The notes below the pieces were generated by a model. That model searched no databases and had not been told where the DNA came from. It saw only the letters and a list, made by a program, of their open reading frames with translations. Positions 1 through 64,000 of a stretch of DNA of 64,000 nucleotides are shown piece after piece (position 1 is the first letter of the stretch; the number at the start of each line of letters is the position of its first letter). The translations under genes and the position numbers were made by a program. The stretch spans positions 1,088,001-1,152,000 of the forward strand of contig CAWFQB010000001.1 of assembly GCA_963817895.1 (NCBI GenBank). Reading direction: 5' to 3'. The DNA is from an uncultured Chthonomonadaceae bacterium (lineage in GTDB: Bacteria; Armatimonadota; Chthonomonadetes; Chthonomonadales; Chthonomonadaceae).

Positions 1-1860
1 GTTCGTGTCGCGTCGTTCAGTCTGTACCTTGCCATGTGCGACCAGATTAATCCGCGAGATTACTGGACACAAGTACACTTTCCTCCGCTCCGCGGACACC
101 GCCTCGTAGAAAGTGATTTTTTTGATGAGGAGCAGGAAGGCATCCGAACAGACAAAGATGCACATTATGACCTAATTGTTGGCAATGCGCCCTGGGGCAA
201 CAAACTGCTGACTGAGAAAGCGCATCAATGGGCGCATACTAAAGAATGGCCTATTGCTAATAAACAAATCGGGACGCTGTTCCTTGCAAAGTCTCTGGCA
301 CTTTTAAAGACAAAAACCGGGCAGGTTTGCATGGTGCAGCCTGCCGGGGCCGTACTGTTTAATCGCAATACGACGGCAAAGGCGTTTCAAGATAAGTTGT
401 TTGGTAACTTCAAAGTGCATGAAGTAGTCAACCTGTCCGCGTTGCGTTTCCAATTGTTCCCCAACGCCATTGGACCGGCATGTATTATCACTACGTCAAC
501 TGCTTCAAGAGATTACGAACCGATTCTTTACATTTGCCCAAAGCCCTTAGAGACAAATGAAGATGAATATCGCGTCGTGATAGAACCCAATAACATACAT
601 TGGGTGTACTTCAATGAAAAGCCAATAGACATGCGTGTTTGGACTACCTTGATGTGGGGTGGAAATCGTGATCTTAGACTTATCAACAATTTTAAGGACA
701 CGTCAACCCTTCAAAAATTGAAGACACGCAAATGTGTACAATCACGTCGTGGTTTTGTAAAATCCGAACCCACGCAAGAGCGTCCTGAGTTGAAAGGTAA
801 ACCTCTTCTTGAAGCTGAGCAGTTCCCCAATAATACTTTTCTGTATTTAGACGTTAATTTGCTTGATAGAATGTACCTTCCTTTTGTTTACGAGAAGGAT
901 TCTACTGACTTTTCAGCGTTTGATTTACCTCAAGCTATTATAAAAACCAGTTGGAAAGTAGGAGAAGGCCGGTTCCGTGCTGCGCTGACCAAGCCTGATA
1001 AGACAAAACAAGGAGTTATTTGCTCACGTCTATATGTAAGCGTCCATACGAAGGAACAAAACTCCAGTTTACTCGATATGCTCTGTCTAACGTTCAACAG
1101 CATCTTTGCTGTGTACTTCCTTCTGCTCACGAGCGGCAGGTTCGCGTCTTACATTCCAGAAGCATTAGTGGCTGAGTTGCTTGATGTTCCTATCGCTGAA
1201 CACTATACTCCGAATATTGCTGCAATTAAAGAATTCGATGATATTGACAATGAAGTACGCAAATCCCTTGACCTTCGAGACGCTGATTGGACTTTAATAG
1301 AAGATTTGTTTAACTACACCTTGCCTGATTTCAAAGGCAACGTAACTTCACCGGGCCGACAGCCAACACGTTCACAGACTGCTCAAAGTAATCACACAGA
1401 ACCTATACTCTCGCAGTATTGTGATTACTTCCTGCGAGTGCTGAAAGCCAGTTTTGGTCAAGACAAAAACGTTTGCGCGACGATATACCAGGAAGATGAC
1501 ACACTCGGATTGCCATTGCGCCTGGTAGCGATTCATCTTGATTGGCCTGAACGTGAGCTTATCTCAACAGAGACGATGAGCAACTCCGATTTGCGCAGCC
1601 GTTTGCAAGAACTCTATCACAAGTTGATTCAAAGACCCGAGGAGGCTAAACTGTATTATCAACGGGTTGTCAGAATGTATGACACCGTTGACACGCCACA
1701 TGGAAAAGTCCCAACAATATACATCATCAAGCCGGACCAAATTCGATATTGGACTCGCTCAATGGGTTTGCATGACGCTGATGAGGTAGGAGGGGACATA
1801 CTGACGTGGAAAGGCACTGCTGAGTTCGATGCATCAAAGCGAGTAATTGAAGTTGACTAA
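1..1860 (+). CDS. N6-adenine DNA methyltransferase (type IIG/Eco57I-like RM protein), 5'-truncated by window edge
   Basis: YDLIVGNAPW (NPPY/W-like motif IV) preceded by DFF; long TRD-like C-terminus; frame open from window start; AT-richer than backbone. Confidence 0.8.
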   Translation, partial: VRVASFSLYLAMCDQINPRDYWTQVHFPPLRGHRLVESDFFDEEQEGIRTDKDAHYDLIVGNAPWGNKLLTEKAHQWAHTKEWPIANKQIGTLFLAKSLALLKTKTGQVCMVQPAGAVLFNRNTTAKAFQDKLFGNFKVHEVVNLSALRFQLFPNAIGPACIITTSTASRDYEPILYICPKPLETNEDEYRVVIEPNNIHWVYFNEKPIDMRVWTTLMWGGNRDLRLINNFKDTSTLQKLKTRKCVQSRRGFVKSEPTQERPELKGKPLLEAEQFPNNTFLYLDVNLLDRMYLPFVYEKDSTDFSAFDLPQAIIKTSWKVGEGRFRAALTKPDKTKQGVICSRLYVSVHTKEQNSSLLDMLCLTFNSIFAVYFLLLTSGRFASYIPEALVAELLDVPIAEHYTPNIAAIKEFDDIDNEVRKSLDLRDADWTLIEDLFNYTLPDFKGNVTSPGRQPTRSQTAQSNHTEPILSQYCDYFLRVLKASFGQDKNVCATIYQEDDTLGLPLRLVAIHLDWPERELISTETMSNSDLRSRLQELYHKLIQRPEEAKLYYQRVVRMYDTVDTPHGKVPTIYIIKPDQIRYWTRSMGLHDADEVGGDILTWKGTAEFDASKRVIEVD

Positions 1861-2518
1861 TCGCCGTACTCCTGTTGAAGCTCGCTGGCCTTTGACGCCG
1901 GAATTTTCTGCTATTGCTGATAGCTGGTCGCCTGATTTCAGCGCAAATCTTTTGCGGCTTGTTTGGGAAGCATACGATTTGCTCGCAGTGGAACTACTAT
2001 CCATGGTAGATTGTTCACAGAATGATGATTCTCTTGAAACGTCAATAACCCAGGAACTGGAGAAGCGCATAAGACGCCTCATGTCAGGGGACGAACTATT
2101 CGATGTACAGCATAAACCGTGCGAGTACGAAACTCGTTTACCTGCGCCTGCACAAGCCCCTGAATACGATATAGCTTTTGCTTTACGTGCCTTTCCACGA
2201 ACAATGTGGCCGTTAGAGGCAAAAGTGTTGCGTACCGATAAGGCGCTGGCAGAGTACGTCAAGGAAATAAGAGCCAATTTTCAAAAGTGTCGCTATGCTC
2301 CGTTCTCCAATCAAGGAGCAATGTTAGGCTACCTTGTTTCAGGTTCAGAATTGAAGGCACTCGACAACATACAAAAGAAACTGCGCCGTACATTATCACA
2401 GCACTCTGATTTTCCCAATCGCCCTCATAAAACCTCAGAACATCGGCGTATAGTTCCAAGTGGTAAGCCATACCCGAAGCATTTCCGATGTCATCATCTC
2501 ATACTACGTTTGGCTTGA
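1847..2518 (+). CDS. Hypothetical protein, possible PD-(D/E)XK nuclease
   Basis: 223-aa ORF overlapping the MTase stop; E...YDIAF...LEAK pattern. Confidence 0.55.
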   Translation: MKLTNRRTPVEARWPLTPEFSAIADSWSPDFSANLLRLVWEAYDLLAVELLSMVDCSQNDDSLETSITQELEKRIRRLMSGDELFDVQHKPCEYETRLPAPAQAPEYDIAFALRAFPRTMWPLEAKVLRTDKALAEYVKEIRANFQKCRYAPFSNQGAMLGYLVSGSELKALDNIQKKLRRTLSQHSDFPNRPHKTSEHRRIVPSGKPYPKHFRCHHLILRLA

Positions 2519-2534
2519 TGTTGACAGGCAAATT

Positions 2535-4912
2535 TCAAGGCACAATGTTGGTAGCTCGCGGCTCTCCTGTGTCCTTGAGGCGGTCGGCGAGGCGGGTGTA
2601 GCGGCGGGTAGTTTTGTCGTTCTTGACGGCGCGGGCAATGGCTTTCTTGTCGCCGACCAGAACGCACAAATCCCGCGCCCGCGTCAGTCCCGTATACAGC
2701 AGATTACGTTGCAGCATCATGTACTGGCTGGAGTGCATCACTAAAATCACGGCCTTGTACTCTGAGCCTTGGCTTTTGTGGACACTCAAGGCAAATGCGA
2801 GTTGTAGTTCATCGTAATCGGCAAAATCATACTCAATGCGTCTCTTCGCCAAATCGGACAAGCAAAATCTGATCTTCCGGCTTGATGTCGGCAATGGCTC
2901 CGATGTCGCCGTTGAACACGTTCTTGTCGTAGTTGTTGACCAGTTGGATCACGCGGTCTCCGATGCGGAAGCGGCGCGAACCCCGCAGCAGTTCCGGCAC
3001 GCGCCCGGTCGGGTCGGCGGGGTTGAGCGCGTCCTGAAGGCGCATATTCAGATTGTCCACGCCGAGCGACCCCTTTTTCAGCGCGGACAAGACCTGCACA
3101 TCATCGCCCCGATAGCCCAAACCGGGCAGGGATTTGCGGGCCAGCGCGACAACTTTGTCCGCGCCCTCTTCGCCCTCCTCCACTTCGATGAACAGCATGT
3201 TCTTGCCGTCGCGCTCTTTCGGCGGAACCAGAAGGGAAACTCGCCCTTGCGGATTTTGTGCGCGTTGGTCACAATCAAACTCTGCTGCGCCTGCCGGAAC
3301 ACCTGCGTCAGCCGAATGGAGGGAACCACGCCCGAATTCAATAAATCGCCCAGCACATTGCCCGCGCCCACTGAAGGCAACTGGTCGCTGTCGCCCACAA
3401 ACACCACCTGCGCGGTTTCGGGAACGGCTTTGAGCAGGTTATTGGCGAGAACCGCGTCCAGCATGGAAACCTCGTCGGCAATCAGCACATCACAATCCAG
3501 CGGGTTCTGCTCGTTGTACTGAAAACTGTGCGTGGCCGGGTCAAATTTCAGAGCCGGTGAATGGTCGTCGCTTCCCGCCCCGTCACTTCGCTCAATCGCT
3601 TGGCCGCGCGCCCGTTGGGGACACAAGCAGGATGTTTTTACGCTGCGCGTCAAAGGCGCGGGCAATGACGTTTGTAGTCGCGGTTTTGCCGACGCCCGGG
3701 CCGCCTGTCAGCACAAGAAAATTTTTTTCCAATGCCAGCATCACGGCCTCGGTTTGTTCCTCGGAAAGCGTGATGCCCGCCTGCTGCTCCTGCTGTTTTA
3801 TCCACGCGCCGATTTTGTCGCGCTTGACGGGCCTATCCGCGCCTGTCTGTAATCGCCGCCGGATTTGCGCGGCCAAGCCCCACTTCCGTATAATATAACG
3901 CGGGATGGTAAAAGGCGCGCATGGCCCGCCCCGCCATTTCCACGCCCTCCACATCTTCGGCAATTACGGCTTCGGACGCGGCCATGTTTTCCATGATGGG
4001 CGCGATCAGTTCCGGTTCCACGCTCAGAATTTCGGCGGCGGACGTGAGCAGTTTGGGTTCGGGCAGGAACAAATGTCCGAAATCCGTCGCTTCCGAAAGC
4101 GTGTACAGCAGTCCGGCTTCCAGTCGCTTTTCGCTTTCCAGCGCGATGCCCATCTGCTGCGCGATCTTGTCCGCCGTCTTGAAGCCGATGCCCCAAATGT
4201 CTTGCGCCAGCCGGTAGGGGTTCTCTTCGACGGTTTGTATGGCCTTGTCGCCGTAAGTTTTATAAATCTTGACCGCATAGGTGGCGGATACGCCGTGTCC
4301 CTGCAAGAACAGCATCACGTTGCGGATTTCGCGCTGCTCGTGCCACGCCTTCTGGATTTTTTCGATCCGCTTTTCGCCGATGCCGCCCACGCGCAGCAGT
4401 TTGCGCGGGTCGGTTTCGATCACGTCCAGCGTTTCCAGCCCGAACAAATCCACCATGCGCTTCGCCATCACCGGCCCGATGCCTTTAATCAGGCCGCTGC
4501 CCAGATACTTTTCAATGGCAAAGGCTGTAGCGGGCTTGGTCATCTGATAACGCTCGACCGCGAACTGCCGCCCAAACTCTTTATGCGCAGTCCACGCGCC
4601 CTCGCACACCAGTTGCTCGCCAACAACCGGGTTGGTAAAATTCCCCACAACCGTAATCAAATCCCGTGCGCCCTCGACCGCCAGCCGCCCCACCGTGTAC
4701 CCGTTATCCTCATTGTGGTACGTAACCCGCTCCAAAACGCCGGTCAGCGTATCCGTAAACGGATTGGTGGACGGTGATTGGTGGTTAGCAGTTGGGGGTT
4801 GAGGGTTGGCAGAGTAGGCGTGGGGATAGGAAGCCTGCTCGTCATCGGGAACGGGAGGCGCATCTGCTTCAGAAGGGAAGGGTGGACGGGTTGTATACGG
4901 ATTGTTGCGCAT
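2535..4912 (-). pseudogene. recD2: ATP-dependent RecD2-like DNA helicase, split by about 4 frameshifts (pseudogene or sequencing errors)
   Basis: Consecutive ORFs 3833-5047, 3592-3963, 3078-3665, 2833-3198, 2535-2894 give YLGSGLIKGIGP, GGPGVGKT (Walker A), DEVSM, GDSDQLPSVGAG, VHKSQGSEY, LYTGLTRAR. Confidence 0.9.
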
Positions 4913-5006
4913 AGGTACCGGTGTTTGCAAGGTTGGCATACACAGTATACTACACGCGACAAGTGAGATGTGGAAAACACAGGGGAGGCAGGCAAGAGCA
5001 GCGAGG

Positions 5007-6912
5007 CTACAAGGCCATATCCGCGTAAGCAGAGCCACAAAAGGCATAAATGTCGCCCCACAGCATTTTATCCGGGGACTGTTCCAGCGTGGACAGCAGA
5101 TGTTCGGGAGTAACCGCCCTGCCGAACAGCAGTCTTTCGCCGTCGCCGATTTTCACGTTGAAGCCATCAAAGCCCAGTTCGGCCAGATACTCCACGCAGC
5201 AGCGCGTTTGCGCCAGAAACTCCTTTGCAAACTCGAAGGAGAGGCAGGGTATCGGCTGCGTAAGTCCGCGCAATACGTTATACTCGAAGCCCTCCACATC
5301 AATCTTGCAGTACGCGGGACGCCCAAACTGCGCGATCATCAAATCCAGCGTGGTGACGGGGGCGATAATCTGCTGATTCCAGTTCATGCCCGCAAAGCGC
5401 CCCTGTTTCCATTCCGTTGAGAAGGTGGAAAGCCCTTCGCCCGCGCTGCAAATCGAAAAACGAATGTTTCCGGGCTTGTCGGCAAGGCCGGCAGGCATGA
5501 CAACCACATTGGGCGCGTCCCCGAACTTTGCCTGTAGCGCGGCGACGCAGTTGGGCTGGCAGTCGAAGCAGACGACCCTTCCCGCGCTTTGCTCCAGCAT
5601 TGCCTGCGCTTTCACGCCATAGTGCGCCCCCACATCGAAGACCGTGTCTCCCGGCTGGAAAAAGCGATGCCCCGATTCCGCATTCTCGCTGTCCGCTTTC
5701 TGCGCGGCGAACCACTGCGCCATTGCCTGAACTTCCGCATCATCACCATATTGCTTTGCCAGTTCCTCCGAGGCCACACTGCCACAGGCGAGGTCGTAGA
5801 TGTCGCGCCAGAGCGCCAGAGCATCGAGAGCCTGTTCCCGGTTGCCGCGATCCAGAATGTAACTGCGCCGCAGTTTTTCCGCCGCCTCGTAGCGGCGTCC
5901 CTGCGCGTATAAAGCGGTTCCCAACAAATGGTAAGCGTCAGCGTTGCGGTTGTTCAGGCGCGTCAAAAATTCCGCGCCGTCCGCCGCTTCCGTTAAATTT
6001 AATGCTTGCAACTGTTCCCGCGCGTGTTGCAGCAGCATGTCGCCGATGTTTCCGCCTGCCTTCGCGTCCGCAACGGGACGTTCAGGGCGAGGAAACGTGC
6101 TGTAACACGATTCGGGATGGCGGGGACGCAGCGGGGGCAGAGTATCATTCAGGAGGGCATGGGCGTCTTCGGGCGCGGCAAGCGCGGCCAGAAGTTCTTG
6201 TTCGGCCTGCCGCATCTCCTGCGGGGTGGGACGGACTTCGATTTTACGATTAATGTTCTGCCGGAACGCGATCATCTCGAACGGGCAAGCGGCGGCGCAG
6301 GCGGTATCCCTCGCAACACGCTGCACCCATTCCACGACAGCCGCCCGCTCACCGGACAGACGGGCATCGAAGCCGCCGGTACGCCGCCACAGATCGGCGC
6401 GAATGGCGAAATGCGGAAACGAGCGCGTTTCATAGACGGGAGCCACAACGGAGTGGCTGCGCAATTCGTCTGCGTTCGCGCGCAGAATCGCCTCCCAATT
6501 GGCCTGACACCAGGCGGCCTGACAGTAGTGTAGACCGTGATAGGTTTCATAGGGTACGATTAAATTCGCGGTGGGAAGCGCGTTTTGCAGGGCGGCGTGA
6601 TAGGCGCGCGGATACAGATACTCGCTGCGCCAGACACACAGCCATTCCCCTTTCCATTCTGCTTTCGATTCTTCTTCCGCGAGTTCCGCCCCGCGCTGAA
6701 TGGCCTGCGCGAACCCGGTGAAGGGCATTCCGTCCGCGTTGCCTGTTACCTGTATGACCCGGCAGCGCGCCGGAAGAACGGGCAAAGCCGCCCCGGAATC
6801 CAGCACAAGCGCGGTATCTTCAGGCTGCAAGGCGGGCCAGAGCGAAAGCCAGCTTTGCAGGGCGAACGGCTCCGCAACCGCCGGGGGTATGATAAAACAG
6901 ATGCGTGGTCAT
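5007..6912 (-). CDS. FkbM-family methyltransferase with N-terminal glycosyltransferase-like and TPR regions
   Basis: FDVGAHYG, KIDVEGFE; TPR-like AYHLLGTALYAQG. ATG at 6912 joins the 5007-6830 frame if one base of the G5 run near 6883-6887 is removed. Confidence 0.75.
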
Positions 6913-7014
6913 AGGGTTTCCTTTGCGAGAGTACAGCCCAATTATGGGTACTTCGGGGAAACTTCTGAATGTCTTTTGCGAAAAACTTACTGAAATTTAT
7001 GAGGAGGAGAAACG

Positions 7015-8097
7015 ATGGCACCCCTGTTTACGCGCTGTCCGGAAAACCCGATTGTGGTTCCGGGCGGGTACGACTGGCGCATGGCGGCGACGTTTAATCC
7101 CGGCGTGATACTGGATGACGACGGGCGTTTTTATCTGTATGAGCGGGCGGCGGGGCAGTTGCGCCCGTTTCACTGCTATATCGGCCTGCTCGACAGCGAC
7201 GACGGGGTTCACTTTACGCAGGTCGGCACACAGCCCGTATTCACGCCCGAAATGGCAGGCAGTCCGTATGGCAGCGTACAGGACCCCCGCGTCGTGAAGA
7301 TTGACGGCGCGTACTACATGACGTATGCGTTTCGCCCGTTCGCGTGGTCTTCCAACCCAACCGGCGTGGGCGTTCCGGAATCGCATGAATCCGACTTTCC
7401 GGGTGTGGAACGCGCCCCGATTGTCGTCAATAGCGGCTCGAAAAACGTTGCCAATGCCCGCCCCGATAATATGACGCGCTCCGGTATCGCCATATCGCGG
7501 GACAGGGTGACCTGGCAGCATCATGTCTGGGCCACGCCGCCCGATATGGATGATCGCGACGTGATTCTGTTTCCCGAAAAAATCGGCGGGCGTTTCGCTC
7601 TGCTGCGCCGCCCGCTGCAATGGGTCGGCCCGGAGTATGGAACCGACTATCCCGGCATCTGGATTTGCTTTTCCGATGACCTGCAAAACTGGACGCCGCC
7701 GGCTCTGATCGCCAAACCGGAATTTGATTGGGAAGACAACCGTATCGGCGGTTCCACGCCCCCGCTGCGAACCCCAAAGGGCTGGCTGGTTTTGTATCAC
7801 GGCGTGGAAACGCAGGATGCCCGCCTCCGCCGCGTGTGCTACCGCGTGGGCGCATTGCTGCTCGATCTCGACGACCCGACGCGCGTACTTGCCCGAACCT
7901 CCCGCGCGCTGATGGAACCCGAAACCTATTATGAGCGCTTCGGCCTGTACATCCCCAACGTGATTTTCCCGACCGCGAATGTGGTCAAAGACGGACTGCT
8001 GTACCTGTACTACGGCGTCTGCGACACGGCCATCGCTCTCGCAACAACGCCGCTTGACGCCCTGGTAGATTATATTTTGGAGGAGGGGGAAATTTAG
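7015..8097 (+). CDS. GH130-family glycosidase / mannoside phosphorylase-like protein
   Basis: FNPG, QDPRVV, DRDVILFPEKIGG, GWLVLYHG, PNVIFP, YYGVCD; RBS GAGGAG. Confidence 0.85.
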   Translation: MAPLFTRCPENPIVVPGGYDWRMAATFNPGVILDDDGRFYLYERAAGQLRPFHCYIGLLDSDDGVHFTQVGTQPVFTPEMAGSPYGSVQDPRVVKIDGAYYMTYAFRPFAWSSNPTGVGVPESHESDFPGVERAPIVVNSGSKNVANARPDNMTRSGIAISRDRVTWQHHVWATPPDMDDRDVILFPEKIGGRFALLRRPLQWVGPEYGTDYPGIWICFSDDLQNWTPPALIAKPEFDWEDNRIGGSTPPLRTPKGWLVLYHGVETQDARLRRVCYRVGALLLDLDDPTRVLARTSRALMEPETYYERFGLYIPNVIFPTANVVKDGLLYLYYGVCDTAIALATTPLDALVDYILEEGEI

Positions 8098-8149
8098 GAA
8101 TATGGGAATATGGAAGAAAGAAGCTGACTACCGGGCTTAACACCGACAC

Positions 8150-9184
8150 ATGGAGAATTTCAACATGAGTGACCTGATACCTGCCGACTATACAGCATTG
8201 TTGGACTCTGTAAAAACGCGCATTCGCGCCGCGCAGGTTGCGGCGTTGCGGCAAGCCAATCTTGAGATGATTGCTTGCTATTGGGACATAGGACAGTTGC
8301 TGTCACGCAAAGAGCAAGATAGCCCACATGGGCAGGGCGTCGTAGAGCAGTTGGCGCGCGATGTTCAGTCTGATTTTCCGGGCATTCGTGGTTTCTCTGC
8401 TTCTAACCTGTGGCGCATGAAGACGTTTTACGAAACATATAATGTGAATTTAAAACTCGCACCACTGGTGCGAGAAATCGGATGGTCGCACAATTTGGCT
8501 ATTCTGGAAAAGTGCAAGGACGATTTGGAACGCGAGTTCTACCTGCGGATGACGCGCAAATTCGGATGGACAAAGAACGTTCTGATACATCAGATCGAGA
8601 ACCAGTCTTACGAAAAGACGCTGCTCGGGCAAACCAATTTTGAGCAGGCGCTAACGCCCGAAATGGCGCGACAGGCGAAACTGGCGGTCAAAGACGAATA
8701 CACGTTCGATTTTCTGGAACTGGGAGATGAATACAGCGAGCGGCAAATGGAAGCGGCGATACTGGCGAAAGTGGAACCGTTTCTGCGCGAAATGGGCGGG
8801 ATGTTCTCCTTCATCGGCAGCCAGTATCGCCTGACGGTGGGCGGGCAGGAGTATGCCGTTGACCTGTTGCTTTACCATCGCCGCCTGCGCTGTCTGGTGG
8901 CTATAGAACTGAAAATCGGCGCGTTCGAGCCGGAACACGTCGGCAAAATGCAGTTCTATCTTGCCGTTCTGGATGATACGGTCAAACAAGCCGATGAGGA
9001 TCCCTCCATCGGCATCATCCTGTGCAAATCGAAAGAGCGCACTGTTGTAGAGTATGCCCTGCGGGATTCCGCCCGTCCCATCGGCGTAACAACGTACCGA
9101 ATGGTGAGCGACCTGCCGCAAAACCTGCGCGACCTGCTGCCCGCCCCGGAACAGATAGCCCGCTTGCTGGAAGGGCTGCAATAA
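8150..9184 (+). CDS. YhcG/DUF1016 PD-(D/E)XK nuclease-domain protein
   Basis: YWDIG, GFSASNLWRM, KDEYTFDFL, DLLLYH, IELKIG, GKMQFY, IGIILC. Confidence 0.9.
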   Translation: MENFNMSDLIPADYTALLDSVKTRIRAAQVAALRQANLEMIACYWDIGQLLSRKEQDSPHGQGVVEQLARDVQSDFPGIRGFSASNLWRMKTFYETYNVNLKLAPLVREIGWSHNLAILEKCKDDLEREFYLRMTRKFGWTKNVLIHQIENQSYEKTLLGQTNFEQALTPEMARQAKLAVKDEYTFDFLELGDEYSERQMEAAILAKVEPFLREMGGMFSFIGSQYRLTVGGQEYAVDLLLYHRRLRCLVAIELKIGAFEPEHVGKMQFYLAVLDDTVKQADEDPSIGIILCKSKERTVVEYALRDSARPIGVTTYRMVSDLPQNLRDLLPAPEQIARLLEGLQ

Positions 9185-9253
9185 ACGGGGAATTGGAGAA
9201 CTCGGAAGTTCTCAATGAGGCGCACACCTTGACCCGTCAGGTATACTATAAAC

Positions 9254-10141
9254 ATGACGACATTTGCTGAGACAATAGGGACTGCGCCACTCGTTCCGGC
9301 TCACGCGCCCATCCGCGCCGTGTTTATTGATATTGACGGCACGCTTGTCGGCGCGAACGAGACGGTTTCTCCCGGCAACCGACAGGCCATTGACAAAGCG
9401 CGGGCGAAAGGTGTAGAGGTCATTTTGTGTACAGGACGAACGCGCCACACCGCCCAGCCCGTTGCCGAACAGCTTGGCCCGCCACTGGGTTACGTGGTCA
9501 CGTCCAACGGGGGCGTCGCCATGCGCTTAGATACGAACGAAGTCTTGCATAAGCATCTGCTGTCGATTCCCGTTGCGCTGCAAATCATCAAGGCCATTAT
9601 CGCGGTCGGCGCAGAACCCTATGTGTACGAAGACGCCACGAGCGGCGAGTTGGACGGCGCGCGAGTCTTTTACCATCCCGAACTGCCCGTGAGCGCGTTT
9701 GCCGTCGCCGCCCGTTATCGTCCCTACGCGGACATAACCAAAACCCTGCCGTTTGAACCCGTATCCATCGGCGCGTTCGGTTCGCCATCCAAAATGCGCC
9801 CGCTCGTGGACAAGCTGCTCCACCAACTGCCGCCCGATCTGGCGATTATTCAGTCTGGTTCGGCCACGCATTGGGGCATCGAAATCTTTGTCGGCGGCGT
9901 CAGCAAAAAACTCGGTCTGGAAGCCCTCGCCGCGCATCTCGACATCCACCGTGAAGAGATCATGGCAATCGGCGACCACATCAACGACATCGAAATGCTG
10001 CAATGGGCGGGCGTGGGCGTGGCAATGGCAAACGCCCTGCCCGAAACCAAAGCCGTCGCGGACTGGATCACCACGTCACAGGCTGAGGACGGCGTTGCCC
10101 ATGCGATTGAACAGATAATTTTTGAGGAAGTAGATGGGTAG
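9254..10141 (+). CDS. Cof-type HAD-IIB hydrolase
   Basis: DIDGTL, CTGR, SKK, GDHINDIEML, AMANA. Confidence 0.9.
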   Translation: MTTFAETIGTAPLVPAHAPIRAVFIDIDGTLVGANETVSPGNRQAIDKARAKGVEVILCTGRTRHTAQPVAEQLGPPLGYVVTSNGGVAMRLDTNEVLHKHLLSIPVALQIIKAIIAVGAEPYVYEDATSGELDGARVFYHPELPVSAFAVAARYRPYADITKTLPFEPVSIGAFGSPSKMRPLVDKLLHQLPPDLAIIQSGSATHWGIEIFVGGVSKKLGLEALAAHLDIHREEIMAIGDHINDIEMLQWAGVGVAMANALPETKAVADWITTSQAEDGVAHAIEQIIFEEVDG

Positions 10142-10257
10142 ATGGGTAGGTGGGTAGATAGGTAGAACAAACTTCTCCGGTTTTTTTGTTCGCGTAAATC
10201 TATAAGGCGTCAGGCATTTCTACCCATCTACCCACCTACCTATCTACCCATCTACCC
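10130..10257. repeat. Inverted pair of 8-bp tandem repeats (GGTAGATG / CATCTACC), STRR-like hairpin
   Basis: Arms at 10130-10166 and 10219-10257. Confidence 0.8.
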
Positions 10258-10266
10258 GGAGATACC

Positions 10267-11601
10267 ATGCTTCTCGGAACCCAACAAATCAACGAACAGG
10301 GCCATCTTGAAATCGGCGGCTGCGATACTGTAGAACTGGCGGCGCAATTTGGAACGCCCCTCTATCTGATGGACGAGGCCGCCATTCGCGCGAATTGCCG
10401 CAATTATAAAGCCGCGTTCGATGCGCGTTACCCGTCCAACGAAATCTGCTACGCCAGCAAAGCCTTTCTGACAATGGCAATGGCGCGACTGATTGCGCAG
10501 GAGGGCCTGAGCATGGACGTGGCCTCGCTTGGCGAATTGTATACCGCGTTACAGGCAGGCTTTCCCGCCAATCGCCTGTCCCTGCACGGCAACAACAAGT
10601 CCCGCGAGGAACTGGAACTGGCCGTCGAGCATGGCATCGGACACGTCATTGTGGACAATTTCCACGAGATCGCACTGCTTGGCGAAATCGTGAAGGAGAA
10701 GCGGGCGGAAATCAGTGTTCTGGTTCGCGCCGCGCCCGGCGTGGACCCGCACACCCACCGTTTGATTCGCACGGGGCAGGCCGACACCAAATTCGGCTTC
10801 AACATCACGGACGGACGCGCCCTGCAAGCCGTGAAGCAGGTACTCGCCACGCCTAACCTGCGCTTCAAGGGAATTCACTGCCATATCGGGTCACAACTGC
10901 TGGACGCCGATACCCACGCCGAAGCAGCAGAAATCATGGTTCGTCTGATGGAAACCATAGTACGCGAAACCGGGGCAACGGTCGAAGAACTCAACATCGG
11001 CGGCGGGTTGGGAGTCCGGTACTTGTCCCACCACGAGCCGCCTTCGTATGAAGCGTTCGCGGACAAGATCGTCGCGCCCCTGAAAGCCGCGCTGGACGCG
11101 CATGGCCTGCCCTATCCGAAACTGCTACAGGAGCCGGGGCGCGCGCTTGTGGGCGAAGCGGGAACCACGCTGTACACCATCGGCGCTATCAAAACCGTGC
11201 CGATTGTGGAAGAACCCGGAACCCGTTCGTATGTCAGCATTGACGGCGGATTGTCCGACAACCCGCGCCCGCAGTTGTACGAGGCGGTTTACGAGTGTAT
11301 GCTCGCCAACAAAGCCGACCGTCCCGCAGATGATGTTGTCACCATTGCCGGCAAGCACTGCGAAACCGACATTATGATCTGGAATACCAGAGTGGCGACT
11401 CCCACAACCGGCGACCTGCTGGCCGTGCAGACAACCGGCGCGTACAACTTCGTCATGGCAAGCAACTACAACCGTTTCCGACGTCCGGCTGTGGTGCTTG
11501 TTGCGGACGGACAGGCAGACATCATCGTAGAACGCCAAACGCTTGAAGACCTGATACGCGGCGAACGCATCCCCGACCGCCTGTGCCAGCCACAAGCGTA
11601 G
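10267..11601 (+). CDS. lysA: Diaminopimelate decarboxylase
   Basis: FGTPLY, YASKAF (PLP lysine), HCHIGSQ, EPGR, HCETD, GAY, MASNYN. Confidence 0.95.
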   Translation: MLLGTQQINEQGHLEIGGCDTVELAAQFGTPLYLMDEAAIRANCRNYKAAFDARYPSNEICYASKAFLTMAMARLIAQEGLSMDVASLGELYTALQAGFPANRLSLHGNNKSREELELAVEHGIGHVIVDNFHEIALLGEIVKEKRAEISVLVRAAPGVDPHTHRLIRTGQADTKFGFNITDGRALQAVKQVLATPNLRFKGIHCHIGSQLLDADTHAEAAEIMVRLMETIVRETGATVEELNIGGGLGVRYLSHHEPPSYEAFADKIVAPLKAALDAHGLPYPKLLQEPGRALVGEAGTTLYTIGAIKTVPIVEEPGTRSYVSIDGGLSDNPRPQLYEAVYECMLANKADRPADDVVTIAGKHCETDIMIWNTRVATPTTGDLLAVQTTGAYNFVMASNYNRFRRPAVVLVADGQADIIVERQTLEDLIRGERIPDRLCQPQA

Positions 11602-11611
11602 GAAAGAATAC

Positions 11612-11709
11612 GGTAGACGGTAGACAGTAGCAATTCCTGTCTGTTCAAAATTTTGCGCGACAGTAACAGTTGACAAACAGAAAGCTACTGTCTACCGTCT
11701 ACCGTCTAC
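11612..11709. repeat. Inverted pair of 7-bp tandem repeats (GGTAGAC / GTCTACC)
   Basis: Arms at 11612-11631 and 11684-11709. Confidence 0.75.
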
Positions 11710-11719
11710 TGAATTTAAC

Positions 11720-12454
11720 ATGAACTTAGAAATATTCACCAATCCCCGGTTTTTCATTGTGCAGATGCTCATCATTTTCGGGAGCATCACGCTGCATGAG
11801 TTCGGACACGCCTTTGCCGCCGATTGGCAGGGCGATGACACGCCGCGCCGACAGGGACGGCTGACATTATGGCCGGACAAGCATCTGGAACCGCTCGGTT
11901 CGCTGATGATTGTGATTACGTCCATTTTGGGCCGGGGCATCGGCTGGGGGCGGGCGGTAGAGTTCAATCCGTTCGGCTTGAAGCATCCGCGTCGCGGCCT
12001 GTTCATCGTGGCCGCGTTCGGCCCGCTGATGAACCTGTTGCTGGCGGTTGTGGCCGCGATTATCTGGCGCGTTTCCCTGACCACGCACAATCTCGACTGG
12101 CTGCTCACGGATCGCAGCTACGTTTCCGACTACAAAAGCCTGATGTACGGCCTGGACGCAGCCGCTTATGACGGGCATCTGACCACAACCGGCCTGTTTC
12201 TGTGGGAGTGTCTATATCTCAATTTGATGCTGATGTTCTTCAACCTGATTCCGCTGCACCCGCTGGACGGCTCAAAAATTACCAGCAGTCTGCTGCCCCT
12301 CGACGCGGCAATCGCTTACGACCGATTTGTCGGGCAATACGGGCCGATGCTGTTGATTGCGCTGGCTGTCATGGTTCCCAAAGCCCTGTGGACGGTTCTC
12401 AGCCCTCTCATCAACGCGGCCTGTACCCTGTTGCTCGGCCATCCGATAGTTTAG
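11720..12454 (+). CDS. Site-2 protease (M50) family membrane metalloprotease
   Basis: HEFGH and FNLIPLHPLDG motifs; hydrophobic helices. Confidence 0.92.
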   Translation: MNLEIFTNPRFFIVQMLIIFGSITLHEFGHAFAADWQGDDTPRRQGRLTLWPDKHLEPLGSLMIVITSILGRGIGWGRAVEFNPFGLKHPRRGLFIVAAFGPLMNLLLAVVAAIIWRVSLTTHNLDWLLTDRSYVSDYKSLMYGLDAAAYDGHLTTTGLFLWECLYLNLMLMFFNLIPLHPLDGSKITSSLLPLDAAIAYDRFVGQYGPMLLIALAVMVPKALWTVLSPLINAACTLLLGHPIV

Positions 12455-12542
12455 GATTTGGCCGCGAATGTACGCGAATACACGCGAATGGGATGCAACT
12501 TAATTCAGGGAAGGTTTGTCTTCAACTTATTAAATGCTCTTT

Positions 12543-12644
12543 GTCTTGAACCATGATTTTACATGATTAGGATGATTAACATGATGAACTGTCCTCCTCA
12601 ATCATGGTAATCACCAAAGTCATGCCTGATCATGGTTTGAGACA
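12543..12644. repeat. ~100-bp palindromic intergenic repeat (MITE/REP-like), copy 1
   Basis: Ends GTCTTGAACCATG...CATGGTTTGAGAC; similar to 29759-29856. Confidence 0.7.
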
Positions 12645-12668
12645 GTTTTTGAAAAGGATTTTCACGGA

Positions 12669-13727
12669 ATGATCGCCACGCCACCAACCCACAGCGCGAC
12701 AAATGAAACGCTTGCAACTGTTCGCAAGCGCCTGCTCAGTGGGATGCAGCCGACGGGAACCGGCGCATTGCACCTGGGCAACCTGGAAGGCGCGTTACGC
12801 GCCTGGGTGCGCTTGCAGGACGAGTACGAGATGTTCTGCTGCATCGTGGACTGGCACGCGCTGACGACGATGTACGACAAGACCGAACTGATCGGCCCCG
12901 CCTGCCGCGAAGTGGCGGCGGACTACATCGCGGCGGGACTGGACCCGCAGAAATGCGCCATTTTCCTACAGAGCCACGTCAAGGAACATGCGGAACTGCA
13001 TCTGCTGCTTTCGATGATTACGCCGCTCGGCTGGCTGGAGCGCGTCCCCACCTTCAAGGAGAAGCGCGACCTGATGGCGGAACGGACGGGCGGGGCCGGG
13101 GATGAGAGCATCTCGTATGGACTGCTCGGTTATCCGTGTTTGCAGGCGGCGGATATTCTCGTATATCGCGCCAACGCGGTTCCGGTTGGCAAAGATCAGG
13201 CCGCGCATCTGGAAATCAGCCGCGAAATCGCTCGCCGTTTCAACCACCTGTACGCGCCCGTTTTCCCCGAACCCCAATCCCTGATTAACGAGACAACGGG
13301 TGTGGTTCCGGGCATGGACGGGCGCAAAATGAGCAAGTCGTATGGCAACGCCATTTACATCGCGGACTCGCCTGAAACGGTTGCCGACAAGATCAAGAAC
13401 AGCTTCACCACCCCCACCAAAATCCGCAAGGCCGATCCCGGCGTTCCCGAAAACTGCGTGGTCTGCCAACTGCGCCGCATCTACGACCCGGAAAACTACT
13501 CGCCCTCGTGGGAAGAAGACCGGGCCGGAACGCGCGGCTGTATGCAGAACAAAAAGGAACTCACGGAAATTCTCAACGCCGCACTCGAACCCATGCGCCA
13601 ACGCCGAACAGAACTGCTTGCCGACCCCGCCGAACTCGACCGCCTTTTGGAAGACGGAGCCAACCGCGCCCGCCACGCCGCCGCCGAAACCCTGTCATTA
13701 GTAAGGCAGGCCATGCATCTGAGTTAA
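12669..13727 (+). CDS. trpS: Tryptophan--tRNA ligase
   Basis: SGMQPTG, HLGN, YPCLQAADIL, VPVGKDQ, KMSKS. Confidence 0.97.
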   Translation: MIATPPTHSATNETLATVRKRLLSGMQPTGTGALHLGNLEGALRAWVRLQDEYEMFCCIVDWHALTTMYDKTELIGPACREVAADYIAAGLDPQKCAIFLQSHVKEHAELHLLLSMITPLGWLERVPTFKEKRDLMAERTGGAGDESISYGLLGYPCLQAADILVYRANAVPVGKDQAAHLEISREIARRFNHLYAPVFPEPQSLINETTGVVPGMDGRKMSKSYGNAIYIADSPETVADKIKNSFTTPTKIRKADPGVPENCVVCQLRRIYDPENYSPSWEEDRAGTRGCMQNKKELTEILNAALEPMRQRRTELLADPAELDRLLEDGANRARHAAAETLSLVRQAMHLS

Positions 13728-13751
13728 TAACGAGCCGGCAAAGGAGCAGAG

Positions 13752-14486
13752 TTGACAACTAATCCAACACTACTTGAGGTTCGCGGCAGCCGTCTTCGCT
13801 GTCTCTTATTGACCGGGCTGACTCGCAACGTCACCGCGAGAACGCTGACGGACCTGACGGATGGTAACGCGCTCGTGACGCAGGACGACGAATGGATGCC
13901 GGATGGCATCTTGAAGATGGACGAGGCGAAAGTTCACGAAAACTTTCCGTTGCTGGATGATGCGCAAAAACAGCATTTGTTGGATTGGTGGCTTCATACG
14001 CAACCCCATGCAAACACGCCGAATTGGGACATTGTGAGTACCTGTACCATCGAACAAAAACGGGGACTGCTGCTTGTGGAAGCGAAAGCGCACAAGAATG
14101 AATTATCCAGCAGTGGCAAACCAACAGGGAATCAGGCGAACCATGATTGGATTGAACGCGCTATTGAGGAAGCCAACACAAATCTGAACGCGGTACTTGA
14201 CGGATGGAAACTACAGCGAGACAAGAGCTATCAACTTGCAAACCGATTCGCGTGGGCATGGAAACTGGCGAGTATGGGGATACCGGTCGTTCTTGTTTAT
14301 CTTGGGTTCCGCAATGCCGAAGAGATGGGCAAGGGCATGTTTGTTACGCATGGCGACTGGAAGACCTGTGTTCTCGATCATGCCAGACCGTTTGTTCCAC
14401 AGAGCGCGTGGGGACAACGACTGGATATTGAAGGCGTACCGCTGTTTCCGCTGATCCGTTCGCTGGAACTTGACTTTCATCTTTAA
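13752..14486 (+). CDS. Hypothetical protein, PD-(D/E)XK nuclease-like
   Basis: PNWDIV...LLLVEAKAH...YQLANR pattern; RBS AAGGAG; TTG start. Confidence 0.6.
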   Translation: MTTNPTLLEVRGSRLRCLLLTGLTRNVTARTLTDLTDGNALVTQDDEWMPDGILKMDEAKVHENFPLLDDAQKQHLLDWWLHTQPHANTPNWDIVSTCTIEQKRGLLLVEAKAHKNELSSSGKPTGNQANHDWIERAIEEANTNLNAVLDGWKLQRDKSYQLANRFAWAWKLASMGIPVVLVYLGFRNAEEMGKGMFVTHGDWKTCVLDHARPFVPQSAWGQRLDIEGVPLFPLIRSLELDFHL

Positions 14487-14589
14487 TAACTTGTTCGCTC
14501 ATCATAGCGCGTGACCGCAGGTAAGTTCCATCGGCGTGAACCAGGGTGTGATATATAATGGTGTTCAGAAAATCGTTCCAGAACGAGGT

Positions 14590-14645
14590 AAAGTGAAAAG
14601 TCCTGCGGCGTAGCCGGTGTGCAGAACACACCGGCAACACCGCAG
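14590..14645 (-). terminator. Probable intrinsic terminator of the pilin gene
   Basis: Hairpin CTGCGG..GCCGGTGTG/CACACCGGC..CCGCAG followed on the minus strand by CTTTTCACTTT. Confidence 0.6.
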
Positions 14646-14666
14646 AACAGGAACACAGGTCGAGAG

Positions 14667-15062
14667 TTACTTGTTGTCCTTACCCGGCTCAAAGGTACCG
14701 GCGGCATCGGGATCGGGCGTACACGACACCAGGAAGGAGCCGGCAACGCTTCCGGCAGCAATCACGTAGGTTTCGCCGCTGGGGCCGATGGGCGGGGTTT
14801 GCAGGTCCGGCTCATTGGCCGTGCTGACCGCCCCGTAGTACTTCGAGTAGTCCGCTGGCCGGTCTTTGACATAGGCGGCCTGCACCGCGTTGGCAACGGT
14901 TTGCATGTTGGCGCGGTTGGTCTTGATGCGGCTGTCTTTGACCGCGCTGAGGTACAGCGGGAGGGCAACCGCCATCAGGATGGACAGGATCAGGGTGACA
15001 ACGAGCAGTTCGACGAGCGTGAAGCCGCTGACCTGGCGGCGAACGGAGGATGTGTGAACCAT
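14667..15062 (-). CDS. Type IV pilin / pseudopilin-like prepilin
   Basis: G^FTLVELLVV N-methylation motif plus hydrophobic helix; RBS AAGGAG before ATG at 15062. Confidence 0.9.
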   Translation of the reverse strand: MVHTSSVRRQVSGFTLVELLVVTLILSILMAVALPLYLSAVKDSRIKTNRANMQTVANAVQAAYVKDRPADYSKYYGAVSTANEPDLQTPPIGPSGETYVIAAGSVAGSFLVSCTPDPDAAGTFEPGKDNK

Positions 15063-15548
15063 GGTGCTGAACTCCTTAAGTCCGTGTGTGCCGGCTGCAA
15101 GGCCGGGTTGATTAGCGTGTGTGTGCTTGGGTAGGGCGTTCAGAACAGGGCTTTCAGATAAGCCTGCGCAAAACGCCGGTGTGAGACAATCGCGCAAAGG
15201 CGGAAGAGATACTGCCGCTGTGCGCCTTACGATTCGATTGCGCAAATGCAGCGCAACGAGGCCGCATTCTTTTCAGCTTCGGGGCCGAGGCTGCGCGGTC
15301 AGGCTGCCGGATGGAGGAACCTGAACGCGGCGGGGTTTCTCCCACAACACCGGGGTACGCGCTTAATGACGCGACACCGGCAGGGGAGAAGATTAGTATA
15401 AGCTTCGTTTGTCATTATACATCTAGATCGGCAGTGCGTCAATAGAAAAATAGCTGACAAAACACACTGGAAATATTTCTATCCGCCGTTTTGATGTGAA
15501 CATACCCTGAGTACTTCAGTTGAGAGTGCAAAGTTTTGGCGGGAACAG

Positions 15549-15611
15549 CAAAACGCCTGAGTCGCCATACTCTCCTGCGTTCAGGCACGGGAGTATAGCG
15601 ACTCAGGCGTT
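15549..15611 (-). terminator. Long hairpin terminator downstream of the tRNA-like copy (likely the original host tRNA-Val 3' flank)
   Basis: AACGCCTGAGTCGC...GCGACTCAGGCGTT then TTTT on the minus strand. Confidence 0.65.
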
Positions 15612-15620
15612 GTAAACGGA

Positions 15621-15715
15621 TGGGCAGTACTGGATTCGAACCAGTGACCTCTTCGGTGTGAACGAAGCGTTGCTCCGCAGCGTCTAACGACGCGCTTCGC
15701 AGGAGCCAACCGCCC
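15621..15715 (-). ncRNA. tRNA-Val(CAC)-like sequence with expanded D-arm at the integrase-side att junction
   Basis: GGGCGGT TG GCTC [CTGCGAAGCGCGTCGTTAGACGCTGCG] GAGC AAC GCTTCG TTCACAC CGAAG AGGTC ACTGG TTCGAAT CCAGT ACTGCCC A; acceptor, anticodon and T arms intact; expression unknown. Confidence 0.7.
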
Positions 15716-15799
15716 GACAGAATTTCCTTCCTCTCCTCACAAATACAGCGCTTCGTGTGTCTGTTTATCCTCCTCAATCCAACGATGAGGATGGACACA

Positions 15800-16798
15800 A
15801 TGGCAAAGACAACGCTTCGTTCTTCGACTTCGCACAGCGCTTCGTGCGACCTTAGCCTCAGCGACCTGAAACGCTACGGGGACGCCTGGTTACAGGACAG
15901 CAAGTATCGGCAACTGTCCGAACAAACCCGCTACAATCGCGGCCTGCTTATCGAGAAACTGCAATGGTGGCTGCAACAGCAGAAATGCGCCGTCTGTGGT
16001 ACGCTGGAAATCAAGCAATTCTTGGCCTATGTGGGCAATGGACACAACGAGCAAGGCGGCAGGTGGGGAAATGCCCAACTCACTCGCGCCGTGAGGCCTC
16101 GCACGGTCAAGGACTATCACGGCAACCTACGCACCTTCTTCAAGTATCTGGTGGAGGAAGGCTATCTGGACGTTTCGCCAATGGAGAACGTCAAGCCGCC
16201 TGTCTCTCGCGCTGACCAGATTGTACCCTTCACACAAGAGCAGGTCAACGCCCTGCTACAAGCGGCAAAGACCGGCAATGCTCCCCTGCGCGATGAGGCG
16301 CTGATTCTGTTCCTGATGGATGGCGGCGTCCGTGCCAGCGAGCTATGCAGCCTCACCATGCAGGATATAGACGTGGTAGGCAAGCGGGCTACGGTGCTAG
16401 GCAAGGGGAACAAACATCGAACCGTGTACTTCGGGCGCGACACTTCCCGCGCTGTGATGCGCTATCTCAAAACAGAGGAACGCAAGCCCTCCGATCCGGT
16501 TTTTAAGTCCGAACGGGGAGAGGCGCTTACCCGGTCTGGTTTGCTCCAACTGATCCACAGGCTCGGACGTGCCGCCAAGATCGAAGCAACGCGCTGCTCA
16601 CCCCACACCTTCCGCCATACCTTTGCCGTCGAGTTCCTACGGGGAGGGGGACAGGTCTTCGCGCTCCAGCAAATCCTCGGACATACTCAACTTGGCATGA
16701 CACAGAAGTACGTCGCCATTGCTCAGGCTGACGTCCAGAACCAACACCTGCAATTCTCTCCCGTCGAGCGCCTACGGAACAAGGGAGGGCGCAAATGA
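15800..16798 (+). CDS. Tyrosine recombinase/integrase (XerC/D-like, no obvious arm-binding domain)
   Basis: GVRASEL (R), GKGNK (K), HTFRH, LGH, TQKY catalytic residues; alternative ATGs at 15785 and 15791. Confidence 0.95.
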   Translation: MAKTTLRSSTSHSASCDLSLSDLKRYGDAWLQDSKYRQLSEQTRYNRGLLIEKLQWWLQQQKCAVCGTLEIKQFLAYVGNGHNEQGGRWGNAQLTRAVRPRTVKDYHGNLRTFFKYLVEEGYLDVSPMENVKPPVSRADQIVPFTQEQVNALLQAAKTGNAPLRDEALILFLMDGGVRASELCSLTMQDIDVVGKRATVLGKGNKHRTVYFGRDTSRAVMRYLKTEERKPSDPVFKSERGEALTRSGLLQLIHRLGRAAKIEATRCSPHTFRHTFAVEFLRGGGQVFALQQILGHTQLGMTQKYVAIAQADVQNQHLQFSPVERLRNKGGRK

Positions 16799-16923
16799 GC
16801 ATCCAGCGCTACAAGTCCGGGCGCTACTGGGCTGTCTACGATGAACACGGAGAGATGATCTGCCTGTGCGTATACAAGAAGGGCGCATTAGAGGTCGTAA
16901 GAAGGTTATTAGGCTGTGATTAG
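16795..16923 (+). CDS. 42-aa small protein coupled to the integrase (candidate directionality factor)
   Basis: ATGA overlap with integrase stop; RBS GGAGGG; MSIQRYKSGRYWAVYDEHGEMICLCVYKKGALEVVRRLLGCD; below the ORF-track cutoff. Confidence 0.65.
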   Translation: MSIQRYKSGRYWAVYDEHGEMICLCVYKKGALEVVRRLLGCD

Positions 16924-17397
16924 AGGAGATTTATATCAAGCTTACTGTTGGTAGACAAACTAAGGCGTGTGATATCTATACGCCTCATGACAATTGTATT
17001 GACATGAGTATGAGGAGTGTGCTAATCTTTCTTTACTCTATCTATTAGAGGATTTAGAATAAGTGCCGACGCGGTCAGTGTTTGTCCTGTGCGGAGTAGT
17101 TTCGGTTACTATCAGAGGCTGATTCCATTCTCTGAAAAGCCTTGAAGACACTAGGATGGACTTATTCTAAAGCCTCTTAGGACTTACGCGGTTGTTGCTC
17201 ACTGTTTAGCTTTTTCGAGATAGAAGCGTTTTGGCAAAGCTGTGAACATCTGTTATTTTGTGCCTCTCACAGGTGTGCAAACAGTTCCAAAGCAAGGCTG
17301 ATGAGATTGCGCCCCTATGGTGAGCAGCAATTGCGTAAGTCCTATCTATATCAGCGTATATACTACCAGCTTGATACCAGCGTAAGGAGCCGTTAAC

Positions 17398-18222
17398 TTG
17401 AGTGATCTTCCTACCATAACAACTTACGACGCATGGGTGTTAAAAGAATTAGATATAGATCTAACCTTAGATACCCAAATAAGGCAATACGACAACGATA
17501 TTGTAACAGCTAAATCAACTGTGACGAGTCACCCGTTTTTTCAAAATTTAGCTGGTTTTGTTGAAGATTGTTGTATGGATTACAAAGATCAAGTAGGGGC
17601 AGACTTGCTCATGAACAAATTTGAACTATCAATTGTTTCTAAAACATATAAATCATCTATCAACAAAAGTTACCGAATGAACATTGTCCTCAATAAAAAT
17701 CTTCCTGGCCCTCCATCTTCTGGATGGATATCGCCCGAAAACTGGTACGAGGAACTCAACGATCTATTACGAACTCGAATAACCTGTAAGTTTATTGATG
17801 GTCCTCAATATTTATCAAATCGGCTAACCGAATATGCAGCAACGCATGGATTGGACTTAAATTTTAGGTCTCAGCAGAAAGACGGTGGCTACTATGCTTA
17901 CCACTGCTATGTCCATATTGATGTACCACTGCTAAAACATTCTGCGACTGGCCGTGTTGTATATGACGTAAAAATGTCTGTTGAAATCCAGTTAACAACG
18001 CAACTTCAAGAAGTTCTTTATGATCTTACCCATCCGATATACGAAGCGTTGAGAGTCAAACCCGAGCAGGATCCATCTGCATGGAAATGGGATTACAAGT
18101 CAGATAGATTCAAATCTGGTTATATGGGACATACTCTTCATATGCTAGAAGCAATTATTCTGGAAATCAGAGATAACAACATTACTTCGGCTAAGGTTCA
18201 GGAGAACGAAGATGTCAAATAA
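17398..18222 (+). CDS. RelA/SpoT-like (small alarmone synthetase-type) nucleotidyltransferase
   Basis: LNDLLRTRI, GGYYAYH, VEIQLTTQLQ...LTHPIYE resemble SYNTH motifs; RBS AAGGAG, TTG start. Confidence 0.7.
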   Translation: MSDLPTITTYDAWVLKELDIDLTLDTQIRQYDNDIVTAKSTVTSHPFFQNLAGFVEDCCMDYKDQVGADLLMNKFELSIVSKTYKSSINKSYRMNIVLNKNLPGPPSSGWISPENWYEELNDLLRTRITCKFIDGPQYLSNRLTEYAATHGLDLNFRSQQKDGGYYAYHCYVHIDVPLLKHSATGRVVYDVKMSVEIQLTTQLQEVLYDLTHPIYEALRVKPEQDPSAWKWDYKSDRFKSGYMGHTLHMLEAIILEIRDNNITSAKVQENEDVK

Positions 18223-19870
18223 ACATAGTATGATCCCTTCTCCAGAGGTTGTACATTTAACAACAGTATTCCGGCGAATACAGAATGGTGAAATTCGTAT
18301 ACCAGCGTTTCAACGAGGATTTGTCTGGGAAGAAGACCAGATTATCAAACTTTTGGAAAGCATTTTTAAAGGCTATCCAATAGGAAGTCTTCTGTTTTGG
18401 AAGGTGGATAAAGCAGGCGATACTGTGTTGAATGTTTTAGATGAGAGTTCTGACTCTGACAACACCCTTGTGCCTTTCCCTCATATTACACTCACATTTC
18501 CAGTAAATTATGTGTTAGATGGTATGCAGCGTCTTTCGTCGTTGTATGGGGTATTCCTTGCTGCTACAACTAACGATAGTTTTAACGTCGTTTTTGATCT
18601 GGAAAAGCGGGAGTTTATTTATGACGATCAGAGAAAGCTTGTAGCACCTCGTTTCTTGAACCTATCAGATTTATTCGCACCACGCCGCTTACTTGATGCG
18701 CAACGTTCTATGACTGAACAAGACAATGGCGAAATTTTGATTGACAGTTCCATCGAACTTCTTTCTTCGTTCCAAGAATATATGCTACCAATTGTAACGA
18801 TCTCGACAGATAATGTAACTGAGGTAGTTGAGATATTTGAAAGAGTGAATAGTACAGGCACAAAGTTGAGCAGAGTGGACTTCATGCGGGCTTTAACGTG
18901 GTCTGACGGCTTTGACCTAAATGTAGCCTTACGAAGTATTAAGGAGGATATCCTTCTTCAAGGATTTGTGTTCCCATATGAAACATTGACCAAAGTAGTC
19001 GCAATTCTGCTCGGCAAGAGTCCAACACCAACTTCAATGCTTGAACTTCGAAGTTTTTCATCCGATGATCTTCACGAAGGTGTTATGAAAGCGAAGATGT
19101 ACCTATCCGATGTAACTGGATTTTTGAGAAACGAGTTTAGTATTTACTCTTCAGATTTCGTACCGTATGAGGGGCAACTTCTCGTTTTGGTTAAATTGTT
19201 TGAACAACTTAGTTACTCATGGATAGATGACGGAACTGCCAAGCAAGTGATTTCTACTGCAAGGGAATGGTTTTGGAACACTAGTTTCAGTGAAACATTG
19301 CGGGGTAAGCCCGACGGATACGTCATTCGAGAAATACAGAGCGCAGTAAATCTTACGAAGGGTGATCTTCGTGCTTTACCTTCAAAGCTGCTGCTTGACG
19401 ATGACACACTGCGTGAACGGCGCTTTACCAAAGGCAAAGCATTGTCGTCAGCTATAGCTGCGCTATTCGCTAGTAACAAAGCACGAAGCTTAGTAACTGG
19501 TGAAGTAATACCACCAGAAAAATATATGACTGATTTCAAAGTGGAAAATTTTGAGGCGATATGTTCCCAAAAGGCAGTCCAAGCATCAACTATTCGCAAA
19601 GTTTCATCTCCAAAAGTATTGGCGAACCTTTGTGTGGTGTTGGATACGGATAGAAAGTCATATAATCCGTTTAATCCACATGCGTTACTCCTATCAGTTT
19701 ATGAACGGTTTGAGCCTGAAACAGCCGACGAAATTCTTCGATCCTTGTTTGTGGACGATCAAACGTTCTATATCCTTAAAGGTGGTGACGAAATAGATTT
19801 TCTGAGACACCGCTCTGCTAATATGCTTATGGCTGCTGGAAGAGTCAATCGAGACACACGCACGTCCTAA
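18212..19870 (+). CDS. DUF262 (GmrSD N-terminal-like) domain protein
   Basis: IPAFQRGFVW, YPIGSLLFW, VLDGMQRL, IFERVNSTGTKLS. Confidence 0.88.
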   Translation: MSNKHSMIPSPEVVHLTTVFRRIQNGEIRIPAFQRGFVWEEDQIIKLLESIFKGYPIGSLLFWKVDKAGDTVLNVLDESSDSDNTLVPFPHITLTFPVNYVLDGMQRLSSLYGVFLAATTNDSFNVVFDLEKREFIYDDQRKLVAPRFLNLSDLFAPRRLLDAQRSMTEQDNGEILIDSSIELLSSFQEYMLPIVTISTDNVTEVVEIFERVNSTGTKLSRVDFMRALTWSDGFDLNVALRSIKEDILLQGFVFPYETLTKVVAILLGKSPTPTSMLELRSFSSDDLHEGVMKAKMYLSDVTGFLRNEFSIYSSDFVPYEGQLLVLVKLFEQLSYSWIDDGTAKQVISTAREWFWNTSFSETLRGKPDGYVIREIQSAVNLTKGDLRALPSKLLLDDDTLRERRFTKGKALSSAIAALFASNKARSLVTGEVIPPEKYMTDFKVENFEAICSQKAVQASTIRKVSSPKVLANLCVVLDTDRKSYNPFNPHALLLSVYERFEPETADEILRSLFVDDQTFYILKGGDEIDFLRHRSANMLMAAGRVNRDTRTS

Positions 19871-19993
19871 TGGACAAACCAGATAAAGATTGTACTATGG
19901 CGGGGTTCCGAGTGTTGAAAACACCCGTCTGAGTGGCGTTCCGCCAAGCGTCCTACGGACGCGGGATTGTACAATGTTCAAGTGGTTTGTCCA
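19871..19993. mobile_element. MITE-like element, GNA-hairpin family copy A
   Basis: TIR TGGACAAACCA...TGGTTTGTCCA flanked by TAA on both sides; internal hairpins GGCG-TTC-CGCC and GCGTCC-TAC-GGACGC. Confidence 0.7.
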
Positions 19994-20023
19994 TAAGTTT
20001 ACTATTCTGCGTTTGAATACTGA

Positions 20024-20278
20024 TCAGTTATCCATTTCTTTCAGCAAGTTTTCATACCTTTGTACGAACTCCACTAACCCAACCCCTAGTGCCTGACAGA
20101 CCTCCCGCAATTCAGGGAGGTCTAGTATTCTTTCTCCCGACTCGAACCTGCTGACGAACGACTGCGGTTTGCCGAGACGTTTGGCAAGGTCAACCTGCGT
20201 CAGACCAGCATCACGCCGAACCTGACGAAGTAAAGATTGTAGTAATTCCTGCTGAGGCGTGTAGAGAGACTTTTGCAC
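20024..20278 (-). CDS. XRE-family HTH transcriptional regulator
   Basis: RRDAGLTQVDLAKRLGKPQSFVSRFESGER. Confidence 0.9.
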   Translation of the reverse strand: MQKSLYTPQQELLQSLLRQVRRDAGLTQVDLAKRLGKPQSFVSRFESGERILDLPELREVCQALGVGLVEFVQRYENLLKEMDN

Positions 20279-20374
20279 CCCTCATTGTAGAAACTACGGT
20301 CGCAATATGCAGGAATTAGATATTTTCAGGAGAATACTAGGCATGAGCAGATTGCAACACACAGGAGGGGAATA

Positions 20375-21502
20375 ATGCCGACACTTGGAGAGGTCAAAGA
20401 GCAGATCAAGCGTGCTGATGGAAAAGATACTTTCCTCACTTGGAGAGAAGTACAGGACTTGCCGAATGTCCTAGCTGATGGCGAGACTATCCAGAGGGTA
20501 GCACAAGCAGGGTATAATGGCGTGACAGGTATGCTGTTGGCGACAGATCAGCGCCTTATCTTCATCAAAACGAACCTTCTGAACAAAGCAATGGTCCACT
20601 CTTACCCCTTCTCCAACATTGCTTCTCTCAACAGCAAGCCGGGTTTGCTATTCACTACTTTCAACATCGGCTTGTCTGACGGCGATTCTGTCATAATCCA
20701 GACGATTGCAAATGTCGTGGCACAGCGCATCTGTGACTATGTTCAGCCTCGTATCGGCGTCACAAGTCCGCCACAGACAGTCCAGAGCAGCAATATGACT
20801 TCCGAACTGGAACGATTAGCGAATTTACGGCAGCAGGGACTTTTGGATGAGCAGGAGTTTGCAGATGCCAAACAGCAGATCATAGCGAAACAGCCTAGGT
20901 TTCCACCCGCCGACATACGCTTGCCTAGTCTCCAGACGCCACATCAGCCCGTCTCTCCACAAAACCATACAACACAACCTGCTACGCCTTCACCTACGCC
21001 GCAAAGGACTCTAAAAAAGAGTACGATAAACAATATCTTTACTGCATTAGTGCTTTCTCCCATCTTCTGTTTCGCAGCGTATGTCATGATTTCTGACATG
21101 CGCGGTTCCTCGCAGACCAATATGACAATGAGTAGATCGTCTACGACCGCTACAACAGAAACGCCTGCTCCGGCTCCTGCTGAACCCGTAAAGCCATCGA
21201 AACCTGATCCAAAAGACAGTCCGGCCTTCAAGAAGAAGTTTGCGGCGTTGCTCGATAACCTGCGAGGTATCAGCGGTGTGACCGATGCAAAACAATTTGA
21301 CTGGGATCATTCTATGGGAACAATCAACGTATACGTCCCGGTCGGTACGAGCAAAGATCAGGCACGGGAAATAGCATCCGAGGCGTATCGCGAGTTTGTA
21401 CTGGTGCGGACGCCGTTCTATGGGGAAGATGCTGATAATTGTCAGATCGGAATACGGGATACAGATGAGCGTCTAATTCTTACGCGTAATAACCTGTGGT
21501 AG
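20375..21502 (+). CDS. Membrane protein with bacterial PH-like and SHOCT-like domains
   Basis: GMLLATDQRLIF (PH-like); ELERLANLRQQGLLDEQEFADAKQQII (SHOCT); one TM helix; RBS AGGAGG. Confidence 0.75.
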   Translation: MPTLGEVKEQIKRADGKDTFLTWREVQDLPNVLADGETIQRVAQAGYNGVTGMLLATDQRLIFIKTNLLNKAMVHSYPFSNIASLNSKPGLLFTTFNIGLSDGDSVIIQTIANVVAQRICDYVQPRIGVTSPPQTVQSSNMTSELERLANLRQQGLLDEQEFADAKQQIIAKQPRFPPADIRLPSLQTPHQPVSPQNHTTQPATPSPTPQRTLKKSTINNIFTALVLSPIFCFAAYVMISDMRGSSQTNMTMSRSSTTATTETPAPAPAEPVKPSKPDPKDSPAFKKKFAALLDNLRGISGVTDAKQFDWDHSMGTINVYVPVGTSKDQAREIASEAYREFVLVRTPFYGEDADNCQIGIRDTDERLILTRNNLW

Positions 21503-21522
21503 AGGTAGACTTCTACAATTCA

Positions 21523-21561
21523 AAGGGAGGTTCTAATCCAGCAGGTTAGAACCTCCTTTTT
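21523..21561. terminator. Probable bidirectional intrinsic terminator
   Basis: GGAGGTTCTAA...TTAGAACCTCC followed by TTTTT, between convergent genes. Confidence 0.75.
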
Positions 21562-21575
21562 CCCGTACACCGCCA

Positions 21576-21923
21576 TTACATAAGGCTCTGGTATCTGCCT
21601 GTTCCGGCGACGGCTTGCAGAACGTCGTTCGCCTGTGCCTGTGAGCGCAAGGCAAGTGTCTGCTTACGGAGTGCCTGCGCTTTCTGCCAGAGTTCTTTCG
21701 TGTTACGGTCTACCCGTAGAATCGCCTCATGTGGGTCTGTAAGTTCGCGTACACGTTGGTACGTAGCTTCGGCTATACGATGCGTTTCCTGTCGAACCTT
21801 CGGAAGTTCCCTCTGTGTCGCGCTATTCAGGCGTTGTGTCTGCGCTTGGAGCGTCGGTAGCAGCGCGTCCAGTTCGGCTTCGATTTCTTCGTAGTTCATC
21901 GTTCGTTCTCCTGTGTCTAGCAA
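21576..21923 (-). CDS. Hypothetical coiled-coil protein
   Basis: ORF with heptad-like helix; likely true start at the MNYEE ATG after AGGAG. Confidence 0.55.
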   Translation of the reverse strand: MLDTGERTMNYEEIEAELDALLPTLQAQTQRLNSATQRELPKVRQETHRIAEATYQRVRELTDPHEAILRVDRNTKELWQKAQALRKQTLALRSQAQANDVLQAVAGTGRYQSLM

Positions 21924-22219
21924 TGCGGGTAAATAGGGCAGCAGTGTGTTTAAATTGGTTCTGCCCTGAGTCTGTCACAGAACACGTACAAACGCACATC
22001 TGATGTCATATCAATCACCCCTGTCATATCGCTCTATTTCATGATATACCCCTCCCTCATGATATACCCTTCCACTTTCGCATGATGCCTGAGTGCTTCT
22101 ATTAGACGGCTAATTTTATAAAAGTCGCGGATGATGGAAACTGCCATACAGGAGGGAGACCCTTCCCCCTTATAGCCCCCTCTCTTGGAAATGAGGAGGG
22201 GGAGGTTACGTTTTCGTTC

Positions 22220-22876
22220 TTACTTGCTTACGGATACGCGGAGTACCTTCTGGTCGAGGAGTATCTGCATACCTCTGGCAAACCCATACAGATACGCCTC
22301 TGAAGACGGTTCCGCTTTGCAGTTGTACAGGTCGCCGTTCGTTCCGTACTGTTGATCTGCTGCGAGACGCAGATGATCGCGCATCTTCTGGACAGCCCTA
22401 CAAGCGCGACTCAGAGTAGCGACTGAGCGCTGACTACACGGCACCTTCTGCAATAGCCTGTGTAGTGCCAGAAGACCTTTCAGCAGGCAGAGTGTCTCGG
22501 CGCTTAGGCGCTTGTGGAGGTCACGCGGAATGCCTATCTTGCGTCCAGTAGGAGGTTGCACAAGGATGTCCTCAACGGCATAGGCCCATAAGACGAACTC
22601 TGTTGTCCCGATAGCCTGATCTTGGTAGGGCATTTCCGTGTCCCAGTGTGCCGCTTCGAGGTCACAGTACAGGTTGCTCAGTTGCAGGCTTGTGAGCCGA
22701 CTCTGGCGGATAGGAACCGATACGCCCGACAGGACATTCGTGAGCGATTCTGCAAGGCTGCCCATGCTCTGAGACAGCGCGAGAATCTCTTGTCGCAGGT
22801 GTTTCTTCGGTTTGGTTGTCGTCAGAGATATTTTCTTGAGAGTTGGTGTCATGCTCTGCTTGCTCCTATATCGCAA
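22220..22876 (-). CDS. Hypothetical protein
   Basis: 218-aa ORF co-oriented with the replication module. Confidence 0.55.
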   Translation of the reverse strand: MRYRSKQSMTPTLKKISLTTTKPKKHLRQEILALSQSMGSLAESLTNVLSGVSVPIRQSRLTSLQLSNLYCDLEAAHWDTEMPYQDQAIGTTEFVLWAYAVEDILVQPPTGRKIGIPRDLHKRLSAETLCLLKGLLALHRLLQKVPCSQRSVATLSRACRAVQKMRDHLRLAADQQYGTNGDLYNCKAEPSSEAYLYGFARGMQILLDQKVLRVSVSK

Positions 22877-22901
22877 TTATTGCGATACATTCCATATGCG
22901 C

Positions 22902-23258
22902 TCACGAGGAAAGGCAGGCCTCATAAGCCTCTGGCGCGTTTGTCTGTCTCGGCATGTCCAAGAGCCTTACCAGACAAATCGCCGCTTGCAGATCAGGTTG
23001 GCGGGTGTATACGCGGACAGTCTCGCCTGTGGTGTCGTCCTGTTGGTCGAGGTACTCTCCTCGCGCCAGATAGATAATCCCATCGAGAATATCAGGCAGA
23101 TGATCGGTGACACGCTTGCGAACACGGAGAGCGACATTCGCGAACCGCTCACGTTTTGGAACTGGGCCAGAATTGAGTGCTGCCCCTGCCCGAATGTGAA
23201 TAGGCCTCGTTTCTCGTGATTCTAGAGTTTGCATAATCGTACCTTTCCTGTGTGTCAT
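22902..23258 (-). CDS. Hypothetical protein
   Basis: 118-aa ORF; RBS AGGAAAGG before the MQTLE ATG. Confidence 0.5.
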   Translation of the reverse strand: MTHRKGTIMQTLESRETRPIHIRAGAALNSGPVPKRERFANVALRVRKRVTDHLPDILDGIIYLARGEYLDQQDDTTGETVRVYTRQPDLQAAICLVRLLDMPRQTNAPEAYEACLSS

Positions 23259-23430
23259 GGGGTATGTTAGGGTATGTTAGGGCATGTTTCGGCCTCCCCT
23301 TACCCCGGTTTTATAAAATTATAGTTTGTGTTTTCACCTTATGACGGAAGTTGAAACATACCCCCTCTAACGGAGTGTCTCAGTTAATCGCAGGTTTCAA
23401 AGAGTATCGTGCGCCATTTTTCGTTGGATG

Positions 23431-23506
23431 GCGTCTTTAGCGTTTTAAGCGTCCAAAGGTTAGAAGATATAAAACGCTTAAAACGCTAAAGACGCTAGAG
23501 CGCAAT
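23431..23506. repeat. Iteron-like 9-bp repeats (AAAACGCTT/AAGACGCTA) in inverted arrangement; candidate replication origin
   Basis: GCGTCTTTAGCGTTTTAAGCGTC ... AAAACGCTTAAAACGCTAAAGACGCTAGAGCGCAA. Confidence 0.65.
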
Positions 23507-23513
23507 CGGTTTA

Positions 23514-25859
23514 TCATTTTTCCTCTTCCTCTGTATCATCCTCATGGATGATCGTCCAGAACTCGCGAGGCCGTCCGTCCGTCTCCTCCTTTGTGCATGT
23601 TGCTAATCCATTTCGCTGGAGAAGCTCTAATGCTGTTGTCAGACGCGCCGTTGTGATATGCTTTTGGAATACGTCGTCGCGTATGTCCTTTCGACTCATG
23701 CCCTCTGTTGAACGCAGAGCAGATAGGACTTTCTCTGAATCCTTGTTGCCAAGAGAAGTGCCAAAAATGAAGGCAGCCGAGGCGTCGCAGTATTGCCAAA
23801 CGGCGAGAGCCGCCTTGAGATGTGCGGTGCATATCGTTTCCGACTTGTCCAACAGTGCGTAGAGCATAGATAGGCGAAGAACCTGAGCTTCTGCGCGGGA
23901 GGTAACATGACCGAGAACTCCCTCCCGATCTTCTGTGAGTGTCGGGTAAATTTCGCACCATAAAGCTCGTGCGCCCTCATCACGCTTAATCTCACCTGCG
24001 GATGAGGCAAAAGCAATTACTTCATGTAGTACCTGCCGCAGCGAAACAATATCCGACTCTGGAAGGTTTCCACCTTCTGGAAGTAGCTTTGACCGTTCAG
24101 AGCAAATCCAGAGGAAACGGTTGGCGAATCCGTTGAATAGATTGCTGCCTTTATTCAAGCATTGAAGCAACTCCTCTCTCGTGATATGGCCTACGATAGA
24201 GATATGAGCGTCTGTTGCGCAGTCGGGATTTGTCTTGGTAAGGTTTTTCAGGTTGCCACTGTCCCAAGCTTCTCTCAACACGGAAGATAGTTTGTTTGTG
24301 TCGCGTTCCATAACTTGCAACACGCCTGCGAATTCCGTTTCCTTATCGAGTAGGCGCTTATCGCTCACGCCGGGAACCATCACGGCTTCGTATTCCTTCT
24401 TTCGCTTATCGTAAATATGTTCTGTTCGATCATCCCTCACATGGTAAACAAGACCTTCGCCAGATGCCAGACCTCCCTTGATACAGGTCTTTACCCATCC
24501 GGTGCTGCCATCGTCTTCACTGAAAAGAGCGAGTATGAGGTCTAGACCTGTGCCTTTTCTTCCTCGTGAGGACTGCCCGACTGTCGCGCAAAATAGGTTA
24601 GTGTGATGTTTGGTAGCGCCTACCTTGAAGAAGGCCTTTCGGCCTATTCGGTTGCCGAAAGCCACTAGAAACTGCACAAGGAGAGCCGTCGAGTCGGCTT
24701 CTGTATGCGGCGCAAGTGTCTTGAGAACTTTTCCTACCAGACCATAATGCGCTTCTTCTGGTAGTGCCTCAGGCCATATCGAAATCATTTTTCTATTGCG
24801 CTCTAGCGTTTTAAGCGTCTTTAGCGTTTTATCTCCTTCGCCTATTTGCTCCTTTGTTTGACTTTGGACGCTTAAAACGCGGTGAGGAGAGTAGAAATCT
24901 GCTTCTCTTTTCCCCTCGTAAGCTTTGTATATCGTGCCACGCAAATACGTCGTATCTCCTCGTGCTGAATCGTACTTTTCACGGAATAGAGCGGATGCGT
25001 ACATGAGGCGCTCAACCTGCTCGTGTCCATCCTTTCCACAGTAGAAGGCGAGCTTACTGCATAGAGCAAGATCGGCGCGGCTGTCGTCGTCGTCATAGTC
25101 GCTAATGTCGCCGTCGTCGAATAGCCTCTTGAACTTGTCCCCGTTCTTCTCGTTCCTTGCCAATTTAAGCACAGCCATATCGGGGATTAGATCGCGCTCA
25201 CGAGCAGGGAAACTTTCTGAGCTACCGGCAATCAAATCCTCGACGACGCTCTCTCCTGAGAGTTCCTTGTACAGCGTCTGGAATTCATCGGTTCGCTCTT
25301 CAACGGTTGCCGGAGTGCCAGGCCAACGAACGCCCGTTACAGTAAAGTATCGCGCCTGTGTGTACATCTCGACTATGATGCCACCACAACTCCCCTTGCG
25401 CCCTTTGTGGTTTCCTTTAACTTTCACGAAGATGTGCAGGCCTGTACCAGACGGGCTGACTTCGGTGTAAGAGTCAAGCCGATTGACGATTTCCTGTGCT
25501 TTAGGACATATCTTCTGTCCTGTTGCGTCAATGACTTTATCGAGATCGATGCCCACGATATCATTCTCTTCGCTGAAGACGTAACCTATCCCCTCGTAGG
25601 TATGCCGGGACAAAGCTTGCTGCGCCTTCTCGAATGTCGCCCAATCTGACGGTTCCATAGTGGAAACTGCCCCTCCGTGTAGGGCTGAGTAGGGAACCTT
25701 CGTAGTTTTTTCTCCTCGTGTTTCTCGTTGCCACCCTACCCAAGCCTTGTGGTTTTTTAGTTCGTCAGGGACACATTCGTATCCATCTGTTTTAGGCATC
25801 AAAGTTCGCACTTGTCTTTTTACGGTCGAAATTTTAACCATTATCTGCGCCTCTTTCAT
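23514..25859 (-). CDS. Primase-polymerase (AEP/NrS-1-like) fused to a DUF3987/YfjI-like helicase and C-terminal winged helix
   Basis: GIGYVF, VGIDLD, YTEVSPSGTGLHIF; SRADLALC; GQSSRGRKGT; LREAWD; GFANRFLW. Confidence 0.85.
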   Translation of the reverse strand: MKEAQIMVKISTVKRQVRTLMPKTDGYECVPDELKNHKAWVGWQRETRGEKTTKVPYSALHGGAVSTMEPSDWATFEKAQQALSRHTYEGIGYVFSEENDIVGIDLDKVIDATGQKICPKAQEIVNRLDSYTEVSPSGTGLHIFVKVKGNHKGRKGSCGGIIVEMYTQARYFTVTGVRWPGTPATVEERTDEFQTLYKELSGESVVEDLIAGSSESFPARERDLIPDMAVLKLARNEKNGDKFKRLFDDGDISDYDDDDSRADLALCSKLAFYCGKDGHEQVERLMYASALFREKYDSARGDTTYLRGTIYKAYEGKREADFYSPHRVLSVQSQTKEQIGEGDKTLKTLKTLERNRKMISIWPEALPEEAHYGLVGKVLKTLAPHTEADSTALLVQFLVAFGNRIGRKAFFKVGATKHHTNLFCATVGQSSRGRKGTGLDLILALFSEDDGSTGWVKTCIKGGLASGEGLVYHVRDDRTEHIYDKRKKEYEAVMVPGVSDKRLLDKETEFAGVLQVMERDTNKLSSVLREAWDSGNLKNLTKTNPDCATDAHISIVGHITREELLQCLNKGSNLFNGFANRFLWICSERSKLLPEGGNLPESDIVSLRQVLHEVIAFASSAGEIKRDEGARALWCEIYPTLTEDREGVLGHVTSRAEAQVLRLSMLYALLDKSETICTAHLKAALAVWQYCDASAAFIFGTSLGNKDSEKVLSALRSTEGMSRKDIRDDVFQKHITTARLTTALELLQRNGLATCTKEETDGRPREFWTIIHEDDTEEEEK
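24797..24881. repeat. Second iteron-like cluster inside the primase-helicase linker
   Basis: TTGCGCTCTAGCGTTTTAAGCGTCTTTAGCGTTTTAT ... TTTGGACGCTTAAAACGC; inverted copy of 23431-23506. Confidence 0.65.
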
Positions 25860-26046
25860 AAAAGTGAGCGGGACGGGCGCATTCGTCCCGCTCTGTTCTG
25901 GGGATCAACCAGAACACTGTTGTTGCTTTTTCAGAGGAAACCTCTACTGCGCCAGCAACTTGCCCAACGTGTATTTATATCTACTATTAGTATCCCTCCT
26001 TTTCATGGTTTACTCTGATAATCTAACAATAATATATTATTAGATT

Positions 26047-26388
26047 TTAGTTCAGATCAGATTTAGCACCTCTTGGGATGACTATGCTCGGATTGAGTTG
26101 TTGGTACTTGGCAATGTCCATCATGACTTCAGCCAAGACAAATTTCCCCAAAAACTCCATTTGATCCGTCACCGTCAGGAATTGTTCTTGCAGGCGAGTT
26201 CCGTAGGTGGTAATTACGTCGTCGCCGTAGGAACAACTCCGGTTTTCTAACAAGCGATGCAACTCACGCATTGCTTCTGCGTTTTCTCGAAAAATGCTAA
26301 TGGCGCTTCGCATGTGCTTACTGATGTTCTCCAGCATTTCCACCTTGTTGCTATTCACCAGCACTTCCATCTTGTTCTCTTGAGACAT
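26047..26388 (-). CDS. Hypothetical protein
   Basis: 113-aa ORF, RBS GGAG. Confidence 0.5.
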   Translation of the reverse strand: MSQENKMEVLVNSNKVEMLENISKHMRSAISIFRENAEAMRELHRLLENRSCSYGDDVITTYGTRLQEQFLTVTDQMEFLGKFVLAEVMMDIAKYQQLNPSIVIPRGAKSDLN

Positions 26389-26480
26389 GGTTTTCTCCGA
26401 TCTCTTCTGAGTCGAATCGAGCCAGTTATGGCTCAGAAATCATAACAACCTTTTTATATTAAAATTGGGGCCATAAACGC

Positions 26481-26522
26481 AAAAAGGCCGAGACGATTCA
26501 CAATTAATGAATCGTCCCGACC
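26481..26522 (-). terminator. Intrinsic terminator inside the island end, downstream of tRNA-Val
   Basis: Minus strand GGTCGGGACGATTCA-loop-TGAATCGTCTCGGCC-TTTTT. Confidence 0.7.
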
Positions 26523-26772
26523 ATGATTTTCAGTTGTTCTGTAAAGGCTAAATTTTAATATAAAAAGGTTGCAAGATTATTGTACAGTAGCCATAGGAGT
26601 TTGTCAAGCAAAGTTTTGAAAATCGGAAGAAACAGATGGAACAGCGGTTGAGAGGACGCCCAAGACAGCGCTTCGTATGGCATAATAAAGGACGTAGGCA
26701 GCGCTTCGTTCGCGCAGTTCTACGCCCTTTAGGAAGATAGACAGACACAGATTTGTGAGGAAGAATCGGAGA

Positions 26773-26844
26773 TGGGCAGTACAAGATTCGAACTTGTGAC
26801 CTCTTCGGTGTGAACGAAGCGCTCTACCACTGAGCCAACCGCCC
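26773..26844 (-). tRNA. tRNA-Val(CAC)
   Basis: GGGCGGTTGGCTCAGTGGTAGAGCGCTTCGTTCACACCGAAGAGGTCACAAGTTCGAATCTTGTACTGCCCA: canonical cloverleaf, anticodon CAC, CCA not encoded. Confidence 0.95.
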
Positions 26845-27015
26845 CAGACTAACACTGTCTCATATTCACGAAACTTTTGGCTGAACGGGCGCGGACGCCT
26901 GAACAGCAGAAAAGATTGAATATAGGATACTCTTTTTGAGCGCGATTGTCAAGAGTTTTTGAGGACGAAAATCAAGGATGATACCCCCTGTCCTTTTGTT
27001 CGAGGAGCCTTTCCT

Positions 27016-29772
27016 ATGAAGTTCGCCGCATGCCTGTGCTTGCTGTTCACCCTGGCCGCGCCCATTGTTGCCGCGCGGAACTCCGTTTCCGGGGAGGTTT
27101 CTCTGATGAAGTCGGCTTCCATAACATCGGCTACAGGGAAAGTGTCTGCCCTGAAACCTGTTTCTCTACGATGCGAATATGGAGAGGACGGTGTGGATAC
27201 GCCTGCCCCGCGCCTGAACTGGCTGCTTGCTGCCGACAAACGGGCGCAGAAACAAACCGCTTACCAGATTCTGGTGGCTTCCAGTGACACACCCCTGGCA
27301 CAGGGGCAGGGCGATTTGTGGGACACGGGCAAAATTGGATCAAGTTCGAGCGGGCATATTCTGTACGCGGGCAAACCGTTGCAATCCGGCCAGTATTGCG
27401 CGTGGCGGGTGCGGGTATGGGACCAGAATGATGCCATGTCGGAGTACAGCCCTGCCGCGCATTGGACAATGGGACTACTGCATCCCGGCGACTGGCGCGG
27501 CAAGTGGATCGGGCGTACAACGGATACCGCCTATCAGCCCGCGCCCTATCTGCGCCATGCGTTCGCGCTAAAAGGAAAGATTGCGCGGGCAACCGCTTAT
27601 GTGTGCGGTTTGGGATATTACGAACTGCATTTGAACGGGCAGAAAGTGGGCGACCACGTTCTTGATCCGGGCTATACGCGCTACGACCGCCGCGCTCTGT
27701 ACGTCACTTACGACGTTACGAAAGCATTGAAAGCCGGTCAGAACGCGGTTGGTATCGTATTAGGAACGGGTTGGGAGAACGTTCATACCCGCGCCGTGTG
27801 GTACTTCGACCGCGCCCCGTGGAGAGCCGCGCCCAAAGCCCTGCTGGAAATGCGCGTCGAGTACGCGGACGGCACAACGGAAAACATCGTCACGAACGAA
27901 AACTGGAAAACTTCAACCGGCCCGATTGTGTACGACAGCATTTATGGCGGGCAGACGTATGACGCGCGATTGGAACTGGCCGGATGGGATAAACCCGATT
28001 ACGACGACAGCCGTTGGCAAAACGCGCTTGCGGTGGCTCCTCCCGGCGGCAAATTGACATCACAATTTTGCCCGCCGATTCGCGTCAAGACGGTTATCAA
28101 GCCCGTCAGTGTGACCGAGCCGAAACCGGGCGTGTGGCTGTTCGACATGGGGCAGAACTTTGCCGGTTGGGCGGAACTGCGCGCGTCCGCGCCGAAGGGA
28201 ACCAAAATTACCCTGCGCTATGGCGAACGTCTGGGTTCGGATGGCACTCTGGATCAATCCCACCTTGCGCAGCATCTTGTGAAAACCGAACCGCCGCAGC
28301 GATTCCAGACGGACGAGTACATCTGCAAGGGCGGGGGAACGGAAACGTGGCATGCGCAGTTCTGCTATCACGGCTTTCAATATGTGGAATTGACCGGCTT
28401 TCCGGGCAGGCCCACTCTGAATACTCTGCGTGGCCTGTTTCTTCATTCGGATGTCGCGCCGACCGCCGAGTTCGCGTGTTCCAATCCCCTGCTCAACCGC
28501 ATCTGGCAGGCAACTCGCATGTCGTACCTGAGCAACCTGCAAAGCATCCCGACCGATTGCCCGCACCGCGAAAAGAACGGCTGGACGGGGGACGCGCACC
28601 TTGCCGCCGAGTTCGGCCTGCTGGCTTTCGACAGCGTAGGCGTGTACGCCAAATGGGTCAACGATCTGGACGACGAGCAAAAAACGACGGGAGAACTGCC
28701 CGGAATCGTGCCGAGCAGCGGGTGGGGTTACGAGTGGGGCAATGGGCCGGCATGGGACAGCGCGTTCGTGCTTATTCCGCGCTACTGCTACACATACTCG
28801 GGCGATGGGCGCATTTTGGAACAGCACTACGCGGGCATGAAGCGGTACGTGGATTACCTGACCACGCGCGCAAAGGAGGGCATTGTATCCATCGGGCTTG
28901 GCGATTGGGTTCCGTTTGAAACCGAAACCCCGGTCGAAGTCACGTCCACCGCGTACTATTACCGCGACGCGCTGCTCGTCGGACTGCTGGCCGCGCAGTT
29001 GGGAAACAGTGAGGACGCGCAAAAGTACAATGCTCTCGCCGCGCAAATCAAAACCGCGTTCAACCGGCGCTTTTATCACCCCGAAACGGCAACCTACGCC
29101 AACGGCAGCCAGACCGCGTTAAGCTGCGCTTTGTATCAGGGATTGGTGGAACCGGAGAACCAAGCCGCTGTAGTGAACTCGCTCGTGGCCGCAGTGGAAA
29201 AGCGCAACGGGCATATTGACACGGGCATTTTGGGCGCGAAGTACATTTTCCACGCCCTGACGGAGGGCGGGCGGGCGGATGTGGCGTACCGGATCGCGAA
29301 CCAGAAGGACAAGCCGGGTTGGGGCTGGTGGCTGGAACAGGGCGGCACAACGCTGTGGGAAAGCTGGGGCGGCACGGATTCGCGCAACCACATCATGTTC
29401 GGCGACATCAGCGCGTGGTTCGTGGAAACCCTCGTGGGCATCACGCCGGACGCGCCCGGTTTCACCGCTATTCGTATCCAGCCCCACATCGTCGGCGACC
29501 TGACCGGCGCAAGAGCGCAACTGCAAACCGCGTCCGGCCAGGTCACAAGCGACTGGCAACGGGAAAACGGCAGCCTGCGTCTGTCCGTGGAAATCCCCGC
29601 CAACACGACCGCGACCGTTTATGTACCCGCTTCCGACACTGCCCTATGTCAGGAGGGCGGCAAACCCGCAGCGCAATCCGAAGGCGTCCACTTCCTGCGC
29701 CGCGAACCCGGCTACATCGTCTACGCCGTCGCGGGCGGCAAATACGAGTTCACCAATCGTCTTGAACCATAA
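27016..29772 (+). CDS. Alpha-L-rhamnosidase (GH78), secreted
   Basis: Signal peptide; DMGQNFAG, PTDCPHREKNGWTGD, TTLWESW, SRNHIMFG. Confidence 0.92.
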   Translation: MKFAACLCLLFTLAAPIVAARNSVSGEVSLMKSASITSATGKVSALKPVSLRCEYGEDGVDTPAPRLNWLLAADKRAQKQTAYQILVASSDTPLAQGQGDLWDTGKIGSSSSGHILYAGKPLQSGQYCAWRVRVWDQNDAMSEYSPAAHWTMGLLHPGDWRGKWIGRTTDTAYQPAPYLRHAFALKGKIARATAYVCGLGYYELHLNGQKVGDHVLDPGYTRYDRRALYVTYDVTKALKAGQNAVGIVLGTGWENVHTRAVWYFDRAPWRAAPKALLEMRVEYADGTTENIVTNENWKTSTGPIVYDSIYGGQTYDARLELAGWDKPDYDDSRWQNALAVAPPGGKLTSQFCPPIRVKTVIKPVSVTEPKPGVWLFDMGQNFAGWAELRASAPKGTKITLRYGERLGSDGTLDQSHLAQHLVKTEPPQRFQTDEYICKGGGTETWHAQFCYHGFQYVELTGFPGRPTLNTLRGLFLHSDVAPTAEFACSNPLLNRIWQATRMSYLSNLQSIPTDCPHREKNGWTGDAHLAAEFGLLAFDSVGVYAKWVNDLDDEQKTTGELPGIVPSSGWGYEWGNGPAWDSAFVLIPRYCYTYSGDGRILEQHYAGMKRYVDYLTTRAKEGIVSIGLGDWVPFETETPVEVTSTAYYYRDALLVGLLAAQLGNSEDAQKYNALAAQIKTAFNRRFYHPETATYANGSQTALSCALYQGLVEPENQAAVVNSLVAAVEKRNGHIDTGILGAKYIFHALTEGGRADVAYRIANQKDKPGWGWWLEQGGTTLWESWGGTDSRNHIMFGDISAWFVETLVGITPDAPGFTAIRIQPHIVGDLTGARAQLQTASGQVTSDWQRENGSLRLSVEIPANTTATVYVPASDTALCQEGGKPAAQSEGVHFLRREPGYIVYAVAGGKYEFTNRLEP

Positions 29773-29856
29773 TTTTTCATGGTTAGAATGATTACCATGA
29801 TGAAGACCAGCCCACTCATGGTAATCCTCAAAATCACATAAATCGTGGTTCAAGAC
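29759..29856. repeat. ~100-bp palindromic repeat, copy 2; supplies the rhamnosidase stop codon
   Basis: GTCTTGAACCA...TGGTTCAAGAC; similar to 12543-12644. Confidence 0.7.
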
Positions 29857-29956
29857 AGTGGAAGCAAGGTTGCTGTTGACAATTGGTAGTCCGTTTATTA
29901 TAATGTGCGCAGGACGAAAAGAGTATTTCTCTTAATGGAGGTTTGCAGGACACTAT

Positions 29957-30415
29957 ATGCCTAAAAACGAACGTCTTACTACTGTTCTATCTGGCGTGTC
30001 TGGCGAATACTTTGTTGCTGCCGAACTCTCTCGCCGGGGCTACATTGCCTCTCTGACGCTGAAAAATACGCGTGGCATTGATATTCTGGTCGCCAACAGC
30101 GATGCTACCAAGTCCGTTGGTATTCAGGTCAAGACAAGCCAAGATCGAGGCAAGCAGTGGATACTCAACAAAAAAGTAGAGAAGGGCATGGCGAGCAACC
30201 TTTTCTTCGTTTTTGTCAGCCTTAACAACGGCACTACACCCCCTGCTTATCATATCGTTTCCGGTCAGGTTGTTGCCGACTACGCCAGAACATATCATGC
30301 TGACTGGTTATCAGGAACGAAGCAGAATGGAGGAGCGCGCAAGGATACGTCTATGAGGTCGTTTCGTGATGCTGAAGACGAATACCTAGATCGTTGGGAC
30401 TTGCTGGGGTTGTAA
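29957..30415 (+). CDS. Small PD-(D/E)XK nuclease-like protein
   Basis: GEYFVAAELSRRG...IDILV...IQVKT. Confidence 0.7.
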   Translation: MPKNERLTTVLSGVSGEYFVAAELSRRGYIASLTLKNTRGIDILVANSDATKSVGIQVKTSQDRGKQWILNKKVEKGMASNLFFVFVSLNNGTTPPAYHIVSGQVVADYARTYHADWLSGTKQNGGARKDTSMRSFRDAEDEYLDRWDLLGL

Positions 30416-30628
30416 GCTGATCAGAGAATCTTGCATACGGATGTGTACAACTAACCAGTTCAACGAATAAGAGGTTTGCTATGCTCTGTGTTCAGGCAGG
30501 TAAATTGGACGCCTTGCGGAAGAAGCCTTAGCGGAGTATCACATGGGCAAGGCGATAGAGATTTAAAACAGTTTTCCTCAATTCGCTTCTTGCAACGCAT
30601 ATAGTAAGTGCTAAAATAGGAGGCTTCT

Positions 30629-30835
30629 ATGCCCCTGCGTGTTTCTGAAGGCAGACCGATTCACCCTGTGGGATTGCGCCCCGGCGCAGTTCCAATCGCA
30701 AATTCCCTGCCCGTTCCCCGATTTGCGCAGGAACAAACGCTCTGGTGTTGGGCGGCCTGTTGCGCTATGGTTTTCGCCTTTCGTAATACGCCTCAATCAC
30801 AATGCGCCATTATACGTTTATGCTGGACTCGATAG
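30629..30835 (+). pseudogene. Truncated papain-like (C39-type) cysteine peptidase N-terminus
   Basis: QEQTLWCWAAC catalytic-Cys motif but only 68 aa; RBS AGGAGG. Confidence 0.5.
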
Positions 30836-31443
30836 CGCAGCAAGTCGGTGAATTGCTTGGCGATGTTGCCGAACCCGCGTTGCTGAACGCGCAGCCGATT
30901 GAGCTACGCGAAACGCTGGAAGTGGGGGCGCTTGGACTGGACGCGCTGGCGCATGGCAACGCGTCCGGCAAAAGCCTGTCGCAGCTTGCCTGCCCCACCG
31001 GACGCTGCCATCATCAGATTACGTTTGACGGCAATCCGGCGGCGTTTGCCCGCTCGTCTGTGTCCGAAGAGGACTGTAATCCTGTTGTGGAGGAACTGTT
31101 TATGTCGCTCCTTGCGGCGAAACTGGATGCGGCAATGGAGTGGATTGACCAAAACGTTTCCGGCGAACCGTTGGCGCGTTTGCTGGTTGTTCCCGCGCGC
31201 TACCTTCACGCGCTCTGGCTGACAGACAGCGCGAACCAGACGGGGCAGGTTCTGATTGTCGAGATTGCCGGGATGCCGGAAACGAAAGCAGGCGACGTCG
31301 TGAACGCGCTTCAAAACCCGCAAGCGTATCAACTACTGGAAGAACATGTGTTCTTGAAAACGTTGGCAAATATTCCCGCGCCGATGGGCGTTCTGTTGAG
31401 AGGCAACGGCAAAAACGCGCCTACGTTGGCAGCCGTTCCCTGA
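30802..31443 (+). CDS. Hypothetical protein (possibly 5'-truncated)
   Basis: 213-aa ORF; its 3' end is duplicated at 32543-32689. Confidence 0.55.
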   Translation: MRHYTFMLDSIAQQVGELLGDVAEPALLNAQPIELRETLEVGALGLDALAHGNASGKSLSQLACPTGRCHHQITFDGNPAAFARSSVSEEDCNPVVEELFMSLLAAKLDAAMEWIDQNVSGEPLARLLVVPARYLHALWLTDSANQTGQVLIVEIAGMPETKAGDVVNALQNPQAYQLLEEHVFLKTLANIPAPMGVLLRGNGKNAPTLAAVP

Positions 31444-31554
31444 TTCGTAATGTCAGTTAAGCGGCAACTAACCGGACGAGAACAACCCCGCTAAATAGTT
31501 GACGGGGTTGTTCTTGTTGAACGGCATATTGTGGTTTTGCCGGCTTCGCGGTTG

Positions 31555-31998
31555 TCACTCTTCCGCAGCGCGTTCCGCAATCATCCAATCTTCACAGGGC
31601 GCAATGGCTATTTTCTCGAAATCCCGCGTATTCCGCGTGACAACCGTGTACCCTCGCGTTGCCGCAATCGCCGCCACGCGGCAGTCGCGCCGATGCGCCT
31701 GCCGGATTTTGTCAGGGATTTGCAGGAAACGCGCATAAGCCGCTTCATCGAAGGGTAGGACATTGAAGCGGCTTATATCTTGCAGAAATGAATCCAAAAT
31801 GCTATACGCCTGAACAACCTTGTTTGAAGTGTGATGCCTGTTGATAGCAGGCAGTATCTTGCTCAGGTGTTCTTCAACAAGGATCACGCTGATATAGAGG
31901 TTTTCGGCGGCTTCACGCGCAATGCGGCTATCCAACACAGGCGTATTGCGTTGTTTGCTAATCAGGTTGCTGAATATGTCCGTATCGAGTAAATACAC
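31555..31998 (-). CDS. vapC: PIN-domain (VapC-like) toxin
   Basis: YLLDTD, EE, DCRVAAIA, VVTRNTRDF. Confidence 0.85.
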   Translation of the reverse strand: MYLLDTDIFSNLISKQRNTPVLDSRIAREAAENLYISVILVEEHLSKILPAINRHHTSNKVVQAYSILDSFLQDISRFNVLPFDEAAYARFLQIPDKIRQAHRRDCRVAAIAATRGYTVVTRNTRDFEKIAIAPCEDWMIAERAAEE

Positions 31999-32013
31999 GT
32001 TCCGCCCTGCTGA

Positions 32014-32319
32014 TTATTCCTGCGAAGCCGCAGTATTTTCCTCTGGCGCATTCTGTCCATTCTGCCTGTCGAGCCTGTCTTGTTCCAGTTCGGCAAAAAT
32101 CTCCTCCCAAACTTCCCCGCTATATTTTCCGAACAGGTCTGCAAGTGGGTGTTGCGCAATGGCAGCCAGTGTCTCATCAGAAACAGCAGGCTCCGTCTTA
32201 GCAGGAGCAGCAACGTCCTGAGTTGAAAAACAGGCTTTATTCTGTTCCTTGTTGTCTGAGGCAGGAACAGGGGAATTTGTTATGTTAAGCGCTTTTGGGT
32301 TTAGGTTCGAGACAGTCAT
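32014..32319 (-). CDS. Putative antitoxin (acidic small protein upstream of PIN)
   Basis: Position, size and acidic C-terminus; RBS AGGAG. Confidence 0.6.
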   Translation of the reverse strand: MTVSNLNPKALNITNSPVPASDNKEQNKACFSTQDVAAPAKTEPAVSDETLAAIAQHPLADLFGKYSGEVWEEIFAELEQDRLDRQNGQNAPEENTAASQE

Positions 32320-32900
32320 GGCTTCATTCTCCTGCGCGTATCAACGGGCTGGCGACACTATATTATAGCGTAAGGTGGCAGTATGTCAAGGAAAATCCTG
32401 AGATATAACTGTTTTAGGTGTGTCTACCGCCGACATTGCAGCAAATTTGAAACCGGTAGGACGGACAAAAGATGTCTAATCTCTGCATTGCGAAGCGGCT
32501 GCATACTCTACGCCGTCAGCAAAGACAATTATAAATTTACTACCGTGAACGCGCTTCAAAAGCCACAAGCGTATCAACTGCTGGAAGAACATATGTTTCT
32601 GAAATATCTGGTAAATGTTCCCGCGCCGATGGGCGTTCTGTTGGGAGGCAACGGCAAAAACGCGCCCACGCCGACAGCCGTTCCCTGATGCGCAAGTAAT
32701 CCGCAAGTTCGTATCAATGAGAGATGACCTGAGAGGAAGCAGTGCGCGCCGCTCTACGTTTGGCAGTAATTTTCCGCGTGTTCACTACGGACACATTTTT
32801 CCGGGCAACGAAAATTACCCGTCGGAATGGCGTTCTGTGTTGAAGGACACAACAAGTTATGTCCTTCAACAGACGCAAATTCATCAACTACAAAGATTCG

Positions 32901-32957
32901 CGTCCGTAGGACGACTGGCCGCAGGCCATGTAGACAGGGGTTTTCAATCCCCAGCCT
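32901..32957 (+). repeat. GNA-hairpin family copy B (core only)
   Basis: CGTCC-GTA-GGACG, GGCC-GCA-GGCC, then a third stem. Confidence 0.65.
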
Positions 32958-32970
32958 ATAGGAGTACGCC

Positions 32971-33876
32971 ATGAAGACCAAACATTTCCTTTCAGGGATC
33001 GGGTGTAGCCTGATGCTGTTCGCGCAGGCAGGCAGGGCGCAGGATGCCAGACAAACGCTGCCCCCGCCGAGTACAACATTCGCGTATCGGACGCCGCCAA
33101 CGGGCAAAATGCCCGACAACATTCCGCCTGCTGTAGCGCGTTTTCTCAAACAGCGCGACGCGGCCAAAACCCTGTCGTTTCAAGCGCAAATCTGGTATCA
33201 CAAGCCGGACGATCTGGACAAAATTCATGCCGGACAACTGCTGGACGTTCAAATCCACAGGCCGAACCTGTTCGCTGTGCATGTGTCGCCTGGTGAAAAA
33301 TACGAAGCCCAAACGCCCACCGGCATGACGATTACCTTTCTGAACCTGCTGGAATCCGCCAGTATCTCAGACGGCAAATCGCTGCTGACGCTGCTCTCTC
33401 CCCGCGTCGGCCAGGTATTTTACAGCACTGATCCCTCCTCTACAACCTACAGCGAGTCAAAATCCGAAGCGTTGCAGCGCATCATTCCCGATGCCGCGCT
33501 GGCGTCGAACGCGCTGGCGGATTATGCGCCCGCGCCGGATGCGCAGCTTGGACTGACGCCCGTTGCCATATACGCATATATCCGCGACGTCACCCCTGCC
33601 GGTCGGCCTAAAGCGCACGAGGAAGACTTTGTGTTGTACTTTTCCAAAGACACGGGCGAATTGATGCGCTGGTCCTACTTCGATTTAGGGCCGGACGACA
33701 AGCGCAGGGAATTTGAGCGCGTGGAGTATGGGGACTGGAAGTTCAACCCGCGCCTGTCCGCTTCCACGTTCAGCGTGAAACCGCCAACCGGGGCCATTCC
33801 CGCGTCTTCCATTCCCATCCCCGGAAGAAAGGCCACTCCTACAACGGCAATCACCGCAACAAAATCTAAAATGTGA
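32971..33876 (+). CDS. Secreted LolA-like/DUF2092-type protein
   Basis: Signal peptide; RPNLF, SDGK, YGDWKFNP..F...PP pattern. Confidence 0.6.
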   Translation: MKTKHFLSGIGCSLMLFAQAGRAQDARQTLPPPSTTFAYRTPPTGKMPDNIPPAVARFLKQRDAAKTLSFQAQIWYHKPDDLDKIHAGQLLDVQIHRPNLFAVHVSPGEKYEAQTPTGMTITFLNLLESASISDGKSLLTLLSPRVGQVFYSTDPSSTTYSESKSEALQRIIPDAALASNALADYAPAPDAQLGLTPVAIYAYIRDVTPAGRPKAHEEDFVLYFSKDTGELMRWSYFDLGPDDKRREFERVEYGDWKFNPRLSASTFSVKPPTGAIPASSIPIPGRKATPTTAITATKSKM

Positions 33877-33989
33877 ACGTCTTATTATCACATTGATAAC
33901 ACGAAGAATCGGAAACCTGTCTTAATCTATTTTCTGTCATTACGTTTCCCGTCGAATTCCTCATTATCAGTGTAGATAAGGGAAACACA

Positions 33990-34814
33990 ATGGCGATTCG
34001 CGTGGTTGTTGCGGGCGCGACGGGCTGGACGGGGAGCGCGGTCACGCGCCACATCCTCCTTTCCCCGGAGTTTGAATTGACCGGGGCGATTACCCGCCAG
34101 CCGTACCATCGCGATGTTGGCGAAGCGTTGGGCTTGCCGCCGGTCGGTTTTCCCCTCGTTGCCACGCTTGCCGAAGCGCTGCAAACCCCGACGGATGTGC
34201 TGATTGATTACACTACGCCGGATACCGTGAAGGCGCGGGTGCTGGAAGCGTTGGGGCAGGGTGTGCGGGTCGTGGTCGGCACGTCCGGGCTGACAGCCGG
34301 GGATTACGCGGAAATTGAAGCGGTGGCAATCGCGCGTAATCTGGGCGTGATTGCGGCGGGCAATTTCTCCCTTACCGCCGCGCTTGCCAAGCATTGCGCC
34401 CTGCTTGCCGCCCAACATCTGTCTTCCCATGCGGCGTTATGGGAAGTCATTGATTATGCATATGCCGGCAAGCCCGACGCGCCGAGTGGCACGGCGCGGG
34501 AACTGGCCGAAGCGCTGCAAGCAATCGCCCCAAACACCCCCGAACATTCGGTAGCCCAAACGCATGGCAATCCCGAAGCGCGGGGCGCGGACATCGGCGG
34601 AACGCAGGTACACTCCGTGCGCCTGCCGAGTTACACCCTCGCGTTTGAAACCATTTTCGGCCTGCCCGACGAGCGCCTGACCATTCGCCACGACGCGGGC
34701 GCGGGCGCGGAACCCTACGTCGGCGGAACCCTGCTTGCCGCCCGCGAAGTAATGCAGATCACCGGCCTGATACGCGGACTGGACACCCTGCTATTCAGGA
34801 AGGATGAAGGTTGA
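33990..34814 (+). CDS. dapB: 4-hydroxy-tetrahydrodipicolinate reductase
   Basis: GATGWTG, DVLIDYT, VVGTSG, GNFSL, KPDAPSGTA, HSVRLP. Confidence 0.9.
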   Translation: MAIRVVVAGATGWTGSAVTRHILLSPEFELTGAITRQPYHRDVGEALGLPPVGFPLVATLAEALQTPTDVLIDYTTPDTVKARVLEALGQGVRVVVGTSGLTAGDYAEIEAVAIARNLGVIAAGNFSLTAALAKHCALLAAQHLSSHAALWEVIDYAYAGKPDAPSGTARELAEALQAIAPNTPEHSVAQTHGNPEARGADIGGTQVHSVRLPSYTLAFETIFGLPDERLTIRHDAGAGAEPYVGGTLLAAREVMQITGLIRGLDTLLFRKDEG

Positions 34815-34902
34815 TAGAAGAAAAGGAGAAAAGGAGAAGAGGAGAATTAATCCACAATCGAAAATCGGCAATCGGCAATTGAGACTCCTTCATCCTTCAT
34901 CC

Positions 34903-36516
34903 TTATCTTTCGTGTCCTCCCGCCTGCCGCAAAAGCGCGGCCACATCCGCGTGTTTGTGGCGAAGCGCGTAGGCAAGGGGCGTTTGCCGCATTTTGCCTG
35001 TTTCATTCACCTTCGCGCCGTGTGCCAGCAGCAGGCGCGTCACTTCCACGTTGCCCGATTGCGCGGCGAGAATCAGGGGCGTCAGTCCCTGCGCATTCGC
35101 GCGGTTCGGGTCGGCCCCGTTTTGCAGCAGCAAAGCAACCATATCCGTTTGCGACAGCGCTTCTATGAGGGGGGTAGTGTATAGCACATTAGGGCTGCCT
35201 GGCGCGGAAAATGACCCGTATATCGTATCGGACTGGATGTTGGCTCCCGCGCGCAGCAGGGGCGCGATCAGGTTTTTGCGGCCATAACGCGCGGCCTGCC
35301 CGATCAACTGCGGACTCGCGCTTCCAGTTTCGCGTGCATCGGCTCCCTGCGCCAGAAACAGGGGAACCAGATCAGGCTGATACTGAATGGCATCGTACAA
35401 TACGCTGTGTCCCAATTTGCCCCGAACATCGGCTCCATGCTTCAACAGCAGCGTGACCAGATCAGGACGCCCGCTTCGCATTGCCGCGCTGATAGCGTTG
35501 CCGCCCACTGCTTTCACGTTTGCCCCCCGCTCCAGCAGTTCCGGCACAAACTGCGGCAACTCGCGGCAGGCCAAGACGAGCGGGGTGGCATTAACCCGTT
35601 TCGGGTCGTTCGCGTTCCAATTTATGTCGGCTCCATGCTGAAGCAGCAAGCGAGCGACTTCAAGATGCTGTCCGCTGATGGCGCCGGTAAGAGGAGAATA
35701 CCAATCGCCATTTACAATGTTGGTCTTTGCGCTCCGTTCGAGCAGCAGGCGCGCGGCCTCAAGACTGCCTTTTTCTGCCGCCGCCATCAGCGCGGTTTGG
35801 CCCTGGACAACCGGCTCTATCGCGTTAATATTTGTTCCCGCATCTAGCAGGCCGCGCAGGGCGTCCACGTCGTTCATTCGCGCCGCCTGCCACAGCGTCA
35901 AATGCGCGCCGTGTTCCCGCAGCAGCCGTACCATTTCCCGGCTGACGGCGAGATGCCGCTTCTGGTCAGCCTCCACTCGCAAGCGCTCCGGTTCGCTCCA
36001 TCTTCCGGGGGGCATTTGCGGCCTGACAATGCCCTGACTTGCATACTCGATTGCAACGTCAAATGGAGCGCTGTCTCTCAAACGGATGCCTGGCGTGTTG
36101 GCATCATTGACGGTCGCGCCGTGTTCCAGCAGGCAGCGGATAAGTGTCAGGTTGCCGCTTCGGCAGGCCTCGAACAGATAACTGCCGGTTTTAGCCGGGT
36201 CAGTCTTTGTCAACGCGCCATGCTCGATCAGCAGGCAGGCGATTTCGGATTGCGCGTCGGATTGCGCGGGCGTGACGACATCGGAATAGAGCGCCAGCGT
36301 TAGCGCGGATATGGGGGCTGCGCCCTCTTCCGTTCGGCGCGTGGCGGCGTCGGCTCCCCGCGCGAGCAGGCCGCGAACAGCAGCCACATTCTTCATTTCC
36401 ACAGCGGCGATCAGGCGGTTGTTTAAGGCGCGGCGATAAACGTTGCGCCCGATGACAAACAACAGAACAGCGACAAGAAGGGCGTAGACGAAACGCCCGA
36501 CGCGATTTTTGGGCAT
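34903..36516 (-). CDS. Ankyrin-repeat protein with N-terminal membrane anchor
   Basis: Multiple G.TPL..A/LL..GAD repeats; TM segment after the MPKNR start. Confidence 0.88.
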   Translation of the reverse strand: MPKNRVGRFVYALLVAVLLFVIGRNVYRRALNNRLIAAVEMKNVAAVRGLLARGADAATRRTEEGAAPISALTLALYSDVVTPAQSDAQSEIACLLIEHGALTKTDPAKTGSYLFEACRSGNLTLIRCLLEHGATVNDANTPGIRLRDSAPFDVAIEYASQGIVRPQMPPGRWSEPERLRVEADQKRHLAVSREMVRLLREHGAHLTLWQAARMNDVDALRGLLDAGTNINAIEPVVQGQTALMAAAEKGSLEAARLLLERSAKTNIVNGDWYSPLTGAISGQHLEVARLLLQHGADINWNANDPKRVNATPLVLACRELPQFVPELLERGANVKAVGGNAISAAMRSGRPDLVTLLLKHGADVRGKLGHSVLYDAIQYQPDLVPLFLAQGADARETGSASPQLIGQAARYGRKNLIAPLLRAGANIQSDTIYGSFSAPGSPNVLYTTPLIEALSQTDMVALLLQNGADPNRANAQGLTPLILAAQSGNVEVTRLLLAHGAKVNETGKMRQTPLAYALRHKHADVAALLRQAGGHER

Positions 36517-36773
36517 AGCGGTATCCTGACCCTGGGGGGAAGGAGATTGGGGGGTTGAATATCCGGCAGAACCACAGCGTTCGGCGCAAGTATAACACAG
36601 CCACAAAACATTGTCAATTAGTGAGGCGCATGCGTTTGTTTTTTCTATCGGCAGGCGCGATATAAAGAGTATCTTATAGACAAAGCGCGGGCGTTGCCAT
36701 GAGGCAGGCAACGCGGCATGGGTTTATGAGAACCACGCGCAGACTATTGCAGAAAAACAGATCAGGAGGGTTT

Positions 36774-37247
36774 ATGGAAGCGACAAGTTTGAAACTGTTT
36801 TATCATCCCAAAGACCGGTTGCGGCTGACGATTGGCGAGGACAAGTCTTATCCCACCGTGAAGCCCGCGTGGTCCGCGCCGCTGTCGCGTCCGAATCAAT
36901 ACCTGTGCCTGTTGGATGGCAAGGGCAACGAGATTGTGATGCTGCCCAATCCCACCGAATTGCCGCCCAATTCGTGGGAGGCCGTGCAGCAGGAGTTGCG
37001 CCGCCGGTATATGACGGGTACCGTGGCCGCTATTCACGAGGCCCGCGTGGAATACGGCGCGACATACTGGAGTGTGGAAACCAATCGCGGGCCGCGCGAG
37101 TTCGTCACGCAAAGCCTACAGGAAAACGCGCAATGGCTGTCGCCCACCCATTTATTGCTGATTGACGTGGACGGCAACCGCTTTGAAATACCCGACGTGA
37201 ACGCGCTGGACACGCGCAGTCGCAACTTCATCACCGCGATTCTGTAA
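36774..37247 (+). CDS. DUF1854-like protein
   Basis: PLSRP, WSVETNRG, LLIDVDGNRFEIPD; RBS AGGAGG. Confidence 0.75.
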   Translation: MEATSLKLFYHPKDRLRLTIGEDKSYPTVKPAWSAPLSRPNQYLCLLDGKGNEIVMLPNPTELPPNSWEAVQQELRRRYMTGTVAAIHEARVEYGATYWSVETNRGPREFVTQSLQENAQWLSPTHLLLIDVDGNRFEIPDVNALDTRSRNFITAIL

Positions 37248-37253
37248 TCAGTA

Positions 37254-37411
37254 CCCGTCAAGGTCAAATGGTAGAGGCGCTGCTTGCCGCGCCCACAATG
37301 GCTGCTTGCCGCGCCTTGCTCTGAGGAAGATTGAACCGATGCTGAGGAGGGTTCAGCAAACGTTTGAGGAGGGTTCAGCAAGCAGAACCCCTACCATTTG
37401 ACCTTGACGGG
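37254..37411. mobile_element. MITE-like element with perfect 21-bp TIRs
   Basis: CCCGTCAAGGTCAAATGGTAG at 37254-37274, reverse complement at 37391-37411; TA near both ends. Confidence 0.65.
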
Positions 37412-37414
37412 GTA

Positions 37415-40330
37415 TCAGGATACGAGGCGCGGGGCTTTTTCCGGGGCGGGAGTGGACGCGAGCGATTGCTTCATTGGGGCCTCGTCCAGATTTGCGCGCA
37501 GGCGGCGGGCGAACCACGCGCTTGCCTGTAGAATGGCCTGCCCCTGCTGCGCCTGAAGCGTTTCGTCGTGCAGCAGCGCGCGCTGGCTGGCGTCCAGATG
37601 CCAGGATGTCATCACATGTTCCTGGTTGAGTTCGCCCGCGCGCACGGTATAGAACGCGACATTGTCGCCCTCGAAACCGAGCGTGTATTTTTCCGCGGTT
37701 TGCGTCCTGCCCACAACAGGCTGTAACGGTTTCAGGCCCCGTTCGCCCCCCTCCTTGTGTTCCAATTCCTCTTCAAAAAGGGCGCGCAGTTCTTCCAGAT
37801 ATTCGCTGTGCAGGGCGGATTGCGTGTTGATATTGGCGCGCCACATCCCATTCATAACGGCGGAGAGATTGTAGAACAGGGAAGCGAGCAGAGACATGCC
37901 CGGATTGCGGGGCAGTTCGCCGCTGTCTATCTGGAAGATCAGGACGCCCCGCTTACGCGCTTCGTCGCGATTGGCGCGCAGCAGGGCCATTGCCGAGTCC
38001 ACGCCCGTATTGTCCAGGACGCCGCCATCGCAAATGTCGAGAATATCCGGTCTGCCATCCGCAAGCGTGACGGGTTCGCCCGGTTTGCCTTCAGGATGAA
38101 TTTTGTAGCGCCGGAACCGCATCAGCGGAAAGCCGAACGGAAAATTGGCGGACGCGCGCGCGGCGGAACGGAGGGGAATGTCCCAAAAGTTGTCCAGCGA
38201 ATTGAGGGTGTTGATCTGCGCGGGAAGCGGATCGAAGCGGTGCGCGGCCTGCCGCTCCGCCGCGTCCGGGTCCGGGGGCAGGTCGCTCGCGGTCTGGCGG
38301 CCTTTGCCGATGTTGTGGTCGCGGGCATCCGGGGCCACTTCGTCGGGCAGGTCGAGCGCGCCGCCTTCACCGAGATCGCGGGCATCCACCCAGGGGCCGA
38401 ACTTGGCGGACTCCTGAAAGGTGGTGGTATCCAGATTGGTGATCGCCAGTCGCGTCCCCGTGCCGGCCAGGGTCGCGTTCAGAATCAGGTTCGGCAACGC
38501 GCCGCAGCGCTCCGCTTCATAAAAATCGCTCAGGCGTACCGGCGTATCGTCGGCGGTTCCGGTATATTTTCCGCCCCGATACCAGGCAAAACTCTGCTCC
38601 CAGAATTTCTCGATGTTGGGGCCGCGCCCTATGGGATAACACGGAAAGTGGAAGCGGTGATGCCTTCGGTGGGGCATCCCTGCCCGGTTGTGCAGGCGGT
38701 CAAAGCTGGTGCGCCAGATGAAAAAACCGGAAATGCAGGCGGCCAGATGGTCCTGCGCCATCGCGTTGATGAACGGGTTGGCCTCGTAGTTTTGCTGCCG
38801 TTTTTCGCTGTCGCCGATTGGGGGCAGGGTCAGGCGGGCATTGGGGCTGACAAAAAAGGAGGCCAGGGGCTGCGGCAATCCTACTTCGTCGTACCAGGCG
38901 GTGACGGGGCGGGCTTCACGGGGAAGCATGCCGGTCGGATCGAAGAACTTGCGCATGGCTTGCCAGCGCGCCATGACCGGATCGGCGGCAAGGCTCTCAT
39001 CGCGTAGATAACGATGCAGCGATTCCACGTAGTAGGCCGCCGCAAGGCTGCCGCCGGAGACGCTGCTGATGGCGTCCGAGCATTGCAGCAGCAGCCGCCC
39101 CGGATACAGATTGCACTCCTCGACCGCTTCCGCCTGATACTTGCCCGCATCATCCGCATCGGACGGCAGGGAGTAGACAGCTTGCGTCGCCCACGCGATA
39201 TCCTCCTGCTGCGCAGAGGTCAGGGCTTCCGGGGGCGCGTTCTGCCACCACATGCGGCTGAGAATGCCTGCCGTGAACAGGGCGGCGCGGGAACCGCCGC
39301 CGGACGCGCAAATGATGACGACGGGACCGGCGTGGCCGGGGTTCCGCGCAATCAGGGTTTGGGGGCGGCCCCGCGTGGCGCGCGACGCGGCGTGGGCGGC
39401 GGGAACTTCCAGAAAATCCAGTGTTTTGAGCGGGTGTTCGCGGCAGTCGTCGTCGGCGTTGAGGATGGCTTTGCCGCCCTCCGTCCAGCGCCAGGGGGAA
39501 AACAGCCGCAGAACGATGAGGATGGGCGGCGCGAGCGAAAGCAGCGTGACGCCTCCGCCGATGCGCGTGTTCAATCCCAGCCAGAATTCCGCGATGCTCA
39601 GGCTGATGGTTCCCAAAACGCCGCATACGGTCAGCATCGCCATGCTGTGATAATCCACGCGGTCGGGGCGACCGGGATTGCGGCGCTGCGTGTTCCACAG
39701 CGACACAATGGCAACGCCGCACGGCAGCCACCAGATCAGCCATGTCCAGAGGGTGAGCCGGATAAAGCGTTTTTTCAGGTTGTCGGTGTCGCCGTCCAGC
39801 CAGCGTATCAGGGTGGGGCGTTCCAGGGTGGGGACATGCAGCGGCTCTTGCAGGCCGGCGTGGAGTTTGTTCAGGCCGGCGGGGTTCAGAGTATGCGACT
39901 GCCTGGCGGTGGCTTGCAGCGTGTCGTAGTGCGCCACCTGGCTTGCGGCGATCTGACAGAGAATGACGAACAGAAACAGCCAGCAGGCGAGGGTGATACT
40001 CAGATTGACCAGCCAGTTGAGCGTAAAATGCGTTCTGCCAATCTGAAATTGCCGCCGGTAGACGCCCGCTTCCGCCGCGCTGTTGGGCGCGAATATGTCG
40101 AAGAGCTGCCCCACTTTGCGGGTGACGATGGCATAAACGATGCCTGCCAGCAGAAAGAAATGAACCAGAACGGGGCCGAATACGCCGCGCTTGTAGTTCG
40201 CCGCCCATACCAGTATCCCCACAACAGCAGCGATTGCCAGCAGTCCTCCGACCTGTCGCCACCAGACAGGGGACGAAATCGGCGTGGAAGAATCCGCTTT
40301 GGGGGAAGAGACGCGCGCGACAGCAGCCAT
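37415..40330 (-). CDS. Multi-TM patatin/cPLA2-like phospholipase
   Basis: SGGGSRAA oxyanion hole, SVSGGS nucleophile, ASANFP, DGGVLDN. Confidence 0.8.
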   Translation of the reverse strand: MAAVARVSSPKADSSTPISSPVWWRQVGGLLAIAAVVGILVWAANYKRGVFGPVLVHFFLLAGIVYAIVTRKVGQLFDIFAPNSAAEAGVYRRQFQIGRTHFTLNWLVNLSITLACWLFLFVILCQIAASQVAHYDTLQATARQSHTLNPAGLNKLHAGLQEPLHVPTLERPTLIRWLDGDTDNLKKRFIRLTLWTWLIWWLPCGVAIVSLWNTQRRNPGRPDRVDYHSMAMLTVCGVLGTISLSIAEFWLGLNTRIGGGVTLLSLAPPILIVLRLFSPWRWTEGGKAILNADDDCREHPLKTLDFLEVPAAHAASRATRGRPQTLIARNPGHAGPVVIICASGGGSRAALFTAGILSRMWWQNAPPEALTSAQQEDIAWATQAVYSLPSDADDAGKYQAEAVEECNLYPGRLLLQCSDAISSVSGGSLAAAYYVESLHRYLRDESLAADPVMARWQAMRKFFDPTGMLPREARPVTAWYDEVGLPQPLASFFVSPNARLTLPPIGDSEKRQQNYEANPFINAMAQDHLAACISGFFIWRTSFDRLHNRAGMPHRRHHRFHFPCYPIGRGPNIEKFWEQSFAWYRGGKYTGTADDTPVRLSDFYEAERCGALPNLILNATLAGTGTRLAITNLDTTTFQESAKFGPWVDARDLGEGGALDLPDEVAPDARDHNIGKGRQTASDLPPDPDAAERQAAHRFDPLPAQINTLNSLDNFWDIPLRSAARASANFPFGFPLMRFRRYKIHPEGKPGEPVTLADGRPDILDICDGGVLDNTGVDSAMALLRANRDEARKRGVLIFQIDSGELPRNPGMSLLASLFYNLSAVMNGMWRANINTQSALHSEYLEELRALFEEELEHKEGGERGLKPLQPVVGRTQTAEKYTLGFEGDNVAFYTVRAGELNQEHVMTSWHLDASQRALLHDETLQAQQGQAILQASAWFARRLRANLDEAPMKQSLASTPAPEKAPRLVS

Positions 40331-40463
40331 TGTGCTTACTCCTGAAAGACATTCGTTTTTTGTTTCGCCTGTAAACAATGCCTGTATTCGTCAGAAGTTT
40401 TGTTTTTCCTGCATTACTGCTGACAACGGGCTGCCCGGAGAAAAATAATGCGGCGGAAGCTAA

Positions 40464-40585
40464 TGGACAAATCACTTAAACATGGTACATTCGCCTCACA
40501 CCGGCATATAAAATGCCAGTTGGAAAGGCCTGCGGCCAACCGTCCTACGGACGGAGGATTATCTCATGTTTAAGTGGTTTGTCCA
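40464..40585. mobile_element. MITE-like element, GNA-hairpin family copy C
   Basis: TIR TGGACAAATCACTTAAACATG / CATGTTTAAGTGGTTTGTCCA; TAA on both flanks; internal GGCC-TGC-GGCC and CCGTCC-TAC-GGACGG. Confidence 0.75.
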
Positions 40586-40904
40586 TAAGTACACGTCCCC
40601 ATAAATTATTTTTTCTATAGTGATTTCAGCAGGATTTCACACAAACACCGTTGAATCTTACTTATCATCGGTTTTTGATGCAACCACGCCGTTTTTACCA
40701 GATAAAAACGGTCATTCGATAAAATATGAGAGCAGAGGAGAAAGTCTTCATCTTCCCATAAGTTTAACGTCTATATGGTGCTTCCGGCTACTTCAGCCTA
40801 CTTTTGCCAGGTGCCACTGCCTCCTGGCATTGCGCCCAAATACCTCTTTGGGGTGATTTACGGAGTATGTCGATCTTCGGATGCATCCCTTAGAAGGGAC
40901 GATT

Positions 40905-41780
40905 ATGCACCTGCTGATAGGTGATTCACATGATTCATGCTGTGTGAGGGTTCGCGCTGTTCTGGAGGCGCGCCATTATCCGACCCGGATAATGGCAAAT
41001 CCATTTATACATCCGTCACGTTTTACATGGCGGTTGAGCAGTGAGCGTTCTTCCAGTCAGCTCCTCTGGGATGCGGAATTGCCGGTGACTGATGACCAGA
41101 TCACGGGGGTATTGGTAGGCAGAACCGGGTGGATTGATCCTGCCGGTTGGCAACCTGATGACCTGGCCTATATGCAGGCGGAGACGCAGGCGGCCCTGCT
41201 GGCCTGGTTATGGAGTTTGACTTGCCCGGTGGTCAACCGTTATCCCGCCGCGATATGGTATCACCCACAGGTTCCACTGTTGTTCTGGCAGCGATTATTG
41301 CGGCGCTGCGGCTTGCCAACAATGGAAACCCTGGTGACTAATGTAGAACAGGAAGCCGCGGTGTTCGGGCAGCGGCTGGCTCAGGAAGGGGTGGCAGGCG
41401 CTGTCTACGGACCGCTCACCAGCGCTGCGCGTTATCTGGTGACCAGTTCGGAGGATTGGCACGGCCTGGCTGCGATGCAGCGCTATGCGCCGGTTTGTCT
41501 GACTTATCCCCACGGGGCCGCAGAATTAGTCTGCGTCGTGGGCAAGCAGGTGGTGTGGAACGGTAAGCCCTCATCTGAGATAGCCCGGCTGGAGTCCGCC
41601 TGCCATCGCTTCGTCGCGGAAACAGGCCTGGCCTTCGTAGAAATGGCTTTTGCCTCCACCTCTCAGGGAATTTGCGTCATCGCCGTTGATCCCTATCCTA
41701 ACATTGAACGTTTTTGTGAGAAGGCCAGGCAGGAGATTGTAGAGGGACTTGTACATCTCCTCACGGCAGAGACGGGTTGA
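40905..41780 (+). CDS. Degenerate ATP-grasp-fold protein
   Basis: Parallel to the next gene (CPVVNR, CGLPTMETLVTN, VVGKQV, AVDPYP) but lacks the YK and EVN catalytic residues. Confidence 0.65.
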   Translation: MHLLIGDSHDSCCVRVRAVLEARHYPTRIMANPFIHPSRFTWRLSSERSSSQLLWDAELPVTDDQITGVLVGRTGWIDPAGWQPDDLAYMQAETQAALLAWLWSLTCPVVNRYPAAIWYHPQVPLLFWQRLLRRCGLPTMETLVTNVEQEAAVFGQRLAQEGVAGAVYGPLTSAARYLVTSSEDWHGLAAMQRYAPVCLTYPHGAAELVCVVGKQVVWNGKPSSEIARLESACHRFVAETGLAFVEMAFASTSQGICVIAVDPYPNIERFCEKARQEIVEGLVHLLTAETG

Positions 41781-41819
41781 CGTTGCAAGCGATCAGACAG
41801 ACTTACTAAGGAGGCGCTT

Positions 41820-42785
41820 ATGGTTATCGTTTGTGGCGGATTGGCCGATAGCGTGACGGAATTAGTATGTGCCCGGTTGATGGACTGCGGTTATCCTTAT
41901 CGCTTGCTTGATTTGCTAAACTATCCGCATGAATTTCAGATCAAATGGCACTGGCAAGGATCCGGTCCCTGTGGCTACATTGCCGGTCCCGATTGGAAAG
42001 TCGATCTGGAAGAGATAACCGGTCTGTATATCCGCTATCTGGGTCTGGAAGGTCGCAGTCCACCGCCCAACATCGCCGAGGAGGCCGCGCTGGCGCTGTA
42101 TTCAGAGTATGATACGGGCCTGATGATGTTAATAGAGGATTTGCCATGCGCGGTGGTTAACCGTTTCGGAGGCGGTATGTCCAACCACAGCAAGACTTAT
42201 CAGGCGCTGTTGGTACGCCAATGTGGTTTGCTGACGCCTCCTACGCTTGTTACCAATGACCCGGACGAGGCGCAGCGCTTCTACGCGGATTTTCACGGCG
42301 AGATTATCTACAAGTCCTTGAGCGGCATACGCTCTATCGTACGGCGACTGGAGGCACAAGAGTTGGACCGCCTGGCTTTGCTGCGCTACGGTCCGGCCCA
42401 GTTTCAATCCTTTATCCCAGGAGACAATATCCGCGTACATACCGTAGGCGAACAGTTATTCGCCACCCGAGTGCGTTCCGGCGCTGTGGATTATCGTTAT
42501 GCCACCCGCGAAGGACACAATGTGGAGATGGAACCTACGATATTACCGCCGGCTATCGCGGAGGCGTGCCTGCGCCTTGCGCGCGAGTTGGATCTATTAC
42601 TGACGGGGATTGACCTCAAAGAGACGCCAGAGGGTGACTACTATTGCTTCGAGGTGAATCCGTCTCCCGGTTTCTTGTATTATGAAAAATATACCGGTCA
42701 GCCGATTAGCGCTGCCCTTGCCGATCTACTACACAATGGTTTACAACCGGTATCCCACGAGGAGAAGAGGACGCCTATGCGCTGA
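41820..42785 (+). CDS. RimK/MvdC-D-like ATP-grasp ligase
   Basis: NHSKTYQ, PPTLVTND, IIYKSLSG, FQSFIPG.NIRV, VDYR, GIDL, FEVNPSPGF; RBS AAGGAGG. Confidence 0.88.
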   Translation: MVIVCGGLADSVTELVCARLMDCGYPYRLLDLLNYPHEFQIKWHWQGSGPCGYIAGPDWKVDLEEITGLYIRYLGLEGRSPPPNIAEEAALALYSEYDTGLMMLIEDLPCAVVNRFGGGMSNHSKTYQALLVRQCGLLTPPTLVTNDPDEAQRFYADFHGEIIYKSLSGIRSIVRRLEAQELDRLALLRYGPAQFQSFIPGDNIRVHTVGEQLFATRVRSGAVDYRYATREGHNVEMEPTILPPAIAEACLRLARELDLLLTGIDLKETPEGDYYCFEVNPSPGFLYYEKYTGQPISAALADLLHNGLQPVSHEEKRTPMR

Positions 42786-42865
42786 ATATGTTAGTCGCGC
42801 GAGAACCCCGTTCGTCATGCGAGAATTCGCAACATAAACCAAAGAGGATAAAGGAGAACATGAGA

Positions 42866-43366
42866 ATGGCAAAATCTAGTGAAGGCGCGGAAGGCACAAA
42901 CGCCGAGGCCAAACAGCCCTTCGTGTCACAGGAAGACCGTCCTGACGTGCGTATTGATCCCAACTCGCCACTCAGCGAGTTGCGTGTGCGGGACCTGTCG
43001 GTCATTCTGGCTTCGTTGGTGGGCAAGAACCCCAACTTCGAGGTGGGCAGTTCCCCGTCGAAGAACTTCTTCGATAAAGACTTCCCGGAAGTCGCCAAAA
43101 ACTGGGTCAAAGAGGCCAAGAGCGAGAAGTTCGAGACCAAGGAGGGCAAGGAGGGCAAAGAGGGCAAAGAGGGCAAGCACGAGAAGATCGAGGCCAAAGA
43201 GGGCAAGCACGAGAAGATCGAACACGAAGGAGTGTTTAATCCTGGAAACTTTGTGGAGCCGGATCCCAGAATGAGGCAGATTATCCAGGCCATGACAGGG
43301 CTGACGATGCAGGTGAACCAGCTCACCAATCAAGTGGAGGAGTTGCGCAAGAAAAGTTCGGGCTAA
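42866..43366 (+). CDS. Lys/Glu-repeat protein; putative ATP-grasp substrate or RiPP precursor
   Basis: KEAKSEKFETKEGKEGKEGKEGKHEKIEAKEGKHEKIEHE; C-terminal coiled coil; RBS AAGGAG. Confidence 0.7.
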   Translation: MAKSSEGAEGTNAEAKQPFVSQEDRPDVRIDPNSPLSELRVRDLSVILASLVGKNPNFEVGSSPSKNFFDKDFPEVAKNWVKEAKSEKFETKEGKEGKEGKEGKHEKIEAKEGKHEKIEHEGVFNPGNFVEPDPRMRQIIQAMTGLTMQVNQLTNQVEELRKKSSG

Positions 43367-43465
43367 ACGTCATTCGAAACCGTTCAATCACTAAGTAGCC
43401 AGCCGTTGAAGGTTCGTAGTTTTTGAGATATAGAATCTACGAACAATGACCGGGCGGCTACTTAG

Positions 43466-43499
43466 ATGGCGGCTTTTGCATAAATGCAGAAGCCGCCAT
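43466..43499. terminator. Hairpin after the ATP-grasp operon (possible terminator)
   Basis: ATGGCGGCTTTTGCA-TAAA-TGCAGAAGCCGCCAT; preceded by another long stem at 43391-43465. Confidence 0.5.
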
Positions 43500-43702
43500 G
43501 TCAGCGTAAGACAGCCTTTTTAAATGTATACTGTTTTGAACTTTCAGGTTCATAGTATAACCATTTTCAAGTCAGAGGTCAACATAATTCTGCCGGTATC
43601 AAGGCGATAATGAACTCTGGAGTTGTAGAGGGTTCCACTAAATATCTGCCGCGCGTATCCTGCGGACTCATATACTCTTTTGTCTACAGATTGAAAGTTT
43701 CT

Positions 43703-43932
43703 ACCCTCATCCGGGCTTCGCCCACCTTCTCCCTGCAAGGGAGAAGGCTAAATTATAAGCGTGGCGCGATTTTATTCGGTTGGCCGGACTGCAAGTTGGA
43801 TTCATGGAGTACCTGTTGACAATCCTTCCGTGTAAATTTTACCGGCAAGAGAAGATTCCCAATTACGAACGACGTGAACAATTTAGCCTTCTCCCTTGCA
43901 GGGAGAAGGTGGGCGAAGCCCGGATGAGGGTA
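43703..43932. repeat. Inverted pair of REP-like palindromes
   Basis: CCCTCATCCGGGCTTCGCCCACCTTCTCCCTGCAAGGGAGAAGGCTAAATT at ~43704-43755, reverse complement at ~43880-43930. Confidence 0.8.
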
Positions 43933-43954
43933 GAAACTCCCAACAACGCAACCC

Positions 43955-46399
43955 CTACGCGCCCCACACCCGCGCCAACACCGCCTTGATTTTCGCTTCA
44001 AACAGCCGTATCAGTTCCCGGTTCCCCGCCACCAGTCGCTGCTCCGCCTCAATCTCCGCCACGATTGCTTTTTGCGTTTCCAAAACTGGCAGAGGAATTT
44101 TAATAGAATTGAGTGCCTGCTGATTGAGTTTAGGTTGAGCCGAACCTGTCACAAAGTTTTCTATTGGAATAGAGTTTATGTACTCTTCGACGTACTTCTG
44201 CGTTGCTTTATCTGCAAATCGCAGCACATGAGCATGGTTGTTTACCCACACCTTTCCAGAAACCGAAAAGGCAATTGATGTTGTACGCGCTAGAAGATTT
44301 GCTCCATCTTCTGAAACAAGAAGTAAATCCTCATCAAAGATGAAATCAGCAACGTAGTCAACAATTCCTGAAGCACCATAGTAAGGGTATGGGCCGGGTA
44401 CACGATCATCCTTTGTGATTGGAACCCGCTTTGAGTCCAAGTTTTCGCATGTATCAGCCAACTCCACTATCGGCCAATCCGGGCTTATCAAAATCCGGGG
44501 CTTGTAGTTCTCGACCACCTGCCGCGCCCCGTCAATGATCTGCTGATAGCCTTCAATTTCCGCAACGATTTCCTGCTGCACATCCAGCGGCGGTATCGGT
44601 ATTCGGATACTTTCCACATCCGCTTGATTTATACTTGGATAGGCTCCCTTGCCCATCATTCCAATCATCTGGTCTATGCTTTGAGGAGATCGTAGTATTG
44701 AAATCAAAAACTCTGGCTTTACCACATTCGGCTTTGATCTTAGCACAGCAAAGCCCGTAGAAACGACAGTTCGCTCAGGAAGACTATGCAGTAATGTAAA
44801 TGCCTTTAGATTGGGTCTTACTGTTGAGAGAAGAACATCATTCTGCGTAACTTTTCGCCTTGCGCGACTTGGCGCTTCGTTGCTTATTATCGGAGTTCCT
44901 CCATTGAAGCAGCCCGTTTCATTTTCCACTGAAGAAATATCAATGTAGTTAATCTCCTGATTAGGGAAGGCTTCGGCAGGATTGATACTCCCAGGATTCA
45001 CCTCACAAACCGATTTCAACGTGACAAGTTCGTATTTAGAAGCTACAGATGTTGAGGCAAGATAGCGATCTGCGGTGAATTTATAATCGCCGCTTGCTGC
45101 AATTTTAGACTTGGGTACGACGTTGAGAGTACGGGAGTTTTCGGGCAGGAACAGGGTTTGATTGCGAAGGCTTTCCATCCATGCTTTTAGATGTTGGGCG
45201 GCGGTGGGGAGGTCGTTGGCTTCCGTTGCCCTGCGCTGCGCGCCCAAACCGAAGCCGTCGCTTTCGATCTTCACGAACAGAATGGAATCCGACGCTTTCG
45301 CCAGTTTGCGATCCATGATGAGAACGGAGGTTTTCACGCCGCTGTAGGGCTGAAACACACCGGCGGGGAGGGACACGACGGCCACGAGATAGTTCTTGAC
45401 CAGCATTTCGCGCAGTTGTTTGTACGCCGTGCCGGATTGGAAAATCACGCCTTCCGGCACGATGATGCCCGCGCGTCCGTTGGGCGACAGGTGTTCCGCG
45501 ATGTAGTCCACGAACAGGACTTCGCTGCGATTGGACTGCACCCCGAACCGCTTGTGCGGGCGGATGCCGCCTTTTGGCGACATGAACGGCGGATTGGCGA
45601 GGATCACGTCCGCGTGTTCGTTCCATTTTTCGTCACTGGTCAAGGTGTCGTACTCTTCGATATGCGGGTTGGAAAAGCCGTGCAGGTACAGGTTCACGAG
45701 GGACAGGCGCACCATGTCGGGCGAAATGTCGTAGCCGGTGATGTGTTCCGCCAGCCTGGCCCGCTCGTCGGGCGTCAGCAGGTCGCCGGGACGATGGCTG
45801 GTGTTCGCTTTGAGAATGTGCTTGTAGGAGGAGATGAGGAAGCCCGCCGTGCCGCAGGCCGGGTCCAGAATCGTCTCGTGCTTCTGGGGCGCAACCACAT
45901 TGACGATGAATTCGATGATGTGGCGCGGCGTCCGAAATTGCCCCGCGTCCCCCTGGCTGCCCAACACGGACAGCAGGTACTCGAAGGCATCTCCCAACCG
46001 CTCCGAATGGTCGTAGCTGAAGCCGTTGATCTCCTTCACGAACGCCCGCAGGGTTTCCGGGTCGCGATAGGGCAGATAGGCGTTCTTGAAAATGTCCCGA
46101 AACAGGCCGGGAATACCCGGATTGGCGGGCATTTTCTGAATGGCCTCGGAGTACAGGTTCAGCACATCGTAGCCGCCCAGTGTCGGCGACATCAGTTTGG
46201 CCCACCCGTAACGGGCGAACTCGCCCGCAAAGAACGTCCGCTCGCCGCCGAACTCTTCCGCTTCCGCGTCCATGTCGTCCATGAACTTGTAAATCAGGGC
46301 GATGGTGATCTGTTCCACCTGTGATTTGGGGTCGGGAACTTTGCCCACCAGAATATCGCGGCAACTGTCAATGCGGCGTTTCGTCTCGGCATCCAGCAT
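43955..46399 (-). CDS. hsdM: Type I RM methyltransferase-specificity (HsdM-HsdS) fusion
   Basis: GQFRTPRH, DPACGTAGFL, NPPF; C-terminal two TRDs each followed by IP(I/L)P.L..Q..IVAEIE repeats. Confidence 0.92.
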   Translation of the reverse strand: MLDAETKRRIDSCRDILVGKVPDPKSQVEQITIALIYKFMDDMDAEAEEFGGERTFFAGEFARYGWAKLMSPTLGGYDVLNLYSEAIQKMPANPGIPGLFRDIFKNAYLPYRDPETLRAFVKEINGFSYDHSERLGDAFEYLLSVLGSQGDAGQFRTPRHIIEFIVNVVAPQKHETILDPACGTAGFLISSYKHILKANTSHRPGDLLTPDERARLAEHITGYDISPDMVRLSLVNLYLHGFSNPHIEEYDTLTSDEKWNEHADVILANPPFMSPKGGIRPHKRFGVQSNRSEVLFVDYIAEHLSPNGRAGIIVPEGVIFQSGTAYKQLREMLVKNYLVAVVSLPAGVFQPYSGVKTSVLIMDRKLAKASDSILFVKIESDGFGLGAQRRATEANDLPTAAQHLKAWMESLRNQTLFLPENSRTLNVVPKSKIAASGDYKFTADRYLASTSVASKYELVTLKSVCEVNPGSINPAEAFPNQEINYIDISSVENETGCFNGGTPIISNEAPSRARRKVTQNDVLLSTVRPNLKAFTLLHSLPERTVVSTGFAVLRSKPNVVKPEFLISILRSPQSIDQMIGMMGKGAYPSINQADVESIRIPIPPLDVQQEIVAEIEGYQQIIDGARQVVENYKPRILISPDWPIVELADTCENLDSKRVPITKDDRVPGPYPYYGASGIVDYVADFIFDEDLLLVSEDGANLLARTTSIAFSVSGKVWVNNHAHVLRFADKATQKYVEEYINSIPIENFVTGSAQPKLNQQALNSIKIPLPVLETQKAIVAEIEAEQRLVAGNRELIRLFEAKIKAVLARVWGA

Positions 46400-46568
46400 A
46401 AAATAAAACTCTCCTTCAACATATCATTCAGCAACAGTATACGCCAGTATGAAGGAGAATGTCTGTTTGAAAGCCTGAATTTTCTTCCGGCTTGCCTTGA
46501 CAATTGGCGGCGTTGTGCCATACTAATGTTGTCACTATGCGCGCGCCTGCACTTCTGAGGATGGAAAT

Positions 46569-46778
46569 ATGCCTGTCTCAAACCTTGATAAAAAAGTCTC
46601 GCCTGAACTCGCGCCCGCTGTTCCAGACCTTGACCGACTGGAAGAAGAAGCCGATGAGTGTGAGTGGGAGAAGAAGTTTGCAGCTACACCTGACGAGAAA
46701 CTCAACAAACTCGTCGAGAAGGTTCGCGCCACTATTGAAGCAGGAAAGACCGGCCCACTGGACTTTACAAACAGATGA
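46569..46778 (+). CDS. Putative antitoxin
   Basis: 69-aa acidic ORF with ATGA overlap to the toxin gene. Confidence 0.7.
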   Translation: MPVSNLDKKVSPELAPAVPDLDRLEEEADECEWEKKFAATPDEKLNKLVEKVRATIEAGKTGPLDFTNR

Positions 46779-47056
46779 TTTCGCGGACTACGGATGAATT
46801 CTGGGAGTGCTACGATGGATTGCCTGAGCCTGCGCGTAACACAGCCAAACGGAATTATGCGCTATGGTCGCTGGATCATTTTCATCCAAGTCTGCATTTC
46901 AAGTGCGTCAAAGATACTGTTCCCCCGCTTTACTCCGTAAGGGTCGGATTGCATTATCGCGCTTTGGGGTTGAGGGACAAAACGGTAGAAGATACCATTA
47001 CATGGTTTTGGATAGGCACACACGCGGAATACGATAAACTCATTGATAGTTTATGA
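46775..47056 (+). CDS. RelE/ParE/HigB-like toxin
   Basis: F...Y..LP, HPSLHFK, YSVRVGLHYRALG, WFWIGTHAEYDKL. Confidence 0.8.
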   Translation: MISRTTDEFWECYDGLPEPARNTAKRNYALWSLDHFHPSLHFKCVKDTVPPLYSVRVGLHYRALGLRDKTVEDTITWFWIGTHAEYDKLIDSL

Positions 47057-47074
47057 GGCATTCGGGGTTGAGGG

Positions 47075-49633
47075 TTACGCGAAGGTATTCAGCGGCACGT
47101 AATCTTTGATGTATTCGGGAATTCGGGTACGCCATTCCAGCGGCACGGCGCGGAAGTCCGCCATGCTGAAGGCGGGGTTTGTGTTCAGATCGGCAATGCG
47201 GCGGCTGTCCAGTGTTTGCTGTAGGCGCTTATCCGTGACATACGCCTTGAAGAAATAGCGCATGGCGGCAACCGCGTCCGCTTCCTGTATCGGGTTGGTC
47301 AGCAGAAACTTTTCGAATTCCTCGTCCAGCAGCTCCTCTTTGGTTTTGAAGCGCATGATACGCCCGAACGCTTTTTCCAGAATCTCGCGCAACCCCAATC
47401 GCCGATCCACGCCCGCCGCGCGGCGCAGTTTGTCCAGCGTGAAAAACTCTTCCGGCCTGTCCAGCAGGTTGTCGGTGACATACTGTACCGCCTGTTCCCA
47501 CCGTTCATCGGCGACAATCGCCTGTAACCCGGCATCTTCGGTCACGGTCGTCTCGAACTTTTGGAACAGCATCCGGTCAACCCTCATGCCCTCCAGCCCG
47601 ATGCGCTGCTCGCCAAGCCGCGTCAACTCGTCGGGCGCGACGTTCTCATAAAAGCCGCCCGTTGTAACCACGCGACCCGTTTCCCGTTCCCTCGGCTCGC
47701 CATCGCCCACTGGGGGCAGTTTCAGAACCTCATCGTAATCGAACTTTGCCTCGAAATACTCGCATACGGCAAAGAAGTCGAACAGCTTGTAGCGCGTTTT
47801 CTCCACAAGCGGGGAGTCCGTTAGTTCCACCTTCAGTTCGGCGTCATGCAGTTGTTTCAGGAAATTGTGCCGCCGCGTTCCGCGCCCCTTGATCTGTACG
47901 AACTCGGACGGCGAGTAGACGGGGCGCATCAGGGCAAGATTGAGAATGTCGGGGCAGTCGTAGCCCGTCGTCATCATGCCGACCGTGACGCAAATTCGCG
48001 CCTTGCTGGTTTTATACGCTTCGAGAAAATTACCTGCGCCCATTAGTTTGTTGTCGGTGAAGTTGAGGGTATACTGCTGCGCCCCGGCGATTTGCGATGT
48101 GACCTGTACGGCAAAATCCGATTGATACTTGCCGGGAAACATCCGGTCGGCGATCTCATTGAGCATCTGCGCCAGTTTCGCCGCGTGGTTCTGGCTGACG
48201 GCAAACACCAGCGTCTTGCCGATTTCATCGCTGATGGGATCGCGCAGGGCGTTTTGCAGCAGGGTTTCGCAAAACAGGCGATTGGTAGGCTCGGAAAAGA
48301 ATGTCCGCTCGAAGTCTTTGGTCACGAACCGCTGCTCGCTTTTTTCCGGCCCGTTGTTTTCGGCGTCCGCTTCGGCCTCTTTCGCTATTGCTGCCACAAA
48401 CCCTTTTTCCGACAATATTCGCGTGGTGATGTTCGTGCGCGCGTCCACGACAACCGGGTTAATCAGATATTCGTCGCGGACGCCATCCAGCAGCGAGTAC
48501 CGGAACGTCGGCTCGCCCAAATCGCAGCCGAACGTTTTGTACGTATCCAGCAGATGCCGCCGCTCCGTTTCGCGCGCGTCCCCGTTCGCCCCTGCCTCGA
48601 AACGGCGCAGGTAGTCTTTCGGCGTTGCGGTCAATCCCAGTTTCGCGCCAACAAAATATTCAAACCCGGCCCGTGCGTTGCCGCTGATGGAACGGTGGGC
48701 TTCGTCCGAAATGACAAGATCGAAATCCGTCGGCGCGAACAGCGTTTTGTATTTGTTGTTGAACAGCAGGGATTGTACCGTCGTTACAACAATCTCCGCC
48801 TTGCGCCAGTCGTCGCGCTGCTGCTTGTAAATCACAGACTGGTAATCGTTTTTCAGCAGTTCTCCAAACGCTTTCTGCGCCTGGTCTTCCAGTTCCAGCC
48901 GGTCTACGAGGAACAGGGCGCGTTTGGCGTTGCCGGTGCGCAGAAACAGTTTCAGAATGGCGGCGGAAGTGAGCGTTTTGCCTGTACCCGTCGCCATTTC
49001 CAGCAGAAACCGATCCCTGCCGTCTTTCGCCGCCTGCTGTAGAGCAAACAGCGCGTTCAGTTGATAGGGGCGCAAAAACCGCAGCCGGTTCTTTTCCACA
49101 AAGGCCGCGCGCTCGTCCGGGTTTTTCCAGCCCGCGTCTTCCTCATAACCGGGCATCTGCGTCCGGGCAATATAGTCGTCGGCAATCGCTTCGACTGCCA
49201 GTTTCGCCATATCCGGCTCAAACGCGGTTCGGGCTTGCAGGGCATTGGGAGTGGGAAACGCGGCAATGATATGCGGATTGCCCTGCATCAAATCCCAAAA
49301 ATAGTGGAGGTTGCCGTTGGACAGCAGCACGAAGCGGCAGTTCAGCGATTTCGCGTACTTACGCGCCTGTTCTTTGCCGACAAGCGGGTTTTTGTCTTCC
49401 GCTTTGGCTTCCAGCACAATAAACGGAAAGCCTTTCGCGTCCAGCAGGAGAAAATCCACGAACCCGTTTGTGGACGTGTCGAAGTTGTCGCCCATGCTGT
49501 CCACTCTGCCGGGCGTCAGTTTCACGTTTGGTTCCAGCGTGATGTTGGCCTTGCCGTCCGGCTCGTCGAAGAAGCGCCAACCCGCCTGTTCCAGCAGTTT
49601 ATTGATTTTGATACGCGCTTTCGCTTCTTTCAC
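47075..49633 (-). CDS. hsdR: Type I restriction endonuclease subunit R
   Basis: VDFLL...VLEAK nuclease motif, LRPYQ, MATGTGKT, DEAHRS, GLTATP, TTGYD, QIKGRGTR; start uncertain (frame open to 49738). Confidence 0.92.
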   Translation of the reverse strand: MKEAKARIKINKLLEQAGWRFFDEPDGKANITLEPNVKLTPGRVDSMGDNFDTSTNGFVDFLLLDAKGFPFIVLEAKAEDKNPLVGKEQARKYAKSLNCRFVLLSNGNLHYFWDLMQGNPHIIAAFPTPNALQARTAFEPDMAKLAVEAIADDYIARTQMPGYEEDAGWKNPDERAAFVEKNRLRFLRPYQLNALFALQQAAKDGRDRFLLEMATGTGKTLTSAAILKLFLRTGNAKRALFLVDRLELEDQAQKAFGELLKNDYQSVIYKQQRDDWRKAEIVVTTVQSLLFNNKYKTLFAPTDFDLVISDEAHRSISGNARAGFEYFVGAKLGLTATPKDYLRRFEAGANGDARETERRHLLDTYKTFGCDLGEPTFRYSLLDGVRDEYLINPVVVDARTNITTRILSEKGFVAAIAKEAEADAENNGPEKSEQRFVTKDFERTFFSEPTNRLFCETLLQNALRDPISDEIGKTLVFAVSQNHAAKLAQMLNEIADRMFPGKYQSDFAVQVTSQIAGAQQYTLNFTDNKLMGAGNFLEAYKTSKARICVTVGMMTTGYDCPDILNLALMRPVYSPSEFVQIKGRGTRRHNFLKQLHDAELKVELTDSPLVEKTRYKLFDFFAVCEYFEAKFDYDEVLKLPPVGDGEPRERETGRVVTTGGFYENVAPDELTRLGEQRIGLEGMRVDRMLFQKFETTVTEDAGLQAIVADERWEQAVQYVTDNLLDRPEEFFTLDKLRRAAGVDRRLGLREILEKAFGRIMRFKTKEELLDEEFEKFLLTNPIQEADAVAAMRYFFKAYVTDKRLQQTLDSRRIADLNTNPAFSMADFRAVPLEWRTRIPEYIKDYVPLNTFA

Positions 49634-49640
49634 TGAATTG

Positions 49641-49686
49641 CCCTCAACCCCCAGCCCCTTCTCCCAAAAAAGCCTGGGAGAAGGGG
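49641..49686. repeat. REP-like palindrome (related copy in opposite orientation at 52631-52679)
   Basis: CCCTCAACCCCC..CCCCTTCTCCC....GGGAGAAGGGG. Confidence 0.7.
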
Positions 49687-49894
49687 AGTCTTCTGGAATA
49701 GACTCTAAACGCTGACACCCGGAAGCGGAAACCAACAACCGCCTCTGTAGGATGAATTCGCCTTGATTGACCTGTTTCCCTGCCCGCCTGCCATTGGCGT
49801 TTATTTGCGTTCATTCGCGGCTGTTTTCCGGTGCGCGGGCAGCAAAAAGCCCGCGCCAACTTTTGAGCAGTTGACGCGGGCCATTGGGCGAATT

Positions 49895-50167
49895 TTACTC
49901 CGGGGCTTGATGGAGTTCGCCGTCAATGATCTCGTCCAGAATATGCTCCGGGGAACTGTCGTCCGTGTCTGTGAGTCTGGCAAGCGCCTGCACGTCCTCA
50001 TCGCTGAGGGTTCCGTCCTGAATGGCGAAAATCTGCGCGGACATGGCGCGTAAATCTTCCAGCCGTATCGTCAGCGACTCCATTTCTTCGCTCAACTCGG
50101 TGATGTGCAGGTCAATCTGACCCGCCAGATGTAAAATCGCTTCCACACGCTGCTGATTCAATGCCAT
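49895..50167 (-). CDS. Small acidic hypothetical protein
   Basis: RBS AAGGAG, start MALNQ. Confidence 0.6.
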   Translation of the reverse strand: MALNQQRVEAILHLAGQIDLHITELSEEMESLTIRLEDLRAMSAQIFAIQDGTLSDEDVQALARLTDTDDSSPEHILDEIIDGELHQAPE

Positions 50168-50263
50168 AGTAGTCTCCTTGTGGTTGGTGGTTGGTGGTTG
50201 GTGACTGGTTGAAAGTCTAACTGCCGCAAAGCGCTTCCATAACGGAAAAACACCAACCACCAG

Positions 50264-51382
50264 TCACCAACCACCAACCACCTCCCCATACGCTTGATCC
50301 TGTCTTGCCGCCATTGCCTGCGCGGTGTAGCGGGTTTCAAAACATTGTTGGGCGGCGCAGCCCCAACGGTTTCCGATTTCGGGGGTGAACGCTTGGGCCA
50401 ACCCTTCGGCAAACGCTTCCGGGTCGGCAATGGGAGCCAGCCAGCCGTTCTCGCCATGCGTCAATACATCCCGAACACCAGGCGCGTCGCAGCCCACAAT
50501 CGGCAGTCCACATGACATGGCTTCCAGCGCGGCGAGGGGCATTCCCTCGAAACGCGACGGCATTGCCAGCGCGTCGGCGGCGGCGAACAGGGGCGCAACA
50601 TCGGCGCAATTGCCTAAAAATCGTATCTGTTCACTGACACCCACGCGCCGCGCCTCGTGTTCCGTGGCATGGCGGGCATCGCCGTCGCCCGCGAATATTG
50701 CCATCACGCGCAGGCCGCGCGCGTTCAGCAGGGCCAGCGCGTGAAGCAGCACATAGGGGTCTTTCTGCTCCACGAGCCGCCCCAGAAACAGCGCGACGCG
50801 CGCATCCGGGGGCAAGTTCAACTGCTTTCGGGCCTGAACGCGCGACACGCGCAAATCTATCGCTTCCACGCCGTTTTCTATCGTAAACGCCCGTTCCGGC
50901 GCGATCAGGTCACACTCTATCAGAGATTGCCGGACGCTTTCCGATACGGCGAACAAACGATCCAGCAGGCCGTTCACGCGCCGCCGCCGCTCCAGTTCGT
51001 GCGCCAGTTTCAAAACGCAGGGAATATGATCGGTCGCCACCACATGCGGCACATGGGCGCACCGGGCGGCAATCGTTCCCCAATCCCCTTCCCACGTCGC
51101 GCCAATGTGGTTGTGGAAAATATCTATACGCCACGCCTGCAATTGCGTTACCAGTTCGGGCAATCGCGCCACGTCCGTATCCCACCGCAGCATGAATCGC
51201 GCCACGCCGGATAGATACGGCGTCAGGCGCGAAACCAGTTCATCCGCGCCTGGATGGTCGGCGCAGATCAGAAACGTTTCGTAACGCTCGGACGGCAGAT
51301 GCTTTGCCAGCATTTCCATTACGCGGCCCACGCCGCTCGGATGCAGACTGTCGGTATAAAGGGCAAGACGGTGTTTGGGCAT
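50264..51382 (-). CDS. GT4 glycosyltransferase
   Basis: GRLVEQK, PSRFEGMPLAALEAM. Confidence 0.9.
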   Translation of the reverse strand: MPKHRLALYTDSLHPSGVGRVMEMLAKHLPSERYETFLICADHPGADELVSRLTPYLSGVARFMLRWDTDVARLPELVTQLQAWRIDIFHNHIGATWEGDWGTIAARCAHVPHVVATDHIPCVLKLAHELERRRRVNGLLDRLFAVSESVRQSLIECDLIAPERAFTIENGVEAIDLRVSRVQARKQLNLPPDARVALFLGRLVEQKDPYVLLHALALLNARGLRVMAIFAGDGDARHATEHEARRVGVSEQIRFLGNCADVAPLFAAADALAMPSRFEGMPLAALEAMSCGLPIVGCDAPGVRDVLTHGENGWLAPIADPEAFAEGLAQAFTPEIGNRWGCAAQQCFETRYTAQAMAARQDQAYGEVVGGW

Positions 51383-51455
51383 AGGTGTCCGGCAGTAGGG
51401 AGTGGGGAGTAGGGAGTAGAAGGAGGCTTGCTCAACGAGAGCATTGCCCTGTTCC

Positions 51456-52571
51456 CTACTCCCTACCACCTACTCCCTTAAACAGCGCTTCCCACTGCGG
51501 CGTGACGGCTTTGGCGCTGTAGGAGGCAACGACATGGGCGTACAAAGATTGTCCCAATCGGGCGCGTTCGTCGGGATTGTCAATGAGAGTGATTATGGCC
51601 TGCGCGACGGCAGGCGGGTTTTCATGGGACACAAATACGCCTGATACGCCCTCTTCAATCTGCTGCGGCGTGCCGCCGTCGCGGGTGGCGATTACGGGCA
51701 AACCTGCCGCGCCCGCTTCGGCAATAACATGCGGCATCCCCTCGCCCTGCGACAGCCACGCGAAAATGTTCAGCCCGGACAGCAGGCGCGGCACGTCGGG
51801 ACGGTCGCCCGTGAAAATCATACGTTCGGCCAATCCCTGTTCCCGCGCCTGTTGCTTCACGCTGTCGGCATACTCCGGGTGAAAGGCATCCGGCCCGCCG
51901 ATAACCACGAAACGCGCTTTGGGACGCTGCTGCGCGACGAGGGCGCAGGCTTCGACAAAATCCTGTACCCGCTTTTTAGGGTCGAGCCGCCCCACCCATC
52001 CAATTACAACCGCATCCGGCGCGATTTGCCATTCCGCCCTGACTTCGGCGCGGTTTTCCGGGTTGAACTCCGACATATCCACCATGCTCGGAATTTCCAG
52101 CGCCCATTCGGGGTCGGGCATGACGGTTGCCGCCGCGTCCCGAATGGTTTTGCACACGCCCACATACGCGCTCGTGTGGTGCTTGGGGTTATGGAACGCT
52201 TCGGATACCAGCCCGCCATGCTCGATCAGGGGCGGAACAAAACCGCCGTCCGCTTTCAGCAAATCATACGCCACATACACAGGCCGAACGCCCTGACACG
52301 CAACCACCACATCAAAATGGTCGTCGCGTATCCGCCGCGCGATATGCGGCCCGTGTTCTTCCGGGCCGGTTCCGTAACAGTAGGTATCTACGGCGACGCC
52401 CAACTCCCGCAACTGAATATGCGTCTGGTCGGGCATGTTGGGACGGCGGTAGGTAGATAAGGCTTCCAGATGGTAACGGCTGCGGTCCAGACACCGCGCC
52501 AGCAGCCGCAGTTCCGTCTCTTCCCCGCCCACCACCAGCCACGCGAACACAAACAGAATTTTCACTTTCAA
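51456..52571 (-). CDS. GT4 glycosyltransferase
   Basis: VGRLDPKK, EGMPHVIAEA. Confidence 0.9.
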   Translation of the reverse strand: MKVKILFVFAWLVVGGEETELRLLARCLDRSRYHLEALSTYRRPNMPDQTHIQLRELGVAVDTYCYGTGPEEHGPHIARRIRDDHFDVVVACQGVRPVYVAYDLLKADGGFVPPLIEHGGLVSEAFHNPKHHTSAYVGVCKTIRDAAATVMPDPEWALEIPSMVDMSEFNPENRAEVRAEWQIAPDAVVIGWVGRLDPKKRVQDFVEACALVAQQRPKARFVVIGGPDAFHPEYADSVKQQAREQGLAERMIFTGDRPDVPRLLSGLNIFAWLSQGEGMPHVIAEAGAAGLPVIATRDGGTPQQIEEGVSGVFVSHENPPAVAQAIITLIDNPDERARLGQSLYAHVVASYSAKAVTPQWEALFKGVGGRE

Positions 52572-52679
52572 TGTCTCTCGTTTTGTACAAAATAGTTGTG
52601 CAAAGCATCCGCGCGTTAATCTGCGCGATTCCCCCTTCTCCCAGGCATTTTTGGGAGAAGGGGGCCAGGGGGTTGAGGG

Positions 52680-53816
52680 CTAACATTCCAACACGACTTG
52701 CAGCACCTGCCCTCCGTCATGCGCCAGCAGTTCAAACGCTTTTTGCGCTTCCGAGAACGGTAGGACATGGGTAATCAGGTGTTCGCGGGCATCATTGCCC
52801 CGTTCCTGCAAAAACGCCAGCGTTGTCAGCGCCAACTTCCGGTGGTTCCACGTTGCCGACAGTTTGCGCGGGACGCGGTAGATTTGGGCGCAGATGTGTT
52901 TCAGGCCGTTGTGGTGGAACTCGCGCCCGAGTTGCAGATGGTTCGCGCCGCCCTGATAAAAGCCAAGATCAATCACGGGGCATTGCGGCTGCAATCCGCG
53001 CAGGCATAAATGCAGCAATTCGTCCGAACCGGAACACTGGAACGCGATGTCCGCGCCCCGGTTGCCCAATCCGTCATGCCAGTGTGTTTTGGCCCACCAG
53101 CCGACATCTATTTCCTGTGTGTTCAGGGCTGTCATGCCGAGCCGGGCAGCGCGTTCCAGTTTCCACGGATTGCGGCCTATGATTGCAACTTCAGCCGCGC
53201 CCGCCCATTGGCACAACATGCCCGTGAACAGGCCGATAACGCCCGTGCCGCCGATTAAGACGCGCTTGCCGCGAACCCCGCACCCGAACGTTTGCGCGTT
53301 TGCGCCAAATTCTTCCTCGTCGGCGTGAAGCAGGCCATTGGCGCAAATCGGCCCCATTTGCGCCACATAGATACCGAGCATCGGATCAAAATCAGCGGGA
53401 AGGGGATAATACAATTCGCTGCGGGCCATGACCGTATGCCCGGTCTTGTGTCCATACGTGACGCTGACCGTCTGCCCCGCTTCCACGCCCCATGCACGCG
53501 ACGCGGCCACCTGCCCGACCTGCATGTATCCGGTAAACGGCAGGGGGTATTGCGTTGTGTCGCCCCAATCGAAGAACACTTTGAGGTCATCGTCCCAACG
53601 CGCGTGAAGGTAGGGGTTAGTTCCGAAGAAGTGGGTCAGTTCGGTTCCCGTAGAAAGTCCGCAGTAGAGGGTGCGTATGCGGAAGGCGTCGGGCGGAAGT
53701 TCGCCCTCGTCGTAGTGAAAAATCGCCGCCTGTTCGGGCGCTTCAAACCCGATATGATCTATGCCGAACGGCCCGTGATAAGCCCGTTCGGAAGCATTGT
53801 CCTGTTCGCGGTTCAT
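52680..53816 (-). CDS. Zinc-binding (MDR) alcohol dehydrogenase-like oxidoreductase
   Basis: GLSTGTEL, YP...GY, GTGVIG Rossmann motif. Confidence 0.8.
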   Translation of the reverse strand: MNREQDNASERAYHGPFGIDHIGFEAPEQAAIFHYDEGELPPDAFRIRTLYCGLSTGTELTHFFGTNPYLHARWDDDLKVFFDWGDTTQYPLPFTGYMQVGQVAASRAWGVEAGQTVSVTYGHKTGHTVMARSELYYPLPADFDPMLGIYVAQMGPICANGLLHADEEEFGANAQTFGCGVRGKRVLIGGTGVIGLFTGMLCQWAGAAEVAIIGRNPWKLERAARLGMTALNTQEIDVGWWAKTHWHDGLGNRGADIAFQCSGSDELLHLCLRGLQPQCPVIDLGFYQGGANHLQLGREFHHNGLKHICAQIYRVPRKLSATWNHRKLALTTLAFLQERGNDAREHLITHVLPFSEAQKAFELLAHDGGQVLQVVLEC

Positions 53817-54021
53817 GTGCCTGTCCTATTTCTGTCAACCGCGTCCTCAATACTTCCGGCGGGTTCAAATATTACATTGGTTTTCCGTTGACGGGGCAAA
53901 CACGGGGGGTTGCCCCTACGCTGAATCGGAGACTTATCCTGTTACGCGCCCCAGCATACTAATTTCTACGTCTAACTTACTACATTGTTCCCATTGTAAA
54001 GTGATAATCGCCCGTCATGCC

Positions 54022-55176
54022 TTAAAATTTTGTTTGCTCGTCCGGCAGAAGCAGGCGCAGTTCGATCTTGTTCGCGCCAAGATAGTTTTGTGTTTTGCGC
54101 GTTCCGGCGGCAGGCTGAATTATCATGGCCTGCCGGGTATGCGTTTGCAACTTGCGCTGATGAATTGTAACCCAGCCGCCCTCATCCACGCCAAGCCCTT
54201 TGTAACCCGGTTGATCCAGGGTTGCCGTCAGCAGGCGCTGCATCCGGTTACGCGCGAAAAAATGCTGATCCACAATGGTTTTTGGCAGCAGGTTCAGTCC
54301 CCGGACGAGCGGACAGCCACCCGCCTGCAAGCCCCGCGTTTCCACGGTCGCGCCCGTCGGCATCTGTTCGCCCATCAGGGACGCGCCCGCGCTGGTTCCG
54401 CCCACAATGCCGCCGCGCCCGAACACCTGCCGTATCGCTTCGGGGACGCCGGATGTTTCCGGGTACGTGGCGATAAAGCGGTTCTGGTCGCCCCCCGGTA
54501 TCCACACGCCCCGCGCTTCCCGCAAGCGTCGGCACAGTTCTCCGGGAGTTAATCCGGTCGGGGCGTCCACCTGCCGCGCGCCGTTGGCCCGAAACAGGGC
54601 AACGGATTCCGGCCCGCCGGTTTGGGGGTCGGCTTCCGTTTGCGGCAGGATCAGGATGGGCGCGTCGGCTCCGCCCGCCGCTTCCACAAAGGCTTTCACC
54701 AGTTCCGGCGCGGTTGTCCCGCCGCCCGCTACCAGAATGGTTCCCGCGCCCGCCTGCAAATGCCCCAATGCGGCGTCACCAGGCAGCGTTGTTTTCTCAT
54801 TGGCGTTTCCTGTTGTGGTTGGAGTTGCCGCCGTTTCCTGCCAGCGCGCCGCAATCAGGGTCGCGCCCGCAGGACGTTGCGCGGCAGAATGGAGGGAGGG
54901 GGTTCGGGTTGCCTGCGCAGGGGGATGGATGAACAGCGCCCGGAATTGCCACGCGCAAATAACCGCCCAGAACAGCGTGACCCAGGGCGGTTTGGCCCAA
55001 CACCGCCACGTTTTTACGCCCTTCAACGCCGCCAGAATGTAAAATACGGTCGCCAACCCCGACAGCGCAAACAGCGCGTACTTCTGGAAGATCAGGACGA
55101 GAAACGCCGCCTTGCAAAACGTAAAGGCGTAGCCCTCGTATTTGCGTCCCTGCTGCTGTGTGTCCCATTCGCTCAT
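54022..55176 (-). CDS. Cyanophycinase-like S51 peptidase with N-terminal membrane segments
   Basis: AGGG, GGDQ, GTSAGA, VDQHFFARNRMQRL, GVDE. Confidence 0.82.
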   Translation of the reverse strand: MSEWDTQQQGRKYEGYAFTFCKAAFLVLIFQKYALFALSGLATVFYILAALKGVKTWRCWAKPPWVTLFWAVICAWQFRALFIHPPAQATRTPSLHSAAQRPAGATLIAARWQETAATPTTTGNANEKTTLPGDAALGHLQAGAGTILVAGGGTTAPELVKAFVEAAGGADAPILILPQTEADPQTGGPESVALFRANGARQVDAPTGLTPGELCRRLREARGVWIPGGDQNRFIATYPETSGVPEAIRQVFGRGGIVGGTSAGASLMGEQMPTGATVETRGLQAGGCPLVRGLNLLPKTIVDQHFFARNRMQRLLTATLDQPGYKGLGVDEGGWVTIHQRKLQTHTRQAMIIQPAAGTRKTQNYLGANKIELRLLLPDEQTKF

Positions 55177-55199
55177 AGTTGTTGCTTTCCACCTGTGTT

Positions 55200-55293
55200 C
55201 AACCGGCATATACCATCTAAATTCTTTGCCGGTTGGAGAGGCCTGCGGCCAACCGTCCTGCGGACGGAGGATTGTCTCATGTTTAAGTGGTTT
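55200..55293. repeat. GNA-hairpin family copy D (one TIR only)
   Basis: CAACCGGCA...TGCCGGTTG, GGCC-TGC-GGCC, CCGTCC-TGC-GGACGG, then CATGTTTAAGTGGTTT as in copy C. Confidence 0.75.
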
Positions 55294-55342
55294 CTCTATC
55301 CGTTACGGGTACAAAATATTCCTCGAATACCTGCATTATTCC

Positions 55343-55834
55343 CTATTCCAGCCCTCCTGCCGGACGCACCAACTGTTCCAGGGGTGTTTCATGTCCCTGT
55401 GCGGCGGCTCGCAGCAACACCGCCTGCTGTGCTTGCGGTGGCTCGAAGGAAGCGCGTGCCAGCGTGTTGAAAGCGGGGAGATCGGCTGTATTGGCACGGG
55501 TAAGGGGTTGCATAGTATGTACAGCCTTCCAACGATTGCGGCTTCCTCGCCATGACGCATATGCTATAGGAAGCAAAGGAAAGGTGCAGGACAGGTAGAT
55601 AAATGCTCCCGCCACCTCCCATCCAGAATCATCCATTTGTACCATGCTACATCTTCGCGAATGGCATAGCACCTGCGCCTGCGCGTCTTTGTAGTATATA
55701 AAAGCGAAGTTTAGCAGAAGAACCGCCGGGAAGAGAATACACAGCACTGAACTACCACTTAAACCCAACGCGAGTATTTTCATGGCAGCATACTCGCCCT
55801 TACTCACAATCTGCTTGCCCGTTTTCGGCTCCAT
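55343..55834 (-). CDS. Hypothetical membrane protein
   Basis: Two hydrophobic segments; RBS GAGG. Confidence 0.6.
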   Translation of the reverse strand: MEPKTGKQIVSKGEYAAMKILALGLSGSSVLCILFPAVLLLNFAFIYYKDAQAQVLCHSRRCSMVQMDDSGWEVAGAFIYLSCTFPLLPIAYASWRGSRNRWKAVHTMQPLTRANTADLPAFNTLARASFEPPQAQQAVLLRAAAQGHETPLEQLVRPAGGLE

Positions 55835-56015
55835 CCCTGCACCTCTCTCCTGCTAAACAGAACAATGCCCGTTACACATACCCAAGGCTTTTACGTTGGT
55901 GAAATTCTCAGTTATGGGTACAAAACTTTTCTCAAATGTCTGCATTATTCCCTTTTCTGCCCAAGAGAGGCGCGTATTAGCAGATGCGGTTCTTTACAGC
56001 CACAGTAGGTCACAA

Positions 56016-56729
56016 TCAAGGAGAGCAGGGAGGAATATGGTAACTCTTTTGCGGAGCAGAATCACATTTGTCATCAAGTGCTGAATCAGTTTTAATAATT
56101 GCAGACTTCAACAGTAACATGACCTCTGTAAGACTATCGTCTTCTGCGAACGTAAAGGCGCTACTTCCGTCCTCATTGACCCAATGTACGTCTGCATTTC
56201 TACTGAGGAGTAATTCAATCACAGCATAGTGATTTGTAATTTTGCCGGTACGCTTGGAGATGCTGCCCGATTCCTTATATTGGTAGATCGCCCACATCAA
56301 TGCCGTCCATCCGCCACCACACACCGAATTGATTTCTGCTCCGGCATCCAGAAGCAGTTCGGATACTTCGACGGAACCGACGACAGCAGCGTTGTGTAAG
56401 GCAGTCATACCTCCTTTCCCCTCGGTACTCGGAGACGAACTGAAATGAGGAGATGCGCCGTAGGCAAGCAACAAACGGACACAATCCACATTTGAATAGA
56501 GTGCCGCTATCATAAGGGGGTTACTTCCCCCACCCTCCGACGCAATATTTACGTTTGCACCCGCTTCCAGAAGCAGGCGAACGACCTCAGTCCGACCAAA
56601 TGAGGCAGCCCATTCCAGAGCCGTTTGGCCAGTCTCATATATATCGTCAATATCCTTCTCTAGGGCAAGAAGGGCTTTTACGGTTGCCAAGTCCCCTTGT
56701 CCTGCTGCACGCACCAGAGCCTTACTCAT
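56016..56729 (-). CDS. Ankyrin-repeat protein
   Basis: GQTALEWAA, GMTALHNAA, GWTALMWA, LLEAGANVN. Confidence 0.9.
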   Translation of the reverse strand: MSKALVRAAGQGDLATVKALLALEKDIDDIYETGQTALEWAASFGRTEVVRLLLEAGANVNIASEGGGSNPLMIAALYSNVDCVRLLLAYGASPHFSSSPSTEGKGGMTALHNAAVVGSVEVSELLLDAGAEINSVCGGGWTALMWAIYQYKESGSISKRTGKITNHYAVIELLLSRNADVHWVNEDGSSAFTFAEDDSLTEVMLLLKSAIIKTDSALDDKCDSAPQKSYHIPPCSP

Positions 56730-56996
56730 TTTTTGACCTCATCCTGCCCCTCCAAAAGCCACTAACAGCGGGGAAGCAAAAACGAACATATTCATCGTCA
56801 AGGTACAGCGTTTCGTACTCCCACTTTGTCATCTGCCGCGCAATTCCTACAAGCATTTCAAAACACTCCATATTGAATACATCTGTGATATTTCCCTCGG
56901 CGCAATCGTGCTGACATGCCCTTCGATCTGTTTTTTAGCTTGTCGCCCTCACTTCTTCTGTGTGGCGCTTCCGTCAGTAGAAGCGGGATTGAGTTT

Positions 56997-58013
56997 CTAT
57001 CGTTGAATGGGTGGGGCGGACAGGAGCGCAGGTTGTGGCCCTTCCTCTTGCGGGAGAAGGCCGCGCTTCAGCAGTTCGTCTGCGATCAGGTTCACATTAC
57101 TCGCCATATCGGCAATCTTCTCTTCGTGTCCTCGCCCGCTCCCTTTGATGGCGGCCAGCAGGCTGACGAACACGCGCGCGTCCACCCCGCGCTGTTGGAG
57201 TCCGGGGACGAGGACGCTTTCGACCCAACCGCTCACCGCCTTATTGGACGCTTTTGTCGTGGCGAAGTACCAGCCGACAACCGCCAGCACACAGAAGAGC
57301 GGCCCCCACAGCCACGATTGCAGAAACGGCAGCGCGGCAAAGCCAACAATGACGCCCACTATCGTGGTGAGGCAGCCCGTAACGCCGATCCAACCGGGCG
57401 TGGGGGTGGGCAGCGTTTTCATGAAATGGAGCGCGGCATTGACGTTGCGGTCTTTCGTGACGAAGGCGTCTATCTCGTGCAGCAGCACCTCACATTCCGA
57501 GGCGGTGAGATAGTCCCATTTTTGCAGTCTGTCCAGTAACTGGCTGACGTCCTTGTTGCGGGCATCCAGAGTTCCCAGAGTTTGCAGCGCGTTCAACATG
57601 CGCGGGTCCGCCTGACGCATGAGGGGAGCCGAATATGGCGCTCCTGCGGCGGGGAGGGCCGACTGCGCCATGCGTTGCGCGACCTGGTATTCCAGCGCGC
57701 GCTGCCTCTGAACCTGCGCCGATAGCGCAGGATTGGTCGCCGCCAGAATCTGCTCGATCCCCTGCCCGTACGCTTCCTGATGCGATAAGGCGCGCGTGTA
57801 GGCTGTCATTGTACAGGATACCGTTGTTCCGCATTGGGTACATTGCCGGTTGGTTCCCACGTATTTCCCTTTGCCCAGCGGAATGTAGTAAACGTGATCT
57901 ACTTTAAAAAAGTGGGTCAGTTTGTGGTAATTGGGACCACGACAGACTTCGCACCAGTCCCCTACAACACCGCCATCCTCCTGACGCGACTTTGTTCCCC
58001 AAACAATAAACAT
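56997..58013 (-). CDS. Zinc-ribbon-containing membrane protein
   Basis: MFIVWG, CEVC...HVYYIPL...CTQC; two TM helices. Confidence 0.7.
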   Translation of the reverse strand: MFIVWGTKSRQEDGGVVGDWCEVCRGPNYHKLTHFFKVDHVYYIPLGKGKYVGTNRQCTQCGTTVSCTMTAYTRALSHQEAYGQGIEQILAATNPALSAQVQRQRALEYQVAQRMAQSALPAAGAPYSAPLMRQADPRMLNALQTLGTLDARNKDVSQLLDRLQKWDYLTASECEVLLHEIDAFVTKDRNVNAALHFMKTLPTPTPGWIGVTGCLTTIVGVIVGFAALPFLQSWLWGPLFCVLAVVGWYFATTKASNKAVSGWVESVLVPGLQQRGVDARVFVSLLAAIKGSGRGHEEKIADMASNVNLIADELLKRGLLPQEEGPQPALLSAPPIQR

Positions 58014-58160
58014 GGCTTTTCTCCCGCAACGCGCCCGTTTCCGAAGACAGTGTGACGACATAATCTCAGCAAGACGTTAGCTTTTGAGACATTTGGTTGT
58101 TGTGAAGCGAACCTACCGGGAATTGGTAAGCAGAACCTTGACCATTCGCTGAAATCTCGC

Positions 58161-58610
58161 TCAAGGCTGAAATTGGAAACTTGGTTCGTGGATACTCGCT
58201 GTCAGAGGCTTTCCCTTTGCGTCCGTCATATTCAGGCGAACGGAGATCGGCTGGCCGCTGTCAAGCGCGGGGATCAGCCGCTCACTGTTGATGCAGCGAA
58301 GGTAGAATTTCGCGCGGCGCAGGGTAGTCCAGTTTGCGCCGTCGCGCTGTCCCCATACAAGATAAACGAATCGCTCTCCCGCCTTGCCCTGAACGAAAGG
58401 GCCGCGAAGATCAAACTGCTCCGTTTGCGCGTTAAGAATTACGCGAAGCGGAATCGTGAAGACAACATTCTCGCTATCCGCAGGCACATCCTCAATGACG
58501 TTATTGCCCTGCTGAATACCAAGTCGCGCCTCGGTTTTGCCGTCGAATTCCGTTCCCGGCAGGTTGTAGCAATAAAAAACAAGCGCTAACTGGCTCTCGG
58601 TCTTCTCCAT
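58161..58610 (-). CDS. DUF5990-like hypothetical protein
   Basis: LGIQQG, RGPFVQG..GERFVYLVWG, RRAK. Confidence 0.65.
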   Translation of the reverse strand: MEKTESQLALVFYCYNLPGTEFDGKTEARLGIQQGNNVIEDVPADSENVVFTIPLRVILNAQTEQFDLRGPFVQGKAGERFVYLVWGQRDGANWTTLRRAKFYLRCINSERLIPALDSGQPISVRLNMTDAKGKPLTASIHEPSFQFQP

Positions 58611-58631
58611 GTCTCTTTTCTCCCCACGCCT

Positions 58632-59042
58632 TTAACCATTATTTTGCTTGTTCTGAAAGGTAGATTTACGCCGACACAGTCCTGAAAGACCGGGCAAGCA
58701 AAACGGAAACAAGTAGAGATGCCCCCTTATACTTGTATTCTTCGTTCCTGCCTGGACACAAGCCCAGGCATTGGCGTATACAATGACGCTCCCCGTTCCA
58801 AGAGTGAGGAGTAGTCTCACCAAAACAGGCATTCCCCTCCTATCGGCGATCCAAAAAGGCGCGATCAGACAGAGTAACGCTCCTCCGATTTGCGCGGCTG
58901 CCAGTTTGCTAATCGGATCAGCGCTGTGCAAACCTCCGATGAACATATAGAGGATAAGGGCCAGCAAAACGCTCCGGCTCAAAAAGTTAGACGTTGGCGG
59001 CTTCATTCTTGCGCCTCCTGTCTCTGTTGCTTTCCGGCACAC
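58632..59042 (-). CDS. Hypothetical membrane protein
   Basis: Several hydrophobic segments; probable start at MKPPT. Confidence 0.5.
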   Translation of the reverse strand: MCRKATETGGARMKPPTSNFLSRSVLLALILYMFIGGLHSADPISKLAAAQIGGALLCLIAPFWIADRRGMPVLVRLLLTLGTGSVIVYANAWACVQAGTKNTSIRGHLYLFPFCLPGLSGLCRRKSTFQNKQNNG

Positions 59043-59061
59043 TCTGTGTCCAATATAACTG

Positions 59062-60615
59062 TCAACGCTTAACGCTCAACGGAATAATCGTTTCCGCCGA
59101 CTTGCGGCCTCGATGAAACACATTGTACTCGCAGAAGGAGACGGCCTCGCCCTGCTCGTTGAGGATTTTGGTGCAGCACTGCTCGATGCGCTTGTGGTCG
59201 TAGGTGTGCGCGTCCATGAACGGCTTGACGACGACGCGGAACACGCGCCTGCCGAACTGCTCCGGCTTCCCGATGAGCGGCAACACGTCGCGCAGTCCGC
59301 CGCGCAAAAACAGAGTCGCCAGATCGCGCAGGGTCTGGCGGGCGCGCAGATGGGCCACATCCGACCACACGCGCCGCGCCGCGCCGCCCAGCATGCCCGC
59401 GAAACTGATGCGGTCCGCGAACAAATCCAGATAGCGGGCCACATCCAGATGGCGCGGCAGGGGCGTGATGGTTTCGCGTCTGGCGTCCAGAAAGCCATAC
59501 GTCAGGGCGCAGCAGTCGGGATGCGAGCAGGGCAGGCCGACAAAATCCGTCGTCCGCAACGCGCCCTCCGTTTGGCAGTCCAGTTCGCGCAGCACATCGG
59601 TCAGCGGTCATGCGCTCATGCGCGGCAAACTCGTGCTCGTACCGTCCCGCGCTCATCACGGGCTGAAAGGTCAGGCCGTTGATGTTGTCGAGCGACAGGG
59701 CGTAGCGGTACAAGATCGCCGATCTCATCCTCATTGACGCCCCGCTCCAGTGGTCGCCACAAGGGTTACGAACAAGCCTTTTTCCTGCGCCCGCTCGCAG
59801 CGCCTTCTGCTTGATGCGCGACGCAAATCTTTGCCGTACAAGCGCGTCATGCACATCGGGCCGGAAACTGGAAAACGAGAAGAACAGTTCCACGCGGTCA
59901 CGATGCGCGGCCAGGGTTTCCAGCAGTTCGTCGCTTTGTTCCAGTGCGCAGGCCGTTCGTGTTGACCAGAATGCGCCCGATGGGATATTCCAGCGCGAGA
60001 GGCAGCATGTCGGCAAAATGGGGATGAATGGTCGGTTCGCCGCCACTGAGCATCAGCACGTCCAGACTGCTGTTGCGTGCGAAAAAACGTGTCCAGCCGC
60101 TGCCGCGCCGTTTCCACGGTCATAAAGTCGTGTCCCCGCGCATCCGCGTAGCACGTCGGGCAGCGCAGATTGCAGGCGAGGGTAATTTCCAGCAGCAGCA
60201 CACATGTTGGTGGTTGGTGGTTGGTGATTGGTGGCTGGACAGGATCAGTTGAGAGTTGAGAGTTGAGAGTTGATCGGGACTCCTCTCCTGCTTGTATCTC
60301 GTATCTCGTATCTTGTATCTTCTCCTTTTCTCCTTTTCTCCTTTTCTCCTTTTCTTCCCCTGGCGCGCAGCAGGCCGAGTCGCTGCCGCAGCAGCCGGTG
60401 ATGGCGCTAGATAAGCCCATGCGCGGCGCGACGTACTGGCGCAGGCGCAGGTATTCGGCGACGTCCGAGGCCAGCAATGCTTTGGAGGCGCCGTGACGGG
60501 GGCAGGTTCGCTCCATCCATACCCGATTCGCTTCGACAAACAATCGCGCCGGAACCGTCCGCAGGCACGTCGGGCATAATCCATCGGTCTGCTCTGTCCA
60601 CTCCGCTGTTTCCAT
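59062..60615 (-). pseudogene. Radical SAM protein with N-terminal CxxC...CxxH, frameshifted (pseudogene or sequencing errors)
   Basis: CPTC...CPRHG, CNLRCPTC, then out-of-frame LSGGEPT-like segment, TFQPV..AGRY, PCSHPDC, FMDAHTYD...CC, SFCEYN. Confidence 0.8.
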
Positions 60616-60852
60616 ACGTGTCTCACCATTTTCTTTACGCCTATAATCGCTTCCCGCTTTTATTTCCTGCCTTCTATTCCCCGCCTTGATACTGATCTCC
60701 TCTCTCCTGATTTGCCGTTAAATTAATTCAATATAAATTGGAGAAGGAGAATGGCAATACCACATCTAACTTATGCCTGCGGCTCCTCATAAACAGATTG
60801 CGGCGCAGCAGCGCTCTGCTAACAGCAATAGGGAACAGGCCACTGACCCTTA

Positions 60853-60954
60853 GAGCCTATCCCAACAGGCGATTGCATTTGCGTCCGAAGGACGCTTGGC
60901 CGCAGGCCACTCAGACGGGTACGTTCTTTGTACCCGGCCTATTGGGATAGGCTC
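60853..60954. mobile_element. MITE-like element, GNA-hairpin family copy E (different TIR)
   Basis: TIR GAGCCTATCCCAA(C/T)AGG, TTA on both flanks; internal GCGTCC-GAA-GGACGC, GGCC-GCA-GGCC, GGGTAC..GTACCC. Confidence 0.75.
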
Positions 60955-61036
60955 TTAGATGATGGTTCCGTTTATAAATATAGCAGCTAAAATACTATAG
61001 CCTGTCTATGGTAAAGGGCTGCCGCGAGCAAGCAAA

Positions 61037-63709
61037 ATGCGAATCGGATTTGAAACCATCCTGGGCGGTAATTACATCTACGACCTGGACGCGACTCTGG
61101 CAACTATCGCGCAGGCCGGATTTCAGGGCGTCGAGTTTTTCCAGCAACACCACAACATTCAGCATCGTGTTCCCGAAACCGACCGGTTTGAAGCGGTGAA
61201 CATTGCCGATGTTGTTTATCTGCTCAAAAAGCATCACCTGGTATTTCTTGGACTGACGAGCGGAAGGCTCAAGGATAGAGTGGCGTTTTGCAGTTCGCCG
61301 GATGAAGCTAAACTTGCAAAATATAAATTAACGCCTGATGAGTGCTGGCCCCTTTACTTCTATATCGAGCGCCTTGAAGACGCGGAAGAAGAATTGGAAA
61401 TTCCGGCCTCGGTCAAACTCGCCCTCCATTCCAATTCGTTCAAACCACTGGACAGCATTCAGGAAATGCTTGATAAACTGGGGGATAAGGCAGCGCGCTT
61501 TTGTTGTCTTCCCGATACAGCGCACATGTACATTGTGGGCAAAAATCCTGTCACCGACATTTGCGCGCTTCCCAAAGACCGCGTAATAGCCGTTCACATC
61601 AAAGACTGGAATGCGGCTTACGGTCGCTCCTCCCATCGCTCCGCGAAAGGATTTACTTCCCTGGGAAAAGGGGATGTGCCTTTAACTCAGACGCTCGAGG
61701 CGCTGCGTAAATGGGATTGGGACGGATGGCTGGTTTATGAACAAGACTACCCGGATGCCTCGCGTCGAGAGTGTATCACAACAGCGGTGGAATGGTTCGC
61801 CAAACACAAATTGATGCCGCCGCTCGCGGAACCCTTACGCAAGAACGCCTCCCAACCGCAGCATCCCTGGGATCAGATGCCGGACATTACCCAGGCCGCT
61901 TATACCAAATTTGTAGAAACTCTTTCCTGCGCGGGCAGCGTCACGCTCACGCGCAGCTACCGCAAAGTGGCGGAGGCTGTCTTCGAGTTGTTTGCCGCCT
62001 GCCACGTAGCCATCTGGTCCTACAATGTCACGCGCCCCGAAATGTGCCTGCTCGCGGAACACAGTTCCACGCCGGTCACTGTCAAACGCGAATTGCGTAT
62101 TGATAGAATGTCTTCCCCGATTGGCAGGGATGCCGAGGCAATGCAGTCGGTTTGCCTTCCTCTCACAGCCCTGAGCCGGGATGAACTGTTGAAAACGCTG
62201 CAATGGGGAGAGGTTATCGGGCAATACAGGGCGCAAACGCTGCTTGGCATTCCAATACCGAATCGCTATAACCCGAATCAAGTTCGGTTCGTGGTTGGCA
62301 TTTTGCTGCCGGGGCCGCCGCCGCCGAATTGGGATGTGTTGTGCAGACTCGTGGCAAAAATGGCTGCCCGCCCTATAGACGCGGGATTGGATGACGCCTG
62401 CGCCTACGCTACGGAGCGCGTCAATTTTCTGGCGGACCGCGCGGACGGCCTGGATGCCTTCTTAACAAGTTTGCACACTTTTATTCAAGAACAGTTGGAT
62501 TGTCAGGGGGTGGCTCTGTTACTCAGCAGCCGCGATGGTGAGCGGCTGGAAGCGCGCGTTGCTCCCACCACTCAATGGGAGCGTTCGCTCAACGAAGAGC
62601 AGCATTACTATATCCCCTCCGAAACCAGGCACCCAACCTGCCAGTGCTGGCAAAACAAGAAAATCATTGTGCTGGCAGACGCCCGAGCCCTGAAGGGAGA
62701 GGGAGGCAATCTTGTTCCCAAATCGTTTGAATATACGGAAACCTCCCGCGCGGAGCAGGATAGTATTTTGCTTGTTCCCCTGCTCGCATTAAAGGCCAAT
62801 GAGAACGGCAAGCAGGAATTCACCTGTCTGGGCGTGATTCGCTGCCGCAATAAGAAACCGCTTGCCAATAAAAACGGCTCCTACTCGGCGCGGTATTTTA
62901 CGGATGATGACGCCGCCCTGTGCAACGCCATTTGCGCCGCTGCCGTGCCGCACATCGAACTGTGGGAACATGAGGAGTGGGAGCATGAGGCTTTCTCGCT
63001 GATGATCCATGAACTGCACTTTCCCATTAATATGACCAAGCAGGCTTTGAGGCGTCTGGTTCTGGAATTAAGCGACTTAAAACCCAACCCTTTGGGGGAA
63101 CTACAGCACCCCACGCATGAACGCATCGCCTCCTGGATTACGCTGATGCAGCGGGTGGTGGGAAGCGCGGATGAATTAGGGTTCGAGTATGATTATATGG
63201 AACCCGAAGTGCAGCTTACGCGCCTGTTGGGAGAAGTGGTTGCGCCCGCCGTCGCTCAGGTGCGCCGACTGGTTCAACGCCGCAGGTTCGACCCGGACAA
63301 AATCAGCTACAGTGGATTCGACACGCTTCCCGCTTTGTATATAGACGTGAATTTGTTTCAGCAGGTACTTTTCAATCTATTTTCCAACACCATCAAGTTC
63401 GCTTTCGATGCGCCGGAACTGTTTAAGGTGGAACTCGGCGTAACCCGCGAGGAGGGCTGGTTTCATATCTATTGCCGCGATTGGGGGCCGGGCATTGCGG
63501 CAGGGTATGAAACCGTAATTTTCGAACGGGGCAAGCGGGGACCAAAGCACATGAATCGGATGGTTCCAGGTGTCGGCGCGGGATTATGGATTATCAAGCG
63601 AATTGTGGAGAAGCATGGTGGTTACGTATGCGTAACTCGCCATTACCGCCCTACCGAAATCAGCCTGTTTCTGCCCTCTTACCTGGAAAAACGCCCACAC
63701 AAGATTTAA
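61037..63709 (+). CDS. Sensor histidine kinase with N-terminal sugar-phosphate isomerase/epimerase-like TIM barrel and GAF-like domains
   Basis: AGFQGVEF, PDTAH, VHIKD, LGKGDV, WLVYEQD; HELHFP (H-box), NLFSNTIKF, DWGPGI, GAGLWI. Confidence 0.85.
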   Translation: MRIGFETILGGNYIYDLDATLATIAQAGFQGVEFFQQHHNIQHRVPETDRFEAVNIADVVYLLKKHHLVFLGLTSGRLKDRVAFCSSPDEAKLAKYKLTPDECWPLYFYIERLEDAEEELEIPASVKLALHSNSFKPLDSIQEMLDKLGDKAARFCCLPDTAHMYIVGKNPVTDICALPKDRVIAVHIKDWNAAYGRSSHRSAKGFTSLGKGDVPLTQTLEALRKWDWDGWLVYEQDYPDASRRECITTAVEWFAKHKLMPPLAEPLRKNASQPQHPWDQMPDITQAAYTKFVETLSCAGSVTLTRSYRKVAEAVFELFAACHVAIWSYNVTRPEMCLLAEHSSTPVTVKRELRIDRMSSPIGRDAEAMQSVCLPLTALSRDELLKTLQWGEVIGQYRAQTLLGIPIPNRYNPNQVRFVVGILLPGPPPPNWDVLCRLVAKMAARPIDAGLDDACAYATERVNFLADRADGLDAFLTSLHTFIQEQLDCQGVALLLSSRDGERLEARVAPTTQWERSLNEEQHYYIPSETRHPTCQCWQNKKIIVLADARALKGEGGNLVPKSFEYTETSRAEQDSILLVPLLALKANENGKQEFTCLGVIRCRNKKPLANKNGSYSARYFTDDDAALCNAICAAAVPHIELWEHEEWEHEAFSLMIHELHFPINMTKQALRRLVLELSDLKPNPLGELQHPTHERIASWITLMQRVVGSADELGFEYDYMEPEVQLTRLLGEVVAPAVAQVRRLVQRRRFDPDKISYSGFDTLPALYIDVNLFQQVLFNLFSNTIKFAFDAPELFKVELGVTREEGWFHIYCRDWGPGIAAGYETVIFERGKRGPKHMNRMVPGVGAGLWIIKRIVEKHGGYVCVTRHYRPTEISLFLPSYLEKRPHKI

Positions 63710-63778
63710 CGTTTGACATTAAACGGACAAGCCTGCTTTGCTCTGCTCATGATTGCCGACGCCGGAAGGAGATGCACG

Positions 63779-64000
63779 ATGGAAGGTGTTGTGAAAACGC
63801 TCGTGATTGACGATGAATACGCGCAAATGGAAGATTTCTGGTGGCTGTTGCGCCGGGAGGGGTTTGATCTGGATTTCGCGGTCAATCGAGAAGAGGCCCA
63901 GCAAAAATATAACCACAACTTCTATGATTTGATCGTGATAGACGCCCTGCTTGGACGCGATTTTCTTATGTCGAGCCAGACCGGGGTTGCGGCGACGCCT
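63779..64000 (+). CDS. Response regulator receiver domain (3'-truncated by window edge)
   Basis: MEGVVKTLVIDDE...YDLIVIDALL; RBS GAAGGAG. Confidence 0.8.
   Translation, partial: MEGVVKTLVIDDEYAQMEDFWWLLRREGFDLDFAVNREEAQQKYNHNFYDLIVIDALLGRDFLMSSQTGVAATP

Follow-up and report, generated by a model that had tools for sequence, protein, structure and literature searches.

The tRNA-like cloverleaf on the minus strand at 15621-15715 is the attR end of an integrated island, at which a 5′ half borne by the element meets the 3′ half of the host's own tRNA-Val(CAC) gene. The island, which spans 15621-26844 of the window (the whole 64,000-nt stretch analysed here), is an 11.1-kb, low-GC tyrosine-integrase island of an Armatimonadota family; one of its ends holds a working 3′ half and the opposite end a modified 5′ half, and it is reversed relative to its family. 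The cloverleaf looks like a by-product of the history of the attachment site, with a spare, decaying 5′ half, rather than a working tRNA mimic. We consider it probable, at roughly two chances in three, that a whole tRNA gene was captured in attP, that inversion at the arm repeats followed, and that the spare half then decayed. An island with two such halves is best read as an intermediate between 3′-restoring and 5′-restoring islands, and this element may illustrate how an island comes to use its target tRNA gene in the other direction.

The island and its two ends

GC content is 47.7% in the island and 55-56% in the flanks. The restored tRNA and the displaced 3′ part lie at the island ends in direct orientation, as a 51-nt repeat (92%), and the ends comprise the following features.

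26773..26844, minus strand: intact tRNA-Val(CAC), attL, made of the host 5′ half and the element 3′ half; 70.8 bits
26924..26952, minus strand: sigma-70-like promoter upstream of the intact tRNA; 10/12, a consensus match only
15663..15715, minus strand: element-borne 5′ half, made of tRNA nt 1-13 (15703-15715), a 27-nt insert (15676-15702), the D-stem 3′ strand, 3 extra nt and an anticodon-stem strand
15656-15662, minus strand: anticodon loop, the inferred 7-bp crossover overlap
15621..15662, minus strand: host 3′ half of tRNA-Val(CAC), attR, with the T-stem allele of same-family genomes
15552..15611, no strand assigned: long hairpin (arms of 27 nt) outside the element, immediately following the host 3′ half, found as an inverted repeat; probably the original tRNA terminator

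Because the tRNA-Val(CAC) genes of same-family genomes (L002, L004, L016) share the T-stem allele of 15621-15662, we assign the 3′ half found there to the host and the 3′ half of the intact gene to the element. The crossover would fall within the 7-bp anticodon loop, a position taken from the relatives only, whose shortest duplications start at the first anticodon-loop base; with the crossover placed there, the cloverleaf upstream of the loop is element sequence. The proposal of the first-pass annotation that the element itself carries a 5′ tRNA-like half is thereby upheld: relative to the crossover, the 5′ half belongs to the element, and such a half is also present in sister elements. Since the host promoter, the host 5′ half and the element 3′ half already rebuild the gene, the 5′ half of the element would be spare.

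The interior of the island holds the following genes and signals.

15756..15799, plus strand: hairpin over the integrase ribosome-binding site; -17.3 kcal/mol
15800..16798, plus strand: tyrosine integrase, 332 aa, intact frame; PF00589, E 3e-38
17398..18222, plus strand: cargo ORF, 274 aa; no Pfam, PHROGs or PADLOC match
18212..19870, plus strand: GmrSD_N-domain protein, a candidate anti-phage gene; full-length match to the PADLOC candidate PDC-M55C
20375..21502, plus strand: protein with bPH_3 and SHOCT domain matches
23514..25859, minus strand: primase/helicase, replication module of a satellite-like element; NrS-1 HBD, DUF3987, PHROG 1829
26579..26607, minus strand: sigma-70-like promoter, directed into the element; 11/12, a consensus match only

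The catalytic-type residues of the integrase (R178, K202, H269, R272, H295, Y304) are invariant in 25 homologs, and no separate arm-binding domain was detected in the protein. Iterated short repeats in both orientations lie where the primase gene ends (23431-23519) and within it (24782-24880), and form a possible replication origin. The island also contains a MITE- or REP-like element of 131 bp with 32-nt terminal inverted repeats (19867-19997), which has no Rfam match; the genome holds eight near-full copies of it (99-100%, including that of the island), and its inner part is matched partially at about 100 places.

The cloverleaf and its expanded D-arm

Folding of the minus strand of 15621-15715 reproduces the 95-nt, four-arm cloverleaf that had been described from the letters of the sequence, with a free energy of -41.4 kcal/mol (z = -3.14) that one in 200 dinucleotide shuffles attains. 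Pair probabilities are 0.77-1.0 in the acceptor and 0.93-0.99 in the extended D-stem, and most of the stability of the fold is owed to real tRNA sequence. The 5′ end of the cloverleaf lies 84 nt from the integrase ATG (15800), on the opposite strand. The description of its 5′ side proved accurate as well: positions 15703-15715 repeat the first 13 nt of the tRNA at 26832-26844 without a mismatch (13/13 nt), a 27-nt segment (15676-15702) stands in for the 7-nt D-loop, and 3 extra nt follow the D-stem. That the D-loop segment itself folds is likewise true, but its stability over its own shuffles is modest, as the D-arm with the insert reaches -17.6 kcal/mol against a shuffle mean of -12.5 and is equalled by 3.6% of 1000 shuffles. 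The reported difference between the two T-stems by two compensatory pairs is real, yet not special to the site, since the normally oriented locus L050 also shows one.

Both ARAGORN and Rfam confine their call to 15621-15693, in which the acceptor is mis-paired, and the Rfam score is 32.7 bits, compared with 70.8 for the true gene. The mimic lacks a canonical D-arm, the GG dinucleotide of the D-loop being gone with the 27-nt replacement, and its Rfam score is low. Beyond tRNA, the Rfam search returned nothing except unspecific matches to miRNA hairpins, and a promoter search of the sequence preceding the cloverleaf gave none for the mimic strand. Two further features overlap its 5′ half.

15689..15699, plus strand: the integrase motif (tRNA nt 21-30), copied in inverted orientation within the D-loop insert; 10/10, with one extra base
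15662..15673, minus strand: left core half-site of attR, matching the arm-motif consensus RCARCGCTTCGT perfectly thanks to the 3 extra nt

The inverted copy of the motif is unexpected in 2000 shuffles of the insert (p = 0.0075), which also holds a direct partial copy (p = 0.028). Given these copies, and the perfect core half-site created by the 3 extra nt, the D-arm hairpin can be explained as duplicated binding-site sequence.

5′ halves and D-arms in related elements

We collected 271 distinct integrase matches from genome, metagenome and viral collections. In a FastTree phylogeny of the integrases (SH-like support 83-88, no bootstrap), the sister group of the window's integrase (SH-like 88) is a clade of 11 members, mostly at Val(CAC), four of which (G100, G321, G373, G407) carry a 5′ half. 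The tRNA sequence at their attR starts at nt 1 in G100 and G321 and at nt 4 in G373 and G407; in G289, which is not in the tree, it starts at nt 5. All five have identical nt 5-31 and a normal D-arm. The D-loop allele of the 5′ halves in G100, G321 and G289 differs from that of the host gene, so that the 5′ half was inherited with the element. Acceptor pairing is lost and the D-arm kept in G373, G407 and G289, as decay from the far end would give. Whole-gene duplications occur in G134 and at three more distant loci (L087, L088, L091), and most attR junctions of relatives have a 3′ fragment only.

The expanded D-arm is found in none of the junctions of relatives that were compared, with a weaker, non-significant look-alike in L050 (p = 0.19). 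Its pattern is present in one of 401 genomes of the phylum, the window's own; this search was strict, specific to Val(CAC) and run with no positive control, and speaks for this exact form in the 400 other genomes. Viral contigs contain no instance of the pattern, nor did a single-protein scan of them reveal any relatives. Among the relatives examined, the expanded D-arm with its inner hairpin thus does not show the conservation with covariation expected of a structured ncRNA or tRNA mimic. The same annotation had named the lack of the 5′ half or of the D-arm hairpin in homologous elements as the observation that would count against its proposal: the hairpin is indeed lacking, but the 5′ half is not.

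The survey also returned several loci with other peculiarities. At the far junction L357 (3950-3990, G354:C5), a perfect 11-bp hairpin takes the place of the anticodon arm, and the T-arm has diverged. An inverted, damaged tRNA-Val(CAC) fragment faces an intact gene 130 nt away at L619 (G528:C625:10066-10212). Family integrase genes form convergent pairs at L292 (G330:C402), L380 (G095:C2) and L333 (G083:C1). Other inserts at tRNA-Val(CAC) belong to family f11 (L593, L595-L597, L599, L603, L605, L609, L611); most of them share a tandem short repeat in the arm, and the stretches fetched contain no match to the integrase of the window.

Arm motifs, terminal repeats and reversed orientation

A 12-nt motif resembling tRNA nt 20-31 occurs in five copies in the arms of the island, and six of its ten copies in the genome lie at the island, the core site of attR included. 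The arms are furthermore related to each other by a terminal inverted repeat.

15745..15845 (15745, 15809, 15834), plus strand: three arm motifs RCARCGCTTCGT, found as sequence repeats, two of them inside the start of the integrase gene; putative integrase-binding and autorepression sites
26665..26709 (26665, 26698), plus strand: two arm motifs RCARCGCTTCGT, found as sequence repeats, in the orientation of the integrase gene and against the tRNA
15725..15777, plus strand: terminal inverted repeat, integrase side; its score is reached by 0/2000 shuffles
26728..26770, minus strand: terminal inverted repeat, far side, partner of 15725..15777
15737-15746, plus strand: exact 10-nt core inside the integrase-side terminal repeat, the inferred inversion breakpoint

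All five arm motifs point against the tRNA. Scored out of 11, the two arms of the window reach 7 and 7 in the tRNA sense and 10 and 10 in antisense; among 19 complete relatives, the antisense motif never exceeds 8, while the sense motif scores at least 9 in both arms in 7 of the 19, the only relatives in which the 11-nt test used finds it clear in both arms. Judged by eye, the arm motif of the relatives varies with the target tRNA. In 14 of the 19, one arm repeats the other in inverted orientation (p ≤ 0.05), as is the case in the window.

The orientation of the integrase gene sets the window apart in the same way. Among the 133 integrase loci of at least 230 bits, 116 are co-directional behind tRNA sequence, 12 have no tRNA within 420 nt, 3 are too short and 2 (the window and G058) diverge from the nearest tRNA piece. 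The first-pass description of the mimic as antisense to and directly upstream of the integrase is therefore true at this locus but does not hold as a general layout; of the 118 close loci that have tRNA sequence upstream, 116 are co-directional, and the window is an exception that a flip probably produced. The 138 weaker integrase matches include 16 divergent cases, which mostly come from one distant group, except for G085 and one or two others. The distant group (L096, L098, L102, L107, L110, L111, L119, L122, L178, L184, L191, L192, L196-L198, L202), whose named records are Chloroflexota, combines 5′ fragments with a divergent integrase; a promoter-like stretch ahead of the tRNA is conserved in it, and integrase-like genes often come in twos.

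The interior of the island thus appears to have been inverted between the terminal inverted repeats that are typical of the family, and flipping it at the 10-nt repeat core restores, as a reconstruction, the usual order of parts. We found neither an un-flipped copy of this exact element nor an empty site (of the two same-genus genomes, G001 has a non-syntenic tRNA-Val(CAC) and G002 has no match), so that the inversion and its breakpoint are reconstructed. Four sequencing runs of DNA or unknown type (shares 0.05-0.20) gave short pieces only, with no junction-spanning read, excision joint or inversion joint, a result that weighs neither for nor against the inversion.

Two other elements have reversed layouts; like the window, they stand apart from each other in the integrase tree. 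G085 is a 49-kb element at tRNA-Ser(CGA), whose integrase diverges from the intact gene and whose five arm motifs are all antisense. At its far end, nt 1-43 of the host gene run into a decayed 3′ half, with which the acceptor can still be closed. It is the mirror of the window, with a working 5′ half and a decayed 3′ half. In G058, at tRNA-Pro(CGG), the 5′ half beside the integrase is reversed and damaged and includes 17 nt of host flank.

Evolutionary scenario and alternatives

In the scenario that we favor, the ancestor would have resembled the sister elements, with a whole tRNA gene captured in its attP. An inversion of the interior between the terminal inverted repeats would then have brought the integrase arm next to the 5′ half. 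This spare half may subsequently have gained its 27-nt insert, partly as inverted and direct copies of the neighboring integrase motif, and the resulting palindrome would be what folds. The junction itself would work as double-stranded DNA, with the core half-site and the arm motifs bound by the integrase. As the flip would sever tRNA read-through, the integrase is expected to be quieter when integrated and to depend chiefly on far-arm expression once circular, for which a weak plus-strand promoter match at 26738-26766 (9/12) could serve. The arm inverted repeat might free the ribosome-binding site in the circle: among the 8 of 19 elements with a located start codon, the site was more open in 6 (p = 0.078). 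After excision, a perfect tRNA-Val bearing the T-stem of the host is predicted to remain.

A different view is that the tRNA-like fold is selected: attP, as RNA or single-stranded DNA, would close an acceptor stem whatever the D-arm, in the service of processing an attP-integrase transcript or of recombination. The region 24-60 nt upstream of the loop was compared for complementarity to the cognate acceptor strand across 51 of the 58 non-full junctions, excluding the window locus and six distant ones; four reached p ≤ 0.05, with a non-significant combined p of 0.14. When the region was widened to 14-60 nt, a choice made after seeing the data, and two junctions were added, 12 of 53 junctions had a Watson-Crick complement of at least 6/7, whereas the two control windows placed upstream gave 3 and 1 of 53 (combined shuffle p = 0.022). 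These tests exclude near-whole halves by design, treat kin that are not independent and may include junctions of other element types; about eleven Val(CAC) fragment junctions with no integrase match nearby stand outside the 53, and by eye none of them has a 5′ half. A 10-bp spacing among the positives (p ~0.1 by rough hand calculation) supports no claim. The enrichment speaks for selection, as do the matches of G061 and G046 to host-specific acceptor alleles, although in both the acceptor strand is, by eye, part of a longer arm inverted repeat. Within the window's 13-member subclade (support 96), 8 of 9 known far junctions have a piece of a 5′ half or a complement of at least 6/7, the G061 junction having been assigned across two contigs. 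Acceptor closure is also kept in the decayed half of G085, and at the window the D-stem is still closed around the insert and the acceptor strand is intact, neither of which pure decay requires. Against this, the complement is absent from 41 of 53 junctions, including L442 and L443, the sisters of the positive L444; the acceptor is broken in G373, G407 and G289 even though the D-arm is kept; the mimic strand has no detected promoter; and in the flipped layout, a transcript from the far arm would read the cloverleaf antisense. On balance, we regard a selected fold as unlikely. About as doubtful is the broader idea that the attP of the whole family is selected for tRNA shape, with an element-borne acceptor strand that tracks the host allele, a D-arm that is free to vary, a fold (RNA or single-stranded DNA) that gates integrase expression or recombination, and a two-halves attP that permits repeated flips of orientation.

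The reversed layout could also have arisen by another route, either from a 5′-restoring ancestor or by backward integration at the near-symmetric anticodon arm, with the 3′ half gained later; the 5′ half would still be a relic. Reversed 5′ halves lie beside the integrase at two other places in the tree (G085, G058) and in the distant Chloroflexota group, and the three Armatimonadota cases all hit C34 isoacceptors (Val-CAC, Ser-CGA, Pro-CGG), which are often dispensable, so that damaged intermediates could survive. However, 45 of the 116 normal loci also have C34 targets, which are thus frequent in any case, and the nearest integrases are all normally oriented, several of them already with both halves, so that a single inversion suffices. 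Such a route therefore seems quite improbable to us. An assembly artefact or a chance fold is the least credible explanation, and we give it very little weight. The genome is 81% complete in 14 contigs, and no public run spans the junction, but the contig is 1.7 Mb long, the two copies of the inverted repeat differ at many positions, the 13-nt match is in register with a closing D-stem, and two other genomes have parallel layouts.

Relation to known systems

Islands in tRNA genes usually rebuild the gene from a 3′ half and rarely from a 5′ half. Zhao and Williams reportedly described, in 2002, recombination of elements with the 5′ part of tRNA genes under the name 'reversed target orientation'. 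That elements use the 5′ part of tRNA genes is known, and the available text of PMC6563490 cites Zhao and Williams 2002 for them. The element resembles such 5′-restoring elements in having an element-borne 5′ half next to a divergent integrase gene, but its 5′ half is non-canonical and has no detected promoter, and the gene is restored by the element-borne 3′ half. Where 5′-restoring elements rebuild the gene from a 5′ half and a promoter, opposite a bare 5′ fragment, the window has a canonical gene at the other end.

Islands with an anticodon-centred attP are known as Islander class A, and 5′ fragments occur in 159 of 3919 Islander islands, according to the accessible part of PMC4383910. The island of the window shares with class A, as outlined there, a tyrosine integrase, a tRNA restored at one end, a 3′ part displaced at the other and a duplication that starts from the anticodon arm. 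It differs in that a 5′ half borne by the element completes the displaced end and that the integrase gene lies at this end, divergent from the tRNA. Remnants of tRNAs at attR can be miscalled as tRNA genes, as in the 90-bp Gln-TTG example in the consulted portion of PMC9897764. The cloverleaf is similar to these in being a tRNA-like call at a displaced end with a defective acceptor or D-arm, but in that portion the remnants are partial duplicates, whereas the window has 13 nt of the true 5′ end in register. As a practical point, such junctions get miscalled as extra tRNA genes.

The integrases of ICEKp1, ICEclc and ICEEc1 undergo state-dependent promoter switching. For ICEKp1, the available sections of PMC13023037 describe expression from the tRNA promoter via leader hairpins when integrated and from a far-end promoter in the circle, and propose pairing between the far end and the leader stem-loop in the circle. 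The normally oriented relatives share the layout of tRNA, leader hairpin and integrase with this type. In contrast to this type, the window would have lost tRNA read-through by the flip, and the elements are small and non-conjugative, with an integrase of another group.

In the literature searched, which left subscription papers and supplements outside its scope, we found no account of reversed elements with both halves or of tRNA mimics beside island integrases; the reports of tRNA-resembling motifs next to island integrases that the first-pass annotation mentioned did not turn up there either. Nor did that literature yield an account of a switch between the use of 3′ and 5′ halves. The family offers plausible stages of such a switch: whole-gene capture in normal orientation (G100, G321, G373, G407), a flipped island with a decaying 5′ half (the window) and a flipped island with a decaying 3′ half (G085). 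Together, these stages make up a concrete, testable route between 3′- and 5′-half use. If the fold were functional after all, it would represent a structured-nucleic-acid control on a tyrosine integrase, of which we found no description.

Further observations in the window and the genome

In the left flank, positions 14600-15190 have a 96% identical copy at G000:C2:673245-673834 and overlap an ORF with an N-methylation motif. Related palindromic repeats lie downstream of genes in both flanks, at 12542-12644 and 29759-29857. An exact 17-nt match to the anticodon loop and the following bases is located inside a coding frame at G000:C7:18890-18906 and is a possible secondary target. ARAGORN calls a tRNA with a CTA anticodon at G000:C11:90528-90599. 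Finally, an array of 16 tRNA genes directly adjoins a tyrosine recombinase gene at G000:C4:226866-230044.

Follow-up and report, generated by a model that had tools for sequence, protein, structure and literature searches.

Phased repeats of the tRNA half-site as probable accessory sites of an arm-less tyrosine integrase in a tRNA-Val island

Results

A tRNA-Val island encodes an arm-less tyrosine integrase

The window (the whole 64-kb stretch of DNA analysed) contains an 11-kb island that sits in tRNA-Val(CAC) and carries repeats at both inner ends. The island is bounded by two ARAGORN-called copies of this tRNA gene, a target duplication. The att junction adjoining the integrase gene (15621..15711, minus strand; ARAGORN 15621-15693, a cloverleaf with an extended D arm) joins the 3' half of the host tRNA-Val to a pseudo 5' half supplied by the element, and the D-loop of this pseudo half carries an inserted hairpin. 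At the far end, an intact tRNA-Val(CAC) (26773..26844, minus strand) comprises the host 5' half and the element 3' half, with its core at 26803-26819. The integrase-proximal core (15651..15667) is read from the sequence as a CTTCG half-site, a 7-bp anticodon-loop overlap (15656-15662) and a CGAAG half-site. The T arm and 5' half differ between the two tRNA copies, so crossover probably occurs within the anticodon arm; in nine attL/attR pairs, identity surrounds the anticodon loop. The target duplication and apparent crossover at the anticodon loop identify the island, at sequence level, as a tRNA anticodon-loop integrative element with a presumed cleavage position at that loop. Element half-sites are often degenerate in this family. 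The island also encodes a primase-polymerase-type replication protein (NrS-1 HBD, DUF3987; 23514..25859, minus strand).

The integrase gene (15800..16798, plus strand) encodes 332 aa, and its start, ATG 15800, is the position given by the family consensus. Pfam searches returned SAM_4 at residues 29-120 (23 bits, below the cut-off of 27) and Phage_integrase at 144-308. The structure model has a low-confidence N-tail, with helices from residue 20; this short disordered tail is the sole part beyond the core-binding (CB) and catalytic (CAT) domains. Domain content and model define a simple tyrosine recombinase and bear out the first-pass annotation in that the arm-binding domain is absent. The catalytic residues R178, K202/K205, H269, R272, H295 and Y304 are invariant in 56 sequences, and L39, Q42, R101, D105, G108 and R245 are candidate specificity residues. 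No second member of this integrase family was found in the window's own genome.

XerC, XerD and XerA are the best sequence and fold matches of the integrase. Unlike these proteins, however, it scores far under every NCBIfam cut-off (XerD, 162 vs 330 bits; the other XerC/XerD equivalog, 160 vs 335) and is encoded on a tRNA-located island; by equivalog HMM it is not an XerC/XerD chromosomal recombinase. Nor is it an integron integrase as judged by the IntI HMM (55 vs 265 bits); unlike integrons, no cassette array was seen among the island ORFs and there was no sign of a folded ssDNA partner. A distant relationship to the integrase of mycobacteriophage Brujita (PDB 5vfz) was apparent from both a sequence match (E 1.7e-7) and a fold match with 20% identity.

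Copies of the core half-site lie at both inner ends of the island

The six motif stretches listed in the first-pass annotation are all present in the window at the coordinates given there. Seven exact matches to CARCGCTTCGT occur in the window, every one within the island: five on the plus strand (15746, 15810, 15835, 26666 and 26699) and two on the minus strand (the core half-site at 15662, and 18041). Across the whole 7.48-Mb genome there are 19, equivalent to 0.16 per 64 kb. Allowing one mismatch gave 16 matches in the window against a shuffle mean of 3.4, with none of 100 shuffles reaching 16. The first-pass annotation had reported 15810-15822 and 26700-26711 as inverted repeats of the tRNA; they are exact reverse complements of 15660-15672 and 26812-26823, respectively. 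The two local stems that it described (15831-15848 and 26687-26730) exist as written.

Three putative accessory core-type sites lie at the integrase end, all on the plus strand. The stem of copy 1 (15746..15756) is 88 bp from the loop end, where the corresponding family slots are 66-69, 77-80 and 87-90 bp. Copy 2 (15810..15822) follows 64 bp after copy 1 and covers codons 4-8, and copy 3 (15835..15845) follows 25 bp after copy 2; with ATG 15800 as the start, both fall within the integrase coding sequence, as had been noted. Third copies at +23 to +25 bp were found in several relatives too, and copy 3, at this distance, is out of phase with copies 1 and 2. Two putative far-arm sites (26666..26676 and 26699..26711, plus strand) have stems 132 and 99 bp from the half-site stem. 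The remaining stretch, a 7-bp copy in the D-loop insert (15693..15699, plus strand), is a doubtful site. It is weak because the 7-mer CGCTTCG alone occurs 36 times in the window; furthermore, its distance to the crossover loop, 32 bp, does not fit the family phase, and L150, the one relative sharing this geometry, lacks a copy in its D-loop insert. As a conserved site it is not supported.

Between copies 1 and 2, a predicted hairpin (15757..15798, plus strand) hides the integrase ribosome-binding site. Among 63 relatives, 43 have a spacer here with z below -2, and the end regions taken whole show nothing unusual in their folding (z -0.8 to -1.3). A promoter and terminator scan of 15500-15900 found nothing, and in a search of sequencing runs for a small RNA from the island ends or the circle junction every run contained at most 15% of the sampled words of 15500-16000. 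A candidate second-class, non-tracking accessory motif (15735..15744, plus strand) is an exact inverted repeat of 26751..26760 (plus strand). Relatives possess a family motif, TTT(GAG/CAC)..CTCAAA, upstream of copy 1; the 15735-15744 copy scores poorly on its matrix.

Copies follow the target tRNA and are helically phased

Relatives were examined at 75 training loci (29 different stems) and 26 held-out loci. Strong copies matching the anticodon stem of their own target numbered 91 against 2.4 expected in the training loci and 34 against 1.2 in the held-out loci. Compared with swapped stems, the own stem exceeded their mean in 67 of the 75 training loci and every one of them in 44, failing to beat them all in the other 31. 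When spacing was left unconstrained, the best pair of copies was 63-65 bp apart in 24/75 loci, straddling the ribosome-binding site and start codon. Distances from the crossover cluster at 66-69, 77-80, 87-90, 130-133, 139-145 and 151-154 bp, stepping by about 10-11 bp relative to the core; the three copies stand at 88/152/177 bp in the window vs 68/130/155 bp in L150. A far-arm copy, at 68, 76-79 or 110/133 bp, was present in 9/9 attR ends, these being the ends recovered from 122 loci. The layout of the copies is a family-wide property.

Copies and tRNA run in the same direction in most relatives, and the integrase gene lies on that strand too. The inverted orientation given in the first-pass annotation is correct for the window but does not extend to the family, being peculiar to the flipped tRNA of this element; both the window and L150 keep the copies though the tRNA is on the opposite strand.

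With copies called at a minimum of 3 of 5 stem matches, a threshold that inflates match rates, the 55 mismatches to the tRNA stem comprised 37 transversions and 18 transitions, and 9 were sense-wobble changes. The flanks of 65 of the 104 scored copies resemble the 5' side, and those of 29 come nearer to the 3' side in reverse complement. Both copies deviate from the tRNA in 14 loci, identically in 11 of them. Additionally, the copies of locus L141 match its R101 (G31) and not its tRNA (T31). The accessory copies can be taken as a read-out of the protein's own preference.

Recognition-helix residues covary with target bases

In 69 training proteins, R245 was found in 52/58 with C27 vs 0/11 others, and R42 in 21/24 with C28 vs 6/43 with T28; loci with R42 alongside T28 number 10. 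R101 was present in 18/24 with G31 and R108 in 16/23 with C31. All four rules (R245-C27, R42-C28, R101-G31 and R108-C31) hold in 41 held-out proteins with Fisher p values of 1e-3 to 5e-7, uncorrected for kinship; among the 21 closest held-out proteins, R42 gave p 0.055 and the sole non-C27 case had R at 245. Closest-pair contrasts, whose pairs are not strictly independent, gave 5:0, 15:0, 18:0 and 11:0, each rule being top or tied-top of 309 columns. Strictly independent pairs on supported branches, an underpowered set of 3-6 per rule, all ran in the right direction and none reached p 0.05. The specificity residues differ even between close relatives (L048/L301, 82% identical; L056/L146, 77%). 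Under the same permissive calling of copies, which raises both figures, the target base was kept by the copies in 176/180 cases with the arginine present vs 16/21 with it absent.

The four residues fall in or just before model helices 41-60, 100-119 and 245-258, which are predicted to contact DNA, and R245 aligns to the XerD TRQ motif. In XerH, the inner 5 bp of each arm are read by N-terminal helices, according to the published account (PMC5241119). For the window integrase, Q42/R101/G108/R245 predict C-T-x-x-G, in agreement with CTTCG. The first-pass annotation had proposed looking among relatives for a motif that tracks its target while the protein stays conserved. The motif does follow the target stem; the protein is not constant, and its recognition-helix residues track the target too. 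Motif tracking is by itself not evidence for an RNA guide and, because copies and protein residues both change with the target, the pattern points to a targeting code read by protein.

The repeats are best explained as accessory integrase half-sites

On the sequence evidence, the repeats are very probably helically phased core-type accessory half-sites to which the integrase binds on double-stranded DNA. The first-pass annotation had offered accessory core-type sites, for synapse architecture or autorepression, as one of its two readings, and this fits every test run. The arm-less integrase would recombine across the 7-bp anticodon loop of tRNA-Val(CAC), with the stem arms as core half-sites, and the same CB and CAT helices that read the crossover site would bind the repeats. 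In the excised circle (attP), both arms would carry copies, all oriented alike and separated by defined helical spacings. Additional integrase molecules bound there may wrap attP into a defined synaptic complex, marking it as unlike attB, helping to load the often degenerate element half-site and biasing direction. In lambda, arm sites and an arm-binding domain do this job. Since copies 1-3 straddle the ribosome-binding site and start codon, autorepression by bound integrase is probable, and the spacer hairpin would damp integrase translation. When a lineage switches target tRNA, residues 42, 101, 105, 108 and 245 and all the copies would switch too.

It is improbable that the copies are integrase operators only, acting in autorepression and perhaps on a far-end transcript too, with no role in synapsis. 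Their bracketing of the ribosome-binding site and ATG at a fixed 63-65 bp would suit such a function, and TnpI of Tn4430 and Tn5401, whose irs site has a core (IR1-IR2) and direct repeats (DR1, DR2) upstream of its own gene, modulates its own expression when bound there (PMC7157771). However, the 10-11 bp steps run from the crossover core and not just from the gene, and the copies in the attR ends have no integrase gene nearby.

Still less probable is an RNA switch, whereby copies in read-through transcripts of the tRNA or of the excised circle pair with a free anticodon-stem 3' strand and open the hairpin, coupling integrase translation to integration state. The one-strand arrangement of most relatives, the conserved hairpin and the 29 copies whose flanks are nearer the reverse-complemented 3' side would all be expected; yet pairing would span only 5-9 nt, transversions predominate among mismatches, the majority of flanks resemble the 5' side, the window and L150 retain copies with the tRNA on the other strand, and far-arm copies and helical phasing are left unexplained. 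The other first-pass reading, that a structured RNA or ssDNA programs the integrase and displays the copies as target-matching loops, is hardly credible: although the motif tracks its target across 29 stems and two window copies lie in local hairpins, DNA-reading residues shift with the target even among close relatives, spacing is phased as for double-stranded DNA, sense-wobble changes are few, the model offers only the short N-tail beyond CB and CAT, and loop display does not rise above shuffles (plus strand, 16 vs 17.2, 15 vs 15.0 and 4 vs 6.7 expected; minus strand no higher).

The target-matching segments of the IS110 bridge RNA vary with target, and the present copies do likewise; unlike IS110, specificity covaries with protein residues and the copies have no conserved loop display. 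A bridge-like, RNA-guided recombinase was rejected on these grounds.

Core-type accessory half-sites can be compared with several tyrosine recombinase systems. The Brujita integrase reportedly requires one extra integrase site next to a poorly bound P half-site, resembling the degenerate element half-sites of the present family. It is a simple, arm-less enzyme (IntBrujita), as is ours, and drives both integration and excision (PMC8138268). Unlike Brujita, the present family has dozens of tRNA targets and, spread over both arms, 3-5 copies whose phased distances are conserved and which overlap the integrase's own start. A core half-site directly repeated at a fixed distance is, by sequence, a feature shared with TnpI and IntI1. 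Like TnpI, ours is a tyrosine recombinase with core-type direct repeats near its own gene; TnpI is, however, a transposon resolvase acting on two identical sites, whereas the island encodes an integrase that acts on attP and on attB sites within tRNA genes, and its copies, whose sequence follows from the host target, flank the core on both sides. Class 1 integron attI1 similarly has extra direct repeats, two supplementary IntI1-binding sites proposed as topological filters (PMC8946536). For lambda-type integrases at tRNA anticodon loops, PMC8371274 describes the 7-bp loop as the overlap and the stem arms as core sites, as found here. Our integrase is not of this complex type, as the arm-binding domain is absent from sequence and model, and the accessory sites share the core sequence in place of arm sites that differ from it.

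Target switching by tRNA integrases, and attP/attB discrimination in those lacking an arm-binding domain, are usually studied enzyme by enzyme. In the present family, over 100 enzyme-site pairs occurring in nature allow target, copies and recognition-helix residues to be read together, yielding exact and cheap predictions of residue-to-base reading and relevant spacing; it may offer a rational retargeting route for a small tyrosine integrase. We propose tentatively, and with rather less than even confidence, that these arm-less tRNA integrases form a widespread family, apparently not described before, which assembles a directional intasome of the lambda kind wholly from phased core-type sites, and that a compact, modular code of residues (42, 101, 105, 108 and 245, plus 39 and 49) determines half-site specificity. 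If true, the enzyme would be a protein-programmable tyrosine integrase: exchanging the code residues along with the copies would switch it between dozens of 5-7-17 bp palindromic sites found in nature. A full-text literature search that covered few subscription journals found no account of the integrase family or the residue code, nor of phased core-type copies that follow tRNA targets; the supplementary subgroup lists of PMC8138268 may include these proteins.

A 42-aa ORF follows the integrase gene

A 42-aa ORF (16795..16923, plus strand) overlaps the integrase stop codon and is a probable passenger. It is not a general part of the integrase family: among fetched loci it stands beside a related integrase in the window and L150 only, and 0/19 other loci of the small gene have the integrase within 1.5 kb. 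The ORF was examined as a candidate free-standing arm-binding domain. A Foldseek search with its model returned no match at E 0.001. In VIA-align, the lambda arm domain (2wcc) and a GCC-box domain reached no more than Z 3.4 (rmsd 2.6-2.8, 41 aligned), a score that many unrelated folds equalled. The ORF is modelled as beta-beta-beta-alpha with a pLDDT of 93.

Organisation of the island and its repeats

The island spans ~11.2 kb between two minus-strand tRNA-Val(CAC) calls (15621-15693 and 26773-26844), with its integrase gene at 15800-16798 on the plus strand (CDS and domain calls). A sequence check confirmed the six motif stretches and both inverted-repeat relations described in the first-pass annotation. 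The 11-mer CARCGCTTCGT occurs seven times in the window, always inside the island, and 19 times in the whole genome, equivalent to 0.16 per 64 kb. The 7-mer at 15693 is present but individually unremarkable, CGCTTCG being found 36 times in the window. The core consists of CTTCG, the 7-bp anticodon loop and CGAAG, the classical anticodon-loop order (PMC8371274).

The island also encodes a GmrSD-domain protein, an HTH protein and a primase-polymerase of the NrS-1 type (domain calls). In the low-GC cargo at 17398-19870 (plus strand), a 274-aa gene without a Pfam or NCBIfam family overlaps the GmrSD-domain gene; this cargo is likely a defence module. A lone perfect 11-mer within the mid-island 274-aa ORF (18041-18051, minus strand) represents either chance or a stray site. 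On the host side, directly past the tRNA 3' end, a long inverted repeat at 15545-15615 is a candidate repeat element or terminator.

Copies follow the targeted tRNA and are spaced in helical steps

Of 401 sampled genomes of the phylum, 96 encode an integrase relative (E <=1e-40), the named matches being Armatimonadota. Ninety-eight regions were taken around the strongest, mostly full-length listed matches, weaker and partial ones being left out; 99 loci gave 105 integrase matches, of which 76 directly follow a tRNA on the same strand. The training set consisted of the 75 whose N-terminal match was intact. These target 29 different anticodon stems, and the usual order is tRNA, ~40 bp, copy 1, RBS hairpin, ATG and copy 2 within the first codons. 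The motif follows the target anticodon stem across islands, the check proposed by the first-pass annotation: a locus's own stem outscored the mean of swapped stems in 67/75 loci and every swapped stem in 44/75. Strong copies numbered 91 against 2.4 expected, and 34 against 1.2 in the 26 full-length loci of a held-out set (metagenome, viral and further genome loci; 165 matches, 47 with an upstream tRNA). Target tracking extends to distant loci (28-40% identity), including Actinoplanes L004 and viral contigs, where offsets partly differ. The repeat array is a real, conserved feature.

The best unconstrained copy pair lay 63-65 bp apart in 24/75 training loci and 62-65 bp apart in 12/47 held-out loci. 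Measured from the loop, offsets group at 66-69, 77-80 and ~89, and again at 130-133, 139-145 and 151-154; third copies occur near 165-168 and 176-177. Phase coherence was maximal at a 10.6-10.8 bp period (0.65-0.78, compared with 0.09-0.17 at 10.0 and 0.23-0.28 at 11.5), a value dominated by the two main peaks, so that the stepped sub-peaks carry the phasing argument. The far end was found in 9/122 loci, all nine having a direct-repeat copy 68, 76-79 or 110/133 bp from the element half-site, which is often degenerate; at least a few similar cases exist in further loci. The window agrees with this geometry: its integrase-side offsets are 88, 152 and 177, and those of the far arm 99 and 132.

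Integrase residues covary with the target

Covariation was assessed in 69 training proteins, after removal of seven that had internal stops or matched only over a short length. The highest-ranking columns were R245 with target base C27, R42 with C28, and 39, 101 and 108 with base 31; for base 30, F144 ranked first and residue 105 second. Such pairings, with arginine facing a C or placed at a G, correspond to the textbook arginine-guanine contact. Four arginine rules set in advance held in 41 held-out proteins (five dropped for stops, one as a duplicate): R245-C27, 25:6 vs 1:9; R42-C28, 13:3 vs 5:20; R101-G31, 13:2 vs 2:24; and R108-C31, 14:6 vs 4:17. Among the 21 closest held-out proteins, the R42 rule was borderline and the R245 rule lacked a usable contrast. 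Closest-pair contrasts were 5:0, 15:0, 18:0 and 11:0, each best or tied-best among 309 columns; a strict supported-branch test (3-6 pairs) gave the same trend and was not significant. The covarying residues map within predicted helices 41-60, 100-119 and 245-258 or to their beginnings. This placement matches XerH, where the N-terminal helices contact the inner 5 bp of each arm and a helix of the catalytic domain reaches into the outer groove (PMC5241119).

Among 116 copies in 73/104 loci, mismatches to the tRNA were more often transversions (37) than transitions (18), and only 9 were sense-wobble changes. Copies kept the target base in 176/180 cases with the arginine vs 16/21 without, and where both copies deviate, the deviation was common to both in 11/14 loci.

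We consider it very probable that the repeats are accessory core-type dsDNA integrase sites, as the first-pass annotation offered as its first option, since copies track the target and their spacing proceeds in helical steps. Extra integrase molecules would bind them as dsDNA; in attP, the excised-circle site, copies in one orientation at set helical spacings could wrap both arms to give a defined synapse with directional bias, and bound copies might assist a weak element half-site. Copies 1-3 may also act as operators across the translation start; the codons there encode a tail modelled as disordered, such that dual coding would be tolerated. That the copies serve as operators only is improbable. 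Action in an RNA switch is somewhat less probable again. The annotation's other option, target-matching guides displayed in structured RNA or ssDNA, is the least credible, since residues covary with the target and loop display, on both strands, was no commoner than in copies whose flanks had been shuffled. The sole conserved RNA structure found is a spacer hairpin over the RBS (z < -2 in 43/63).

Relation to known systems

The Brujita integrase reportedly possesses an extra site, to which the window's copies may be likened. The copies would also work like DR1/DR2 of TnpI (PMC7157771) and of IntI1 (PMC8946536); a tyrosine recombinase classification covering Brujita appears in PMC8138268, and PMC3694055 bears on the same comparison. 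Neither a family-wide, phased, target-tracking array nor the residue code was found described in the full-text literature searched, which covers few subscription journals. The chief interest of the array is a testable specificity code.

As the first-pass annotation supposed, the integrase lacks an arm-binding domain and has only core-binding and catalytic domains (domain search and model). Its catalytic residues are invariant across 56 relatives. It resembles Xer proteins yet scores far under their cut-offs and, by the features tested, lies outside the Xer, integron and lambda-type families. A predicted 42-aa beta-beta-beta-alpha protein is encoded at 16795-16923 (plus strand) and at 1660-1770 in L150, an integrase relative's locus; its relatives occur in 24/401 genomes of the phylum (maximum seven per genome). 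Its fold resembles arm-binding and AP2 domains only weakly, and it is not generally linked to this integrase.

Second motif and flipped tRNA geometry

Upstream of copy 1, many of 41 loci carry a second motif (consensus near TTTGAGCTCAAA) that does not vary with the target, and its reverse complement exceeded shuffles (p <=0.02) in 5/9 far arms. It may be a site for a bending or architectural protein. It is quasi-palindromic, occurs in both arms (candidate window copies at 15735-15744 and 26751-26760) and is sometimes doubled ~21 bp apart.

Compared with the rest of the family, the window has its tRNA in flipped orientation. The same flip and a D-loop hairpin are seen in L150 (57% identity), whose copies stand at 68, 130 and 155, two turns shorter; a search of its D-loop insert revealed no motif copy. 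In both (window 15621-15711, L150 280-370, minus strand), a pseudo-tRNA retains the acceptor strand and a hairpin of differing sequence replaces the D-loop (fold z -2.1 and -3.0, respectively). Its role might be that of an RNA resembling tRNA, or of a spacer keeping the phasing.

In the distant L200, L201, L207 and L218 (36-40%), an intact reversed tRNA-Val(CAC) adjoins the integrase, with a stem-matching copy ~81 bp off; these loci form a further, distinct instance of the flip. The far element end (attR) of L046 and L047 holds a near-complete tRNA copy, implying that attP of both elements carries a whole tRNA, possibly a precursor state of the flip. In L060, L078, L096, L103, L151, L168, L175, L220 and L223, a 3' half tRNA precedes the integrase and arm copies lie further upstream, which suggests tandem islands or circle junctions; element half-sites there are often degenerate.

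Follow-up and report, generated by a model that had tools for sequence, protein, structure and literature searches.

An island inserted in a tRNA-Val gene

The window, meaning the whole 64,000-nucleotide stretch of DNA analysed here, comes from an Armatimonadota genome and contains an 11.1 kb island of lower GC content inserted in a tRNA-Val(CAC) gene on the minus strand. The island is flanked by a 51-nt direct repeat (15619-15669 and 26771-26821) and has the organization of a tRNA-targeting island, with the restored tRNA at one end, the displaced 3' fragment at the other and a tyrosine recombinase gene at one end. Its main features, numbered from the first letter of the window, are as follows.

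15619-15669, minus strand: left repeat copy, the displaced 3' half of the host tRNA-Val(CAC), 92% to the right copy
15644-15669: identical core of the left repeat copy
15670-15715, minus strand: element-borne look-alike of a tRNA 5' half, scoring 32.7 bits with the tRNA model against 70.8 for the true gene
15800-16798, plus strand: tyrosine integrase of 332 aa (PF00589, E 3e-38)
17398-19870, plus strand: low-GC cargo pair, a RelA/SpoT-like gene and a GmrSD_N (DUF262) gene
23514-25859, minus strand: primase-polymerase/helicase-like replication gene (NrS-1 HBD, DUF3987)
26771-26821, minus strand: right repeat copy, inside the intact restored tRNA-Val(CAC) gene 26773-26844

Read from the sequence, the four differences between the repeat copies are compensatory in the T stem, and the crossover likely falls within the anticodon loop (15656-15662). 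In the tRNA look-alike a 27-nt hairpin (15676-15702) stands in place of the 7-nt D loop. A search of 15300-27100 with Rfam at the gathering score returned nothing beyond two tRNA hits, none of the loci fetched had the terminal overlap of a circular contig, and the two same-genus genomes searched held no usable empty site.

The cargo pair is likely to serve in defence: the GmrSD_N (DUF262) gene matches PDC-M55C (E 9e-57), while the RelA/SpoT-like match is weak (E 0.0097). An HTH protein is also encoded by the island. A 39-aa open reading frame that follows the integrase was considered as an excisionase and could not be so called, as neither the fetched loci nor the NCBIfam families held a match to it.

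A structure model of the integrase (pLDDT 89) comprises a core-binding and a catalytic domain, with neither an arm-binding domain nor any extra domain, and its first helix begins at residue 20. The RHR-Y residues are invariant in 40 aligned integrase proteins and the best fold matches are XerA and Tn1549 Int. Scores with the XerC and XerD models (about 160 against cut-offs of about 330) and with the integron integrase model TIGR02249 (55.4 bits against 265) fall below threshold. The protein is also unlike the lambda type, which has an N-terminal arm-binding domain and arm sites that differ from the core, for here the extra sites near the integrase gene resemble core half-sites.

The cross-end inverted repeat and the integrase leader

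Between the tRNA segments and the integrase, and again at the inner border of the far end, lie the elements that concern us here.

15734-15744, plus strand: near arm A, pairing at 11 of 11 positions with 26751-26761 in the circle
15745-15755, plus strand: motif 1 (11 nt), a candidate core-type half-site of the integrase, bulged and skipped in the cross-end helix
15756-15774, plus strand: near arm B, the anti-SD strand, whose partner is the SD region when integrated and 26731-26749 in the circle
15762-15797, plus strand: predicted SD-hiding hairpin of the integrase leader, with the SD at 15787-15791
26665-26675, plus strand: far motif copy, directly upstream of the putative outward -10 box
26678-26686, plus strand: putative extended -10 promoter facing the attachment site, its score reached by 3% of shuffles
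26693-26724, plus strand: 5' hairpin of the predicted circle transcript, containing motif copy 26698-26708
26731-26761, plus strand: far arm, made up of B' (26731-26749, anti-anti-SD), a single G (26750) and A' (26751-26761)

The original prediction described an inverted repeat with two mismatches between the ends, interrupted by an 11-nt insertion equal to the repeated att motif, and both statements hold to the nucleotide. Arm A pairs at every position and arm B at 17 of 19, the exceptions being one G-T and one C-A on the plus strand, and motif 1 is skipped opposite the single G at 26750. The alignment score was reached by 2 of 5000 random 130-nt genome windows and by none of 200 shuffles. 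A structure existing only after excision had also been proposed, and the predicted fold of the reconstructed circle agrees with it: pairing probabilities in the arms are 0.68-1.0 at 11 sampled positions, the motif is mostly unpaired and the resulting helix is about 30 bp in length. When the junction was folded on both strands with DNA as well as RNA energy parameters the arms paired; the half-sites were not rebuilt as a pair of duplexes.

What the original prediction had missed is that the 3' part of the left arm doubles as the 5' strand of a hairpin over the integrase SD. In the predicted integrated state 15762-15775 pairs with 15784-15797 and covers the SD, so that arm B has two exclusive partners, the anti-SD/anti-anti-SD arrangement being found here computationally and conserved across differing sequences. 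Taking the SD opening cost as the predicted energy needed to unpair positions -15 to -4, we obtain 13.1-14.7 kcal/mol for all integrated 5' ends tried (13.9-14.7 for three of them) and 13.9 kcal/mol for a circle RNA that starts past the far arm. Circle RNAs that include the far arm have costs of 5.7-6.1 kcal/mol (5.9-6.1 for three 5' ends), with the SD still just about 0.3 unpaired in the circle fold of the window.

The extended -10 at 26678-26686 is absent from the list given by a stricter promoter scan. Across the family, the outward promoter signal is weak, scoring above the shuffle mean in 18 of 27 pairings (p 0.06) without surpassing the opposite strand (p 0.32), 9 of 36 pairings having been left out of this test, 3 as distant and 6 as judged non-cognate by eye.

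The motif pattern has 9 matches in the window where 0.26 are expected, 6 of them at the ends of the element, and 68 matches genome-wide. Copies at 15809-15819 and 15834-15844 fall in the first integrase codons, and a further motif-like copy (15689-15699) lies in the hairpin that replaces the D loop; matches at 33465-34518 were discarded as ordinary coding DNA.

Leaders, far ends and target sites in related islands

The named relatives are from Armatimonadota, with matches at E 1e-40 or better in 96 of the 401 genomes of the phylum sample, and no relatives were found on viral contigs. In 29 of 29 top relatives the integrase closely follows a tRNA (target tRNAs Val, Ala, Gly, Pro, Thr, Asp and Leu) encoded on its own strand. 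The sequences show the usual arrangement to be tRNA, then hairpin A, motif 1, SD hairpin, start codon and motif 2. The window is the exception, as its tRNA segment is inverted relative to all 29; its predicted switch keeps its polarity to the integrase gene despite this inversion. The tRNA mimic is not a required part of the structure: most relatives have the 3' half of the tRNA alone between the arms, on the strand opposite to that of the window.

The leaders are structured in 55 of 75 distinct cases (z below -2 against shuffles), and 32 of the 75 are more stable on the sense strand, which is no excess. Since only 6 resemble terminators, read-through from the tRNA is likely in most of them. 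The primary sequence of arm A is weakly conserved (14 of 75 against 3.75 when shuffled), a weak consensus that the switch model leaves unaccounted for.

Pairing in homologs had been put forward as a check, and it was found in most: related islands in other tRNAs have other arm sequences in the same layout, and the SD opening cost falls when a leader is joined to its own far end. In a first set of 18 elements with both ends, window included, joining lowered the cost by over 0.5 kcal/mol in 15 and raised it in none. The 15 constitute the close family (15 of 15, window included) and the 3 unchanged elements a distant group of 36-42% identity. Mean costs for this set are 11.5 kcal/mol integrated, 6.8 with the own far end and 10.9 with foreign far ends. 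A later set comprised 18 further pairings for which far ends were chosen only by the tRNA fragment; sequences were viewed before computing and every row was kept. Here 14 showed a drop of over 2 kcal/mol and none a rise, against 1 of 18 with foreign far ends; L063, L045, L254b and L259 stayed short of such a drop. False positives do occur, as L040, L041 and L269 show, which dropped with far ends of non-cognate appearance; 11 of 15 remain without them. Twelve of the 18 later pairings span contigs, and of those on a single contig 4 of 6 dropped. As the relatives are kin and not independent, the p values given here overstate significance.

Other measures separate own from foreign far ends to a lesser degree: by alignment score itself the own far end ranked first in 11 of 33 cases, and by duplex energy over long stretches, a measure too noisy for the purpose, it was best in 9 of 18. 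At tandem-type natural junctions the SD cost stays at 9.7-15.9 kcal/mol in 6 of 6 (L052, which has no start codon, was left out of this test). One such tandem junction, in a same-genus genome, has a far end that opens the L028 leader from 13.8 to 6.1 kcal/mol, and the two fold as arm, bulge and arm, as the window does. Many relatives have short, wobble-rich arms, and the far ends of several loci, including L048 and L052, were not found within 60 kb.

The mismatches in the arm-B window (-52 to -14), with G-T and A-C scored alike, favour G-T over A-C on the integrase-sense strand by 69 to 35 in 33 own pairings (p 6e-4), where foreign control pairings give 2147 to 2137. The 13 best-ranked pairings give 26 to 15 (p 0.06) and the window itself 1 to 1; an earlier test over whole, noisy alignments gave 49 to 54, with no strand bias. 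The G-T bias fits RNA and single-stranded DNA alike and cannot separate them. The case for RNA derives instead from the identity of arm B as the anti-SD strand, from a polarity tied to the integrase gene and independent of the tRNA, and from a fold that offers no two-site DNA substrate.

The repeated motif follows the target of each element. In 62 of 75 leaders it matches the half-site of its own target better than other stems, although the 5' half-site is copied at 12 of 12 positions in 1 leader of 75 and at 11 of 12 in 15, and many copies blend the two inverted halves of the anticodon arm. In a set of 73 proteins (L083 and L052 left out for out-of-register tRNA calls) the integrase positions with the strongest covariation with target bases include 42, 46, 49, 101, 105, 108, 109 and 249-250, which sit on helices predicted at 41-60, 100-119 and 245-258; helices of this kind touch the DNA major groove in Xer, Cre and lambda Int. 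At half-site position 7, C accompanies Arg42 (19 of 22 against 10 of 51); at position 10, G accompanies Arg or Lys101 (29 of 32 against 6 of 41). Among 36 disjoint pairs of proteins, concordant changes outnumber discordant ones by 8:1, 7:0, 5:1 and 4:0, in four tests that were chosen after the covariation scan and with a tree of the quick type only. From these sequence patterns and the modelled helices, the motif is best read as the integrase's own protein-bound half-site, and the far arm may skip it simply because DNA binding constrains its sequence.

A proposed switch, its rivals and known systems

Taken with the predicted folds, the layout suggests that the locus probably carries an excision-dependent translational ON-switch for the integrase, built from a split RNA helix. 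Its computed support consists of the complementarity of the ends, its recurrence and specificity in relatives, the predicted opening of the SD and the residue-base covariation. In the integrated state the leader hairpin would hide the SD and the integrase would be poorly translated, which would matter most in the usual layout, where the gene comes directly after a host tRNA of like orientation. The island would excise by recombination in the anticodon loop, which would bring the far end upstream of the integrase, where a far-end promoter would transcribe the far arm, the attachment site and the leader as a single RNA. Within this RNA the far arm would pair with near arms A and B, skip the motif and remove the anti-SD strand; from the freed SD the integrase would be made, favouring re-integration. 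The repeated motifs would act as DNA half-sites of the integrase, probably for autorepression or intasome assembly. Circle formation, the promoter, translational control in cells and autorepression are steps that we infer. Since arm sequences are element-specific, a neighbouring tandem island would not be expected to trip the switch.

With slightly less assurance, we think it likely that a widespread island family of the Armatimonadota both senses its own excision by such an element-specific two-part RNA key, each far end unlocking translation of its own integrase alone, which would insulate tandem islands, and retargets among many tRNAs by a simple residue-base code in the core-binding domain (42, 101, 108), with the half-site copies following. 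For integrases that have neither an arm-binding domain nor an obvious excisionase, a helix assembled across the attachment site would explain directly, through translation and in addition to known junction promoters, how they stay quiet when integrated and re-integrate once excised. The system would amount to a compact sensor from DNA state to translation with many natural orthogonal pairs, and the covariation to a table of natural specificities of a small tyrosine integrase.

Among other readings of the inverted repeat, the one that treats it as double-stranded DNA mirror sites, whether for the integrase (half-site plus A-tract flank) or for a host factor, with SD opening a by-product, is unlikely. 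It draws on the far arms of L033b, L036, L037 and L161, which are inverted copies of the extended motif, on the weak consensus kept by arm A and on the negative whole-alignment test of strand bias. Against it, arm B has no sequence in common across elements but is complementary to the far end of its own element and coincides in part with the anti-SD strand, and G-T is preferred to A-C in the arm-B window. Moreover, the motif is skipped and not mirrored in the window, L038, L254a, L043, L042, L031 and L028 (judged by eye, some of them folded). Part of the original prediction offered the RNA switch upstream of the integrase RBS, which is the part retained here, together with the alternative of a folded single-stranded attP after the manner of attC and CTX, which is not. 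That a single-stranded circle has a top strand which forms a folded recombination substrate appears more doubtful still. The arms pair with DNA parameters too and the G-T bias is equally compatible, but DNA and RNA folds of both strands leave the half-sites in loops or a 5-bp stem instead of forming two duplex sites around the crossover. Neither an integron-type integrase (55 bits against 265, with XerA and Tn1549 Int as top folds) nor host XerCD at a dif-like site is involved, the target being a tRNA; no relaxase or rolling-circle Rep is found among the island's annotated genes; and the targeting of the anti-SD strand by arm B would be left without explanation.

The length of the helix, about 30 bp, would suffice for an RNase III or other processing signal acting, in the circle, on the stability of the integrase mRNA and not on initiation, and lambda sib offers a precedent for RNA control linked to att (excerpt of PMC2951348). 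The short, wobble-rich arms of many relatives speak against this improbable option, as does the fact that the constant feature is the overlap with the anti-SD strand. Least probable by a little is a junction RNA that acts as a recombination cofactor or guide like a bridge RNA, its looped motif pairing with the target half-site. The motif is looped out in the predicted circle RNA and its letters track the anticodon stem of the target (62 of 75 leaders); against this, the single perfect copy among 75 leaders, the many blended copies and the covariation of target bases with residues on predicted helices differ from what characterizes the RNA-guided recombinases of the IS110 type, the bulge is missing in several relatives and the integrase has no extra domain. 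A guide-like role of the bulged motif is unlikely given that it behaves as a half-site read by protein.

The proposed switch can be compared with known systems. In the literature searched, which holds few subscription journals, neither the switch nor the island family is described, and the excerpts consulted on the compared systems (PMC5812530, PMC2951348, PMC6379469, PMC2727003) mention no SD-freeing helix whose two halves lie on either side of att. The split helix is modelled as working like circle-junction control but acting at translation. In ICEclc, which sits in a tRNA gene, joining of the ends in the circle raises integrase expression by promoter fusion (Pcirc), which is thought to help re-integration (excerpt of PMC5812530). 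The present island resembles it in its tRNA gene site and in the predicted gain of integrase expression on joining of the ends, and differs in that the joined part, besides a putative promoter, would be half of an RNA helix that frees the SD, giving translational and element-specific control. In lambda, sib is a self-contained hairpin 3' of int that acts on decay and lowers Int when the phage is unintegrated. Its control of int (excerpts of PMC2951348 and PMC6379469) likewise links RNA structure on the integrase mRNA to the att state, but the helix described here has its halves on the two sides of att, sits at the 5' side of int and should, by prediction, increase translation. KplE1 IntS and P4 Int repress their own genes from binding sites that overlap the gene start beside the tRNA, and they use arm-type sites and a directionality factor (excerpt of PMC2951348). 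The island shares such an overlap of integrase sites with the start of its own gene, whereas its integrase has no arm-binding domain and its extra sites are copies of core half-sites.

The CTX attP is a folded single-stranded recombination substrate. Folding of attC depends on the pairing of its R and L boxes and on a special segment in the integrase, and attI1 has extra direct-repeat recombinase sites (excerpt of PMC2727003). Extra direct-repeat sites and a fold with a bulge are shared with these systems; the island departs from them in that a pair of double-stranded sites is not reconstituted, the integrase is not of the integron type and the target bases are apparently read by protein side chains. 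In the IS200 tnpA leader an sRNA, Hfq and mRNA structure keep the recombinase silent (excerpt of PMC4513863). The island would share this silencing of a recombinase by mRNA structure and would differ by the involvement of end-joining. The IS110 bridge RNA and the circle-junction promoters of IS elements are cases of an RNA or promoter formed at a circle junction, a likeness to the island that stops, for the bridge RNA, at guide pairing, of which the island gives no sign.

The exceptional tRNA segment of the window has a counterpart in L036, L037 and L161, where the whole tRNA lies between the arms; flipping of such a segment would yield the layout of the window and could explain the presence of the 5'-half look-alike.

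Integrase residues and the target tRNA

The integrase reads as carrying a natural specificity code for the anticodon arm of its target tRNA, a reading that follows from covariation across 73 relatives between individual anticodon-arm bases and integrase residues 42, 46, 49, 101, 105, 108, 109, 249 and 250.

Integrase gene and adjoining reading frame
15800-16798 (+): integrase gene, containing the covarying residues
16795-16914 (+): ORF of 39 aa, overlapping the stop codon of the integrase gene

A search for relatives of the 39-aa ORF among the fetched loci of related elements returned none. At three of these loci (L251, L070 and L046) a comparison by eye shows that a stretch of about 25 nt, made up of the far motif and its flanks, almost matches the opening codons of the integrase gene in the same element, and here the predicted integrase binding site would partly spell the integrase N-terminus.

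Leaders of related and distant elements

The leaders of L053, L060 and L252 present the tRNA followed by a terminator-like hairpin. Because the far arm of L053 pairs with the 5′ strand of this hairpin, arm A′ of the far end may act as an antiterminator. At the border of leader and coding sequence in L060, directly past the start codon, there is a perfect reverse-complement copy of nucleotides 1-29 of the neighbouring tRNA-Pro.

A distant group at 35-38% identity (L111, L139, L209, L211, L216, L219, L226 and L227), whose named records are Chloroflexota, has its integrase and intact tRNA in divergent arrangement and an anticodon-stem motif at the gene start. Three further distant elements, L201, L202 and L204, duplicate the whole tRNA and display strong cross-end complementarity, with motifs that track the target; the predicted SD switch, in which the far arm of the excised circle would open an SD hidden on integration, was sought in these three and is absent.

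Repeats near the replication genes

Repeats and signals
23431-23519: iterated direct and inverted repeats, end of primase gene
24782-24880: iterated direct and inverted repeats, within primase gene
26446-26571 and 26579-26607: perfect 21-nt inverted repeat flanking a terminator-like hairpin, with an adjoining near-consensus promoter

The primase-gene repeats, which include an inverted pair of 54 nt, are perhaps a replication origin, and the near-consensus promoter points inward, toward the replication genes. Elsewhere in the same genome, an array of 16 tRNA genes (contig C4, 227906-230044) adjoins another tyrosine recombinase gene.
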